NCBI GenBank assembly: GCA_012295275.1
Contig: CM022678.1
Coordinates: forward strand, 558,001 to 622,000
DNA length: 64,000 nucleotides
From: Chrysomallon squamiferum
Taxonomy: Eukaryota > Animalia > Mollusca
Direction of reading: 5' to 3'
The position numbers and the translations under genes are program-made. Of this stretch, positions 1-64,000 are shown piece after piece (within the stretch, counting starts at the first letter, position 1; each line of letters begins with the position of its first letter). The notes below the pieces were generated by a model. The model made no database searches, was not told where the DNA came from, and worked only from the letters and a program-made list of their open reading frames with translations.

Positions 1-290
1 CAAAAGTTGAGAATGCAGTCAGAGCTGTTTTTATATTAGCTGTTGCTCAACAAGTGATATATGAAATTGTATGCACTGTCTGTGGGTAGGTGTAAATGAA
101 TTATCACTTGTTGCTAATAAGAAAGTGTAGATTGTGAAGTGACAGCAATAGATTTCTTTTTTTGTTATCTGAATATTCCTAAATCTTCTCTCTAACCTCA
201 TATAAATTAAATGAGTTAAATAAAACATTTGTTTTCTTCCTTCTGTATTAAAAATCAATCATTATATTATTATTTTACAGCTCAACCAAT

Positions 291-552
291 ATGGACAACA
301 AAAACAAGAGTTCAGAAGTTTCGTCTAACAGCACAGCTGTTTTGTCCACAGACAAAATCACAGCTGTTTCTTCTTCAGACAAAATCACAGCTGTTTCTCC
401 TTCAGACATCACAGCTGTTTGTTCTGCAGAGACTGAGACAGCTGTTTCTCTCTTAGACAATACAACAAGTGTTTGTCTCTCTGGCATCACACCTCAGTTT
501 TCCTTTGAAGTCACAACAAAAATATATCAACTACCTGTGTCAAGCAGTTGTG
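291..552 (+). CDS. Copy A first coding exon: Ser/Thr-rich N-terminus with about five 9-aa repeats (TAVxSxDKI)
   Basis: Acceptor tattttacag ends at 280, ATG at 291, open frame to donor G|gtaata at 552/553 (phase 1). Homologous to 45025-45249, with the donor at the same position. Confidence 0.7.
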
Positions 553-809
553 GTAATATGCACATTATTTTAATATACTGTTTACTTTTTTGATGGTAAA
601 TTCTAAACTGACAAAAGTACTATTTACACTTGAAACAATACACTGTTTCGATATATTGTTTAGTTCCATCTTAGATATTAGCAAAATTGACACTTTTAAC
701 AAAAAACAGATTGTATTAATGCTCAATGTTGTCCTTACAGATACAAACATTTTTTTAAATTATGCTTGTGAGTTGTAAATTTAAGAAATGTATTTACTCC
801 TTTTCACAG

Positions 810-893
810 ATACTCAAATACAACTTGTAGAAGAGACAGTAAAGATATCTCACTGTGGAAATGTTGTAATAGGAGGCAATAGCACTTTAACTA
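810..893 (+). CDS. Copy A RHIM-like exon (DTQIQLVEETVKISHCGNVVIGGNSTLT)
   Basis: ttttcacag acceptor, A|gtaagt donor, 84 nt, phase 1-1, no stops. The paralogous exon 45828-45896 has the same boundaries and an in-frame length difference. Confidence 0.8.
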
Positions 894-2977
894 GTAAGTT
901 GAAAACTAACTTTTCTTTTCTCTAGATGTTTAACTGATAACAGAACACACATGTGACTTACTTTGGCTCTCGTCTCCAGTATCATGTACAGATCTTTAAA
1001 TTGACTAAGTTGTAACAGTTTCTAATACTGATGTCACCAAGTCATCACAAGAAACACATTTGTTAAAAATCCCTTAGAAATTAATAAGTAGCCTGCAACA
1101 CAATTCTCAACCAATAACTTGCTGAAACATTGAGGAATTTTACATCATAAAATTAAAAAAACATTCTTAAGAACTTGCTGGGAGTGTTGTCCTGTTTTGG
1201 TGCTTGTGATCTTACTGGATGTAACCTAAAACAGCAGTGAACTACACAAGTAAAACCTAATTAACAGACAAGTTGACATCACCAAGCTCACCCAGTAACT
1301 GTTTAGAACTCATTTTACTTTGTGCTGATCTTCTAGCAACATAGCTAAATATTACCAGATAAAACTACTTATTTTTCATTAAATAAAACTAACATTCTTG
1401 ACACCATTAATGCTGCCCAGAATACAAAGCCCACAATACAAAGCCCACTTGTTTAATGTGACATGTGTCAACCAATAACCAGTACACTTCCAAGGATTCT
1501 GTGATCTGCTATTCTTTGCGGTTAGACTTTTTTCACCTTTGGTTTTAGACACTGCTTCTAAAATCATCATTTTCATTATCTTATCACATAACTATGCATG
1601 ATTTAGTATTTGAATTAAAATCTACATATTGATGCAGTAATGGTCATAATTTTTTTTTTTTTTTTTTTTTTAAATCTTAACGTCCATTGTTCTACAAACG
1701 AGGTCATTTAATCATTGTCAGATCATAATGATTTTTCTCCTTTAACGATAGCTGGTGACATATGCAAAAACATCCACATATAAACACACACACACAAACA
1801 CAGACATTTTTAATACTGCATGCATTAAGTGTAGATAGGGACAGTTACAGAAATAATACTTGTAGGCTGTGAATGTAAATAATTTATTTTTCTATATTTG
1901 CAACAACACAAGCAGTGGTAGAACATATTTAAATATGAGCACACATAAACCAATCTACTAACACAAACATTGTATCAGGAGGTGCAGCTGTTGACACCAT
2001 AAAGTGAAAACCTGAATCATATTTAATAGATACAGAACTATATATCACATTAATCATTAGTATTTACCATCAAACACTATGACCAACAAATGCGAACAGA
2101 GACATACATACAGACACACAGACACACACACATACATACATATGTATGTCTACCCACTACCAAGGGTTTACAAATTGTGCAAACAACTGTTTTGTTCACA
2201 TGAGGGTTGCACAAAACTATCCTTATGTAACTCATTTTCCATTCACACAAAATTTGTGCTATGCTGAATGATAGTTTGTTCATGGTTGAAATTAAACCAC
2301 CATTCACCACATCAACAACAATGGCCTGAGTGACAGTAAATATTTCTCTCTGTAGAAATTTTATATTAGGAGACAAAACAACATAATGAAAATAATAGTA
2401 AACAAAGGATTGATGTACCAAGACAACAAACATTTGAAACTGGTAAGATAAAAAGTGAAAGTTTTCTTTTCTCTACCTGTTCAATAGGTAATATAATTCA
2501 TATCAGAGAAGTCTGTACTTTTCTATCACATCTGAAGAACATAGAAACATACACATGCATCAACAAACACAAACACAATATATACAAACACATGTACACA
2601 CATAAGTATTGTCACTCTTATCTAGATTTTCTTATCAAGATCCTGCAACATAAATTAAACAAGCCAATATATCATTATTATCACTTGCAAATAATGAAAT
2701 ACACTACAAAGAACTTAATAATAGTAATAATAATAAGAAGAACACTAATAATTGTAATAATATGAATAATAACAATAAGTAACATTAGTGATAAGAAACA
2801 ACAGCAGTAAATTTAATAAAAGTAGTAATAATTATAGTCAAATAGAAAGATATAATAATAATGTTATATGTTACCAGTGCTGTGAATAAAGTGTAGAGTA
2901 ATTGCACATACCACTTTAATCATTTCATTTACTCATCATCAATAACACAAACTTGTTTTATTTTTATATTGTTTCAG

Positions 2978-3010
2978 CAGAGAGTGATGGACAAGTATCC
3001 AAGATCAAAG
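2978..3010 (+). CDS. Copy A 33-nt linker micro-exon (TESDGQVSKIK)
   Basis: gtttcag acceptor (NAGNAG), AAG|gtatt donor, phase 1-1. Same length and boundaries as 48724-48756. Confidence 0.75.
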
Positions 3011-3249
3011 GTATTATTATTATTATTGTTATCTGAAATTGTCACACCTTATTATCTTCATTAAATTCTGATTAACTAAAATTATGACAACAAACTATTG
3101 TATTTGTTTTTAAACTCCATATCTAATGACCAGTTAAAAATTATATTATTTATATATGAATAATAAAATGTTCTCTAAACAATTAATTATACATGATTCT
3201 ATTTTTACTTTCATTTTTATTTTTTTATTTTTTTAATATTGTCCTACAG

Positions 3250-4409
3250 AGTCTACCAGGCTAGCGTTAAATTCAACTGACTGGAGTGTCTATGTTGAAA
3301 CAAGAGCAGAGAAAAGAGGTGTTGCACTTTTGAAGCAGAATGGTGTTGTCATTGTGATAGGATGTCCAGGTTCAGGAAAGACAACTCTAGCTTTAAGCAT
3401 GATGAAACAGATAGCAAAAGAAGAAAAAAGAGAACCTTACTTGCTGACTCATCACTCTGAATTCAATGACATCTTTCTATCTAGAAATAAGAAAAGTGTT
3501 GTTCTCATTGATGACATATTTGGCAAGACGAATCTTGTTTCAGATTTTACAGACTCATGGGAACTCAAATTTCCAGAGATATGGAGTGTTGTTCAGGATG
3601 GTTCTGTGAAATGTATTATTACTTTAAGAAAACAAATATATTCAGAAACTGAAATTAGTTTGAAGGAATTTGGTCTGTTTAATGAGAAACATGTTATTGA
3701 TCTGCAGAGTGATGACTGTTGTCTGAATTATAATGAAAAAGAAGAAATTCTCAACAAATATCTCAAACAAAAGGATGTTCCAATGGATAAAAGTGGCAAA
3801 CATAAGGTCATTCGCAATTCATGTACAGAGCTAGGATTTCCTCAGATGTGTGAGTTTTATGTTAATTCAAGTGATGCACAAAAAAGAGGAGTTGAGTTTT
3901 TTAAGAAACCTGTAGAATATCTCAAAAAAGAGCTGGAAAAATTGAAAAATGACAAATCACCGATCAACTACCTGGTTCTACTGCTGATTTTGTTCAAAGA
4001 AGGCAGTCTCAGCATTGATTCATTGGACCCTTTTGAAAATGACACTGACTGTGACATAATGAAATTAGTAAGAGAACTGGAACAATTCTGTAAGAATCTA
4101 GAAAACACTAATCTTAGAAATATCAAGGAAACAGCTGATTTTATGTGTGGTACCTATTTGAAGTGTTGTGACAATAAATACACATTTATTCACCAGTCAG
4201 TGTTTGACTCTGTGTTTCTGATGTTTTCATCAGAGTTTCCAGAGAAAGCAGCAGAATTGATAGAAGTGTGTCCTGTCTCCAGGTTGTCAGAATATGTTGT
4301 GACACCTGAAGTTTCTAACAAAAGTCACATTACATTGACTGTGATACTTGACTGCTTTGATTTTCTTCTTCAGGGGTTTATTGACCTGGTATCACAAAGT
4401 TTCAGATAA
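3250..4409 (+). CDS. Copy A STAND NTPase (nSTAND3-like) exon, ending at a premature TAA
   Basis: cctacag acceptor; Walker A GCPGSGKT, Walker B VLIDDIFG, IITLRK, GFP (GxP) and FIHQS motifs. TAA at 4407-4409 corresponds to GAA in copy B. Confidence 0.85.
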
Positions 4410-6188
4410 ATTATTTCAAATCCATCACTCACAGATGAAGAGTTTTTTAAATATCTCATAGAGGAACAAAACTTTTATGGTAAGTTGCCTGAAATACTGC
4501 AACAGAGACTATATAAACATATTATCTTCTGTTGCAAGTTTGTGTATAGTGAATGGACTAAAGACATTGTCAAAATGTTTCACATCAAATCTGCGTAACA
4601 TGAAACTTACATTTGTTATGAAAGAACTTTTGGATATTTCTTGTTTGTTTGGTGATGAAGATGTGAGAATATTGCTAAAATCAGGTGTTATTCCAACATT
4701 TGATACATTCAATGCAGCTGCTTGTTCAAAAACAGACAGTGCTACCATACTCAAAGAATTGTTTCAGTATAAAAAGGTGGTAAAATTGAATTTGTATTCC
4801 CACTTGTTACATATTTCATTTTGTTCAGGTAACATGAACATTGCCTGTCTGTTGGTTGAGATGATAAATAATGAGAAACACAACAGTGAAATCAAGGAAG
4901 AAGCTGTGAAACTGTTTTTGGTTAGATTCCATAGAAAAGTAACATTTAAATCAAGCTGCATGTGTTTGGAAAAGGCTCTTCAAGTTGCTGATGTAATCAA
5001 TTTTTTAAAGAAATTGGTTACCATTGATAAATAAAATTAAAGACATTGCTATCATTGCTGCTGGTCAGAGGTCTTCAAACATAAAAGAAATAGTAAAACT
5101 GAAACCTGATTGTATAAATGATGAGAACAGAGATAAAGTACTTTTAGAAGCAGCTATGTGGGGATGTATTGATACAGTGAATTTTCTCATTGAGCAGAGA
5201 TGTAATGATACAGATGAGAACAACTGGAAGAAAGGTGAAGTACTGAAAGTAGCAGTGATGTTTAACAGTGTAGATGTTGTTCAGTGTCTTCTTGATAAAG
5301 GAGCTGATCCTAATGTGAATGTAGATGTTAACGTGAAATTGATTGTATAGTTTGAAAAGGAAATACGATTAAAACTGTTGTCTGATGACATAACTAGTTT
5401 GAAACTGTCACCTTCAGACTCACCTCTCCACATTTCAGTTCAGCGTGGTGACTTAGATATGATAAAATCACTGATAGAGAGTAATGCTATTGTTAATGCA
5501 GTAAACAGTGAGGGAAAAACTCCACGTCATGAAGCTGCAAAAGCAACACACAGAAAGGAAGTAGCTTTGTTGTTACTGGAAAATGGTGCTGATATTAACA
5601 TAACAGATAAACAAAAGAATTCAGCATTGCACATAGCATCTCAAATTGATATAGATGTGGTGAAAGAAGTAAGAAAAAAAGGTTGTTGAAATAAATGTAG
5701 TTAATACTAAAGGTAAAGTTCATCTTTTTACAACTGTTCAGGATGAACAGAACAAAGTATTTGTTTATTTAGTGGAACATGGAGCTGACCCTAATTTAAC
5801 AGACAATGATAACAATTCTGTTTTACACCTAGCAATATAAGAAAGAAATTTAGAAGTGGTGACAGCATTGATTGATAAAGGCACAGATGTAAATATTAGA
5901 AACTGTGGATGTGTAACTCCTCTTTTTGAGGCTATGAAGTCTCAACAGAGAAATGTAGTTTTGCATGGAGCTAATCCTAATTTAACAGCTAGTGATAACA
6001 ATTCTCTTTTACACATAATAGCTGCATATGGAAATTTAGACATTTTGACAGCACTGATTAAAAAAGATATTGATGTAAATATTAAAAACAGTCGAGGTGA
6101 AACTCTTCTTGATAAAGCAAAGAGTTGTAACAAAACGGGAATTGTTTTATATTTACTGGAGAATGGTGCTAAAGATATTAACAGATAG
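4410..6188 (+). pseudogene. Disrupted helical/ankyrin C-terminal part of copy A
   Basis: ORF fragments 4477-5034, 5024-5350, 5378-5689 and 5856-6188 are collinear with copy B but separated by frameshifts, stops and deletions. Fewer than 10 ankyrin repeats remain. Confidence 0.9.
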
Positions 6189-6189
6189 A

Positions 6190-9100
6190 TACATTTTGTT
6201 ATAAATATGCACAGACTGTCACTTTTAAATGCAAAATTACCTAGTGAGAATATTTTAAAATTATGCTGAAATAATATTTTGGCATGAAATTGATGTTCAT
6301 AATAAAGAGAAAATTTCGTTTGAAGAAATCTAAATTTTGTTGTGTTATTTTTGTGGTACAAAGTTGATCTTCATTCTGAAACACATTGACTTCTGACATA
6401 GTTTTATTTTAAACTGCTTCAGTTGCACTTATTTTTAATGTAATGTTGTATCAGTGTATTTAAGTATATGTTAAGTAATATGTAAATAAATTTCTTTTCA
6501 GTAGAGGTATTTCACATTCCACTGCAAAATCTCACCGAATTAGTCCTACTTGCAAATTGATGGGCAAAAGTAACCATGCTGTAATGGGAGGCCATGACCA
6601 TTGTTCAGTTATTAACTGTTCCAATCACAGAAATCCAGGAAGTGCATATCAGAAATGTTTGTGTCTATTTGCTTCACGCAAAAATGAACTGTTTTTTAAT
6701 TTTGCCACGAACACAAAGGTCTGTTCGGCATATTTTTTAGGTGGGAAGCCAGTGAACAAGAAACGTGGACTATATACCAATCCTGAATATGGGATCAGAA
6801 ATTGTTACAACACCTAGAATAATGAATAACAAATGAAATTAATGAAATGGTTCAGATAACTACAGAGAACAATAGTTTCAATTATGTTGTTAATTATTCC
6901 GTCTACCACAACTAGTTGAGGTGTTTGTTGCCTCGAGTCACAAATACTTAGCAGGTGTTGTACAAGTACGTAGGTGTTTGTGTGAGTATGTGGGTAAAGG
7001 GACAGTCTTCAATATAACAGTTATATGTTACTCCAAAATAAGTGGTTTATTTATATATTGTTTAAGCTTAAAGTGTGTATGCTTGTGCATGTTTGTATTA
7101 ATTACACCTAACAGTAACTGTAATTAGACAAGTAACTGGTTTTAACCTGTAAGGAAATAACAGCTCACATTTCCTTCATAAACAAAAGATATAATTAAAC
7201 ATGTTACTGTATGTTTTGTTTGTTGAATGTAGTGTGTGGCTATGTTGTCACTGTTCAGTCAGAAATGTGTCTGCAACAAAACTCTGGCTGTAAATGGTAT
7301 CACTATAAAGACTTGCTGATGGGCACCTGCTACCCCTTGATCTGGACTTGAATTTGAAAGGTATTTTTTCATTTGTACTGTGTGTATGTACACAAGCATG
7401 CAGCCTTCCATTATTGTAGGTGGGGAATAACAGGCTGGATAACAGCATTTATTTATATTAACATTATGCTCACACACACACACACACACACACACATAAT
7501 ATGCATAGATGCACACATTCACCCTGAATTTGACACGGTTTAGCTATAAATTTCAGTGGACTGTTTTCTACGGCCATTATACCATCTAATTCAAAATATG
7601 TGCATGTTAGCTGTCAAAGATTAAAATCTCCTACAAAGCTACTCATGTCGCCCATAACAATCTGTCTGTCACACCCCTCAATCTGTAAATAGACTAGTTT
7701 CAGACTAGTTTGTCAAGGGATGTTATTGTTTGCATGCATGCTCAATAGGAATGTGAAATACCTCTAATGAAAAGTGTAATTATTGACTATTTTATATATA
7801 TATATATATAATATATCACTATAATCATTACCATACCATCTACTCTGCTATTTATATTCAAATATTCTATTGATGTATTTGTATCTATTCAGTTGTTTTA
7901 TTAATGAATGGAACAGTCTATTGCATTAATGTATGGTGTATTTTTCTTTATATATAAATATTATATTACTGTATTATATTGTCTATTGTATCTATTCAAA
8001 TATTGCATTAATGTGTGGTGTATTTTTTTATTTTATACAAATTACGATATTGTATAATCAGTCATATCCATTCAGATTTTGTACTACTGTTCTATAGTCT
8101 TTTGTTGTTTACTCTATTTGTATGTTACAAGAAATAATATGAAATTGTGTATCTTTATGAAATTTTCATTTGATTTTTACATTTGATTGAAATATCTTTG
8201 AGTGATTTATTGCACAATTCAGTTTAAAAAGATGTTAAGATATTTTTGTTTCCAATAATAATACAACAATACTAATACTGATGTTAATTTTGATCAGGTT
8301 AATCAGTCAGTGAAAAGTCAGGCAGTTTTTAAATCAGATTTGTTATTCATGATGACTTGATTATTACTTGTGTTTGACTGTTCATGTAGAAAATATCTGT
8401 AAAACAGAATGTTATAATTAAACTTGTGTTTTAATGTTCAGTGTAAAGTTTTTAATATATATTTTTTTATTTTATAAAAATTGTTCTGTATTAGTAAATG
8501 TTTTTCTATGTTTATATAAAAAGTAATGTTAATGTTAAATATAAAGATTTTACTCTTTTTTTTTTTTTGATTACAAAATAGATCATATCAAAACAATGTG
8601 TATACTAAGTAAATTTGTATTTTCATTTTAAACAAAGTTTATGTACATTCTTATTTGATACAATAATTCTGTAGTACTAAATATTTTCACTATGCTTAAA
8701 TTAATTAAACTAGCATTATAATGTTTATTATGAGATTTTTATATATTTTTTGTTTTTCATAATACTTGCTTTCTCTTGTTTTTAATAATAAATTTGTATT
8801 TCAAAGTAAAATGTATTTATATATATATGCAGTTACATGTATGTGTGTGTGATATATATATATAGTATTAGTTTCATTTGTTTTATTGTCATTTTTTATC
8901 GTATTAATAAGGAAATACATTCACATAACATTTACATGTCACTATTATCATTTGAAAATAGATAATAATAAAATTAAGCAAAAGTAAGTTTTCACTGTGA
9001 ACATATTTTATCTATATTTATATAAAACACTGCACAGTAATGTAGTTAATGTTTTCATACTTATTTCTCTATGACATATAGCAAAAATACCTAGTTTGTA

Positions 9101-9440
9101 TGTGTGTGTGAGATATGTTTAATAATTATAAAATAGTAATTAATCAAGTAAATACAAATTTAAATATGGAATATTTTTAGTTAATAATGTTTACATTTAT
9201 CCATTTAATAATTGTAAAATAGTAAATATTTAATAAAGTAAATGAAAGTTTAAATTAGGAATATTTTTTATTAATAATGTTCACATATAAATATGATTTT
9301 AATAATTAAAAGATAGTCAATAATTAGTAAAGTAAACTTAATTTAAATTAGCAATATTTTTAGTTAATAATGGTTACACTAATATGTTCGACATTGAACT
9401 AAGATTGTGAAGTTAAACTGATCTAATCTGTGTGACAAAA
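6190..9440 (+). repeat. 3' flank/UTR of copy A, paralogous to about 56240-58170
   Basis: Shared blocks such as gattacctagtgagaatattttaaaattatgctgaaa (one mismatch), cagtcagtgaaaagtcag, tttgttattcatgatgacttgatt and taatctgtgtgacaa. Both contain a degenerate tatctattcaaatattg repeat. Confidence 0.85.
6503..7765 (+). mobile_element. Internally deleted TIR DNA transposon with a THAP-domain relic (possibly ISL2EU/Harbinger-related)
   Basis: Perfect 18-bp inverted repeat agaggtatttcacattcc (6503-6520) / ggaatgtgaaatacctct (7748-7765). ORF 6557-6817 has CSVINCSN...NTKVCSAYF, a THAP C2CH pattern with H replaced by Y. Absent at the matching site of copy B (about 56380-56410). Confidence 0.7.
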
Positions 9441-9661
9441 TTTGAAAACTACCTTTTTTTTATAAGTAATTAACTTACATCAATTTACTTTGCTTTGTGA
9501 TTATTATTGTTATTATTATTAGTAGTAGTAGTAGTAGTAGTAATATTTATATGTTTATTTATTATTATTATTAGTAGTAGTAGTAGTATTTTATGTATAA
9601 TTGAAACAGGTTAAAGGGAGACAAATAATGACTGACTGCCAACAAAACGAAACAAACAAAC

Positions 9662-9715
<54 letters not shown>

Positions 9716-9807
9716 AAATAAATAAATAAATGAAACATAAATAAATAACAAAATAAAGAAAATTGGTAACGTTAAGCTAATGCAAAATGAAACAAACAAA
9801 CAAAATC

Positions 9808-9838
<31 letters not shown>

Positions 9839-10379
9839 GAAACAAATAAATGACAAAATAAAGAAAATTGGTAAAGTTAAACTCTAAAACAAATAAATAA
9901 ATAAATAAACAGAGAGAAAGTTTTGTTTTTTATATAGATTAATTTGGTATATTAAATGATATATATGAATATAGCCTAAATAATATGAATATATATATAT
10001 ATATATAATATTCATATTTTCTAAGCTATGTCATGTCATCTGTATTATGTGAGTTACTTTTAAAGTTGCTCATTTATTAAACCTGGTCACACCTTCCATT
10101 TCTACTGGTGGATTTTCTCCAGCTGTGTCTGTAACCTGTTTCTGTTTCATTCTTTCTGAAAGGAATACAGAGTAGCCGGATGATTTTGCTGAGCGAACGG
10201 ACAGCGAAGAATTAGTTCACACATTTCAAGCTTTACTTCCTTCTTCTACTGCAGGAAAACTTATACTATATTATTTTTTTAGTGATTGTTATTTTATTTT
10301 ATTTTATTTTATTTTATTTAAAATCCAAAATATAACAAAAACAACAACAAAAAATTGTACGGCACTGTAAATAAAAGAA

Positions 10380-11610
10380 AGTTAGTTTTTAAAAGAAGAC
10401 TGCTTCAGAATGGTCTTTTAAGACCTAAACCAGCAGCTATTAGAGTTAAACATTAAAGAAGTAACAGTGAAAACTACATTTTTTGGCATAATCTGTTGAA
10501 GTAAAAACATAGTAATGGGACATAAATCATGATATGCTATTGTTTTTAGTCAGTGCCTAAAAATGAATTTATTAAAGTTATCACATCATTTACTAAGTCA
10601 AAGATCTTTATAATGCTGATGTTGTTTTCAACTAATGTCGTTGTTATAATGGGTTGGGTTATAGAAGCAAAAGTTTACTGATATAATGAATTACTACAAC
10701 TACACACCTCAGTGCAAGACCCCAAATACCTCAGTTTTTGCCCAGTCAGTAGTTTTAGAAAGTAATAAAAAGTATTCTGGGTTATAAACATGTTTATTTT
10801 GAATGTTTCATAACCTGGTATTAACAAACGAAATTAATTAAAAACAGCAGTAATAATAATAACTGCAGTTTCACACACCTGTAATTTACATTTCTGTGTC
10901 TTAGACAAATTGTAATCCCATATACATGTACATAAACTGGCTGACCCTGTACTAAAACACTACACAGAAGTGCATTGTCTTTCCAAATAGTTATTTAGAT
11001 TTTTCTCGTTGTCAAATTCATTTTATTTTCTTGCTATTTAGTAATTTTGAATTTCTTGATATCTAGATATTATGATTTTTGGCCGAATAATGTGTAGTTA
11101 CTGTTTGTTACAATGTTTTCATTTTTTCATTAAGAAATGTATCTAATATTTGTTGTATGTCCTCGTAGTCTGTTTCCAGAATCAGTTTAAAAATTGACTC
11201 AAATAGATTGTGTCTAAATATGTAAAACACATTCACACAGATCTTCATAATAACGTAAGAAATTCTTGTGAATTACAATTATGACAACAAACTATCTCAT
11301 TTTTCAACAACAACAAAAAAAATTCAAATCTGGTGTCAAAAAAATGTATTATTTATATTTAAAAGGTAAAAGATGTTGAAAAACAGTTAACAATACATGT
11401 TAATTTCATAAATGCTGTGATACAAAGTCTAGCAGGTCAGTCTCTAAGACTAAGAGCAGAGAAAAGAGGTGTTACACTTTCTAACAGACAACAATAGAAG
11501 TTCTGTTTCACAACTAACAGCTCATTATGGAAATTCAAACCCTGTGAGAGCTATGAAAAAGGTGTTGATGTAAAAATTATTAATTTCAGTGCTTAAACTC
11601 TTCGATAATA
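10380..11610 (+). pseudogene. Heavily deleted third paralog relic
   Basis: 10380-11060 resembles upstream region 41300-42000. 11417-11480 resembles the start of the NTPase exon (aagagcagagaaaagaggtgttacacttt). This is fused directly to an ankyrin fragment, LTDNNRSSVSQLTAHYGNSNPVRA...EKGVDV. Confidence 0.7.
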
Positions 11611-12394
11611 TTTGAATAATAGGTTTTATTTTTTTATTAGTAACTATTTAGAAGAATGTATTGGACTTTAAATTACACTGAATGTTTGTTATCTATAAAT
11701 ATGTTGTTTCTTTTGTTTCTCATGATATTTCTTTCCTTGCAGAAATTATTTTGATATCGAAATTTTGTTGTTGCTGTTCTTCATCTTCTTCTTTTTCTTC
11801 TTCTTCTTCTTTATTGATTTATTTATTTATTATCAAATAATGTAGAATGTGAATTTAGTAGATGTGAGGTAGTTTGTTTAATTAGTTTGGAAAGATTCTT
11901 ATGAATGAGAGAAAGAAGTAAGTTTAAAATGTTTATTTCATTTCTGTTTTCATTCTGAGCACGATGTTATTATCTATTATAATCGTTGGTGTAGTCCAAC
12001 CCGCTGTCACGCTCTATTGCTTTCTGTCTTCGTATTGAAACCAGTTTTCAGAATACAGATATATTAGAACATTCATTGACGTCACAGGGTAACAAGAGTA
12101 ACACACTGTATTGAAATAAACGGGTTACCTAGAACGAGCTGCAGTTAGAAGTACATGGACAAGTTTAAACATGAGATATCTGCGTGTTAGTCTTGTGACA
12201 TTTATTCACATTACAGGTAAAAAACCAAATAAAAATAAAATAAAGTGAAGGGGGATGAAAGGTAAACCTGTTTACGATAGTTAAAATAACATATTCAATA
12301 ATTATATATATGTATGTATATATATATATAGATAGATAGATAGATAGATACAGATAGATAGATATGCGTTATGTATATGTGTGTGTATATACAA

Positions 12395-12460
<66 letters not shown>

Positions 12461-13859
12461 TAAATTATATATATAAAGGACAGTTGATTTTCAGAGTAAT
12501 AAAACTCTAAAAACGAAGAATAACAACGTCGTATTTGCTGTTTCAGTCAGCTTGAAGACACTCGCAGATATAAATGTTACAATTCAGTACCTCTAAGACA
12601 CTTCTTATAATTCTACTAAACGATATTACATAATATATATCCCGGGTGTATGTGTGTGTGTGCTGTGGGACCCTGAATTCCACGGATCTAAGATTTTGGG
12701 AAATTAGGACTAAATCAGGATAAATAAAATCACAACTGTTCAACTTTCTGCTATTTCTCACTTAAAACCTTACCTCTAAATACTGTTAAGTTATTGCGAG
12801 GCTACTAGACAATGACAGTAATCCTGTCTCCTCCCACTTTTCATGATGTTAAGAGCAAATTTTACAATTTCACCCATAACCATCCTAACCTGACAAACTT
12901 CACCAAACTTAGGCTGTATGTTTCTGCTGTGCATTTGTCTTTATAAATAAAATAAATAAAAAAATAAAAAAATAAATAAATAGGAAAAGGAACAAAAGAA
13001 AAGAAGAAAAAAGATTCACATCAGTGAGTTGCTAGGCCGCGGCTTGCTCAGCCCTGGACATTCCTTGCCTTACGGTGAAGACAACGAGGTAAATACACTG
13101 TACCCGAAATAAACAAATTGCTTAGAACGGCCTAACCCATGATCACAAGAGATTTGCGTTTTACTGCTGTGAATTAAAGTTACCTATAGATAATTATAAT
13201 TTGACGAAAGGAGAAGAAACAAGGAAAGTATATAAATTACCGTTAATATGAAAGCTTTATTTATTATTATTGTTGTTGTTTCGTCGTCGTTATTATTATT
13301 TATTGTTTGGTTGTTGTTGTTTATTTTTTTATTTAGTTATTTATTTTTTCTGGTCCTTTAATAATGGAATTTATTTTCATTAATGTTATTTTGGGAAGGT
13401 CATGAAACATTTGCACTTTCAAATATCTCGACTTCATTAAATGAACATTTCTATTATTTATTAAATTACATCCCTGCAGTAAATTAAATCAATGGATAAA
13501 TACTACAATATAAATAATTTTGTAAAAGGTTGGGAATACAATTTGCGTAATTAAAACTCAGTAGCTTCAATCAGCAACGTCAATGTTACGTTAAGGTGAG
13601 ACCATTGTCACGTGATCTGAACAGTTGAAATAATTCCGCTATAGAAACCTTCCATCCTGTACCTCTGATTATCAATCTACGATCAGTCTCTGAAAATATG
13701 ATCTATATATGACTTATGATTCAGCAGTCAATATTATATTTATAATAAGTCATATTTCTTTTCAGAAAATTAATTATAAGTGTGAGTGCGTCCGCTTTTA
13801 TGTAGTCACGTAGAAAATTGTTTACTGCGTCTACTGCTGTTTTGAAATAAATAGTGGCA

Positions 13860-13894
<35 letters not shown>

Positions 13895-14037
13895 GTCTCA
13901 TATTTTCCTTGATTTGGTTAGGGGGTGTTTAGGATAATCCAAAATGGCGCCGGTCATGATAAACCCGTTGAATAGTAAGTGTTTCCGATATAGTTTCTGT
14001 TTATTAACACTTGTTGCTATTGTTATTGTTATTGTTA

Positions 14038-14074
<37 letters not shown>

Positions 14075-14975
14075 CTTGCTGTTGTTGTTGTTGATGTTGG
14101 TGTTCTTGCTGGTGTTTTTGTTTTTGTGGGTTTTTTAGTGTTATGGTGGGGAGTTTTGGGTGCCGTTTATTGTGTTTAACAGCTCTGCAGATACTTTGAC
14201 AGATCGCACGTTACTCGTGTTCACGGTTGAGTTGTTAACAAGGAGAATTTGAAACCTGTGTAGTTATAGGCATTGCTAGAGAATAGAGATACGTCGTTAT
14301 AAGGGTACTAAAAAAAATACTGTGACTGATACTCTCTATTTCTGTCTGTGAAAATAGGTTAGATTTCAAACTTTAATATTGAACTACATTTCACTATTAT
14401 TATTATTATTGTTGTTGTTGTTGTTGTTGTTGTGGGTTTTTTACTCTGTTTAACAGCTCTGCAGGTATTTAGGTCGCACGTAAATCGACTTCACGTTTGA
14501 CAGGTTAACAAGAAGAATTTGTAGTTACATTCATTGTTAGATACTTGAAAAATGTCGTAACACAGGTATTGATTTCATTGCCGTTTTGTGTTATCTGTCT
14601 AAGAGTAGGTCAGGTTTCAAACTTTAATCTTAAAGTACAGTTCACTTTTATTATTATTATTATTATTACATTTTTTACTGTGTATAAATATTCTGCTGGT
14701 TGTTAACTATTTATTGATTAATTTTCACTCTGTTATTTTTTTTTTTCTTTGTTGTTTTAGTGGACTATTTCATTTTCTAAAATAGAGTTTTCGCAAACGT
14801 GTGCACAAACGCACATACATATGCGATCGTAAACATAAGTAAACACAACTGCAGACAATATACACGTAGAAAACAGACGTTTAGGTCGACATCCAATAAC
14901 ACCCACTCACCCACAGTCACATGCATAACACACACTCACACACACACACATAACACACACACACACACACACACT

Positions 14976-15006
<31 letters not shown>

Positions 15007-16038
15007 TAGGTAGGTCTATTGACAGCTAGTTAGAATGAAATGAAAAAGAGAAAAATAACAATATAAAAAGAATGAAGGTCAAGGTCCAGAATGATGTTAG
15101 GTTTCCATGGATGCTCTTCAGTTTATTTTATCAACACAACAAGAATGAAACCCGAAATTAGATATTTGCCGTTCAGTTACAGTTATTTATAGATAATTGT
15201 AATATGAGAGGAAAAAAATGAGAAAGAAGAAGATACAAAGTATAAACAAATGAACGTTAATACGAATGGTTTTAAAACAGAATTTCTCATTACTTACTTA
15301 ATTACTTACTCAGTTCTTAAACATGAGAGAAATAAATAAATTTAAGATATTAATTCGATATTCTGGGGAACGTTTTAAAGCACGATATTACAGTTTAGTA
15401 CACGTAGTTGGTACCTTCCACACACCCCCCACAGTCTTTCCGATTCTTTCTTACCCTGCATGCAAATCAGTTTCAGGAAATTTGTAAAAGTCGTAACGAC
15501 CTAGCCGTACTCAAATAAATGGTTGACCTGAACTGTGACCTCAACGATAACAACAAACTGTGTGGGTCCTAAAAGTTCTTTATTAAAACTTGAAGTCAAA
15601 CATCTGACGTCAGCAAGAAGAGAAATCACGCAATGTCGCCTGTGCACGTGGTGTTACATGAGTAACAGCATTGAAAGATCACCGACTGAGTTAAACACAG
15701 TTGTCCAGTCTTTTTGTCAGTCGTCAGTGTCCATAGTCAGAGGTCAGATGTGGATGATTATGTACACAATGAAAAACGTTTATTAAAACCAATAAAAACA
15801 ACCAACGTGGTTACAGAACGAACTGTACTTAGACGTACATCGTCAAAACGACGAGACATTTGCGTATCGGTCCTCTAACTGTTATTCATCATGTATGTAG
15901 AAATCTAAAAAATAAAATAAAATAAAATAAAATAAAATAAAATAAAATAAAATAATTAAATAAACAAATAAACAAATATATATATATACAACAATAATTA
16001 AAATACAGAAATATCTCAGTGCGAGGAATTCCCTATTT

Positions 16039-16069
<31 letters not shown>

Positions 16070-16486
16070 TTATCGAATTTTATTGTTGTTATTATTTGGG
16101 GTATTCATTTATTTTTTTATTACGTATATGACAGATAACTACATATATTTATATGTAGGTGTTTTATATATATATTTTGATCGATTTGCCTATTTGGGGT
16201 CAACTTTGACCAATGTATTAAAAATAAAAAAATAAATAAACTAATAATAATAATAATAATAATAATAATAGATCTTGTGTTAAATGTTACAGAGGAAAAG
16301 TTAACTTTTTATGGATATGTATGTATGTATGAATGAATGCACGTAACTCTTCACCTGCATTTAGCTTCAAGAAACTCATTATTTTATTTCACTCATAATA
16401 TTATTATCATTTTTATTATTCTTAATATCATAATCACTGCACTTACTGTTGTTGTAGTTCTTCTTTTTTCTTATTATTTATAATTC

Positions 16487-16533
<47 letters not shown>

Positions 16534-16560
16534 TTCTTCTTCTTCTTCTTCTTATTATTA

Positions 16561-16607
<47 letters not shown>

Positions 16608-19177
16608 TTTTTTACTGTGAATAGTTTATGTATAGATACACATATCTCCCTTTAATCGTGTTCACGGTTGAGTCGTAAACAATGAGAATTTGAAACCTGT
16701 GTATTTATGCTCATTGTTAGAGATAGAAAAATGTCAAACTACACTTCATTATTGTGGTTTTCTTTTATTATTATTATTAGATTTGTACTGTACGTAGCAA
16801 ATGTATAGATCGCACGTTAACCATGTTCACGGTTGAGCTGTTAACAAGAATTTGGACCCTTTGCAGTTACACTCACTGTTAGAAAATATGACTGATACTG
16901 CCTAGTTTTGTCTGTGAAACATGATCAGATTTCAAACTTTAATGTCAAACTACAGTTCAGTATTGTGGTTGTTGGTGTTATTATTATTGTTGTTGTTGTT
17001 ATAATTATTATTATTATTATAGTTATTATTATTAAATCGAATTATATCTTTGCATATAGAATAGTAATGATGATGATGATGATGATGATAAGAAGAAAGA
17101 CAAATGGCGCGAATAAGAGAATCGGGGTCGAAGTATAAATTAAGTTGTTGACGAATGAGCAATTTGTAAAAACAATAATATTTACTTTGTTCAGTTGTTT
17201 TAAAAAATAGTCAGTGGAAGAATAAAATGTCTACGGAATTATTGGAAAATACAAATTTAAATTAATTGATTTCGTCAAATATTAATGCTGATGTAATTCA
17301 GTCTATTCGGGAAGTTGCACAAAATACAGAATTAGTATGATAAAAATATGTTCAGTGTTAATAAAATAACGTTAATTTCTATATACTGATTTGATTTAAT
17401 TATAATCTAATACTGAGCTGTAATTTAAAATGGATAAATTGGCTATTCCTTATTAGAATTATATTCATTAGTTGATTTTGTTCATGATATTTGTCTTTGA
17501 TATTTCTCTGTTTTTGTAATTATTATTATTATTTGTAAAGTGTTTAATATGGAGTTAGAACCATGTTTTGACAAGCGGTCATGAAAGATTCAAGTTAGTT
17601 CATTGTCAAATTTCTTGTTTACATTAAGTGATTTTATTTATTAAATTACAATATTGCTATAAATTAATCAATTCAATCAGAGACAAATTATACAATTTCA
17701 ACTGATTTGGTAAATGTTTGGGAATGAAACATTTATCATTAATACTCAGTTTTCTCTGTCGTTAGATTTTAAAATAAACAAGTCAGACGTACATTAAAAA
17801 TACATGTACTCAACAACAGACGTTAAAACTATCATAGGCGTTGCCAAAGCAATCACCGAGAAATATCATAATTAGCCTTGATGAAGAAATTAATAAAATT
17901 CCTCCTGTTTAACGTAGTGTCAGCTGTGAAAAGAAATTAAACAACTAAATAAAAAATGTCTACCCTATCTTGCTGAATGTACAACATGCTGTAACATGAA
18001 TAATATGTACGGTTATACACACAGACAGATATTAAGTCATGCTACCTTCAATGATGATCTTATTTACTGGAAGTAAATAAGTAAATAAAACAAGATAAGA
18101 ACAAACACATGTTGACAAACAGTTTATTTGGTAGCAGATTTATATTTGTTTATTTATTTATTTATTGTAGCGTTGTTTATTTCCCGGAATATTTATAATT
18201 CTACGAAATGTAATTACATAAAATAAATGTTCTACATCCCGACACGATTCCACTGTGTAGAAAATTATAGCGATCAGTCCCATTACGTGATGACGTCACA
18301 ACTTCAGCTGGGAACAGTTACAGTCGTCAAATATTTGGTGACAGTGTTATTGTCAAACTTTATTTTGTGAAAGGATAGGTCCCTCTAAAGAGAGAAATAA
18401 TAACTTGGAAGTATAAAGAATTTTACTAGAAAATATCTGTTCTTATTGACACAGACTGGTTCACTTTAAAGTGAAAGAAACTCTGGTTCATACTGACAAA
18501 ACAAAAAGTAAATGTATTGTTATATTCAAAGTTAAAACTATATGCGTATCAAACATTTTACTTGAAACTAGCACATAAGTTAACTGAAGAATAAATAAAT
18601 AAATAGAAAGGTTGATGAAAGAAGAAGAAGAAGAAGGAAATATTTAAATCAAGGAGATACTAGATCCCGGATTCCCCACCACATGGAGGCTCCTGGATTT
18701 ATTGTCAAGACAATGAGGTCAATACAATGTACTCGAAATAAACAGATTACTCAGAACTATCGACCCCATGATCACAAAAGATTTGCGTTTTACTGACGTG
18801 AATTAAAGTTACCTATAGATAATTGTAATTTAATGAAAGGAGGAAAAAGAAGGAAAGAAAGAAATGAATGCTAATATGAAAGCTCTCAGTATAGAATTTA
18901 AGAAAGTTAAGCTTTTTTGTGTGCTTCCAGTGTCGTGTTCAGTATGTATCATTTTAGCTGCGAAAGATAAAAAAATAAATCAAGACTAAACGCAGAATGA
19001 GAAATAAATAAAATAAATAATAAAATAAACAATGTCTGCCCTGACTTCTATAACACGAAAACAGAGTAGTCTTCCCTGCTCGATGCACAAAATAAATCTC
19101 AGTCACAATAATTATGTGTGTGTGTGTGTGTGTGCGTGTGTTATTGTAAGCTATATATATAAGCTTACTAGAAGAAA

Positions 19178-19210
<33 letters not shown>

Positions 19211-19339
19211 CTCGCTTCTGTATACTGTTCATATCTTTTTGAGCAAGTATACAAACCACTTTGAAAAATGTGCTATACTTAGAACTCATCGTGTTTACAC
19301 TGTCACCCAGCAACCAGAGTAACACACTACATGCAAACC

Positions 19340-19451
19340 TGTGACGTGTCTAAGCGAACAATTCACAGAGCGAGCAGACGGCGTAGAGTTTGAGACAATT
19401 CGTTAGTTGACAACATTCGAGTTTTACTTCGATTTCGATTGACAGGTACGG
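19340..19451 (+). promoter_or_regulatory. Putative promoter/non-coding first-exon cassette 1
   Basis: CpG-enriched, TGACGT motif, ends gacag|gtacgg (GT at 19446). Homologous to the cassettes at 22445 and 28945. Confidence 0.35.
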
Positions 19452-19721
19452 AAACCTTTTACTACTTTGCTATGTTATTAGTAGTGACTTTTGTTTGTTT
19501 ATTTATATCTCATTATAAAACTAATGATTTTATTTTATTTTATTTATTTATTTATTGCTCATTATAAAACTATTGATTTTATTTTATTTTATTTTATTTA
19601 TTTACTTATAAATGTTAATTTTTTAATTTTTTTTTTTTTTTTTTACGTTTGGTACAGTTTTTGTTTTTTATTTTTCCCTTTTTGTCTTTCTTTTTTTCTT
19701 AATTTCATAATCATCATCAAG

Positions 19722-19787
<66 letters not shown>

Positions 19788-20161
19788 TATATATTTTATT
19801 TATTATTTATTTATTTATTTATTTTATTTTATTATTATTTTTTATTTTTTATTTTTTATTTTTTTTTTGTTCTAGTTTAAAGTCGAATGTCTGCTCATTC
19901 ATGTGATTTTGACAAGGTCATGAAACATACGCGTAGATAAATATTTCGAATTAATCAAAAAGAAAATTTAATTATTTATTAAATTACATTCCTACGATAA
20001 ATTAAATCAACAGATAGATAATACAATACAATTAATTTTTTAAATGTTAAAGAATAATTTTTAAAATATTATTATTAAAACTTAATGTTAATATAAACAA
20101 AGTCAGTGTTACTTTAAGTCAGATCGTTGTCACTTGATGTAATTATTTGAAATACTTAATT

Positions 20162-20458
20162 CAGAGTCTCGCTACACACTGTAACAGATGGCGGGCCCGC
20201 CATCACTTACGACTTACGACGAATTTGCCACCCGTTTATTCAGACTGCCTGTCATGTCATTGCTTTGCACTTTTGGGGTCAGCAGGTCAGTGTCTTGTCC
20301 CTGAACAAAATAGATGTAATCCGAAGCGGCGACTGTCATATTTACAAAGGGACGCAATCCGATTCCTCTGAAATTCGCTGCTACTCACGATGCTTGTGTA
20401 ATCAAGGCTACTGTAGCAGGCGCTGCGCGGCTAAACCATTGCGCATGTTATGTATAAT

Positions 20459-20499
<41 letters not shown>

Positions 20500-20787
20500 C
20501 GTATATGTATACTCTGTAGGTATATGTACACTATTTTGTAGAAATATATTCATGTAAGGAAAATAATTCACAGAACAACCAGACAAAACTCACCGGCAAA
20601 AGACAATTTGATTTTATTTAATTGCAAATAAAATAAACTTGTTAATAGTTAATGCATTTGATGCAATCATTTATAGGAGTATTTTTGACAAACAAGTAAT
20701 TTGAACATCAAAACCATCCCTTTGTTTAACTTGCACCAGTTACGCCGATTCCCGCCATACCTTTTGCGAAATCTGGCGAGACCACTG
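20162..20787. mobile_element. hAT-like non-autonomous element
   Basis: Imperfect TIRs cagagtctcgcta / tggcgagaccactg; degenerate 8-bp TSD acttaatt/atttaatg; CpG-rich subterminal cccgccat motifs. A homologous empty site is visible near 24935-24965. Confidence 0.6.
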
Positions 20788-21041
20788 ATTTAATGTGTTT
20801 TGTCACGTAGACCCGAGTAAGCAAAGAAAAGTATTCCTTTCTGAACGGTTGTTATGTTCTTAATTAAAAATAAATAAATAAATAAATCAAATAATAAACA
20901 CACAAACAAAATGAACTGTGAATGTTTTTGTGTTTGAAATAATTATAGTTTATTATAATTGTGTATGCTTATCATTTTTAAAATGATATCGTACAATACT
21001 ACTACTGCTACCAGTACTGCCACTACTACTACTAGCAATAC

Positions 21042-21089
<48 letters not shown>

Positions 21090-21238
21090 CAACAACAACA
21101 ACGAAAATAACAATAATAAAGCATATAATATTTACTAATTTTTGGAAAATTATTATTATTGTTGTTGTTGTTGTTGTTATTCTTCTTTTTCTTCTTCTTC
21201 TTATTATTATTATATTATTATTATTATTATTATTATTA

Positions 21239-21289
<51 letters not shown>

Positions 21290-21536
21290 GATAAATGAAT
21301 TTTGTAATGTTCGTACACACATTGTTAAGTATTCAGTCTCGCTCAGTTCATCAGTTCTGAAATAAATAAAAACTAGTACTGCATCTAAAAACAACAACAA
21401 CAACAACTACTACTACTACTACTAATAATAATAACCTTAATAATAACAATAACAATGACAGATACAAGCAAATATTGTTACTCTGTTCAGAATGTGTAAT
21501 AAAAGTTATTTATTTATTTATTATTATTAATATTAA

Positions 21537-21590
<54 letters not shown>

Positions 21591-22079
21591 CATGACAATT
21601 ATTAATTATTATATTCAGAAACCACTAAAATAATTTTTTTACCAGTATTTACATTTTTAAATTTGCTCTCGGACACACGTATAAACTTGGTATTGTCGTC
21701 GTACTGTGCACCTGCCCGCAAGGCGTGAATCAGTTGAAAACTGCTTCCCCCCTCCTGCTCAGCACAGATACACTTTTGTTCCGGAGAACATGCAATGTAT
21801 ACCACAATAACGAGTAACATTTCCCATTTCAAGTGTGCACTGTTTGTTTTGTTCGGATTGAAGTGTGTGGTTTTTTATTATTTTTAGAAGAATCGTGCCC
21901 TTTCACACACTTAGACAGCGTGACATGCGTTACTACATGTCCGAAAATACACGTGGTTTCCTTTCTGCCCTCTCACGTTTTTCTCATTTGCATTAAAAAG
22001 GCTAAAAGTAACTTGATATGAAAGATGATGTTTTCCTTTCACAAATCTGAATTTTTAAAAACAAGTTTTCTTATTTCAC

Positions 22080-22118
<39 letters not shown>

Positions 22119-22321
22119 TTATGCGTATGACTTTTAATTGCGTATATATACATATATATACGTTTTATGTGTCTTACGACTAATGTACATATTAGCGATC
22201 ATCTTTGAATACCGGTCTACTTAAAAAGAACACAAACCTTCCAAAAACAACAACAACAAAACAAAAAAACATATTTAAATAAGGAAAGAAATAAAGAGTT
22301 ATAGTACTATTAATAATAACA

Positions 22322-22378
<57 letters not shown>

Positions 22379-22444
22379 GCAACATCGAACAAAATAACAA
22401 CAGCCGAACTCCCTTTTTTACAGAAGTAATTGAAAGATCTAAAT

Positions 22445-22582
22445 CTGTGACGTGTCGTCTTGTAAAAAATCACTCGATGTGTCCAAGCAGATGACTGACA
22501 GAACGAGCAGACGACAAATATTTTTTGTGTGAATTTATTCTACAAGATTGCAGTTTTACTTCTATTTCTCCTACAGGTAAGC
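22445..22582 (+). promoter_or_regulatory. Putative promoter/non-coding first-exon cassette 2
   Basis: ctgtgacgtgtcgt...cagttttacttc...ctacag|gtaagc, a strong donor with GT at 22577. Confidence 0.4.
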
Positions 22583-23729
22583 AAAACTTGTACTATACTG
22601 TTCTGAGTAGTGACTGTTGATTGTTTATCTGTTTCACAGCAAACCTAGCTATTTATTGTCTTTGGTGACCTCTGACACTAGCACTCGAACCTCGACTTTC
22701 CTTTGTGTTTTTCTTTTTCAAAAACAACCAGCGCAGAAACAATTAAGAAATAATACACTAGAGAACCAGGATAAAAATAGTATTATTTTAATTAAATTTA
22801 TTTATTTATTTATTTATTTGTTACGTGGCAGAAATAAATAAAACAAAAAAAAAAATAAAATAAAATAAAATAAAATAAAATAATGAGAAAGGTTATATTT
22901 GCATGAAAGTTTATCAAATAATTATATTTACGGGTTAGTTAGTTAGTTAGTTTATTTATTTTTTTTTATATTTATTTGTTTATTATTAGATCGAATTTTT
23001 ATCTTTGTATAACAACAAGGCATCAAATGAAAACAGGACCAATAAGGATGCGCTGAGTATAACCACTGTTGATGAAAGAGATGTTCGTGAAAATAATAAT
23101 GCATACTTTGTTCAGTTATCTTATAAAATAGTCGATGGGAGAATAAAATATCTAGGGAAGAACTGATTATTTGAAAATACTGAACTGAAATTAATTGATA
23201 TCGTCCAATATTGATGCTGATAGAATTCAATGTGTTCTTGAAGCTGCAAAATTTTAAAATAAATATGATATGTCATTGGCTAAAAATATTTTCAAAGTTT
23301 AGTCAGCGTTAATATGGTAATAGGTTGATTTCTATATACTCATTTAATATAATTATAATCTAATACTGAGCTGTAATTTACAACAGCTAAAACGGCTAAT
23401 ATTTATTTATTAGTTGATTTGGTTCCTGTCTTTTGGTTTTTGTTGCTGTGATTAGTTTCTGGAATGAATTTTTTGAACTGTTAAATATGGAGTATCATTT
23501 CTTTGAAATCATCTTTCTGCAAGATTCAAGTTATTTTATTGTTAAATTTCTTATTTTCTTTATATCAAATTATTTATTAAAGAAATTAAACCAAAAAAAT
23601 GATAAATCAACTTTTAATTGAACTGAAACTGTGGTTGTACCATTGGTAAATGTTTGAGAATGAAAAGTTTATTATTAATACTCAGTTTCTCTGTCAAAAA
23701 ACCTAGCTATGTGTTTGAGAATCTGTATC

Positions 23730-23778
<49 letters not shown>

Positions 23779-23975
23779 CATCGGTTCATTTCACTTACAT
23801 TCTTTTTGTTTCTGTAACTCTTTGTTCCCAGTTTGCAATCTATAAATATATGCATTTCAATTTCAGTATAGTTTTACATGATCAACTAAACATGATGAAG
23901 TGGTGCAAGTGATTCAACTTTCTTTTATTACATCAGTCGTTTGAGTGTATACTTAATCACTCAATGTGTTGATCT

Positions 23976-24023
<48 letters not shown>

Positions 24024-24241
24024 AATCGTTTTAGCTGTTAAATATAGAGTATCTTCTTATTGAAAATATTTTTTGGAAAGGGGTCATGAAAGATTCATGT
24101 TAGTTTATTGTTAAATTTCTTGTTTTTATTAAATTAACTAAGAATTTAAAGCAGAGATAAAGTGCACGATATCAACCGATTCGTAAATTGTTTGAGAATG
24201 TTAAATTATTGTTAACTCGTATTATACAGAACAACCATACA

Positions 24242-24278
<37 letters not shown>

Positions 24279-24376
24279 TTTGAAAATACAAAATTTGAAA
24301 TGATTTGGAATCGTGAAGTAATGATACTGATGTAATTCAGTCCATACGGGAAGTTGTCACAAAAGGAAAGAAAAAA

Positions 24377-24416
<40 letters not shown>

Positions 24417-25136
24417 GTAATAAAAATTAAATAAATAAAACAATGCAGAACATTTATGATAAGTTATTGGTTAAATATATTTTAAAGTATCATGTTAATT
24501 TCTATATTGGTACATTAACAATCTAACATTGAGCTGTAATTTAAAATGGCTAAATGGATAGTCCTTATTACAGTAATACTAATTAGTTGATATTGTTCTT
24601 GTTTTTGTCGTTTGTTTTCTGTTGTGTTTTGTTTTTGGAATTTTTATTATTTGTAAACTATCTAATATGGAATTTCTTCTCGTTAAAATTATTTTTGAAA
24701 AGGGTTATGGAAGATTCAAGTTAGTGTTAAATTATTTTTTTTCATTAATGAAAGTTTTTTTAAAATTATAATTATATGATATCAACTTATTTGGTAAGTG
24801 TTTGAGAACGAAAAGTTTATTATTAATTCTCAGTTTTCTCTGTTCTTATATTTCAAAAATAAACAAGCTCACTAGTCAATGTCATGCTACTTTAGGATTA
24901 GTCATCGTCACATGATCTAAACATGTACCTCCTTGAAATACTTAATATGAGTTCTGACACGTAGACATGAATTAGCAAAAAACACACTTTGTTATACAAA
25001 TCTTTATTATTTTAATTTTGGCCAAGTTTAAAAATAAGCGATTAAATAGAAATTTTGTGCTGATTTGCGAGTGCGGTTCTTCAAATATGTTTGGCTTTTT
25101 TAAAATAGTTTATTATAAAGTGTGTGTAATTGTCTC

Positions 25137-25167
<31 letters not shown>

Positions 25168-28100
25168 TGTGTGTGTGACGCATTAATATGTATTTTCTTC
25201 AAATTAAAATTATTTTTGTCAAAAGGTCATGAAAAAATCAAGTTAGTTTATTATTAAATTACAATATTGCGATGAATTAAGAAATTAAACCAAAGATAAA
25301 TAGCCCACAATCAACTGATATGGTAAGTGTTTGAGAATGAAAAATGTATTATTGATACTCAGTTTTGTCTGTCGTTACATTTTAAAATAAACAAGCTGAG
25401 TTGTCAGTTCTGTCACGTAGACTCGAGATAGCAAAGAACACATTTTTCACTGTGTATTTTGTTTTATTGTAGAAAATGAAAATAGGCTAGCTTTAAAAAT
25501 GATTTATTTGATGGAGAAATTTTGTTCTCAACTGTGAGAATGGTTGTTCATTGAATTTTTTTTTTTTTTTTTTTAAATTTTAATAGTTTATTGTTTGAGT
25601 ATTTTACTGTCATATTTAGTAAGCATGGTATTCCGAAGTTCCGAATAATAATAATAATCATAATAATAATCATAACAATAAATGCTTTAATGTAACAACA
25701 CACTCCACATCTAATACTTTCTACATCTATAGTAACATACTTTAATTGCCAACACATACAGAAAGAAAATACATTAAAAAGTCAGACGTACGTTAAAACG
25801 GTCACTAACATTTACTGAACAACAGACGTTAAAATGTTCACGGGCGTAACCGAAGCAACCGTGGAAAATATCAGTATTAGTTCTGATGAGGAAATTAACA
25901 AAATTCCTGTTCATTAATTGAAATTATCGTTAGCAAAAGGAAATAGAATGATTGCATCGTGGAAATATTTCTGTTATGTCTCTTCTAATTATCACATTTC
26001 AGTTGTTTGAGAGAGTGTGGCTTCCTTACTGTATAGTTTATTACAAACAAAGCAAGTGTTTGTTTTTATTTTTTATTTTTAAATTATGCTTTATATAGAA
26101 ACATACGCACCAGATCTACTTTGTTTTTTTGTTTATATATAATACTCGCTCACATTTACTCAACAACAGACGTTAAACTTATCAAAGGTGGAGGCAAAGC
26201 AACCGCGAAGAAAGGCTTCATTAGCTTTGATGAAGAAATTAATACAATTCCTGTTTATTAACTGAAATTGTCAAAAGCGAAAGGAAATATAAATAATTGC
26301 ATCGTGGAAAGATTCATGTCATGTCTCTGAGTGCGGTTTATGTGCTGTGTAGTGTGTTACAAAGAAAGCAAACTTTTTTTTTTTTTTTTTTTTAAATTTT
26401 AAAACCGGTAGCAATAATGTGAACATAAATTCAGTGGGGCTTGACAGCAAAGAAAGACGTTGTTGTTGTTGTTGTTGTTGTTGTTATTATTATTCTCAAG
26501 TAATTTCTCATAGTTTTCCTCTTTCTGTATGCCTGTTTCTCCCCCACTTTGGCTTGCGTGCGTGCGTGTGCGTGCGTTTTCTAATTCGTCTATAGTATAA
26601 AAAAAGCAACAACAAACAACGATTACCTAGAACGAACTGCACTTAAAAGTAGATAGATTACATTAAAATATGCCTGTTAATCATGTGCATCTTATAGAGA
26701 TTATAGGGAAGAATTGAAACAGGACATAAAAACATTCAAAAAAATAAAACATGTACAATAACATGAAATAAAAAAGTTTAAAGAAATGATTTCCTTTAAA
26801 AATAGTTAATGTATTTATCCAAGTGGAACAGACACAGTTGTGTATACTGGTAAGAAAAAGAAAGAAAATGTATAATTACATACATATAATCAAATACATA
26901 TAATCTGAACCTGGCACATACTTTAACTGAAGAATAAATAAATAAATGAATAAATAATGAAATAATGAAATAAATAAATAATGAATTATTAAATGTATAA
27001 CTGGACGAAACATAAAATAAAATTATGTTTACGAGTTAGTGTACTCAAGAGGATTGAGTCAATAAGAACAGATATTGTCTAGTAAAATTCTCTATACTCC
27101 CAAGTTATTATTTCTTTGTTTAAGCTCTTCTCAGCTGAAGTCGAGACGTCATCACGGATTAAAGTGTTTGATTCTTAATTTGTTTTTGAAGAATTATGTA
27201 CTTTCACGTGACTTGCCTGTCGGAAATACACATGGTTTCTTTCCTGCCCTCCGGCTTTTCCCCTTTCGCGATAAAAAAGGCTAAAATTATTCTCATACGA
27301 AAGAGCGTAGACTTCACTTCAAAATGATGTGTTCCTTTTATAAATCGTACAAACTTTGATTTGAAATTTTAAAAGACAAGCTTTTGAACTGAAAATGTTC
27401 TTTGTTTCCACAAAAAATTCCCGATCAAGGTAATTCCCGAAGAGATCGATTTCTGCGTTTTATAAAAGAAAAAAAAAAAGAAGAAGAAAAACAAGGACTT
27501 TTTTCTGTCGATATCATGCATAAAATGCGGGAAGCCTTAAAAGCGGCCAATCGTTGTTCAGAAGTGAACTTGTACATCACTCAGTGTTCTCACTAAGCAA
27601 ATGGATGGGAATGGGTTGTGAAGCAAAGTGTAAGAGATTACCTTAAAAATAATATAATGAAGCGTTCCTTGATTTATTTGTTATTATTATTGTTTTATGT
27701 CTCCTCTTGTTAAAAAATATTGATAGTTTTTGCTCGAGGAAATTGATGTTAGCGATTTCAAGGTAGGTAATTTGTGATGATTTTGTTGAGAATTTTAATC
27801 AGTTTCAGTTCGACTTTAACATTAGTTTGTTGTGGGTGTATATTTCAATTCATTCTACTAAGTAATTGTATATATTTTCATCAAATTGTCAAGACAACGA
27901 GGTAATAAATACAGTGTACCCGAAATAAATCTACCCATGATCACAAGAGATTTGCGTCTTAGTGAAGTGATTAACAGTTATTTATTGATAATTGTAATTT
28001 GATGAAAGAAGAAGAAATAAATGTTAATATGAAAGCTTTCAATATAAAATGTATGAGTTAAGTTTTTTGTTTGCTTCCGGTGTCGTGTTCAGTTTGGCAA

Positions 28101-28944
28101 TAATTAATGTTAAGTCTGATGTTAGCTGCGATATATAAATAAATACATGAGTAAATAAGTAAAAAAAAGAAAGAAAAAAGAAAGAAAGAAGGAAGGAAAC
28201 AAGGAAAGAAATAGACAGAACTTAAATTACTTAGTCATTTATAGATTAATTGACAAAAATATTAAATTTGTGTTTGTTTGTTTACCTACTTTCAAAATTA
28301 AGCATGATAGATTGGTCACGTGATTCTTTTCCATGATATAGGAAGAAAATTACAAGAGCACCTCAAAAAAGAACCCCAAATAGAATGAAATGAAATAAGC
28401 AAAAATGAAAAAAAAAAAACAAAAAAAAAAACAACCTCTAAATAAATAATATAAGACAAAAATAAATAAATAAATTAATTAATTAATTAATTAAAAGAAA
28501 AAAAAATGAAATAATGAAATGTGAAATGTAGAGTTGGATAAAAGGTTATAAAATAAAATTGTGAGTTAGTGTATTTTACTATTCACGTGTTCGAGAGGGG
28601 TGAATGAAGATTAAACTCAGAGTGATAAATAAAATTAAATAATTAAATAACGATGTCTGCCCTGATTTGAAAATAGAGTAGTCTTCTTTCCTGAATGAAG
28701 AACATAAATCTTAATACCAATAATTATATATCTGAATGTGTGTGTGAGTGTGTCTGTCTGTGTGTTATTTTAAGCTATCTGTAAGCTTACTGTAAGAAAA
28801 TGATATGCTACTAGCCCCTGAGTACTGCTCATATCTTTTTGTGTAAATATACAAACCAGTTTGACAAATGTATTATTCTTAGAACTGATACAAAACGTGT
28901 TTACATTGTCACCAAGCAACCAGAGTAACGTACTACGTGTAAAC

Positions 28945-29074
28945 CTGTGACGTGTCGTTTTACAAAAATATCACTTGACGTGTCTAAGCAGACGATTCAC
29001 AGAGCGTGGAGTTTGTGACAATTCGTTAGCTGACAAGATTCCAGTTTTACTTCGATTTAGATTGACAGGTAAGC
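28945..29074 (+). promoter_or_regulatory. Putative promoter/non-coding first-exon cassette 3
   Basis: Two TGACGT motifs; ends gacag|gtaagc with GT at 29069. Confidence 0.4.
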
Positions 29075-29864
29075 AAACTTAAAGTATACTGTTTTTAGTA
29101 GTGGCTATTGACTGTTTATTTAATAGTTTTAAATTTATTAATTGTCTACAGTGATTCCGGACTATGACATCTGAAACTCGGCTTTCGTTTCAGTTTTCAG
29201 TTAAAAATAATTATGAACGAATAAAATTACATTTCCTTTTTCTCCTTTTTTTTTATTTTTTTTTTTTTTAATTAATTGATTTATAAAGCAATAAACATAA
29301 GAACAAAAAGTGTGTTATCATCATCCCATTATATTTAATTTTACGCTGTATTAACTTGCCGAAGTTTTAGAAAAGGACAAAGATGGCACCAGTAATGGTT
29401 TAAATTAAAGAAAGAGGAATAAAATGTCTACGAAATAACTGATTATTTAAAAGTACAAAACTGAATTCAGCTGGTTTTATCAAATATTAATACTAATGTA
29501 AATCAGTGTTATTTTTTATTATTGTTGTTATTTTTCGTTTTTTTCTGTATGTCTTGGTTCCGTGTCTCTGCATTCTATAAGTAATGTGTATCTTGTTACA
29601 TATGAATCCAGTAAAGATGATAAAGTATTACAAGGTCTACATGTCTGCTACAAATACGTTTATTACACCAGACATTTCAGTCATACCGCGACTATACGTA
29701 ATCACACACTATTTGTGTCTGTATAAGCACTCACTGTCTGTCTCTGTGTGTGTTTGCAATTTAATTAACTGTTCAGTTTGGAGTATCTTCTGTTTAGAAT
29801 TATTTTTGACTAGGAGTCATGAAAGATTCATGTTTGTTTATTCTTTTCTTTTTTTTTTCATTAA

Positions 29865-29912
<48 letters not shown>

Positions 29913-30417
29913 TTATTAAATTACATTATTCCGATGAATTGACAAATTAAAACAGAGATAAATAGTACGATATCAGCTGAGTTGGTAAATGTTTGAGAAT
30001 GAAAAGTTTATTATTAAAATTCAGTTTTCTCTGTCGTTACATTTTAAAATAAACAAGCTCACTGGTCAAGGTCATTGTTACTTTAAGGTAAGATCATTTT
30101 CACGAGATCTAGATACGTTCCACTTTAAAATAATTAACACGAGTTGTCGTTGTTGTTGTTGTTGTTCTTGTTCTTCTTATTATTATTACTATGACTATTG
30201 TTATTTTACTGTGAGTAGAACATGTATAGACAGACCGCACGTTAACCGTGTTCATGGTCGAGTTGTAAACAAGGAGAATTTGAAACCTGTATAGTTACAC
30301 TATTCAAGATAATATCGCTAATACTGCCTAGTTTTGTTTGTGAAACACTGGGTGAGATTTCAAAGTTTAATGTCAAACCATACTTCATATTTATTGTAGT
30401 TGTTCTTGTATTTATTG

Positions 30418-30459
<42 letters not shown>

Positions 30460-31002
30460 ATCGAATTATATATTTTTATACACAACAACAACAACAAATC
30501 AGAATACAGCCAGTAACATCCACTATAGGAATAATAATAATAATAAGAAGAAGAAGAAGAAGAAGAAAGATTAAAAAGAGTGAATAAGAGAAGCGATGTT
30601 TACGTATAAACATTGCTAACAAGCAATAATAATAATGCGTACTTTTTTCAGTTGTCTTATCAAATAGTCGATGTATGAATAAAATGTTTACGAAATAACC
30701 GATTATTTGAAAATACAGAATTGAAATTAATTTGGTATCGTCAAACATTGATGCCGAAGTTGCAGAAAAGGAGGAATGATTATGACAAGCTATTGGCTCA
30801 AAAATATTTTGAAATTTTAGTCACTGTTAATAAAGTAACGAGGTAATTCCTACATATTTATTTTGCATAATTATAATCTAATACTGAGGTGCAATTTAAA
30901 ACGGCTAAAATTGATATTCCTTATTTCAGTTATATTTATTTAATAATTTTATTCTTGTTTTTTATTTTTAGTTTTTAACTTTGTGTTTGTTTTGATTTTG
31001 CA

Positions 31003-31050
<48 letters not shown>

Positions 31051-31465
31051 GTTATTATTATTGTTATTATTATTAAACTGTTTAATATGCAGTATTTTCT
31101 GGCTAAAATTATTTTTGACAAGGGGTTATGAAAGATTTATATTAGTTTATTGTTGAATATCTTGTTTTCATTAAATTACATGATTAAGAAAATTAAATTA
31201 AAGATAACTACTACTACGATATCATCTGATCTAGTATATGTTTGATAATGAAAGGTTTATTATTAATACTAAGTTGTTTTCTGTCGATGTATTTTAAACT
31301 AAACAATGTCACTGTTGCTTATTTTTGTCGTGTAGACACTAAGTAGGAAAGAACAGACATTATTGTTGTACAAGTGTTTATTGTTTTTATTATAGAAAGT
31401 AAAATTTGGTCAATTTTAAAAATAAGTGTAATAGCGGAGAATTATTGCTGTGAGTGTGATTGTTC

Positions 31466-31515
<50 letters not shown>

Positions 31516-31588
31516 TCTATGTATATCATTGTCATGTTTAAATATTTCAAATATGATACCGTACAGTGAGTCCAGTATTCCGAAGATT

Positions 31589-31673
<85 letters not shown>

Positions 31674-32212
31674 CAACAACAACAACAACAATAATATGTG
31701 GCAACTCGTGCTCCTAATCTGGTGTTTTCTGTACCTACAGAAACACTTTAATTAGCAATACAAACGAAATTACATTAAATACTCGCTACGTCAGACGTAC
31801 ATTAAAACGCTTAGTAACATTTACTAAATAACAGACGTTAAAACTATCACAAGCGTAGCTAAATCAGCGAACCGTGGAGAAATATCGTCATAGCGTCGAA
31901 AAGAAATTTCACAAAATGTGTTTATTAACTGAATTCATCGATAGGAATAAGAAATGTAAATGATTCCGTTCTGGAAAAATTCCTGTCGTAACCCTTCTCA
32001 TTATCGTTCTTTCGCTGTTTGATAGTGTCTGGTTTATGTGCCGTACAGTGTATTAAAAGGAAAAGAAGCTATTTTTTCTTCTACTTTTAGTTGTTTTCTT
32101 TGTTTGGGTTTTTTTTGTTTTTTTTAAGTATAAAACTGGTCAATATTGTCAATGTAAATTCAGTGTGGCTCGAATCTTATAATGCGAAAAAAAAAAAATT
32201 ATTATAATTATA

Positions 32213-32245
<33 letters not shown>

Positions 32246-33211
32246 GACTTATTTCCCTTATATTTTCTCGTTCTGTATATAGACATATGTATCCAATAAA
32301 GATGACAAAATACTGCTTACCCAAACACCTGTGACTGTGTAAAACTGATATAAACACTTTTATTAGAGCAGTCATATTACTTGTACCATGAGAGTGAAGT
32401 TGTCAGATAATCACACACACACACGCACACACGCACACACACACTTCCACACAAACACACATATCAGCCTTACTCTTGTAATCCTAAATAACGCAAAAAT
32501 TAAATGTAATTAACTGTTTTCTTTCTCAGTTTGACCGCTCTCGAGAGTAAAACCTTCACTCGTGTTTATTTTGTTGTTGCTATACATCTGTTAAATAATT
32601 ATATAAAACTATTTTAAGACCAAAACCTGAATTTAAATATGAAAGAAGTAACCGAGTAATAAGTATGTATGTGCGTATGTATATGTGTGTGTATGAATGT
32701 ATGTATGTACGTATCGATGTATGTATGCATGCATGTATGTCTCTAAATATGTATGTATGCATGTGTTTGTGTCTGTATGTGTGTGTGTGTGTATGTGTCT
32801 GTGTTTGTACCGATAAACCAGTGATTTTATTTTATTTTCCTGTAGGAAAGATAATTTCAGCTAATAAACAGAAATTTTATTTGAAACAAATATATACATA
32901 TGACTAAACGAAAAACAAATAATTATATTTGATATTAACTGTTTGTAGTATCAGATACAGGTTACGTTTTGAAGTCAGTGTAAGGTACGTTTAGTAAATG
33001 TTGAAAACTGTTATAAAAGTACAATAATTTACAAACTACAACCATAGCGATAAATCGTTGTTATTTTTATTTTTATTTATTTCTATTTTATTATTATTAT
33101 TATTAAAAAAATGTTGTAGTTTTTTTTTAAATCTATCATGTACTGCAACATTGTAGTTATAATATTTTACATCTTTGCTAACAGTCATATTTCTATTGTT
33201 TTATTACACTG

Positions 33212-33254
<43 letters not shown>

Positions 33255-33779
33255 CTCTTGGTGATATGCATATTATTAAAAAGTCCATTTTAAAACTATC
33301 ACTCCAATCTTGTCTTATATGTTTCAAAAGAAGAATCAGATTTATAATTTTGTTTTTGATCTGATTTTATTTTATTTGTTTATTTTATTGTCATTGTTAA
33401 CATTATAATCATTGTTGATATTGCTTTATTTCTTCTCTTTTTTTCTTCTTCTTCTTCTTACTATTAATTTTATTTTTATTTTTACAATTTTATTTTATCT
33501 TTTTATTTTTTTTTTTTTTTTAATTATATGTAATACCTGTATATACACGAAAACAGATCCTAGGTTGGTCATGTTCACGACTGAGTTGTAAACAAGGATA
33601 ATTTGAAATCTGTGTAGTTACACTCATTGTTAGAGAATAGACAAATGTCGTTACAGGGGTATTGAAGATAATTTTACTGATACTGCCTAGTTTAGTCTGT
33701 CAAACAGCATTTCAGATTTCAAAGTTTAATGTCCGCTACATTTCAGCACTATGATTATTATTATTATTATTATTATTAT

Positions 33780-33782
<3 letters not shown>

Positions 33783-33872
<90 letters not shown>
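33783..33872. repeat. (AG)n microsatellite
   Basis: About 90 bp of pure AG dinucleotide. Confidence 0.97.
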
Positions 33873-33875
<3 letters not shown>

Positions 33876-34812
33876 GTGAGTTTGTTGGGCATTAGCACTT
33901 CAACTTTCTCGTTACTTAGTTAAATACTTACTCAGAATTCTTAAACCTGAACGAAGTCAGTAAATTTAAATGATTAATTCGACAGTCTGGCGTGAGCACG
34001 ATATTATTATTCATTGTACGTCGTTGGTAATCCCGCTATCCCTATGTTCTGCTCATCTCTTTCTTACGTTGTATACAAATCAGTTCTAATTTGTGTTAAC
34101 GTTCTAGTGTGTAACACGATACTCAAATAAACAGGAAATCTCGAACTGTTACCTCAAAGATAACAACAAACTGTGTGGCTTGTAAGACTTCTTTATTAAA
34201 TGCCGAAGCCAAAGCTCAATCCAAACTGTCAAGTTTTGGGATTTTGGGAGAGAAATCATAGAGGGGGAATTTGAAGTCGCCTAGAAGAGAAATCACGCAA
34301 TGTCGCCTGTGCATATCGTGTCAAATGAGTGACATTGTCGACAGACCACCAAATGAGTTAAATACAGCTGCCCAGTCCTTCTGTCAATAGTCAAAGTCCA
34401 GATGTGGATGATTATCTACATTTATTGAAACCAATAAAAATAATCCACATGGTTACAGAACTGTACTTAGACGTACGTCGTCAAAACGAGGAGATATTCG
34501 CGTGTTAGTCCTGTAACTGATATTAATGTTGCACGTAGAAATACAAAAGTTAAATAAATAAATAAATAGATATAGCACAACAATAATTAAAATACAGAAT
34601 TCTTTGTGAGTGAGAATTGGCGGGTTCTTTTTGTTGTTACTTTTTTGTGCGGTTATTTTTTGGACAAATTTTATTTTTGTTGTTATCTGATCTATATTTT
34701 TTTTACTTGTATAACTGTTGTTTGTGTTTTTCTTTATAAAAACAAAAACAAACAACAACAACAACAACAACAAACAAACGTGCAGAGACGATTATGAAGT
34801 AATACAATAGAG

Positions 34813-35053
34813 CAGTCATGGGCAGCCTTTTTCGAGAAGCGGGTCACATGAGACATGACTCATACTCAGGCGGGCCGCAGTACTAATTTAGAAGATTTTG
34901 TGTTTTTACGTAAAGTTTTCATTTACTTCAGGAACTGTTATAATAACAAAACAATTACATATGTTTTAGTATATAAGTAGATACAAAATAGACTCATTTT
35001 ATAAAACTGAATTAACGTTATTTTCCTTGTCAAATTAGGCGGGCCCATGACTG
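34813..35053. mobile_element. hAT (Charlie-like) MITE
   Basis: Perfect 11-bp TIR cagtcatgggc / gcccatgactg; flanks caatagag / ctctagag resemble the NTCTAGAN-type 8-bp target; internal gcgggccgca motif. Confidence 0.7.
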
Positions 35054-35079
35054 CTCTAGAGAGCCAGGAAAGAAAAGTA

Positions 35080-35241
35080 TTATTTTTATTTATTTATCTA
35101 TTTATTTATTTATTTATTCATTTATTTATTTGTTTGTTTATTTATTTATTTATTTATTTATCTATCTATCTATTTATTTATTTATTTACTTATGTATTTG
35201 TTTATTTATTTATTTATCTATTTATTTATTTATTTATTTGT

Positions 35242-35276
<35 letters not shown>

Positions 35277-35345
35277 TTTGTTTATTTATCTATTTCTCTA
35301 TTTATTTATTTGTTTATTTATTTATCTATTTATTTATTTATTTAT
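35080..35345. repeat. (TTTA)n-type degenerate tetranucleotide microsatellite
   Basis: Visible directly; source of the spurious FIYL ORFs. Confidence 0.95.
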
Positions 35346-36615
35346 ATTCTTTTTCCCACAATGTTTTGTTTCTCTCTATCAGTCATGTAGAATGCAAGCT
35401 GCAGATACTTTTATTATTTAAAAAAACATTTTGTTTCTTCAGCTGATATCAGTATTGATAAAGAACTGAACTACTATTGCAGGAAGATAATTAACTAATT
35501 GTTGAAGAAAATACTCTTTTTTAAATTATTATTACTGAGTTATTTACCTTATATTATCTTGTTTCTGTAAGTCCTTGTTCCTTCTCTCTGCATTCTAAAT
35601 AGTTACATCCAGTAAAGATGATAAAGTAATGTGCATGTCTGATACAAATAATTTTATTACACTAGTTAATTCAGACCTAACACGACTATACTTAATGAGT
35701 ATAGTAGCGACTTTGATTTTATATATATATATGACGTTGTCAAAACAATCTTCTTAATACATATTTCTAATATAATTTATAACATAAAACTAGCTAATAT
35801 ACTCATAAATATATATATATATATATATTTGTTTGTCTGTTTACGGTCTTTACATATCAGATTTATCGTCGGAAGATAAGAATACTGAAAGTCAGCAAGG
35901 GATTAGATATTTGACCTCAGCAATAAAACTGGTTGCTGCCTTTAGATGTCTGATTTAGCCTCCAAAGATAAGAATGCTGAACTGCACTGAATCATTCGAT
36001 ATGCTAAGACAATAACCAGTTTATCCTTTGTTTGTGCAATCCTGAATATCGCCAAAAAATAAAACGAAAATAAATTGTCGCTGTAAATGAAGAACAATGT
36101 AGTTTTTAAGTAACTTCAGTCTATAGCTTTCTTAAATGAAAACAATTTTTTACTTCTTTTTTTTTTTTTTAGACTTTGAACAAATAACTGAACAATATAT
36201 ATGTGTTTATATATGCACGTATTTGTTCGTGTTTGTGTGTGTGTCTGTACCCGATATAAACGGATCGCTAAGAACGATCTACCCAGTGATCACGAGAAAG
36301 TCTAGTATTACTCACATGATGTTAAAGTTGTTTATAGATAACTGTAATTTGACGAAAGGAGAAAAAAGAAGTAAAGAAAGAAACAGAAACAACTTGCATT
36401 TACCTGTCACTGATAGATAAGATAATAGAAATATATTATTTATTTTTTTATTTATTTATTTATTATTATTATTGTTTACTAACTTTCAAGATTAACATGA
36501 GATATCTGGATGCTAGTGAAGTGAGCTTTATTCATATATTGAAACAGAACAAAAAAAACAGGACAAAAAAAAAAAAAAACACCATAAAAAATAGAAAAAT
36601 AATGTAAAATGAAGA

Positions 36616-36650
<35 letters not shown>

Positions 36651-37729
36651 ATGTGAAACGTATAATTGAATGAAAGAACAGAAAACAAATTATGTTTACG
36701 AGTTAGTGTACTCAAGAAGGCTGAATGAAGGTTGAACGTTGTGTGACTGAGAAATCAAATTGAATAATTAAACACAAAAATGTCTGCCCTAAATTCTCAA
36801 CACTGAAACAGAGTAGTCTTCCTTGCTGGATGTACAACATAAATCTCAATAACAATAATAACTCTGTGTGTGTGTGTGTGTGTGTGCGTGTGTGTGTGCA
36901 TGTGTGTGTGTATGTGTGTGTGTGTTATTTTAAGCTATATATCAGCTTGTTATAAGAAAATGTTACATAGCTCGCACTTGTATATGGCTCATATCTTTCT
37001 GAGCAAGTATACAAACCAGTTTGAGAAGCGTGTTATACTTAGAACTGATGTAAAAAGTGTTTCTATTGCAATGAAAGCCACCAGACAGACACCATATTTA
37101 GTTTTTTTATATTTTTTTGTAACGCATTTTTAAATAAGAAAAATGTATGCATAAATGACAAATATTGTATAAAAATTAAATAAAAGAGAATGTAAAGAAA
37201 CAAATTGGTTTTGTAAAGTGTGCAGGGTTAGAGGTTCTCCATTTTTTCATGGACAGAGTCCGCAGCTTAGAACTTATTTTAACGCCTTTGTCTGGAGTTA
37301 CAGCCTTTATCGAATCTTACTGGTGCAGTATGCTACATATTGTAGAATTACTACGCTCGTACTGCCTAGCGAAATTGACTACACGCACACGTGGTTCATG
37401 TTCTTCTGATTTCATGCTTTAATTCAATGAACATCATCCGCTTCTTCTTCTTACACTGTCCTGTGCTCTCACTTTCTTAAGATCAATGGAAATTTGTCAA
37501 AATACTGCAGAAAGCGCGAGCACAGCACAACAGAGATGCTTCCTACGTGAAGCAAACGAGTGAGACGCGGGATGCTGTGCGGACGTTGTGTTTGTTCGTT
37601 GCGCCAACTAGCGATGGCGTATCTGAAGTTCGCCCGTAGCTCGGATTTAAACTCACAACTTCAAGCAATAACTCGAGGTACTACTTTATTCATTTTTTTA
37701 TTTATGTTTTAATTATTTTTATTTTTATT

Positions 37730-37768
<39 letters not shown>

Positions 37769-38092
37769 TTGTTGTTTTTCTTGTTTTCTTGTTTGTTTGT
37801 TTGTTGATTGTTTTTGTTTTTTCTTGTTTTTATTGTTGTCCTTTTCTTCTTCTTCTTCTTCTTCTTCTTCTTCTAGATGTATTTTAATGTGGAATTTTAT
37901 CTCATTAAATATCTCGACTTTATTAAATGAAAATTTAATTTTTATAAATTAAATCAACGGATAAATACTACGATACAAATATCTTTTGTAAAAGTTTGGG
38001 ATAAGAGATCATTTTCACGTGCTCTAACAGATAAAATAAAATATTATTTCTGTGTTCAGAAAGTGTAATAAAATTTATTTCATTATTTATTA

Positions 38093-38146
<54 letters not shown>

Positions 38147-38718
38147 AACGAATATTATTTATAATATTCAGAAGCCATTAATTTCATGTTTCATCCCAGT
38201 ATCTACATTTTGAAATTTATTAGCCGGAGCTTGCCCTCGGACACACGTATAAACTTGGTACTGGCGTCCGCACTGTGCAGCTGCTCGCAAGGCCTGAATC
38301 AGTTGAAAATTGCGTTTTTTCCCCTAGCTCAGCACAGATACACTTTTGTTATGTAACATTTTCTTATAACAAGTTGATATATAGCTTAAAATAACACACA
38401 CACACATACACACATACACATGCACACACACACGCACACACACGCTCACACAGTTATTATTGTTATTGAGGTTTATGTAATCTATACCACAATAACGAGT
38501 AACATTTCCCTTTTCCAGTGTGAACTGTTTGTTTTGTTCGGATTAAAGTGGGTGGTTTTTAATGATTAGAAATGAACTTTGACATCGATTTCTGTTCTCA
38601 CTAAACAAGTGGATGGGAATGTGTTCTGAAGGAAAGTACAAGAGATCACCTTAAAAACAATAGAACGAAGCATTGCATAAATAGCAAAGACTATTAACAA
38701 TTTATTTATTTATTTATA

Positions 38719-38749
<31 letters not shown>

Positions 38750-39724
38750 TATTTATTTATTTTTTTATTTTTTATTTTTTTTCTTTCGTTTTGTTGTCCT
38801 ACTCTTGTTCAAATATACTGATAATTTTTGTTCGAGTAAGCTAATGTTAGTGATTTCAAGGGATGTAAATATTAATCGCCATGTTGAGGATTTTAACCAG
38901 TTAATATTTGTTCTCAGCTTATATTTCAGTTCAGTCTGTAAATAATTACACACATTTTCATCAATATGATGATGATGATGATGATGATAATGATGATGAT
39001 GATGATGATGATGATGATAATAATAATAAGAAGAAGAAGAAAGCTGAAGGAAATGAAAAGCTTTTTGCTGAGATGTGATAAATTGGCACATGTTGAAAGT
39101 TAGCAGATGTTAACATCAAATGGTTGCATGCGGAAACAGAATAATCCTCAAGAACTTCATAATTCGCTTGAGAAGAAGAAACTGAAATGTACTTTTATAT
39201 TGCTCTGTCAGAATATGTCAGCGAAGTGTTCTGTGTTTTATCCTGCATGTGAGCTGAACTCAGTCATTTCACCCCACCCCAAGTCACCTACATCTTTGTG
39301 TTTTGAAGTGTACATTGTCAGCTCTTTACGTGGGTATTTCCATTCTGAACGCAATGCTGAATTATAATTAGGCATTTTATTGTATTTTAAAGTATTGACT
39401 CTTTAAAAGACGTCCAATTTCTGGGCCAGTTTAGGTGATCTGCTATCTCAGATTTAAGCAACGAATGAAACCAGAAAAAAAATAAAGAAAAAATTAAAAA
39501 ATTAAATTAAATTAAATTAAATTAAATTAAATTAAATAAATAAATAAACAATATCTGTATATTAAATGATTACAATATCTACAATTTCACGCTTCTGTGT
39601 ATAAACTTGAGGCATATATCAAGATTTGTTTTAAAACGGTGAGTATTGTTAAATACTTTTTTTTTAAATTTTACTGAAAAATTAGAGAACATCATCAACC
39701 ATAATTGTTGTGTGAATAAAGAGA

Positions 39725-39860
39725 CAGGGTTCGTACGTGTTTTCGAGAGACTTGGAAAGTTTTGGAAATTCCTCACGGTATTTTCCAGGACCTGAAACGT
39801 TTTGGAAAATCAGGTTTTGTTACCTTAGCTATGGAAAAGTTATGGAAATTATGTCCTTGC
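39725..39860 (+). mobile_element. One end of a hAT-like non-autonomous DNA element
   Basis: Starts cagggttcgtac, followed by repeated tggaaa subterminal motifs. The other end was not found. Confidence 0.4.
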
Positions 39861-42293
39861 CGTAAATTAAATGTATGAAAAACTGGTTTCTTTCACCAGT
39901 ATTTAGCCCCGATCCAGCGCCCCGTTTACGCCTATATAATGAGGTGCCGTTATAGCCTAGTCAAAGAAAATGGTTCCGATTTGGTAGTGGTCCCGTTTTA
40001 ACCTGATCCGGAAAAATTAACTCAGGCTATCTGCGCTTGCGCAGAAAATGCGTATTGCTAAAAACTAGTATTTCGTTGTCGGTATTCCATTTTTTTAAAT
40101 CTGTTAATTATCAACAGTAGGTTATACTTGTTGCAAACTTCCGTCAGTCTGGCAGAGTTGACTTCTTGTGAAAGCGCTAAGTTGTTAGTGTAATTGATTA
40201 CAACCCTGATACGTGTATATCGTTCCATTGTGTACTTTTCGTATCAGCGACAATCAGCTGTTCAACCAGTTCAGGTTTCTAAATGCAGTAGCACATGCTA
40301 CTTACAGAAGCGGTTTATACAATATTTGAAACTGAAAATCATGTATAAACCGCCCCCTCCGATATTTTTCATTTTACGGGTAGGGTTTAGAGCGATGAAT
40401 AGAGATGGAAACGTCTTAATGTACTCAGTGTTTTGATATTATTGGGGAAAAAATCTCAGCCTGATGGTGAGCGCCACAAGAAACGTGTGACAAGTCTGCA
40501 TTTGACATGATCCCTCGTTGGCGGCTGCCTGGACAATTGGCAACAAGTAAAATTGCAGATACATTAACTTTTTCAAATAATATTTGGCTTTCTTCTGCAG
40601 AGTTTATGGGCTGTTTGAAAGAATTCATCCTTTTCTTTCTTGTAAAACATACAGCAGTTCTGTGTACAGACCTTTGGTTGGTTTTAACTGCTATTGTGAA
40701 AGTGAAGAAAATAATTAACTAATTATTAAAGAACACGCTCCATTCATTAAATTATTATTCTAGAGTTATTTCCCTTAAAGTTTTTGTTTCTGTTGTCCTT
40801 GTTTCTTCTCTCTGCGTTCTATATGTACGTGCATGGAACTTTGAATATAAACACATGTATCCAGTGTCCATTCAAGTCTGACATAAATAAGTTTTAAACC
40901 TGTCATTTTAGTTGAACCACAGCAGTAAACTTAATTAGTGAAATAGAAAGATCTTATAAGTTGTCACTGTTCATATGTATATATGACACACACATATACA
41001 GACATAAACAGACACATATATACATATATATACACGTACACACACACAGACACATACACATACACACACAAACATACATACATAGGGAATAACTGGTTAC
41101 TTATATAATATGTCTGCAAAGGTAAGAATACCAAATTACAATAAGGCTTTCAACATTCGACCTGAGCATGATAAAACTGTTAAGACAGTAACCATTTGTT
41201 TCTTTTTATGTGCAATCCTAAATAAAATAAAAATTGGATTGTCATATAAATCAAAACAAGGTAGTTTTTAGATAACTATTCTTTGTTATTATTATTCTTT
41301 TAAATGAAAACTGTTTTCAAAATGGTATTTTAAGACCTGAACCAGCAGTTAAATATTAAAGAAGTAACTGCGAACTCCATACATCTTTGTGTATGTGTGT
41401 CTGTAAATACTTAATTTGTCAAAGTAAACACATAATCATCATGAACAGATATATTTTTTGTCAGTAATTAAAAATAAATTCATCTAGTCACGATATCTAG
41501 CCTCTATGTACTGTCAAATCTGTTTATATTGCTGATGTTATTGTTAATTACTACATACTAAAAACCTCAATACTAGACCCAAAATACCGTAATGCTTACC
41601 TGCTGAGAAGTCCTAGCGATAAGTAATACTATATTGAATTATACAAAATATTTTTTTGGTTTGTTTGTTGTTGGTGTTGTTGGTTCTTTTTTTTTTCTTT
41701 TTTTTTTCTTTTTTTTAATGATTTATAATCTAGTATTAACAAATGAATTAATAATAACAACATTACTTATAGTAACAATAATAGTTTTAGTCACACACAT
41801 GTCATTTACCTTCTAAGTCTTAGACAAATTGTAATCCTACATATATGCACATACAATAGATGACCCATAATAAAACAGTACACAGAAGCACATTGCCTTT
41901 CTCTATAGTTATTTTGATTTTCTCCCTATCTAGTTCATTTTATTTTCTTGATATCTAGCAATTTCTATTTTCTTCATATCTATGTATTTGGATTTTCTCA
42001 GTACAGAAGAGCTTTTGGAGAAAAAAAATCAAAAATAAAATAACGATGTAGTAACTTTGACACATTTCCTTTTTATTAACTGAAATTCTGTGCAGGAAAA
42101 GGTCAAATAATTCATCATAGAAACTAAACACACCAACAATTTTGATATGGAAAGACTTCCAAGACTGTTTGAGAAAAGAAAATGTTTATTGTATATTTTA
42201 TGTACTTTATTTTATTTTCTAAATGAAAATTGATACATGTATTAATAATACATAAAATTGGAAAACATCTATTTTGTTTTGTTCTGTTGACAG

Positions 42294-42385
42294 GACAGAA
42301 GAGTTGTATGTCAGTGACAGAAAACTGGGTTAACATACAGCAGCTAAATTCTAAAGATGGGTTGAACTGATCTGAAACAATTCAA
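42294..42385 (+). other. Putative non-coding 5' exon of copy B
   Basis: Pyrimidine tract plus gttgacag acceptor and caa|gtaagt donor. A degenerate homolog lies near 62050-62135. Confidence 0.45.
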
Positions 42386-45152
42386 GTAAGTAAATCTTTT
42401 ATTTGTTTAAATTACATTTACACACAAGCAGAAGCAGAAACAGACAGATAAACACACATACATGTACACATTTCAAATTCAAGTGTAATTAAAGTGATTG
42501 TCAGTAAAATAGTAAAATTTAGTATTATAAGCGTACAATGTACAGTACAAGACTGATAAAACTTCAGTTGCCAAAACTAGTCACAAGCTGGGTCCAGGTT
42601 TTATTGAAAAAATAAATCAATCTTGTTATAGTAATGTTACTTATAATATTTTCTTTAAAATTTCTAACCTTTAGCAGTTTTCAGACTTTACATAAAATAT
42701 CTTATAAGATTTGGAATGAAGAATTTAGCAGATTATTGAAAACTGAAGTCTGCAAAGTATCAAAGTATGTTTATACAAGCAGAGAAATAGAGAAAAATTA
42801 TCGTCTAATATTTATTTGACAGTCTTGTTAATCTGTTTTGAAATATTACCCACGTTCATACTGATTTATTCCAAAACTTAAAACTTTAAAAAGTTCTTAT
42901 GGTACTAAAGAAGTAAATATATTACTATATAATTAAATTTAATACAAAGAAATATGATAATCTACCAAAAAATGATAACACTGGAAACTGACAATATAAT
43001 ATCCACCTGGAATTTTTTTTAGCATTCTGGTACAATAAGATTTTTTTTTTTTTATCACAATATTGTCACATAATTTTATTCCTATTTAACACTAATAACA
43101 TATCATTCCATTGTATGGACCATAGACTTCATAAAATAGTTTAAGGAAATTGTTTTAGAGAGAAAATGTCACATTCAGTCTCTAGATTACATCTGTAGTT
43201 AAAGGGTTCAATGACGAATACACATTCAACTGCCTCCAGCATCCAACTCATCTCTCCAGTTAAATGTTGGATTGTCAGATGGTCAGCTACTGTCATTTCC
43301 TGTGATGAGCTGATTCCACTTTCATTGTGTATATAAAATGTTCACTTATGTGCTCAAGTGGATACAAAACTGGACTCCTGACTGGCCTATAGGAATGATC
43401 TGTTGAATGTATTCTTGTCTGTGATCTTTGTGTTTTGGATGTCCACCACTGTGCCAAGTTCACACTGAATGATTTAGCTGTGGTAGACAGTGGGGTTAAA
43501 AATCTATATGTAATATGTGAGTGTACTGCAGTTTCAGAAAATAACATGGAAACCTGATACACAGACCTGTCATAGTGAAATCAGGTGTAACTGTCATTCA
43601 GAAACATGGAACATCATTCTGTTGTCAACAATCACAAAGTTGTAATTACTTGTCACATCGTGTCACTCATTATCTCAGTGCTATCCTTTTCTCCACTTGT
43701 ATATTTGTGACATTTCCATTTAGTGAATTATATAATATTCACAACACCCTTATTTTGTTGTGACCATTTAAAGCAGAATGTCTCCAACATTTTATGTTAG
43801 TATATTATTATATTACAATAATATTTAATTAGCCATCGTGTATAATCATGTATGTAATTAATATTTTTACAGTTCTTAACTGTTTACCTAATTAATATCA
43901 GAAAATTAGGATAAATACACAACATCTAAATAGCAGGGTATATGCAGACAACCATGGGCTGTTTAGAAACAGTGTTATATAATTAGGGGAAGTTCCGTTA
44001 TTTTATAAAATAAGAAACACTGGGATTTACAAACTCAAAATTGGCATTTAGTTCCAAAGTAAATTCAGAAAGGCTATCTACAGAGCTGTTTACTGAATGC
44101 CTGCATAATGTCTATAAATATTCGACGAGCGTTTTAAACGAGATATTTTGATCGGTGCGCTTTCTTGAGACACATTGTCTGGGGGCCGTCTGCTCAAGAC
44201 AAAGGATCACTCAGACAATGCTAATTACGGTTTAAATGTTTTCTGTATGTAACATACATGCTGATTGATTGAAGATAGCTAAATATATTACTGTTGGATA
44301 TTTTATTGTGATATTATGCAGTACGCACTTGCGCTTAAAAACTAAGTAACAAACTAAGATAACTTATTTTAATAACTAAAAAATTAGTTAAAAAGTTAAA
44401 GTAACTAACTGGGCTACTTCCTTTTATATTGCATTGTTCGAATAGTACGATTAAATTATATGTAACCATTGATGCTTTATTTATGTGAAATATATATAAT
44501 AATTACCTATATTCAATTCTTGTTTGTGTTATTGTTCTCTAGTGGATACAGAATAGTCATTTAGTAGTTTAAGCTGTCTCAGATAATCAACACCTTGTCA
44601 CGTGACGCTATTATAGTCTGCTACCCTTTAGACGGGACGAGCCAAATTTTAGGTATCAGTACCACCCAGTCTAGTCATAGTGAAAATATCTTAGTATAAC
44701 TGTTGTGATAATTATTGACGTAATTTAGTACTGTAGTTTAAAAGAATCCTGTAAATGTTTTGTGATAATTACTGGAGTTAATTATTACAAAATATTTTAA
44801 ATGAACTGACTGTAATATGATGTAAGAGTAATTAATTGCAACAATATTAAATTTTGACATTAGCACTGATGTGATAATTATGTTTTCATGACTATTTTTA
44901 TATAACAGTCTAACACAAAATAATTATTTAGTAAATAAGGACGTGTATTAAAAAATTCTTATTTCATTATTTTAAAATACTTTCAGGAATATATTTAGTG
45001 AACAAAAGTTGAGAATGCAGTATGAGCTGTTTCGTCCACAGACAACATCACAACTGTTCGTTCCTTGGACACCATCACAGCTGTGTCATCCACATACAAT
45101 ATTACAACTGTTTCTTCTGTAGCGACTGACAAATGGTTCTTTCTTAGACAAA

Positions 45153-45249
45153 ATGTCAAGTGTTTGTCCCTCTGACATCACATCTCAGTCTTCATGTGAC
45201 ATTACAAATACAGGATGTCATGTACAACAACCTGAGTCAAGCAGTCACT
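45153..45249 (+). CDS. Copy B first coding segment (MSSVCPSDITSQSSCDITNTGCHVQQPESSSH) within an exon starting at 44987
   Basis: tttcag acceptor ends at 44986; aaaATG at 45153 is in the frame homologous to copy A; donor T|gtaaca at 45249/45250, phase 1. The donor is weak and the start is uncertain. Confidence 0.55.
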
Positions 45250-45827
45250 GTAACACACACAATATTTCTATATACTGTTTAATGTTTTGATATTATAAAC
45301 ATTCAAAATTATTTTTACTTTTGTAATCATAGAATATTTCAATATATTGTTTACTTTATTGATGGTAAATTCTAAACTGACAAATGTACTATTTACATTT
45401 AGAACAATACAGTGTTTCAGTATATTGTTTAGTTCTGTCTTAGCCATTATAAAAAAGACACCTTTTAAATTTATATTCATAATAATTAGCAGTTTAAAGT
45501 CTTTATGGCCTTTTTGTTTCACAGATTAAAACAGTAATGCAAACTACACACTAGACACTGTCTGATTACTTTATCATGAGCATTATAATAATTCTTGTTT
45601 TTCTATGTATTTTAGTACTGTAAAATAATATGTATTTCATAGCACCTACACATAATCAGTTAAAAACATTTTTGACATATACTGTTATATTTCATAATAC
45701 TTTGTAACAAACAACAGATTCTATTAACAGTGAATGTTGTCCTTACAGATATAAACATTTTTTTTTGTTTTTTGTTTTTTGCTTGTGAGTTGCAAATTTA
45801 AAAACAATTATTTACTCTGTTTCACAG

Positions 45828-45896
45828 ATACTCGAATAAGGCAACATGAGCAACAGACAGCAAATGTTCAAGCGGGAGACAATAACACTATAATTA
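45828..45896 (+). CDS. Copy B RHIM-like exon (YTRIRQHEQQTANVQAGDNNTII)
   Basis: gtttcacag acceptor, A|gtaaga donor, 69 nt, phase 1-1; paralog of 810-893. Confidence 0.75.
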
Positions 45897-47021
45897 GTAA
45901 GATCAAAACTAAAATTTCTTACGTATTTGTTTTCTCTACATTTTTAATTGATAACAGAATACACATGTGACATACTCTGGCTAAAGGAGACACGTCCAAA
46001 TTCCGAGATATGAATATATTTTGCATGTATGTGCAATATCCTTTCCAATACATCATGTATATATCTTGGAAATTGACTAAGTTGTAGCAGTTTCTAATAC
46101 TGATTCACCAAGTCATCACAACATAGCTACATAAATAAAACACTGACTAAACTTCTTGAATACAATGCCCACTTGTCATATGTGACCTATCTCAACCAGT
46201 AATCACTACATTATCTAAAGATTCTGTGATCTGCTATTCTCTGCTGTTAGGATTATTTTCACCTTTGTTTCCAGTCACTGCTTCTAAAATCGTCATTTTC
46301 ATTATCTGTTTGTGTGAATATGCATGTTTTAGCATTTTTAATGGTAATTTTTTAATTTTGTTAAATTAATTTTTTTATTATTATTATTATTTTTTTTTTT
46401 ATCTTATCTCTATTGTTCTAAAAACAAGGGCTGGAAATCAAGGCATTTTGTCTTTTTTGTTATGTTCCCTTTACTTCGGTTTTTAACTGAATATATCGAA
46501 AATTACTAATTATTCCTTTCAAATTATCAAAGCAACATTAATAATTCAAAACACTGTCCTGCTTTTAGCTATGAATTTAAATAAATTACCTTTTTTTTTT
46601 AAATTATATAACTATATTAATTATTTCCAGTCATAATCCTTAGTTTGTATGTATTATTTCTAATTTATAAAATAAAATACATATTTTTAAAAAAAGGTAC
46701 GGAAAAGAAAATGATTATGCAAATATTTTTCGGATAACCCACTAATGGCTTAAATAGAATTTACACACTCACAGATACACAGACAGATAATAACATATAA
46801 ACAAATACACACACAGACATTCACACATACAAACACGTTCAGGCATAGCATAAGTTCTGACTGAGAGTTTCTTCTTAAACTGTTAATATAACAACATGAA
46901 TTAAACATGACTTTATGCCTGTCATTATTATCACCTGTAAATATTAAATATACTGCAAGGTATAGGTAATAACAACAACAACAGCAGTAACAATAACAAT
47001 AACAACAGCAACAATAAACAA

Positions 47022-47923
47022 CGGGGCGTCTAACGCAGGCGCAAGCGACCTGTAATTAACAACGTTGTCACGTAACCAAATTAGAATCCTCTAACGGCCG
47101 TAACACTCTTCCCCAAAAATAACACTAACATACAGACCTCCCTGTATCGGGTAGTCAGATGCCCAATTTTGCTCGGCTCTAAGGGTATTCAGGGAACAAG
47201 GCTATATATGTATTTATATTTACTGTTAATCCATTAGAAACACAAAAACACAAGTTTAGATTTAAAGAATATTTGTATTATATTATCTAACAATAGTTAT
47301 TTACCGAGTAAGCTTACAAAGCTTCCACTGCCAATTACAAACAGTTTTACGCCACAAAATCACTCTCACCACATGCGTGAACATGTGGGGGATATTAAAG
47401 ATGTTTAAACTAGCACATCCCAATATGTATTAGAATATGCAAGTACATCAAAATAACATACTGCTTAGCAGGACGTTCACATGACAATAGTTAATAATAA
47501 TACTAATGTAGTATCAGTGCTTACAATTACTGATGGTCGGTGTTGACCTCAGATTCCCAGCTATTCTCACCCACTGTTTCAGTTTACTTTGATCAGTCTG
47601 ATCTCAGAATACCAGCTGTTCTCCAAAATAATGGTTATACTATTTCAATACATAAACATATACATTTTATTATTTAGGAAAGACCACATAGGTCGTCTTT
47701 TAACATTCCTTCCCCATAGTGGTTCCGAGATTGGTTTGAATTTCAGCAGACAAGCAGACGCTAGTGGGTTCCCCAAAACAACATTTCACAAAGCTTATAT
47801 ATTTTTTAAGGAAATATAACATCCATTACGTATTAAAGAGGAGACTGGCGTCTTCATGTCATTTAGCTTATGTAATTCTTAAGCGTTACATATTAGAAAG
47901 GAGACTGGTTGTCTCTGTCACAC
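47022..47923. mobile_element. Unclassified intronic insertion with a long target-site duplication
   Basis: Flanked by caacagcaacaataaacaa (47003-47021) and caacagtaacaataaacaa (47924-47942); absent from the copy A intron (about 2770-2790). Confidence 0.55.
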
Positions 47924-48018
47924 CAACAGTAACAATAAACAAGAACATTAGTGATAAGAAACAACAGCAGTATTTATGAAAATAGTAGGAGTAATTATAT
48001 AAAGTAAATAACAAAGAT

Positions 48019-48580
48019 GGTGTCAGGGCATTTAACCACTGGATATATCCCCCGTGACAGTCCCCCCCCCGTCTACCTGTTTTATCTGTCAAATATCATG
48101 GCTTATAGTCTGAGTCATTAATAAGGTTTTTTATGGGGCCAAACATTGCTTAAATTTGGGAATAATGAAAAAGGATAAATTATTCTTGGTTTTGTTTGTT
48201 TAACAACAAATTTAACTGGTTAAACCTCATGTTGTTCCAAAGTTCATGTCAACAAACTACAATCATTATCCAAATATCTGGCTGTTTCTGGATGTCCTGA
48301 AAAAAGAACAATCCCTCAATACTGTAACACTGCACCAGATACTGTTGTGTCTACACAGACATCACCCAGCGGCTTCAGACTGTCGTCACAGACTACGGCA
48401 ACAGAGACTGCCAGGACGTGCGACGTGTTGCTGCACACAATCTCCACATGTAAAATGTTTCAAATAAACAATTTGTGTCATATACAATTATCTTTTTATC
48501 TCAAGATAATCTGTGCAAGAGATCAGTTACGCTTGGCATGGTAGGCAGGGGGAATTGTCACGGGGGAAATGACCTATAAT
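48019..48580 (+). mobile_element. Mutator-like (MULE) deletion derivative
   Basis: TSD taacaaagat at 48009-48018 and 48581-48590; subterminal inverted repeat cccccgtgaca / tgtcacggggg; internal YPNIWLFLDVLKKEQ resembles the MULE transposase C-terminal HPNIWxFxxxLKxEQ motif. Confidence 0.75.
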
Positions 48581-48723
48581 TAACAAAGATCTAATAATAA
48601 TAAATTACATGATTACTGTTTCACGAATAAAGTACAGATTAATTGTACAGATCACTTTAATTATTCTCTTTTACTCAACATCAATAATACAAAGTTAATT
48701 GTTTTATTTTTATATTATTTCAG

Positions 48724-48756
48724 TAAATACTGATGGAAAAGCATCCAATACCAAAG
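48724..48756 (+). CDS. Copy B 33-nt linker micro-exon (INTDGKASNTK)
   Basis: atttcag acceptor, AAG|gtatt donor, phase 1-1; paralog of 2978-3010. Confidence 0.75.
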
Positions 48757-49031
48757 GTATTTTTTATTATTATTTCTTAAGTATTTTTATAGTTTTCTAA
48801 GCGATTCATAAATAGAAAGAAAATCATCTCACTACACTTATACCATCTAAAAGTGTGACATCTTATTATCATCATTAAATTCTGATTAACTAAAATTATG
48901 ACAACAAACTGTTTTATATCAAAAACTTCACATCTGATTATGAAATTTATATGATTTTTATTTACATAATCATCTATGCTTTAAACAGTTAATAATATAT
49001 ATATTTTTTGTTTCTTTATGTTGTGATACAG

Positions 49032-52000
49032 AGTGTACCAGGTCAATGTTAAACTCAGTTGACTGGAGTGTCTATGTTGAAACAAGAGCAGAGAAAAGAG
49101 GTGTTGCACTTTTGAAGAAGAACGGTGTTGTGATTGTAGTAGGATGTCCAGGTTCAGGAAAGACAACTCTAGCTTTGAGCATGATGAGACAGATAGAAAA
49201 AGAAGAAAAAAGAGAATCTTACTTGCTGACTCATCACTCTGAATTCAGTGACATCTCTCTATCTAGAAATAACAAATATGTTGTTCTCATTGATGATATA
49301 TTTGGTAAGACGAATCTTGTTTCACATTTTAGAGACTCATGGGAACAGAAATTTCCAGAGATATGGAGTCTTGTTCATGCTGGTTCTTTGAAATGTATTA
49401 TTTCTTTAAGAAAACAAATATTTTCAGAAAGTGAAATTAGTTTGAAGGAATTTGACCTGTTTAATGAGAAACATGTTCTTGATCTGCAGAATGATGACTG
49501 TTGTCTGCTTCATGATGAAAAGGATAAAATTCTAAACAAATATCTCAAACAAAAGGATGTTCCAATGGATGAAACTGATAAAACGACTGTCATTTACAGT
49601 TCATGTACAGAGTTAGGATTTCCTCAGGTGTGTGTGTATTATGTTAATTCAAGTGATGCACAAAAACGAGGAGTTGAGTTTTTCAAGAAACCTGTAGAAT
49701 ATCTCACACAGCAGCTGGAAAATTTGAAAAAAGACAAATCTTTACAGATCAATTACCTGGTTCTACTGCTGATCTTGTTCAAAGAAGGCAGTTTCAGCAT
49801 TGATTTACTGGATCCATCTCAAAATGACACCGACAGTGACATAATGAAATTAGTAAGACTGCTAGAGCGAGTCTGTCAGAGTGTAAGAAAGCCTGATCTT
49901 ACAGATATAAAGAAAACAGCTGATCTAATGTGTGGTACCTATTTGAAGCTGTGTCACAATAAATATATTTTTATTCACCAGTCAGTGTTTGACTGCTTGT
50001 TTCTGATATTTACATCAGAGTTTCCAGAGAAAGCAGCAGAATTGCTAGAAGTGTGTCCTGTCTCCATGTTGTTAGAATATGTTGTGACGCCTGGAGTATC
50101 TAACAAAAGTCACATTACATTGACTGTGAGACCTGGCTGCTTTGACTTTCTTGCTCGCAGATTTACTGACTTGCTGGCATCAGACAATGGCAGAGAAACT
50201 ATTTCACATCCATCACTGAAAGATGAAGAGTTTTTAAAATACCTGATAAAGGAAAAATACTTTTGTGGTAGATTGTCTGAAATGCTGCATCAGGAAATAT
50301 ATGAAATAGACTATGTCAAACATTTATGTGAAAATAATGAAACTAAATACAATTATATATCTTTTGTAAATCTTTACAGTGCTAATGAAATATTTTGCAC
50401 AATTTCATGTCTTCTTGACAAAGATTCCAAATTTGACTCTAGTTACACATTGTATTTGAAAGCTGATGAAAATTGTATAGAGTTATCTTCTGTTGCAAGT
50501 TTGTGTATAGTGAATGGACTAAGAACATTGTCGAAATGTTTCATATCAAATCTGTGTAACATGAAACTAACATTTGTGATGAAAGAACTTTTGGATATTT
50601 CTTGTTTGTTTGGTGATGAAGATGTTGTGAGAATGTTGCTAAAATCAGGTGTTATTTCAACATTTGATACATTCTGTGCAGCTGCTTGTTCAAAAACAGA
50701 CAGTGCTACCATACTCAAAGAACTGTTACAGTATAAGCAGGAGATGAAACTGAATATGTGTCCTCACTTGTTACATATTTCTATTTGTTCAGGTAATATA
50801 AAGATTGCCTGTCTGTTGGCTGATATGATAAATAATGAGAAACACAACAGTGAAGTCAAGGAAGAAGCTGTAAAACTGTTACTGGTTAGATTCCATAAAC
50901 AAGTAAAAGTTGTGTTACATGATAGGCATGTTGTGGAATGTGAGAGGTATTTTGGAAAGGCAAAGACTATTAAAGCTGATGATGTAAACAGTCTTTTTAA
51001 GAAACTGGTTACCATTGATATAATAAATAAAATTAAAGACATTGCTATCGTTGCTGCTTGTCAGAATAGTTCAAGTCTTATGAAAGAAATAGTAAAACTC
51101 AAACCTGATTGTATAAATGATGAGAACAGAGATAAAGTACTTTTAGCAGCAGCAATGTGGGGATCTACTGACACAGTGTATTTTCTCATTGAGCAGAGAT
51201 GTAATGATAAAGATGAGAACAACTGGAAGAAAAGTGAAGTACTGAAAGTGGCAGTGATGTTTAACAGTGTAGATGTTGTTCAGTGTCTTCTCGATAAAGG
51301 AGCTGATCCAAATGTGAATGTAGCTGTTAATATGAAATTGATTCGATTCTTTGTAAAAGAAATCATATCACAAGTGTTTTCTGGTGGCATATTAATAATA
51401 CAATCATTGGTTCGTCTAAAAACTATTGACAAAACTGAATTGCTTCAAGATGAACCTAGTTTGAAACTGGTGCCTTCAGACTCACCTCTTCACATTTCAG
51501 TTCTGCGTGGTGACCTAGATATGATAAAATCACTGATAAAGAGAAATGCTGATGTTAATGCAGTAAACAGTGAGGGAGAAACTCCACTTCATAAAGCTGT
51601 AAAAGCAGTGACACAGAGAAAGGAGGTAGCTTTGTTGTTACTTGAAAATGGTGCTGATATTAACATAACAGATAAAAGAAACAATTCAACATTGCACATA
51701 GCCTCTCAAATTGACATAGATGTAGTGAAAGAAGTAATAAAAAAATGTGATGAAATAAATGTAATTAACACTCAAGGAGAAACTCCTCTACTTTTGTCCT
51801 TATACAATAACAGACCTGAAACAGGCAAATATTTACTAAAAAATGGAGCTGATCCTAATATAACAGACAATGATAAGAATTCTGCGATACACATAGCAGC
51901 TCAACGTGGAAATCTCGAAATTGTGACAGCACTGATTGAAAAAGGGGTTGATGTAGACGTTAAAAACAGTAAAGATGAAACACCACTTACTATAGCTATG

Positions 52001-55000
52001 AAATCTAAAACGCAGAAAGTAGTTTTGTATTTACTGGAACATGGAGCTGATCCTAATTTAACTAACTGTTTTAACAATTCTACTTTACACTTAGCAGCTG
52101 AACATGGAAATATGGAAATTGTGACATCACAGATTGAAAAAGGTGTTGATGTAGACGTTAAAAGCAGTAACGGTGAAACTCCTCTTTTTACAGCTGTTAA
52201 GTATAAACAGAACAAAGTAGCGTTTTATCTGCTGGAACGTGGAGCTCATCCTAATGTAATAGACAATGATTACAATTCGCTTTTACACATAGCAGTCAAA
52301 AATGCAAATATAGAAATTGTGAAAGCACTGATTGAAAAAGGTGCTGATGTAAATATTAAAAACTGTCGAGGTGAAATTCCTCTTTTTACCGCTTTTAAGT
52401 ATAAACATAACAAAGTAGTTGCGTATTTACGCGAAGACGAACCTTTGAACCAAGTAGTTTCTTATTTATTAGACCACGGAGCTGATCCTAATTTAACAGA
52501 CAATGATAACAACTCTGTTTTACACCTAGCAGCTGAGCATGGAAATATAAAAATTGTGACAGCACTGATTGAAAAAGGTTTAGATGTAAATATTCAAAAC
52601 TGTAGGGGTGAAACTCCTCTTTTTGCAGCTGTTAGCTATCAACAGAGACAAGTAGTTTTGTATTTAATGGAACATGAAGCTGATCCTACTTTAAGAAACA
52701 ATGATAACAATTCTGTTTTACACCTAGCAGCAAAATATCGAAATATTGAAATTGTGACAGCACTGATTCAAAAAGGTGTTGCTGTAAATATTAGAAATAA
52801 TAATGGTGAGACCCCTCTTTCTACAGCAATTATGCATCACCACAAAAAAGTATTTTATTATTTACTAGAACATGGAGCTGATCTTAATTTAAAAGATACT
52901 AATAACAATTCTATTTTACACGTAGCAGCTAAATATGGAAATATAGAACTAGTGACAGCACTGATTGAAAAAGGGTTTTTTGTAAATATTAAAAATAGCC
53001 GAGGTGAAACTCCCCTTTTTAAAATTGTTGAGAATCAAGGATTTTTCTCATTACAAGGACACGAACGTTTGAACAATCTATTTTTTTATCTCCTCAGAAA
53101 TGGAGCCGATCCCAATTTAAGAGACAATGATAACAATTCTGTTTTACACCTAGCAGCTAAACAAGGATTTATTGAAATTGTGACAGCACTGATTGAAAAA
53201 GGTTTTGGGGTAAATATTAAAAACAGGCGAGGTCAAACTCCTCTTTTTACAGCTTTTACTTATAATGAACTTGAACCATCTCTGAACAATGAAAAATGTA
53301 AAGTAGTTTTGTACTTATTGGAACATGGAGCTGATCCTAATTTATCAGACAATGATAACAATTCTGTTTTACACCTAGCAGCTAAACATGGAAACATAGA
53401 AATTGTGAAAGCACTGATTGAAAAAGGTGCAGACGTAAATATTAGAAACAACACAGGTGTAACACCTGTTTTTATAGCTGTTGGGGCTAAACAGACAAAA
53501 ATAGTTTTGTATTTACTGGAACACGGAGCTCATCCTATTTTAACAGACCATCATAACAATTCTGTTTTACACGTAGCAGCTCTAAATGGAAATGTAGAAC
53601 TTGTGACCGCACTGATTGAAAAAGGTGCTGATGTAAATCTTAGAAACTGCCAAGGCTACACTCCTCTTTTTTCAGCTCTTTGTAGCTATGTATTTGATCC
53701 TTCTCTGAAGAATGAAATATGTAAAGTTTTGTATTTACTGGAACATGAAGCTCATCCTAATTTAACAGACAATGATACCAATTCTGTTTTACACATAGCG
53801 TATTCACTTACAAATATAGAAACTGTAACAGCACTGATTGAAAAAGCTGTTGATGTAAATATTAGAAACAGCCAAGGCGACAGTCGTCTTTTTACAGCTC
53901 TTTCTAACTGTCAACTTGACCCATCTCTGAAGAATAAAATATGTAAAGTAGTTTTGTACTTATTGGAACATGGAGCTGATCCAAATTCAATAGACAATGA
54001 TAACAATTCTGTTTTACACATAGCGTCTTCACTTACAAATATAGAAACTGTAACAGCACTGATTGAAAAAGGTGTCGATGTAAATATTAGAAACAGCCGA
54101 GGTCAAACTCCTCTTTTTACAGCTCTTTCTAACTATGAATGTCATTCATCTCTGAAGAATGAAATATGTAAAGTAGTTTTGTACTTATTGGAACATGGAG
54201 CTGATCCAAATTTAATAGACAATGATAACAATTCTGTTTTACACATAGCGTCTTCACTTACAAATATAGAAACTGTAACAGCACTGATTGAAAAAGGTGT
54301 CGATGTAAATATTAGAAACAGCCGAGGTCAAACTCCTCTTTTTACAGCTCTTTCTAACTATGAACGTCATTCATCTCTGAAGAATGAAATATGTAAAGTA
54401 GTTTTGTACTTATTGGAACATGGAGCTGATCCAAATTTAAAACTCACTGACAACAATTCTGTTTTACACCTAGCAGCTGCAGTTGCAGATATAGATATTG
54501 TGAGAGCACTGATTGAAAAAGGTGCTGATGTAAATATTAGAAACGGCGAAGGTGCAACTGCTTTATCTATTGCTTTTAGTTACCGTAGAGATGATCCATC
54601 TATGAAGAATGAAATATGTAAAGTAGTTTCGTATTTACTGGAACATGGAGCTGATCCTAATTTAAAACTCGCTGACAACAATTTTGTTTTACACCTAGCA
54701 GCTGCACTTGGAAATATAGAAATTGTGAGAGCACTGATTGAAAAAGGTGCTGATGTAAATATTAGAAACGGCGAAGGTGCAACTGCTTTATTTACAGCTT
54801 TTGCTTACGGTGAATATGAACCATCTATGAAGAATGAAATATGTAAAGTAGTTTCGTATTTACTGGAACATGGAGCTGATCCTAATTTAACATACAATGA
54901 CGACAACTCTGTTTTACACCTAGCAGCTGCACGTGCAAATATAGAAATTGTGAGAGCACTGATTGAAAAAGGTGCTGATGTAAATATTAGAAACAGCCAA

Positions 55001-56257
55001 GGTCAAACTCCTCTTTTTACAGCTTTTGGTTACAGACAAAATGATCCATCTCTGAAGAATGAAATAGGTAAAGTAGTTTCGTATTTACTGGAACACGGAG
55101 CTGATGCTAATTTAACAGACACTGACAACTATTCTGTTTTACACCTAGCAGCTGAACTTGGAAATGAAGAAATTGTGAGAGCACTGATTGAAAAAGGTTT
55201 TCAAATAAATATTAAAAACAGCCAAGATGAGACTCCTCTTTTGATAGCACTTAAGTATCAACAGAACAAAGTAGTTTTGTATTTAATGGAACACGGAGGT
55301 GATCCTAATTTAACAGACACTGACAACTATTCTGTTTTACAGCTGGCAGCTGCATTTGGAAATATAGAACTTGTGACAACACTGATTGAAAAAGGTGCTG
55401 ATATAAATAGTAAAGACAGCCAAGGGCTCACTCCTCTTTTTATTTCTCTTTTTTGCAGTATACACGACTCATCTCTGAATGTTGAAAAATATAAAGTATT
55501 TTTCTATTTGCTGGAACATGGAGCTAATCCTAATATAACAGACAATGATAACGATTCTGTTTTACACTTAACAGCTCATCAAGGATATATAGAAATTGTG
55601 ACAGCACTGATTGAAAAAGGTGCTGATGTAAATATTAGAAACAGAAGAGGTGAAACTCCTCTTTTTGCAGCTCTTGCTTACAATGAATGTGGTCCACCTC
55701 TGAAGGATGAAAACTGTAATGTAGCTTTGTATTTATTGGAACATGGAGCTGATCCTACATTAACGGACAATGATAACAATTCTGTTTTACACCTAGCAGC
55801 TAAACAAGGATTTATTGAAATTGTCACAGCACTGATTCAAATAGGTGTTGATGTAAACATTAAAAACAGTCGAGGTGAAACGCCTCTTCTTATTGCTGTT
55901 AAACATGCACATTGGATACAGGTTTTGTATTTTCTACGGCGAGAACCTTCGAAGAAAGTAAATTTGTATAAACAACGACATCAAGCTTTGAAGAAAGTAG
56001 CTTTGTATTTACTGGAACATGGAGCTGATCCTTATTTAACAGACAATGAAAATGATTTTGTTTTACAGCAAGCAATGAAACATAGAAATGTTGATGTTAT
56101 ATTAGCAGTGACTGAAAAAGGTAGAGATGTAAATACTAAACATAGTCGAGATGAAACTCCTCTTGATAAAGCAAAGAGTTGTAACAGAAGGGGAATTATT
56201 TTAAGTTTACTGAGAATGGTGCTAACGATATTAACAGATAGATACATTTTGTTATAA
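49032..56257 (+). CDS. Copy B giant terminal exon: nSTAND3-like STAND NTPase, helical region and about 44 ankyrin repeats (NLR-like receptor)
   Basis: 2403-aa ORF from 49046; gatacag acceptor at 49031 is in frame with the upstream exons; Walker A GCPGSGKT, Walker B VLIDDIFG, GFP and FIHQS motifs; alternating SVLHLAA / TPLFTA ankyrin repeats. Confidence 0.93.
51480..56240 (+). repeat. Coding ankyrin tandem array of about 22 two-repeat units (mostly 198 or 225 nt)
   Basis: About 44 repeats counted by eye. Units 53991-54215 and 54216-54440 are identical except at one base. Confidence 0.92.
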
Positions 56258-57445
56258 ATGCACATAGACTATCACTTTTAAGTGCAAGATTACCTAGTGA
56301 GAATATTTTAAAATTATGCTGAAATTTGTGCTTATTTTTATGTAATTTGTATCAGTATATTCAATTGCGAGTTAAGTATTATGTACAGTTGTGACTTTCC
56401 AATTCAAAAGTGTAATTACTGATTCATTCGTCAGACAAATCTTCAAATTAAAGTCAATGTGAGTTTGTGTAATTATATTGCTGTGTAGTCTGGTGTGTAT
56501 CTAGATTCTGTAAATTGTTTCTATTCAGATATTGCATTACTGTCATGTGCACTCTGCTGTTTCTATTCAATGTGTGTTGTAGTTTTTGTTTCTTTGCAAA
56601 TATTGTATTATCATATTATATAGTCTGTTTTATATATTCAAATATACTATTAATGTATGGTGTAGATTTTGTTTCGATACAATTACTGTATTAGTATATT
56701 GTGTAATGTATTGAGACTATACAAATATTGTATTAATGTATTGTACAGAGTCTACTGTATCTATTCAAATATTGTATTAATGTATGATGTAGTTTTTGAT
56801 TCTATGCATATATCACATTGCCATATTGTATAGTCTATTCTATCTATTCAAATATTCTATAATATATGGCATAGTTTTTGTTTCTATAAACATTTTGTAT
56901 AACCATATTCCATAATCTTTTGTATCTATTCAAATATTGTCTTAGTTGTACAGTTTAAAATATTTATACATAACAAGAAATATTATTGTATGAAATTATA
57001 AAAATGATTTTTACTTTTCACTAAAATACTTGTGGATTTCTTGCTCAGTTCAATTTAAAAAGATGTTCAGATAAGTTAGGGTTCAATAATCATACAACAA
57101 TACTAATAGTATTAATTTTGATCAGGTTATTCAGTCAGTGAAAAGTCAGACAGTTTTTAAATGAGATTTGTTATTCATGATGACTTGATTATTAACTGTG
57201 TTACTATTAGAATAGTGTGAAAATATCTGTTAAACAGGATGTCATAATTAAAGTTGTGTTTTAATGTTGAGTGCACATTTTTAATGTATGTGTTGGGTTT
57301 TTTTTCATAAAATTGTTCTGTATTAGTGAATGTTTTACTATGTTTGTACAAGGTAAATTTGTATGTTGTTAAATGTAAAGGTTGTTTTAATTAAAAAAAA
57401 ATTACATTCTGTAGTACTAAATAGTACTAAATATTTTTACTATAC

Positions 57446-57480
<35 letters not shown>

Positions 57481-58224
57481 TTGTATTAGAGGCTGTTTTT
57501 TATTGTTAGTTTCATTTGTTTTATTGTCATATAAAAGAAATATATGGATGTTTTCTTGTATTAATTAAGAGATACATTCACATAATGTTTACGTTTGACT
57601 AAATTATCATTAGAAAATAGAGAATAATCAAATTAATAAAGTAAATGTAAGTTTTCTATGTGAATACCTGTTGACTACATTTATATAAAACATTGCAAAT
57701 ATAAATATGTGTGTGTGTGTGTGTGTGTGTGATTATGCATATATATGTCTTTGTATATAATCTGTGTGTGTACGTGTGTCTGTTTGATCTGTTTAAGTAC
57801 CATAAAGTAGTAATAAAGTAATGTTAATGTAATAAAGTCTTCATTTTTCTGTTTAATAATTATAAAATAGCGAATAATGAATAAACTAAATTTGAGTTTA
57901 AATTACGAATATTTTTCGTTAATAATCTTCACATTTATCTATTTATTAATTTAAAAAGAGCCAATAATTATAATAGCAAATTTTAAATTAGGAGTATTTT
58001 TGTTTTATAATGTTTAAATTTATCTATTTTATAATTATAAAATATTAAATAAATAATAAAGTATATTTAAATTAAGAATATTTGAATTTAATAATGTTTT
58101 CATTTTCCTGTTTGACACTTAACTATGAGTGTGCAGTAAAACTGATTTAATCTGTGTGACAACATTTTAATACTTCTGTTATTGTACTTGTAAATAATTT
58201 GAATCAAATCAATGTTTGTGATGA

Positions 58225-58298
<74 letters not shown>

Positions 58299-58527
58299 GA
58301 ATTATTTTGAGGAATATATTTGACTTTATATTAAACATAATGATTTATTTATTTTTCTATTTGGTTTTAATATTTTGGTTTGTCTTCATGTTTCTTTTTT
58401 TACCTTGAAGATATTCCATACATAATATCGTTTTGTTATTAAACTGTAATTTTTGTTCAAGTAATCTATTAATTAATATAAAATGTAGTATTGAAAAGTC
58501 ATTTTTGAATTTCTTCTTCTTCTTCTT

Positions 58528-58558
<31 letters not shown>

Positions 58559-59241
58559 TTATTATTATTATTATTATCATTATTATTATCATTATTATTA
58601 TTATTAGAAGTAGCAGTATTAGTCGTCGTCGTCGTCGTAGTAGTAGTAGTATTTTATATTGGGTCTGTACTGAAGGAGTGACAATTCAAAAGATTGAAAG
58701 AACGTTGCAGTGACAAAGTATAATCCAAATTTTATATAAAAAACTAGAACCACTGAACTGTTAATATATTTTAAACTTTTTTACAATTCTTGTTCTCCAT
58801 CACTGCAGTTATTGTTCACCTCATAGTTGTTTACATTTCTTGAACTGAAATGCAAATTGTGCGCAATTCCACAAAGCTATTTGTTGAAAGGGACGATTCC
58901 ATGTCTCCTGACAACAGTTGCAAGCCTCTTCTCTCTGGATGTGTTCACTTACCACCTGGTTGGATGGTTGTCACGCCTTTGAAATTTATATCTGAGGTTT
59001 CAATCCTTTGTTATGTCACTCATGAAATGTAAATCCTTTGAATAGAACCGTTTATAAATATTTCTATGGACTATTGCACTGATCCTTAAATAACACTGAC
59101 TATTGTATTGTATAAGTATTTTTGGTATATCATGATGAACGTTTCCTTGGAGAAATTGTTTTAAGCATATTATTTTTGTTATTGAACTTTTGTTTTTCGT
59201 CAATTATTAATGATATATTGTTGTTGTTGTTGTTATTGTTA

Positions 59242-59345
<104 letters not shown>

Positions 59346-59775
59346 TTATTATTAATTGGGAATCTATAATGAGTTGGGTTTTTTTAACTTTTAATATGTA
59401 TATGTTTAATCATTAGAATACACTCAATGATTTTATATGCATGTACATCTTTTTAACTACATTGATTTTTTTATTTATTTTTATGTCTTATTTATTTAGC
59501 TTGATAAAACGTTTATATTACCTTTATTTTGTTGATCAAATAACTTTAGATCAGTTTTCAACTCACTGTTTTATAATTAACTGTTTCTATAATTAGTGGA
59601 TTGTCTCCCATCTGTTACAGATCCAGTTGTTACACATCCAGTTGTTACAGTCACTTTGATGGTTTATGAAGCTAACTCCAATAATGCTAGTGTAGTAGTC
59701 ACCAGTCACCAAGTATTTTTCATTTTATTTAGTTACTAAATACAATGATAGTAAAGAATAAAAATTACTGAATTC

Positions 59776-59812
<37 letters not shown>

Positions 59813-59944
59813 GCAAGTAAGACACAAACAAACAAAGTAAAAGAAGAAAAAGCTTTTATATATATATAGTTGAAAGGTGTATTATATACTTTATGTACTT
59901 TATGTGCCGCAGTTATTTTCTCTACGATTGTCAAAAGATGTTTT

Positions 59945-60075
59945 TGTTTTCACTTTCAGAAAGAGCAAATCAGACTAACAAAGTACCTGGTCTGATTGGA
60001 TGAGCAAGTCACGTGATAGTGTGGTTGTCTTAAGCTGTTGTTTTTGTTGGGATTAGCGACGCGGGAAATTAACTA
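59945..60075 (+). promoter_or_regulatory. Candidate promoter motif cluster
   Basis: TTTCACTTTC (IRF/ISRE-like), ctgATTGGat (reverse CCAAT), gtCACGTGa (E-box) and GCGGGAAA (E2F-like) within about 130 bp. Confidence 0.3.
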
Positions 60076-61782
60076 AAGTTCCAATATCAGCAGTAATCAA
60101 ACCGCTTTAAATTACTTTGTTTAAATTTTTTTTCTTTATTTTTTTTTTTTTGGTTGTTTTGTTTATTTTACTTCTCGTAAATTGTAATTGGGATCAGTTG
60201 TTTAAATATTTCATAAGCTTTTGGTGTAACAACTGGGAAGATGACTCTTATTACTGTATACTAGATAGAGGACATCTGATTACCAGTTCACTCTCTCTGT
60301 GTTAGTGTTAGTGCTGTAACAAATGGGGTGATAGTCATGACAGTACCCCTTGATTATAGATGTGATACGTTGCTAATGTTTTAAAATAACAAGTATTATT
60401 TCCGAGTGTCTTGTAATTCCATTCACAATTAACACAATAAATATATTGTATGAGTGGTAATGACTTTTGTTTTCTTTATTAGATTAAATTAAATCCCCTG
60501 TATTATTCAAGAAAAAACACACTGCAATGGAACAATGCATTGAATAAGTTCGTGTGACATCTTCTGACATTCACTAGTCACATAGTGTTACATACCAGCG
60601 TGTCTGTAACTCTGCTAATGGAATCTTCCTAAAAGTAAATGGTGGACACATTTTCACAAAACAGAGGCATAGTTTATTATCTTAATTTCATCAGACAATA
60701 TAATAAATTATTCAGGCGTATTTTTATGTTTACAATAGTGTTTTTACACATGATTTATGTCTTATGTCAGATTCTGAAGATAAGATCACTTACATTTTTT
60801 GTATTGTCCATACATCTACAATATCTTTTGCCTTATTTTAAATTTCAAATGAATTTGTATTTAAGTTTGAAAAGCCCGCTGTTTGTTTTACTGTATTATT
60901 TACAGTAATGCTATTCTGATTAAATGAATGTTTAATAATATTATACTAACAGTATAATAGTAATATTGTATCAGCATTGACAATAATATTATTCTGATTA
61001 AATCAATGTTTGCTGAAGTATTATTCTGATTGGATAAGTTTTTACAGTCATATTATTATTATTATTAATTCAGCTTTTACAGCAGTACTTCATTTGTTAT
61101 TATTATAAACATACAGATTCCTGATTTAATTTCATCTATCTTGCTTGGTTTAATAAATGACGAAATCTTTACTATTTTACATTGGAAACTTTAAATGCGA
61201 TTTTCTCACTTTATGTTGTCTGCAAAGTTTCACCACAAAAATGTCAGATTTTCTTTTCTAAATGGAATATTTCAAAAATGAAAGGAAATTTTAATGTAAG
61301 AAACCGGAAATACTAATTTTTTAAGAAGAGATGACAGACCGACACACGCGAAAGACAAACACACACTACACACACGCAGTACATACAGCTACACTACACA
61401 TGCATTAGACGCACGCTGCACACACTGTGTACAAACACTCACATCCTAAACACACACACACACCATAAACTAGTTCACACAGTATAAACTAGGTGACTAC
61501 TAAAACAATACAGGTGAGTTCATCGTCTCATTATCCAGTTATTTTGATTTTCTGGCCAATACGTGTACAGTATCTGGTTTTAACAACATTCCTGTTTATT
61601 AACTGAAATTTCCTAAAAGTTAAAATTGTTATGAAATTAAACTATTAATACTTTTTTATGGAAAGGATTCAAGGATTCCATCCTGTCCCTTCCATCTAGT
61701 TATTACTCTTTCAGTCTTGAGTATTAAGTTATTTATTTTATTTATTTCATTTCATTTATTTATTTCATTTTTTTTTTTGTTA

Positions 61783-61859
<77 letters not shown>

Positions 61860-62229
61860 TAATATTTATTCGTAAGTAATTTTTTTTAAATTAATGATTA
61901 ATATTTTCTTGTACTTTTAAATAACAGGTTGGATGAATGAGTGTAACTCTTTCATAATAAAATAAAAACATGATTTAATTACTTGAGAATGTTAATTTAA
62001 CAAGTCATTCAGTATGAAATGATAAATTTGAAAACATAAAAGATTTCTTCTGTTGACTGGACAGAGCAGTTGTGTGGTAAGTAATCAAAACTAGTTTAAC
62101 ATAAAACAACTAAAGTCTAAATTGAACTGTAAATTCTAAACAAATATTTTCATTTCACTGACTGGATATGAAAAAGAGGCTATCAACATCAGTCAGGATT
62201 TCGTCTGTATGTCCGTGTGTATGTGTCAG

Positions 62230-62800
62230 TCCCAGTTTGTGAGATATTAACAGTTACGTTGTGAGATATTAAGAGTCAGGCTGTCAGATACTAACAGTCA
62301 GGTTGTGAGATACTAACAGGTTGTTTGATATTAACACAGGTTGTGAGATCCTAACAATCAGATTGTGAGATACTAACACAGGTTGAGAAAAACTAACAGT
62401 CAGGTTCTGTGATACTAACACAGGCTGTGTGATACTAAAACAGGCTGTGTGATACTAACACAGGTTGTGTGATACTAAAACAGGTTGTGTGATACTAAAA
62501 CAGGCTGTGTGATACTAAAACAGGTTGTGTGATACTAAAACAGGCTGTGTGATACTAAAACAGGTTGAGAGATATTAACAGTCAGGTTGTGTGATACTAA
62601 CAGACAGGTTGTATGATACTAACAGACAGGTTGTGTGATACTAACAGACAGGTTGAGAGATACTAACACAGGTTGAGAGATACTAACACAGGTTGTGAGA
62701 TACTAACAGACAGGTTGTGTGATACTAACACAGGTTGTGAGATACTAACACTGGTTGAGAGTTACAAACACAGGTTGTGAAATGCTAACAGGTTGTGAGA
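62230..62800. repeat. Minisatellite, 20-24 bp unit (caggttgtgtgatactaaca)
   Basis: About 25 head-to-tail degenerate copies without unique spacers. Confidence 0.93.
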
Positions 62801-62802
62801 TA

Positions 62803-62916
62803 CATGTATGTATGTGTGGATGGATGAATGGATGTATGTATATAAGTACGTGTATGTATGTATGCATGTTTGTATGTTTCTGTGTGTATGGATATATGTA
62901 TATATGTGTGTTTAGG

Positions 62917-62950
<34 letters not shown>

Positions 62951-63127
62951 TCTGTGTTTATGCATATATGTATATATGTTTATTTAGATATATATGTATG
63001 TATGTATGTATGGATGGATGTATGTATATACGTGTACGTATGCATGTATTTATGTATTATGTATCCCTGTGTATGCATATATGTATATATGTATGTATGT
63101 ATGAATGTATTTATGTATGTATGTATG
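62803..63127. repeat. (TATG)n-type degenerate microsatellite
   Basis: Visible directly; source of the spurious MYVC ORFs. Confidence 0.93.
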
Positions 63128-63292
63128 ACGTCACTACACCTCTGTCTCGATACAGCCAGGTCTCAGTGTTGCTGAGTCTTGATCAGTCTGAATTATCGGT
63201 GTTAAGATGGTCCAAAACCAGTTAAGGGGAGACAATCAAATGCAGCAATGACCTGGACGACCGGCTGCCAACAAAACGAAACAAAGAAAGAA

Positions 63293-63352
<60 letters not shown>

Positions 63353-64000
63353 AAGAAGAAGACATAGATAAATAACAATGAGTAAGAAAGACTTCAGTGG
63401 ATAAACTCTTCACTGATAAAAAAATACATATTTATTTCCGTTGCGATTTCAGCTGTGGACAGTCCATGTAAGAAACGAGGAAAAAAAGATTACATGAGCA
63501 TTGCGTGATATATCCTATTATTCATGAATTAAATATCACTCATGTTTAATCTTGACTATCTGCTCCTAAGACCATTTCGTTCTCGTTTTTATTTTATTTT
63601 TTTATTTTTTTTTTTCTTCTTAATACAATTATAATATGTTGTTTGGAAACAAAACGGAAATAAAATAAATATTCCAAATTTATTTATTTCAGTCACGTAA
63701 GACGATATTTCGAAAGTATTTAGGAAAATAAAGAAACAAACAAAATTTAGAGTTCCTGCCTATTAGTGCTCGATAAATTCAAGTTGAATCTAGTGAATGT
63801 AGGACATAAAACCGAAGAAGAAAACTCACCTGCCAGTCCAAACATGTTTATCCTAATTTGTTTTTTTATTTATTGGATACTTTTATTGTACCTTGCATTT
63901 CTGCTGGTGGATTTTGTTCGGCTCTGGATGTTTTGGATTCGGGGAGGAGGTGTTATTTCCTGTGGAGCATAAGACCGTATCACGTTTCTATTTCGTTCTT

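Follow-up and report, generated by a model that had tools for sequence, protein, structure and literature searches.

Proteins that combine a short N-terminal motif with a central STAND NTPase and C-terminal repeats are known from fungi, as NWD2/HET-S amyloid-motif NLRs, and from Branchiostoma, as RHIM-NACHT-repeat proteins (PMC4262963), and the genes described here have the same parts, although the fungal and Branchiostoma proteins carry NACHT or NB-ARC and our genes carry nSTAND3 with a peptide whose amyloid role is putative. Pseudogenes and repeat exchange are frequent in such families, according to the available part of PMC13449251. In plants, TN/CN proteins (CHS1, and TN2 with SOC3) consist of an effector and an NB module without repeats, encoded beside a full-length gene. 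Bacterial Avs5 carries nSTAND3 (available portion of bioRxiv 2025.07.08.663546); Avs5 and human SAMD9 differ from the present genes in having enzymatic effectors and TPR-type repeats.

We analysed a window of 64,000 nt from Chrysomallon squamiferum (contig CM022678.1) holding two related genes, copy A and copy B, both on the + strand, as are all features below. Three Gigantopelta aegis proteins (LOC121387848, LOC121387078 and LOC121387578) have PF20720, helical domains and ankyrins, as in the copy A family, and are 45–46% identical to copy A over 96–99% of exon 4, while Haliotis LOC124125871 joins nSTAND3 and ankyrins to a caspase-family domain at 31% identity. These relatives differ from copy A in being full-length and in having other N-termini, and all are uncharacterised. 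Judged by title or abstract start, none of the matches listed for nSTAND3 concerned molluscs; those for nSTAND3 with ankyrin were fungal only, and a search for Gigantopelta with ankyrin expansion found none.

Copy A is composed of four exons (291–552, 810–893, 2978–3010 and 3250–4409), with GT-AG at 3/3 introns, and re-deriving the spliced frame gives 1539 nt and 512 aa without an internal stop up to the TAA at 4409, as the first-pass annotation had described it. Coding exon 1 (291–552), with an acceptor before 281, encodes an 87 aa Ser/Thr-rich low-complexity N-terminus with no Pfam family near cut-off. Exon 2 (810–893) encodes the RHIM-like peptide, exon 3 (2978–3010; 33 nt) has the length of its counterpart in copy B, and the open part of exon 4 (3250–4409) covers the nSTAND3 NBD, HD1, WHD and a cut HD2-like stub.

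Assembled contigs from runs X1, X3, X5, X7, X8 and X9 (X5 is listed as 'DNA?') were compared with the window. The joint 552 to 810 is present in X5, X7 and X8 contigs that begin at 281 and have 4–8 differences from the window, and the joint 893 to 2978 is found in the same runs, so that two predicted splice joints, both GT-AG and flanking exon 2, are seen in three runs, which also place the acceptor of exon 3; the rows listed do not include a joint of exon 3 to exon 4. X5 has zero depth in nine intron bins (1257–2669) and an exact 436-nt exon-4 contig. Sequence downstream of the stop also occurs in RNA-library contigs, at 5808–6312 in X7 with 0 differences and at 4870–5062 in X7 and X8 with 1 difference. 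Copy A, or a near-identical allele, is transcribed and spliced, which supplies the RNA evidence that the first-pass annotation had proposed looking for. Among the rows listed, the window letters at 399, 499, 517 and 3475 are absent from the covering contigs, and the window holds private variants or errors at these positions.

Exon 4 of copy A matches nSTAND3 (PF20720) at 102.1 bits and that of copy B at 89.1 bits, against a curated cut-off of 27.2, and the copy A NBD lies at about 3291–3767. The near-invariant family residues G37/G40/G42/K43, D87, R126, F196-P197 and H314 are kept in copy A, and we take these positions to be Walker A (3360–3383), Walker B (3510–3515), the sensor-1 Arg, the GxP (GFP) motif and the WHD His (4191–4193). 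The earlier claim of intact Walker motifs and splice sites holds on both counts, as does that of in-frame indels in the NTPase exon, because ahead of the stop copies A and B differ in exon 4 by indels of 3 nt only. Before the stop, copy A keeps 27/28 columns conserved at 75% or more, and its NBD-HD1-WHD is predicted to fold with a mean pLDDT of 91, which is weak evidence since the model is alignment-driven. In Foldseek searches against the PDB, the best match of the copy A model is the NRC1 NB-ARC domain (8bv0; E 1e-6, TM 0.48–0.53) and the top matches of the copy B model are Avs5 and SAMD9 (E 6e-6 and 1e-5), at 10–12% identity and low TM-scores. By PF20720 and its motif set copy A is assigned to the nSTAND3 / STAND NLR-like receptors, with the full NBD-HD1-WHD-HD2 module absent and the C-terminal repeat sensor out of frame in A and present in B, and it is a truncated copy of a likely immune-receptor gene.

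The RHIM of exon 2 is putative. The RHIM core tetrad is given as (V/I)-Q-(V/I/L/C)-G and a cryptic core as VxxG (both from the accessible text of PMC13506858); the canonical tetrad is matched neither by copy A (VVIG), nor by copy B (VQAG), nor by a remnant in intron 2 of copy A (FILG), and VxxG fits A and B, although so short a pattern says little. In searches with the peptide, Pfam gave nothing at E up to 10, the PDB gave phosphoglycerate kinase noise alone, and the Atlas gave unnamed clusters (best score 0.77); searches of this kind have little power (PMC4262963, section 4). Among relatives with an N-terminus of at least 60 aa a RHIM-like pattern occurs in 1/73, against 0.34 in shuffles. The intron-2 remnant (2260–2495) is a broken, stop-containing duplicate of exon 2 that the earlier reading had overlooked; its alignment score is 100.5, whereas 300 shuffles reach at most 75, and a counterpart sought in copy B was not found. 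We asked whether this duplicate is a concealed lesion upstream and discarded that reading, as the observed splice from 893 to 2978 bypasses it.

The premature TAA of copy A (4407–4409; GAA in B) falls at B residue 388, within a predicted helix (386–390) of a helical domain that extends to about residue 420 in the B model and that we label HD2 from domain order. The stop was said to remove the ankyrin sensor cleanly; instead, it cuts inside this conserved domain after the winged helix, so that family-conserved H392, D397 and F400 (76%, 66% and 81% of 98–99 rows) are lost, at a cost of 3/54 columns conserved at 60% or more. A cluster of A-derived changes occupies the last 45 codons before the stop (4272–4406), with 5/18 conserved sites changed at residues 341–387 against 5/136 in the core (p 0.002), and includes a Gly (4374–4376) in place of the near-invariant Arg376, which is kept in 82% of 114 rows. 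Decay of copy A begins some 45 residues ahead of the stop. What remains of the helical domain, with a short array of ankyrins behind it (4410–6188), carries three frameshifts, at about 4520 (a 173-nt deletion), 5027 (5 nt) and 5683 (+1), and two stops (5348 and 5838), besides in-frame deletions, in keeping with the five or more lesions counted earlier.

These lesions are not assembly errors: contigs from X5 (4212–4647) and X8 (4224–4500), from two studies, one of which may be the source of the assembly, span the stop at 0 differences, the 173-nt deletion lies together with the stop on a single 436-nt X5 contig and on two X8 contigs, and contigs from X3, X1, X7 and X8 cross the later lesions with 0–1 differences. 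A full-length receptor whose lesions are errors or are spliced out is therefore scarcely credible, even with the window letters at 399, 499, 517 and 3475 missing from the covering contigs.

Copy B comprises predicted exons 1–3 (45153–45249, 45828–45896 and 48724–48756, within 45153–48756) and an exon 4 (49032–56257) with an open nSTAND3 and a long ankyrin array. Its N-terminus is shorter, the upstream part of its exon 1 is broken, and exon 4 has a 1-nt deletion near its end relative to A; these lesions at both ends had passed unnoticed before. Some 45 kb, rich in repeats, separate A from B, and from their 77% identity the two are read as recent duplicates. They belong to a large family, probably of snails, with dozens of paralogues. 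Summed exon-4 depth reaches 4,592–7,261 in X3 against 25–56 for long A-type contigs, and 248–620 in X1 against 4–11, where depth does not equal copy number. In metagenome contigs 132 pattern matches gave no confirmed related locus. None of 436 candidates was a shorter relative; a search for relatives of similar length gave two Haliotis rubra proteins, one marked partial, and 7/144 relatives end by B residue 430, which given their uncertain completeness is no evidence for a natural short class.

Selection was measured as pairwise dN/dS between A and B, with polarisation by branch carried out on proteins. Omega is 0.78 before the stop and 0.66 after (0.76 and 0.71 by NG86); before the stop omega=1 is not rejected (p 0.26) and omega=0.5 is (p 0.034), and the stub has an omega of 1.6, not significantly above 1. 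The comparison that the first-pass annotation proposed can thus be given, but it is a weak test and we dropped it as the deciding one, because the open-frame repeats within copy B themselves reach 0.82–1.29 and an omega near 1 cannot show death. At conserved sites of the core (residues 1–340) A departs at 5/136 and B at 9/136, and the difference between the A core and its tail (8/93) is not significant (p 0.15). With both branches pooled, A/B differences avoid family-conserved columns (7/77 against 77/297, p 0.001). Divergence is patchy, with dS 0.11 in the NBD and 0.31 in the WHD, and a divergence scan gives p of about 0.01 for 2/3 window sizes and 0.037 for the third. In a small, hand-picked sample of letters where A differs from most covering contigs, 11/14 are non-synonymous, which equals the neutral share.

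We give about even weight to the proposal that copy A is a young transcribed pseudogene or chimera. Six disabling lesions in a duplicate, confirmed in other runs, are found together with transcription; omega before the stop is not below omega after it, the stop lies within a conserved helical domain with Arg376 lost and decay starting upstream, and the patchy divergence, the large family, the rearranged A-like haplotypes (X3 and X5 have contigs that join 1170 to 2823) and the neutral share of A-specific letters point the same way. Against it, all six lesions, TAA included, lie in the last 54% of the frame; the proposed test of lesion positions gives a probability of 0.024 that the first of six falls beyond 1536 of 3315 nt, a placement that leans to retention. 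Likewise, death of the whole gene at 0.025 substitutions per site would predict 8–14 conserved-core changes and the observed number is 5 (P 0.20 to 0.005), A/B differences avoid conserved columns, splicing and transcription persist, and neither donor nor breakpoint of a chimera is identified. Lesion placement and the well-kept core favour retention, but recombination among dozens of paralogues explains both, and with 20–50 dead copies the probability that at least one of them shows a p of 0.024 is 0.38–0.70. A plausible course is that, in a family of NLR-like receptors with birth-and-death turnover, the tail of copy A lost constraint recently, at about 0.025 substitutions per site or roughly one third of the half of the A/B distance that falls to A. 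The 5' half would have been left clean by unequal crossover or conversion among similar copies, or by chance across many dead copies. Copy A would then probably be a recombinant that joins a living 5' half to a dead 3' half and is kept transcribed by a living promoter. Its predicted 512-aa product would be dispensable, and any protein would be held largely in the ADP-closed state by the retained WHD His, with HD2 exposed and half-built. The role of this His in STAND proteins is treated in the available part of PMC13600222.

Somewhat less probable, though a serious contender, is that selection keeps the short product, a NOD protein lacking its sensor that would serve the whole family as decoy or adaptor in the manner of plant TN/CN proteins, for which there is precedent (available sections of PMC8813719). 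It would co-assemble with full-length members through the RHIM-like peptide or through surfaces of NBD-HD1-WHD, and once the stop had arisen the HD2 stub would have been freed or reshaped. The lesion placement, the five core changes against nine in B, the 27/28 columns kept, the confident fold (itself weak evidence), transcription with used splice sites and the stub omega of 1.6 (not significantly above 1) fit this reading; omega no lower before the stop, core and tail not significantly different, the cut inside a domain and the putative status of the RHIM do not. An active form would also likely be costly by analogy with SAMD9, in which breaking WHD-HD2 contacts is harmfully activating (reported in the portion of PMC13600222 at hand). 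Of the three refuting outcomes that the first-pass annotation named, lesions due to assembly error and lack of expression are contradicted by the contigs, and dN/dS does not decide. The earlier claim that selection retains copy A keeps the core and the lesion placement on its side and has omega, the in-domain cut and the pre-stop decay against it; escape from NMD by a last-exon stop is set aside, because 1160/1539 coding nt and the entire lost tail share that one exon and it does not discriminate. More doubtful still is the specific version in which copy A would be a selected sensor-less RHIM-like/NOD protein being born by truncation and tuning a large, undescribed family of mollusc nSTAND3-ankyrin receptors that signal via a short amyloid motif. 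Such a protein would parallel plant TN/CN proteins in an animal and use the NTPase clade to which bacterial Avs5 belongs. The first-pass annotation had further paired copy A with copy B, B sensing by its ankyrins and A supplying the complete RHIM, a dedicated helper/sensor arrangement that we regard as very improbable. The two share one window, and the RHIM-like exon of B lacks 15 nt relative to that of A, with B's N-terminus cut back where A's is longer; nothing singles out B, however, as dozens of paralogues could supply either part, the central tetrad Gln is retained in B and lost in A, and the same-strand genes, about 45 kb apart, are not head-to-head. Plant head-to-head sensor/executor pairs such as RRS1/RPS4 are experimentally tested (PMC8813719, in part), whereas copy A is a tandem recent duplicate with its decaying tail still attached.

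If copy A is dying as a pseudogene or chimera, it is a routine outcome of turnover among immune genes, and what matters is the family itself, a large, expressed and unstudied set of mollusc nSTAND3-ankyrin NLR-like genes with a separate, duplicated RHIM-like exon; if it is retained, it would be an animal case, open to dating, in which a receptor gave rise to a decoy or adaptor. In the bin around the stop (4397–4553) X7 has zero depth, where gaps in depth prove nothing, and X9, from a third study, has a depth of 7.8 against 24–36 for most of its own A-like contigs. Presence/absence variation of copy A is a lead.

Copy A, a truncated nSTAND3 gene copy, is a real, transcribed, NLR-like paralogue whose core has been spared. 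Its four coding exons on the forward strand (291–552, 810–893, 2978–3010 and 3250–4409), separated by GT-AG introns, total 1539 nt and translate when spliced to a 512-aa product with no internal stops, as the first-pass annotation had modelled. The NTPase encoded by exon 4 is of the nSTAND3 type (PF20720, 102 bits; cut-off 27.2) and is also found, followed by a long ankyrin array, in the long frame (48944–56257) of copy B, a paralogue with 77% protein identity. Copy A ends at a TAA at 4407 where copy B has GAA, and comparison of the two places three frameshifts (a 173-nt deletion at about 4520, then 5027 and 5683) and two further stops (5348 and 5838) beyond it, in agreement with the five or more lesions annotated there. 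The 173-nt deletion (4515–4521 against 50303–50481 in copy B) matches a low-confidence insert in the model of copy B (residues 432–480), a region of variable length among relatives, and may at first have been in frame.

The first-pass annotation had proposed looking for these lesions in other reads and for copy A RNA, and both are found. Parts of the stretch are present in nine runs of three studies, one of them a possible source of the genome assembly; six runs were aligned, all as contigs, and the comparisons rest on the best matches listed for each. The stop and the 173-nt deletion are reproduced with 0 differences by a 436-nt contig of run X5 (4212–4647) and, together, by two contigs of X8 (4224–4500 and 4472–4647), and the later lesions are covered by X1, X3, X7 and X8 contigs with 0–1 differences. 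Two GT-AG joints, 552 to 810 and 893 to 2978, occur in X5, X7 and X8. Although the type given for X5 is 'DNA?', we read it as RNA because of these joints and its zero depth in nine intron bins (1257–2669); X7 and X8 contain some intron sequence. As the spliced exon-1 contigs carry 4–8 letters unlike the window (8/271 in X7, with no stop among the 8 listed differences on checking), they may represent an allele or close sister of copy A. Among the contig matches listed, there was no exon 3–4 joint and no contig joining exons 1–3 to the stop. Window letters 399, 499, 517 and 3475, all non-synonymous, are absent from the covering contigs among those listed, and are either private variants or assembly errors. 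X3 and X5 also contain a joint from 1170 to 2823, from an A-like allele or copy that lacks 1171–2822, that is, most of intron 2 including a duplicate of exon 2.

The stop had been thought to remove the ankyrin sensor cleanly, which is not the case. The model of copy B residues 1–600 (pLDDT 87.5) has a winged helix, a helical domain from about residue 330 to 420, the insert and then paired helices, and the stop corresponds to residue 388, within helix 386–390; H392, D397 and F400 (76%, 66% and 81% of 98–99 rows) are lost. Because the stop lies inside the helical domain and costs conserved residues, more than the sensor is missing from the product, which is predicted to be NBD-HD1-WHD with about 60% of an HD2-like domain. 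Copy A has Gly at R376, a position that is Arg in 82% of 114 rows, and agrees with the family in the other 27 of 28 columns with conservation of at least 75%. In the model of copy A the core (residues 1–340) has a mean pLDDT of 91 and the stub before the stop (341–387) 60–83; the best fold match is the NRC1 NB-ARC, and those of copy B are SAMD9 and Avs5, all of them STAND proteins and all with low TM-scores. nSTAND3 is reported as assigned to Avs5 (bioRxiv 2025.07.08.663546). Copy A contains the WHD His that is described as keeping STAND proteins closed, and in SAMD9 loss of this His or of a WHD-HD2 contact activates (PMC13600222); the copy A protein could be active, inert or unstable. The earlier argument from NMD escape does not discriminate, since NTPase and tail (4410–6188) share one exon and a single last exon would hold most lesions of any dead copy.

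The dN/dS contrast expected across the stop is also absent. Pairwise ML omega between the copies is 0.78 before it (384 codons; p 0.26 for omega=1, p 0.034 for omega=0.5) and 0.66 after it (429 codons, up to 5720), NG86 gives 0.76 and 0.71 with dS of 0.16 and 0.15, and non-coding divergence is 0.18. This test is weak, as seven 225-nt repeat units in the open frame of copy B themselves give 0.82–1.29 between units, and conserved-site counts say more. Differences between the copies avoid family-conserved columns (7/77 against 77/297, p 0.001). With changes polarised on the seven closest relatives, copies A and B depart at 5/136 and 9/136 conserved sites in the core, 5/18 and 0/18 in the stub and 8/93 and 6/93 after the stop; polarisation on three Gigantopelta proteins only gives totals of 21 and 21. 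Within copy A, stub and core differ significantly (p 0.002). The tail has 2 later stops where a neutral half-branch of 0.08 would give 6.5, which would put its release at around 0.025 substitutions per site; with counts this small the estimate is rough.

Whole-gene death at about 0.025 predicts 8–14 core changes where 5 are seen (P of 5 or fewer, 0.20 to 0.005) and uniform lesions would fall as observed with p 0.024, so that simple uniform decay of the whole copy is disfavoured. These two observations favour a core kept under selection as a decoy or adaptor, whereas the omega before the stop, no lower than after it in a weak test, and the non-significant difference between core and tail departures in copy A (p 0.15) speak against one. 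We regard such retention as possible, and place slightly ahead of it, at about even odds of being right, the reading that copy A is a young pseudogene or chimera; the weighting is a judgement and not a computed posterior. For a pseudogene or chimera, the clean 5' half would derive from recombination or conversion, aided by chance across many dead copies, as a p of 0.024 would arise among 20–50 of them with probability 0.38–0.70. Recombination would fit the patchy divergence of the copies (dS 0.11 in the NBD, 0.31 in the WHD; scan p 0.01, 0.037 and 0.01), the onset of decay ahead of the stop and the haplotype without 1171–2822, and no donor for the 5' half was found.

The suggested helper/sensor pairing with copy B is not borne out. 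A dedicated pair is unlikely, as the copies are tandem, on the same strand with about 45 kb between them, unlike the head-to-head arrangement described for plant sensor/executor pairs and the CHS1/TN2-SOC3 cluster (PMC8813719), and no feature marks copy B out among the paralogues. In 44989–45249, copy B shows stops upstream and, in exon 1, a loss of 2 nt; a further 1 nt is deleted at about 56210, some 12 codons ahead of the stop seen in copy A; with lesions at both ends and its core departures, it may itself be relaxing. Its seven 225-nt (75-aa) ankyrin units (53738–55312) are 66–99% identical, with omega of 0.82–1.29 between them, a sign that the array was recently duplicated internally and that the sensor is possibly under diversifying selection.

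The exon 2 peptide of copy A, VKISHCGNVVIGGN, resembles RHIMs. The tetrad of this peptide, VVIG, does not conform to the canonical (V/I)-Q-(V/I/L/C)-G and fits only the cryptic form VxxG (PMC13506858). No matches to exon 2 were found in Pfam, PDB or Atlas, and a similar pattern occurs in 1/73 relatives against 0.34 by chance; profile searches are reported to detect RHIMs weakly (PMC4262963). Branchiostoma has RHIM-NACHT-repeat proteins (PMC4262963), whereas copy A joins a putative RHIM-like exon to nSTAND3, and the RHIM label is plausible but unproven. Of the shortened RHIM ascribed to copy B, the shortening stands (exon 2 is 15 nt shorter), and the Gln of the tetrad is still there. A degenerate duplicate of exon 2 in intron 2 of copy A (2260–2495) is broken and skipped in splicing, and X8 and X3 contigs have one additional base in it behind 2374, so that an N-terminus with two motifs may exist in some paralogues.

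The nearest named relatives of copy A are uncharacterised proteins of Gigantopelta aegis (45–46%) and then Haliotis (31%), which makes a gastropod origin of the window likely; there are 923 matching representatives at an E-value of 0.001 or lower. Summed contig depth on exon 4, which is not copy number, is 4,592–7,261 in X3 and 248–620 in X1, both DNA-type runs, against 25–56 and 4–11 for long A-type contigs, and 1,176–2,791 in X9 against mostly 24–36 for A-like contigs; the plain reading would be dozens of close paralogues. No third family copy was found within the 64-kb window, and a search mostly outside subscription journals found no literature on this mollusc nSTAND3-ankyrin family. Other marine-invertebrate gene expansions are described as combining STAND and ankyrin parts (PMC8195603), and fungal NLRs as having frequent pseudogenes, raised dN/dS and exchanged repeats (PMC13449251).

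Downstream of copy A, 6273–7826 is about 1.3 kb longer than the corresponding 3' flank of copy B, with high summed DNA depth at 6553–7000, and the extra sequence is likely a repeat insertion. A Cys-rich frame here (6479–6817) is reminiscent of a THAP domain but has no Pfam match. Between the copies, 10400–42000 holds many dispersed repeats, 65–90% identical and without a match to the family's proteins, some of which look like retroelement remnants.

What the first reader, a model, noticed from the sequence alone, without database searches (positions are those of the whole stretch)
810..893. Hidden RHIM-like amyloid motif exon at the N-terminus of a STAND-ankyrin receptor (copy A)
Seen: a symmetric phase-1 exon missed by the ORF track encodes VKISHCGNVVIGGNSTLT (839-892) and splices in frame, through a 33-nt micro-exon, to the NTPase exon. 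Established: this aligns without gaps to the human RIPK3 RHIM (VNIYNCSGVQVGDNNYLT, recalled from memory; 8/18 identical). RHIMs signal by amyloid templating (RIPK1, RIPK3, ZBP1, TRIF; cryptic RHIMs in Drosophila PGRP-LC/Imd). Fungal NLRs such as NWD2, and those with the RHIM-like PP motif, use a short N-terminal amyloid motif plus STAND plus repeats to activate a separate cell-death effector. Inference: this is an animal version of that architecture, in which NTPase oligomerisation nucleates a RHIM amyloid. I do not know of a described animal RHIM-nSTAND3-ankyrin receptor but cannot search.
Basis: partly seen in the sequence, partly recalled or inferred. Interest (0 to 1): 0.92.

Follow-up and report, generated by a model that had tools for sequence, protein, structure and literature searches.

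The report
RHIM-like exon on snail STAND receptor
A short exon places a peptide closely resembling the amyloid-forming RHIM signal of the human cell-death kinase RIPK3 in front of the NTPase of a likely snail immune-receptor gene, which suggests that molluscs may signal through amyloid as fungi do, although this copy stops before its sensor repeats and amyloid formation is untested.

Summary
The exon is real. 810-893 has AG/GT ends, is phase 1-1 and joins in frame through 2978-3010 to an nSTAND3 exon. RNA contig lengths and depths fit the spliced form exactly, though indirectly. The RHIM likeness holds: a profile built only from the window's two copies ranks RIPK3 RHIM fibril constructs first to third of 177,635 PDB sequences (E 0.81-1.2), with 8/18 identities. 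Copy A also keeps the four aliphatic positions that RIPK3 nucleation needs. Against: Pfam RHIM finds nothing, the core reads VVIG (no Q), and copy B has lost the first strand. Correction: copy A is not a full STAND-ankyrin receptor. It stops at 4407-4409 (512 aa) and its ankyrin region carries further breaks; copy B has the intact sensor. RHIM-like segments are modestly enriched before nSTAND3 in gastropod and bivalve relatives. An N-terminal RHIM + STAND + repeats layout in an animal is already in print (amphioxus, 2014). This is therefore a new variant: nSTAND3, ankyrin sensor, molluscs. Amyloid formation and partners are untested.

The parts
281..552 (+). Copy A first coding exon (ATG at 291): 87-aa leader, 36% Ser/Thr, with 4.9 copies of a 27-nt repeat
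   Evidence: Splice sites and frame; RNA contig X1 record 1 covers 281-551; composition; repeat
810..893 (+). Symmetric phase 1-1 exon (84 nt) carrying the RHIM-like motif
   Evidence: RNA arithmetic; homologous exon in copy B with the same splice sites
839..892 (+). RHIM-like 18-mer; core VVIG; aliphatic residues at the positions of RIPK3 V450, I452, V458, V460, plus G461 and N463
2978..3010 (+). 33-nt phase 1-1 micro-exon; its product lines up with the stretch that precedes nSTAND3 in relatives
   Evidence: RNA depth in bin 2822-3038
3250..4409 (+). Copy A NTPase exon up to the premature TAA (4407-4409); nSTAND3 about 3291-3767, Walker A at 3360-3383; spliced product 512 aa
4410..6182 (+). 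Decayed remainder of copy A (helical and ankyrin region): frameshifts near 4505-4520, 5026 and 5682, stops at 5348 and 5838
45153..45249 (+). Copy B leader exon, eroded: the stretch that holds copy A's acceptor and ATG is missing and a 2-nt deletion shifts the frame; the only open phase-1 ATG found in 44900-45249 is at 45153
45828..45896 (+). Copy B motif exon (69 nt): core VQAG followed by DNNTII; first strand lost with an 18-nt deletion
48724..48756 (+). Copy B 33-nt micro-exon
49032..56257 (+). Copy B intact nSTAND3 plus long ankyrin array (about 40 Pfam Ank stretches)

Best explanation
The exon encodes a RHIM-like peptide that likely acts as the amyloid-nucleating signal module of a mollusc nSTAND3-ankyrin immune-receptor family, and copy A is a transcribed copy that keeps the peptide and NTPase but stops before the sensor, so it is probably a decaying relic of that layout. 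How an intact member would work: (1) shown: Ser/Thr-rich leader, RHIM-like segment, nSTAND3, then ankyrin array, with the segment in the slot that relatives fill with death, DED, caspase or HEPN domains; (2) inferred from STAND/NLR biology: ligand binding to the ankyrins releases the NTPase, which oligomerises; (3) inferred from NWD2/HET-S, PNT1/HELLP and RIPK1/3: the ring brings the segments together and they stack as cross-beta amyloid; (4) inferred: the seed templates an unlinked RHIM adaptor, most likely a molluscan RIPK1-like protein, and the output is NF-kB signalling or cell death, not a neighbouring HeLo-type gene.
For: A two-sequence profile of the window's own exons ranks RIPK3 RHIM constructs 1-3 of 177,635 PDB sequences, ungapped over the 18-mer; a control profile from the leader exon gives 0 hits. 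Copy A matches all four nucleation-critical aliphatic positions reported for RIPK3 (bioRxiv 10.64898/2026.02.19.706818, section 8) plus G and N. Both cores fit the cryptic-RHIM VxxG (PMC13506858). In 71 de-duplicated linkers of relatives: natural tetrad variants 7 sites vs 2.15 in shuffles (P 0.0055), RIPK-type register 4 vs 0.54 (P 0.0045), and copy A's 18-mer scores above the shuffle 95th percentile in 8 of 71 vs 3.5 expected (P 0.017; reversed peptide 2 of 71). Carriers span Gigantopelta, Haliotis, Solemya, Potamilus, Sinanodonta and Argopecten. A blind search in 6 Gigantopelta linkers found this register in 4 of 6, and held-out copy A scored best at its motif. Zebra-mussel RIPK1 has a RHIM needed for NF-kB activation (PMC12119088). 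Decay of copy A: six breaks, and dN/dS against copy B is no lower before the stop (0.76) than after it (0.66).
Against: PDB E-values are 0.81-1.2, not significant, and two unrelated proteins follow closely (E 1.3, 1.7); each exon alone finds no RHIM chain. Pfam RHIM matches neither exon nor any of 48 relatives' N-termini (no positive control was run). The core Q is V in copy A. Copy B, the copy with the intact sensor, fails the mutational-scan pattern. The motif exon is less conserved between A and B (80%) than its flanking introns (86-88%), with pN about equal to pS. The strict mutational-scan pattern is not enriched in relatives (1 vs 0.55). Ten patterns were tried, so the best P values are borderline after correction. 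The blind search switched to another motif when one sequence was swapped, and held-out P was 0.06-0.14. Copy B's peptide shows no significant likeness to relatives' linkers (P 0.21).
Confidence: 0.5

Rival explanations
1. The segment is an Asn/Gly/Val-rich linker with no amyloid role, and its RHIM likeness is chance in a fast-drifting exon.
For: No Pfam RHIM hit; PDB E near 1; exon less conserved than its introns, 9.3 non-synonymous vs 0.7 synonymous changes in the 12 core codons; strict pattern not enriched in relatives; Atlas blank.
Against: RIPK3 ranks first in the PDB with no recalled input; 0.14% shuffle rate for the literature pattern; enrichment of relaxed patterns in relatives; effector-slot position.
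Confidence: 0.25
2. Copy A is a working sensor-less protein: a helper that co-oligomerises with sensor paralogues such as copy B and supplies the amyloid seed, or a decoy that poisons their rings.
For: All six breaks lie after the first 1,536 coding bases (by hand, (1776/3312)^6 is about 0.02 under uniform decay); Walker A and B are intact; contigs identical to A across the stop occur in two RNA runs; the stop lies in the last coding exon, so nonsense-mediated decay would likely not apply (general knowledge); B shows the mirror loss, eroded leader and motif with an intact sensor.
Against: dN/dS before the stop (0.76; core 0.84) is not below that of the dead region (0.66); the RNA libraries may hold DNA; no protein evidence.
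Confidence: 0.15
3. The segment is an amyloid or beta-zipper signal of its own kind that pairs with a snail-specific partner and not with RIPK1-type RHIMs.
For: Relatives' segments are diverse, many end in Q or P instead of G, and some Haliotis proteins share a different Gly/Thr/Met-rich pattern (seen by eye); fungi and bacteria run several non-cross-seeding motif families (PMC7889193).
Against: The nearest solved match is RIPK3 in exact register.
Confidence: 0.1

Closest known systems
Amphioxus RHIM-NACHT-repeat proteins, e.g. Branchiostoma BF82280 (Kajava et al. 2014, PMC4262963; whole text read, figures not held)
   Same: Animal protein with an N-terminal RHIM, a central STAND NTPase and C-terminal repeats; the paper notes that the RHIM takes the place of CARD-type domains
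   Different: NTPase here is nSTAND3, not NACHT; phylum is likely Mollusca; core is non-canonical; copy A lacks the repeats
Fungal amyloid-signalling NLRs: NWD2/HET-S and PP-motif PNT1/HELLP (passages of PMC12881547, PMC7889193, bioRxiv 10.1101/2022.03.16.484565)
   Same: Short N-terminal amyloid-like motif, STAND NTPase, repeat sensor (ANK occurs in fungal NLRs)
   Different: No adjacent effector gene with a matching motif was apparent in the window; the PP signature NxGxQxGxN is not met; the motif lies about 100 residues from the N-terminus
Bacterial BASS3 NLR/Bell pairs (passages of bioRxiv 10.1101/2020.01.06.895854)
   Same: RHIM-like motif at the N-terminus of a STAND-repeat protein
   Different: Two-gene clusters with a Bell effector; G-phi-Q-phi-G signature not met by either copy
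Mammalian RIPK3/RIPK1 RHIM and insect cryptic RHIM (VxxG)
   Same: Ungapped 18-residue alignment to RIPK3 with 8 identities; all four nucleation-critical aliphatic positions, G461 and N463 kept; VxxG met
   Different: Q459 is V and G457 is N in copy A; host protein is a STAND NTPase, not a kinase, sensor or PGRP
Mollusc nSTAND3-ankyrin proteins (Pfam PF20720 + ANK; Gigantopelta, Haliotis, bivalves)
   Same: 45-48% identical NTPase region to Gigantopelta proteins; both copies nest inside that clade with support 100/98
   Different: Annotated only as uncharacterised or ankyrin-like; no RHIM Pfam label in the listings

Membership tests
RHIM (canonical, PF12721) | Core tetrad (V/I)-Q-(V/I/L/C)-G | tested here: not met
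   Copy A VVIG, copy B VQAG; each misses by one residue (consensus from PMC9444067)
RHIM (canonical, PF12721) | Match to the Pfam RHIM model | tested here: not met
   No RHIM hit for either exon or for 48 relatives' N-termini; filters drop weak short matches and no positive control was run
RHIM (canonical, PF12721) | Four aliphatic residues of the first interface (RIPK3 450/452/458/460) and G461 | tested here: met
   Copy A matches in register; copy B does not
RHIM (canonical, PF12721) | Sequence similarity to solved RHIM fibrils | tested here: inconclusive
   RIPK3 constructs rank 1-3 of 177,635 but with E 0.81-1.2; single-exon searches negative
RHIM (canonical, PF12721) | Forms cross-beta amyloid and binds other RHIMs | not testable with these tools
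Cryptic RHIM (cRHIM) | VxxG core | tested here: met
   Both copies; definition from PMC13506858. A weak criterion on its own
Amyloid-signalling NLR (NWD2/PNT1/BASS type) | Central STAND NTPase | tested here: met
   nSTAND3 above the gathering cut-off in both copies
Amyloid-signalling NLR (NWD2/PNT1/BASS type) | C-terminal repeat sensor in the same frame | tested here: not met
   Copy A stops at 4407-4409. Met by copy B and by relatives with RHIM-like segments such as P0103, P0133, P0130, P0083
Amyloid-signalling NLR (NWD2/PNT1/BASS type) | Effector gene with a matching motif, usually adjacent | tested here: inconclusive
   None apparent in the 64-kb window; no whole genome is held
Mollusc nSTAND3-ankyrin family | PF20720 domain grouping with mollusc members | tested here: met

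The most novel reading that the evidence does not exclude
Molluscs run an amyloid signalosome built on nSTAND3-ankyrin receptors, with the RHIM-like module carried on a swappable phase 1-1 exon, and this tandem pair has split the work: copy B senses (long ankyrin array, eroded motif) and sensor-less copy A signals (intact motif and NTPase), co-oligomerising like a sensor/helper NLR pair. The family-level half alone I put near 0.5; the split pair is the bold part.
Probability: 0.1. Interest if true: 0.85.

Novelty: new variant of a known kind. Interest (0 to 1): 0.58.

Why it matters
NLR-type amyloid signalling is shown by experiment in fungi and bacteria, and in animals the receptor layout rests on a 2014 sequence prediction in amphioxus. 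A large, expressed mollusc family with a RHIM-like segment in the effector slot of a different STAND clade would extend this mode to a second animal phylum. It would also give the molluscan RIPK1 RHIM, known to be needed for NF-kB activation, a candidate upstream receptor. The motif sits on small exons that ORF-based and Pfam annotation miss, so such receptors are probably under-counted. The claim is cheap to test with peptides.

Tried and rejected
Pfam scans of both exons and of 48 of the 76 relatives' N-termini of 35 aa or more (I left out, by eye, most of those with folded domains or coiled coils, and duplicates): no RHIM. Single-peptide PDB searches: only unrelated hits. ESM Atlas on the exon and on P0103 90-125: no usable hit. 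De novo EM motif finding on 71 linkers overfitted and was discarded. The regex (2 hits in 127,996 positions) was written from the two copies, so it is circular and not used as evidence. Flank features of one-off tetrads: only downstream Asn was enriched (7 of 22, P 0.012, one of six features). The composition-window score (7.55 vs 6.66) uses weights I chose after seeing the data; a hint only. Metagenome scan: 132 pattern matches, none confirmed. No whole genome, so no paralogue or partner search. No solved relative of the NTPase beyond P-loop matches. Earlier scan notes: none. Summed contig depth over the NTPase is far above that over the exon; this hints at many paralogues but is not a copy number. 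Rejected: assembly error as the cause of the stop (identical contigs in two other samples); chance splice sites (same sites in copy B, frame kept despite a 15-nt length change).

Full report
Setting. The window is AT-rich animal DNA with two tandem copies of one gene, A (291-6182) and B (45153-56257). The NTPase region is 45-48% identical to Gigantopelta aegis nSTAND3-ankyrin proteins, and in a tree of 41 rows (39 relatives that I picked from the 153 held, plus both copies) A and B nest inside the Gigantopelta clade with support 100/98. The host is therefore likely a gastropod. No whole genome is held.

Gene structure. Copy A has exons 291-552, 810-893, 2978-3010 and 3250 onward, with AG/GT ends and phase-1 introns; the joined frame is open for 512 residues. 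Copy B has the same splice sites around a 69-nt version of the motif exon, and the frame is kept. The micro-exon product lines up with the stretch that precedes nSTAND3 in relatives. Four RNA runs of one study and one run of unknown kind hold part of the stretch; I laid three RNA runs and the unknown one. In X1 a 545-nt contig covers 281-551 and has 171 further letters, exactly 1+84+33+53, which predicts an end at 3302; a contig of the same depth ends 26 letters from 3277, as predicted. In X3 the depth in bin 652-868 is 3.48, equal to 12.6 x 60/217. This is indirect. The junctions were not among the joints shown, the contigs differ from A by about 3%, and another X1 contig runs from the exon into the intron (864-1160), so unspliced RNA or DNA is present.

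Copy A is truncated. TAA at 4407-4409 replaces GAA of copy B. Frameshifts follow near 4505-4520, 5026 and 5682, and stops at 5348 and 5838. Contigs from X2 (4224-4500, 4472-4647) and X3 (4212-4467) match A with 0 differences across the stop and the first deletion. So A encodes leader, motif and NTPase module without ankyrins. No break lies in the first 1,536 coding bases (about 0.02 under uniform decay, by hand), but dN/dS against B is 0.76 before the stop and 0.66 after it, which gives no sign of stronger selection on the open part. Copy B is the mirror image: an intact 2,474-aa frame with about 40 ankyrin stretches, but a leader that has lost A's acceptor and ATG, and a motif that has lost its first strand.

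Is the motif RHIM-like? The printed chain confirms the recalled string and 8/18 identity. A control profile from the leader exon gave none. A mutational scan of RIPK1/3 (bioRxiv 10.64898/2026.02.19.706818; passages and section 8 read) finds nucleation to depend on V450, I452, V458 and V460 of RIPK3. Copy A has V, I, V, I there, plus G461 and N463. That pattern occurs in 0.14% of exon shuffles and at 1 of 127,996 six-frame positions; without the Asn the figures are 1.5% and 9. Against: the PDB E-values are near 1 and unrelated proteins follow closely; each exon alone finds no RHIM chain; Pfam RHIM does not hit; the canonical tetrad (PMC9444067, passages) is missed by one residue in each copy; B fails the scan pattern; and the exon is less conserved between A and B (52 of 65 aligned letters) than its flanking introns (50 of 58, 63 of 72).

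Relatives. The representatives search gave 1,251 hits, of which the best 150 were returned. Of 153 proteins held, 147 could be anchored, 73 had a usable linker and 71 remained after removing near-duplicates. Ten patterns were tested against shuffles. Strict tetrad 3 vs 0.6 (P 0.023), natural variants from PMC12119088 7 vs 2.15 (P 0.0055), one-off tetrad 22 vs 17.4 (P 0.16). RIPK-type register, spacing recalled, 4 vs 0.54 (P 0.0045), and two variants of it P 0.007 and 0.022. Mutational-scan patterns 1 vs 0.55, 3 vs 1.26, 7 vs 2.73 (P 0.017) and 0 vs 0.03. A's 18-mer scored high in 8 of 71 linkers vs 3.5 expected (P 0.017); B's did not (5 of 71, P 0.21). A blind search in six Gigantopelta linkers found the same register in four and placed held-out A on its motif (P 0.06-0.14), but failed when P0001 was replaced by P0008. 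Pfam RHIM matched 0 of 48 N-termini. The signal is thus modest but repeated. Clear cases occur in Gigantopelta (P0010, P0011), Potamilus (P0103), Solemya (P0083, P0115, P0130), Sinanodonta (P0109) and Argopecten (P0133). Other relatives carry a caspase (P0004), death (P0078), DED-like (P0145) or HEPN-like (P0092) domain in the same slot (the last two are below Pfam's cut-off), which marks it as the effector slot.

Mechanism. Shown: the layout and the sequence likeness. Inferred from STAND biology and from NWD2/HET-S and PNT1/HELLP (PMC12881547, PMC7889193; passages): ligand binding to the ankyrins frees the NTPase to oligomerise, the clustered segments nucleate amyloid, and the seed templates a partner. 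No partner gene was apparent in the window. The best candidate is an unlinked RIPK1-like protein, since zebra-mussel RIPK1 has a RHIM that is needed for NF-kB activation (PMC12119088, passages). Copy A cannot sense by itself; it is most likely a relic, less likely a helper or decoy.

Prior art. Kajava et al. 2014 (PMC4262963; whole text read; figures not held, supplement not opened) state that the NWD2 layout is found in animal RHIM proteins, naming Branchiostoma BF82280, and that RHIMs there occupy positions usually held by CARD-type domains. Bacterial BASS3 NLRs are another precedent (bioRxiv 10.1101/2020.01.06.895854, passages). Eight searches listed no paper on RHIM-bearing nSTAND3 proteins or on mollusc RHIM-STAND receptors; 'nSTAND3' occurs in five papers, four listed, none on molluscs by title or abstract. 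Passages of PMC8195603, bioRxiv 10.1101/2022.03.16.484565 and PMC13506858 added context only. The library lacks most subscription journals.

Verdict. The exon and its RHIM likeness are real. The 'receptor' label is wrong for copy A, and the layout has an animal precedent. It is a new variant of a known kind: nSTAND3 in place of NACHT, ankyrin sensor, apparently spread across molluscs, with amyloid function untested. Interest 0.58.

Noticed in passing
window 291-6182 and 45153-56257: The two copies have decayed in mirror fashion: A keeps leader, motif and NTPase but has lost the sensor; B keeps a very long sensor but has an eroded leader and motif, and has an ATG at 49046 just inside the NTPase exon that would skip the motif.
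   Followed up: partly
window 857-892 vs 45860-45895: The 12 core codons differ between A and B by 9.3 non-synonymous and 0.7 synonymous changes; small sample, could be drift or diversifying selection on partner specificity.
   Followed up: partly
window 332-460: 27-nt tandem repeat (4.9 copies) in the leader exon, encoding Ser/Thr-rich 9-residue units.
   Followed up: no
window 864-1160: An X1 contig at depth 9.25 reads from the motif exon into intron 2; if it is a transcript, it would end the protein about 10 residues after the motif with no NTPase. It may also be DNA or unspliced RNA.
   Followed up: no
P0019, P0032, P0037, P0040 (N-termini): Four related proteins (P0019 and P0040 named as Haliotis) share a different short Gly/Thr/Met/Asn-rich segment before nSTAND3, possibly a second amyloid-like motif family.
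   Followed up: no
P0004 and P0161 (Haliotis): Proteins with caspase, nSTAND3 and ankyrin domains; in P0004 the caspase domain is N-terminal, an apoptosome-like layout in one chain.
   Followed up: no
P0011 (Gigantopelta, 3,380 aa): Holds more than one nSTAND3-ankyrin unit, with a VQFG-core segment before the internal NTPase; may be two adjacent genes merged by annotation (its neighbour accession P0012 is a separate member).
   Followed up: no

Follow-up and report, generated by a model that had tools for sequence, protein, structure and literature searches.

Signalling by NLR receptors through amyloids has been established for fungi, and for bacteria it has been predicted. In NWD2 (R0-NACHT-WD40), PNT1 (PP-NB-ARC-TPR) and the bacterial BASS3-NLRs, a short amyloid-type motif is combined with a STAND NTPase and a repeat sensor, and passages of three sources relate the PP and BASS3 motifs to the RHIM (PMC12881547, PMC7889193, bioRxiv 2020.01.06.895854). 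For animals, our literature search returned only a computational note. As described in the main-text portion of Kajava et al. 2014 (PMC4262963), the amphioxus protein Branchiostoma BF82280 has a RHIM-NACHT-repeat architecture in which the RHIM occupies the effector slot of a STAND receptor; the same portion names no mollusc family. Molluscs do encode nSTAND3-ankyrin proteins (Gigantopelta aegis, Haliotis, scallops, freshwater mussels; RefSeq/GenBank), which carry source names such as "uncharacterized" or "ankyrin-like" and have variable N-termini (Death, DED, CARD, HEPN, caspase, SAM or short motifs). A NACHT-based survey counted 4 NLRs in Aplysia (PMC9334734), and such counts in molluscs would overlook nSTAND3-ankyrin receptors.

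We analysed a window of 64,000 nucleotides from Chrysomallon squamiferum (GCA_012295275.1, contig CM022678.1, positions 558,001 to 622,000), which holds two members of this mollusc family, the broken copy A and the unbroken copy B, with all features on the + strand. In comparison to NWD2, PNT1 and BASS3, copy B combines an nSTAND3 NTPase with an ankyrin sensor in an animal host, its motif is truncated, no adjacent HeLo/Bell-type effector gene was found within the window, and the system is known here from sequence alone. BF82280 differs in having NACHT instead of nSTAND3 and a cephalochordate host. On balance, we lean towards the view that copy B, an intact nSTAND3-ankyrin frame, is likely a gastropod NLR-like sensor, that some members of its family likely signal via a RHIM-like amyloid, and that copy B itself likely cannot seed one. 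By analogy, the family would likely follow an NWD2/PNT1-like logic on an nSTAND3-ankyrin chassis, with copy B likely being a derived, motif-damaged copy.

The coding chain, switch and sensor of copy B

The four-exon chain of about 2474 aa proposed in the original prediction was recovered on recomputation. Exons of 97 + 69 + 33 + 7226 nt sum to 7425 nt and encode 2474 aa plus stop in a single unbroken frame, with GT-AG ends at all four exons and phase 1 at every joint. Coding exon 1 (45153..45249, 32 codons) is rich in Ser, Thr and Cys, begins with a replacement ATG and has a weak donor. Exon 2 (45828..45896) encodes the second half of a RHIM-like motif with the core VQAG, while exon 3 (48724..48756), supported by the joined chain and RNA contigs, is an 11-codon linker. 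According to translation, Pfam and modelling, exon 4 (49032..56257) encodes the nSTAND3 NTPase followed by helical/winged-helix-like domains, a helical linker and the ankyrin array. Shuffling exon 4 200 times introduced on average 189 stops, and never fewer than 158, into the frame that is unbroken in the real sequence.

Both profiles named in the original prediction, nSTAND3 and Ank, were matched. The nSTAND3 match (PF20720; 49073..49549, residues 14-172 of the exon-4 frame) reached 89.1 bits (cut-off 27.2, E 3.1e-25) and covered profile positions 1-154 of 155, and Ank_2 matched with E 4.5e-266. Since nSTAND3 starts at residue 81, 80 residues precede it and not about 70 as had been claimed, which remains short for a death fold. 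Pfam found no domain in exon 1 or exon 2. An upstream exon with a globular domain finds no support in the sequence: there is no long frame 5' of copy B, and the N-termini of same-clade relatives are short or of low complexity. Both Walker motifs, A and B, are intact, as seen in the translation and alignment. NACHT (19.8 bits, cut-off 26.7) and NB-ARC (14.8 bits, cut-off 23.5) remained below their Pfam thresholds, and no LRR family occurred among the best 25 of 32 Pfam matches, the repeats being ankyrins. Copy B therefore lies outside the strict NLR definition (NACHT or NB-ARC plus LRR).

The AlphaFold2 model was STAND-like (pLDDT 90, pTM 0.87); single-sequence fold prediction was poor (pLDDT 36). 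Foldseek searches with the model returned NLRP2, SAMD9, Avs5, NRC1 and MalT-system chains among the top matches; chains of STAND and ORC/Cdc6 proteins had E-values of about 1e-5, but TM-scores of just 0.27-0.45. A PDB sequence search with the NTPase gave only P-loop or chance matches. Avs5, described in parts of bioRxiv 2025.07.08.663546 as a bacterial Sir2-nSTAND3-TPR protein, ranked fourth in Foldseek and shares the Pfam NTPase family and the tripartite plan, but it differs in its enzymatic effector and TPR-like sensor and is only 10% identical. In analogy to Avs5 and other STANDs, copy B may undergo ligand- and nucleotide-driven oligomerisation. AlphaFold2, Foldseek and Pfam together place a P-loop domain first, helical and winged-helix domains second and the ankyrin sensor last. 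This sensor consists of an estimated 45 or so repeats, mainly in two-repeat units of 66 or 75 aa, whose variation is highest at 3 of 55 positions, where pN exceeds twice the mean pS. The proposed combination of a switch and a variable sensor is thus supported by Pfam, model, Foldseek and unit variability. Residues 1-700 of exon 4 are 37% identical to G. aegis proteins, and the other nine rows of the clade containing copies A and B are all G. aegis.

The RHIM-like motif in copy A and mollusc relatives

Copy A shares the four-exon layout and phases of copy B. Its coding exon 1 (291..552) has an ancestral-type start and 9-residue Ser/Thr repeats; exon 3 (2978-3010) is in the same phase as in B, and exon 4 (3250..6188) is broken by a stop at 4407 after 512 chain codons and by later frame changes, and has a short ankyrin array. 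It is this broken paralogue that carries the best RHIM-like motif. Exon 2 of copy A (810..893) encodes a full-length version with aliphatic residues at -8, -6, 0 and +2, Gly at +3 and Val replacing Gln, the four-aliphatic plus Gly spacing being that of the mammalian RIPK1/RIPK3 RHIM. Differences from RIPK1/RIPK3 are the missing kinase, the lack of detection by Pfam and the absence of the strict core (V/I)-Q-(V/I/L/C)-G from both mollusc copies (VVIG in A, VQAG in B). The composite "ancestral" motif put forward earlier occurs in neither copy.

A motif resembling that of copy A was found 5' of the NTPase in 11 of 53 relatives from snails and bivalves, while shuffled target sets (n = 15) gave 0-5; against this, one of 30 shuffled seeds equalled or exceeded the number recruited by A. 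Before this family profile search, 21 of the 74 N-termini had been taken out on the basis of a regex or a Pfam globular domain, a step decided after the HEPN result was seen; an unseeded motif search and the first seeded iteration had converged on a HEPN motif instead. Exon 2 of copy A linked to a scallop relative (z 8.3), that of B to none. The tetrad plus Gly pattern, the only one of four tried to be enriched, occurred in 4 of 79 relatives, where shuffling gave 0.8 on average (p = 0.014, uncorrected), and the strict core in 2 of 79 (p = 0.10). Among four matches of the family profile in the PDB, two were RIPK3 RHIM chains, aligned in register at weak, non-significant values (E 1.4 and 1.9), and the top match was a ribosomal protein. 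The profile is partly circular because it was seeded on copy A.

In other members, the N-terminal slot holds Death, CARD or caspase domains (above cut-off) as well as DED and HEPN (below cut-off or varied). A more tentative, possible reading of this variety is that mollusc nSTAND3-ankyrin receptors form an animal amyloid-signalling lineage in which several classes of short amyloid motif take turns in the slot with death folds, HEPN and caspase, copy B being a motif-damaged regulator. Of these motif classes, one would be RHIM-like (copy A, Gigantopelta, scallops, freshwater mussels), and two or more that are conserved in abalone proteins would be non-RHIM; if true, the latter would represent the first animal signalling amyloids besides the RHIM. 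The family is highly expanded and has short conserved effector-slot motifs, making the animal case testable with peptides of 20-40 residues.

Alternatively, the RHIM likeness might be due to chance, the N-termini being low-complexity linkers rich in V, I, N, G, S and T, and the receptors might signal in trans by other means. The Pfam scan of the exon-2 peptides of A and B and of 39 relatives, in which no RHIM-named family was listed, would fit this assumption, as would the weak PDB E-values, the non-significant single-sequence scoring of the copy A core (4 of 74 where 1.5 would be expected, p = 0.061) and a held-out set of 16 new proteins, in which the motif was found in 0 of 10 (four N-termini were too short and two were not located). 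Over the 12 codons shared by the A and B motifs, changes affect 9.3 of 27.3 non-synonymous sites compared to 0.11 in the NTPase, so that a comparison of the two copies gives no hint of the motif being conserved. We nevertheless regard chance as unlikely, given that the motif recurs in register across distant snail and bivalve clades, that the family consensus acquires Gln at the core though the seed has Val, and that a second motif class of similar composition did not retrieve RIPK3 (nor any informative PDB match).

PDB sequence searches with the exon-2 peptide of A or B alone, like that with the NTPase, yielded nothing beyond chance or P-loop matches and did not retrieve RIPK3, and the ESM Atlas held no usable match to exon 2 of A. 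A search for relatives of 110-350 aa found none, and the single locus recovered by a metagenome scan (L001, 33% over 54 aa) was weak and likely spurious. Regarding a partner or effector gene within the window, there was no frame of at least 150 aa between the copies, no clear exon set and no family-protein match.

The shortened motif of copy B and a putative signalling route

Copy B had been described as containing a complete RHIM. Relative to A, however, its exon 2 lacks 18 nt at 45859/45860, an in-frame deletion that corresponds to the first strand. Copy A retains 4 of 4 positions of the RIPK aliphatic tetrad, whereas B retains 1 of 4, has Ala at the third position and matches 0 of 4 RHIM patterns. 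Because half of the motif is missing, B is likely unable to seed amyloid, and amyloid signalling would thus likely be a trait of the family and not of this gene. The proposed amyloid signal retains moderate support for the family and copy A but not for copy B, which scored at chance level against the family motif profile (p = 0.36). The A/B pair offers a natural comparison of full and half motif.

The reported VQxGDNN likeness to RIPK3 was confirmed against the RIPK3 chain, with 6 of 7 residues identical from core to tail, including the Gln, the Asp and two Asn at positions occupied by other residues in A. This identity, the preserved frame across the 18-nt deletion and a larger protein change in the motif than in the NTPase (approximate Fisher p = 0.002) could also be explained by assuming that the shortened motif is a working cryptic RHIM that diverged from A through changed partner specificity and not decay, all the more since insect cryptic RHIMs are described in part of PMC13506858 as requiring VxxG only. 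With three of four aliphatic positions shown essential by deep mutagenesis lost in B, and with B at chance against the family profile and grouping with no relative, we consider this explanation improbable.

Returning to the favoured reading of B as a motif-damaged sensor, signalling in the family may be pictured as follows. The ankyrin array, whose variability was demonstrated above, would bind a putative ligand, upon which the STAND module, whose fold is predicted, would exchange nucleotide and oligomerise in analogy to other STANDs. In motif-bearing paralogues, the resulting ring could cluster the short N-terminal motifs into a β-stack that templates a putative partner with a like motif, as in NWD2/PNT1. 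Copy B, which has lost the first strand and carries Ala in its core, might then be a sensor that signals only via co-assembly with motif-bearing paralogues, or might act as their damper.

The 5' end of copy B and RNA contigs

In the 5' region, bases 45003-45032 of B match A 1-30 at 28 of 30 positions, and of the 50 bases that follow, 40 agree with A 335-384. The junction of a 312-nt deletion in B relative to A lies at 45025..45032 within an 8-nt microhomology (A 23-30 = A 335-342 = B 45025-45032), and the deletion removes an intron, the acceptor of this intron and the copy A start codon (ATG 291). A likely exon 0 of 33 nt, with putative splicing, was located at 44987..45019. In copy A its ATG, at A 13, splices in frame with exon 1, but it is out of frame in copy B (45015), in which the reading frames from exon 0 are closed. 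The first in-frame start of B is ATG 45153, whose counterpart codon in A is not ATG; it has A at -3 and is preceded by three out-of-frame ATGs (45015, 45022, 45133). Among GT sites of the window, the exon 1 donor ranks at the 71st percentile in B and the 92nd in A.

In four RNA runs, contigs of paralogues supported the exon 2 donor and the exon 3-4 joint, and no transcript or splicing of copy B itself was observed among them. A GT..AG joint in one paralogue contig matches the exon 2 donor at 45897, and runs X1, X3 and X4 include 9, 4 and 5 contigs, respectively, in which exon-3-like letters directly precede exon 4. Alignments of paralogue contigs restart at 45862, just 3' of the gap in B, and upstream of 45025 the contigs have A-like letters. 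B could also be a pseudogene of recent origin, or its expression could begin at a different 5' end, for instance near 49046, so that the four-exon protein is not made. This would agree with the deleted ancestral start region, the upstream ATGs and weak donor, the already broken neighbour and the many sites at which every contig disagrees with B (e.g., 49378 and 49380 in all four runs), but appears very doubtful in view of 7.2 kb of unbroken frame including the repeat array, the GT-AG ends and phase kept at all four exons and the A at -3 of ATG 45153, and the RNA may derive from individuals or species lacking the B allele.

As the original prediction had pointed out, a start at 49046 would drop the small 5' exons, and gene models begun in the large exon would lose the motif. 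The ancestral start region missing from B and the better motif of copy A had both been overlooked in it.

Gene model and domains of copy B

The gene model of copy B, a nSTAND3-ankyrin gene on the forward strand (45153–56257), is real. The four-exon chain of the original prediction was reproduced place for place, with GT–AG ends, phase-1 joins and a product of 2474 aa. Exon 4 (49032–56257) was among the four frames of at least 150 aa in the window, and every shuffled version of it contained at least 158 stops. The predicted domains were also recovered, since Pfam returned nSTAND3 with 89.1 bits, starting at residue 81 of the protein, and a strong ankyrin match; NACHT and NB-ARC both stayed below Pfam cut-offs. 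An AlphaFold2 model of residues 1–410 of exon 4, built on an alignment of 17 sequences, reached a pLDDT of 90, and its best PDB matches included NLRP2, SAMD9, an archaeal AAA+ ATPase, Avs5 and NRC1 (TM 0.27–0.45). The available sections on Avs5 describe its NTPase as nSTAND3, the class assigned to copy B from sequence. We estimated about 45 ankyrin repeats, most of them grouped in pairs, each pair making a unit of 66 or 75 aa. Among 17 units compared, whose pairs are not independent, the most variable positions were 24, 25 and 47 of 55, which lie on the ligand-binding face of ankyrin repeats. The closest named relatives were Gigantopelta aegis proteins (37%), which makes a gastropod host likely. 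Sequence and model work demonstrated the frame, domains and variable repeats of copy B, together with the motif geometry and the deletions in B.

RHIM-like motifs in copies A and B and in the family

RHIM-like signalling in the nSTAND3-ankyrin family is a credible, predicted family-level lead, and on balance we regard it as probable that the family signals through this motif and that copy B is a damaged member. Among 1.84 billion representatives searched, 858 matched; 151 proteins were collected from the relatives searches, 79 of them with an N-terminus (the part before the NTPase) of at least 30 aa. Four fixed patterns had 0, 4, 2 and 8 matches among these 79, and only the aliphatic tetrad plus Gly exceeded shuffles (4/79 versus a mean of 0.8, p = 0.014 uncorrected), two of its four matches being related scallop proteins. 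Filtering for redundancy reduced the 79 to 74, and with 21 globular N-termini taken out 53 remained, of which 11 were recruited by a leave-one-out iteration seeded on the motif of copy A, the broken paralogue near the start of the window. Shuffled targets recruited 0–5 (15 runs) and shuffled seeds 0–12, with one of 30 as high. Named bearers belonged to Gigantopelta, Haliotis, three scallops, two freshwater mussels and Solemya, and the core Gln appeared in the family consensus though absent from the A seed. Searched against 177,635 PDB sequences, the profile of the 11 relatives plus A gave four matches at E up to 10, namely a ribosomal protein (0.58), RIPK3 7dac (1.4), a hexapeptide transferase (1.7) and RIPK3 12kl (1.9). 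Both RIPK3 matches lay on the RHIM and in register, a retrieval that is weak and partly circular. That the RHIM likeness of the family motif arose by chance, to be weighed between this recruitment and three results against the motif (none of the 12 profile rows had a RHIM named by Pfam, a held-out set gave 0/10, and an unseeded motif search found HEPN), seems unlikely to us.

According to the available part of a deep mutagenesis study, RIPK1/3 depend on four essential aliphatic residues, at –8, –6, 0 and +2 around the core (bioRxiv 10.64898/2026.02.19.706818). The A motif (exon 2, 810–893) carried 4/4 of these positions and the Gly, with the core Gln replaced by Val; the B motif carried 1/4, as its first strand is gone and Ala occupies the third core position. 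The designation "complete RHIM" is not borne out for copy B. In-register identities to the RIPK3 chain amounted to 7/17 for A and 6/17 for B, and all six of the latter fell in the second half of the motif. Neither exon-2 peptide gave a RHIM match in Pfam or PDB searches. Exon 2 of B is 18 nt short relative to A, and B scored p = 0.36 against the A-seeded family profile. That the shortened motif of B works, with its second-half identities set beside this score and the lost positions, is somewhat less probable than a chance likeness.

Modularity of the effector slot and predicted signalling

In this family the N-terminus before the NTPase is a modular effector slot. When 60 N-termini were compared pairwise with one another, nine clusters emerged at z >5. 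Two were RHIM-like, and in one of these A was linked with a protein from Argopecten (z 8.3). Two more, of five members each and with abalone proteins as their named members, had short conserved motifs of other kinds, in which V, I, N, T, S or G abound; B fell in none of the nine. Other members had Death, CARD, caspase, SAM, DED or HEPN matches in the slot, the DED and one HEPN match being below cut-off. A quick, unrooted IQ-TREE tree of 89 rows (thorough search unfinished) was computed without the family proteins P0152, P0161 and P0167 and without those whose NTPase starts within 45 residues (P0001 and P0006 kept). It placed A and B together inside a Gigantopelta clade; the RHIM-like label required six changes, of which supported branches impose at least three, and a supported clade united a RHIM-like protein with a DED-bearing one.

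Five Haliotis proteins (P0019, P0024, P0027, P0030, P0155) carried a conserved 40-residue V/I/N/T/S-rich motif with repeated Ile-Asn steps just before the NTPase. This motif was not RHIM-like, gave no informative PDB match and retrieved no RHIM as a PDB query; it is a candidate for a second amyloid or β-solenoid signal. A third class of short Gly/Thr/Val/Asn-rich motifs occupied the slot of P0025, P0028, P0031, P0036 and P0156 (P0031 and P0156 named Haliotis rubra), and P0003, P0007 and P0069 apparently contain two nSTAND3 modules per chain.

According to the available sections of the respective papers, motif-STAND-repeat receptors are an established class in fungi and a predicted one in bacteria (PMC12881547, PMC7889193, bioRxiv 2020.01.06.895854, PMC12261475), and one amphioxus receptor of this kind was noted by Kajava et al. 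(PMC4262963, in part). Kaur et al. described mollusc expansions pairing STAND, HEPN, death folds and ankyrins, the term "RHIM" being absent from the main text as available (PMC8195603). We found no report of RHIM-like motifs in mollusc nSTAND3 receptors in a literature that largely excluded subscription journals and was screened mostly by title and the opening of the abstract; the Kajava and Kaur supplements could list such proteins. If the family signals through the motif, a receptor would bind its ligand, exchange nucleotide at the STAND module and assemble into a ring, in which the motifs would stack and template a partner. No partner gene was found within the window. In the accessible parts of the sources, RIPK orthologues are reported absent from Aplysia (PMC9334734), whereas a review places the origin of RIPK1/3 in Mollusca (PMC13506858).

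The 5′ end of copy B, transcripts and other features

B 45003–45032 equalled A 1–30 at 28/30 and then followed A 335–384 at 40/50, the switch spanning an 8-nt microhomology. The 312 nt of A absent from B hold an intron, its acceptor and the ATG of A, and another gap, of 2 nt, puts B out of the old frame. ATG 45153 of B aligned to a non-ATG codon of A and is preceded by three out-of-frame ATGs, and the exon-1 donor was the weakest among ten donors scored. Judged by this alignment, B is a derived copy at its 5′ end relative to A. A itself is broken, with a stop after 512 codons and frame changes further on.

Four RNA runs of one study contained 5–7% of words. They yielded 663, 642, 467 and 602 contigs at 85% likeness, 77, 71, 42 and 67 of these runs' contigs being at least 99% alike; the nSTAND3-ankyrin family of B is thus expanded and expressed. 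In three runs, 9, 4 and 5 contigs respectively had exon-3-like letters immediately ahead of exon 4, one contig left exon 2 exactly at 45896 and resumed in exon 4, and in two runs a contig passed from exon 1 (45216) to exon 2 (45862), the intervening letters being unread. Since there are many sites at which all contigs differ from B, the contigs do not display B's own transcript, and they are blind to a start. They carried A-like letters before 45025 and resumed at 45862, two bases beyond the 18-nt gap of B, which suggests that the expressed paralogues are A-like. That the B protein is not made at all, with the altered 5′ end set beside the open frame of exon 4, is the least probable of the alternatives.

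Upstream of a likely 33-nt exon (44987–45019), the stretch 44300–44793 showed depth of RNA contigs and, near 44600, a palindromic site resembling an E-box; it could be either a promoter with an initial non-coding exon or a shared repeat. At 42294–42386, 93 nt with a clean acceptor and donor have, in our reading, stops in all three frames and likely represent a non-coding or dead exon. Non-coding blocks between A and B are duplicated (10387–11079 versus 41298–41996) and gave no protein-level match; a short segment there (11482–11579) also matches the DNA of the ankyrin array (55536–55637), and all of this may be what is left of a third copy. Across 12900–38600, locally duplicated blocks rich in microsatellites (65–95% identity) form a mosaic without a long frame, and 62287–62803 is a tandem array of 25 copies of a 20-nt unit.
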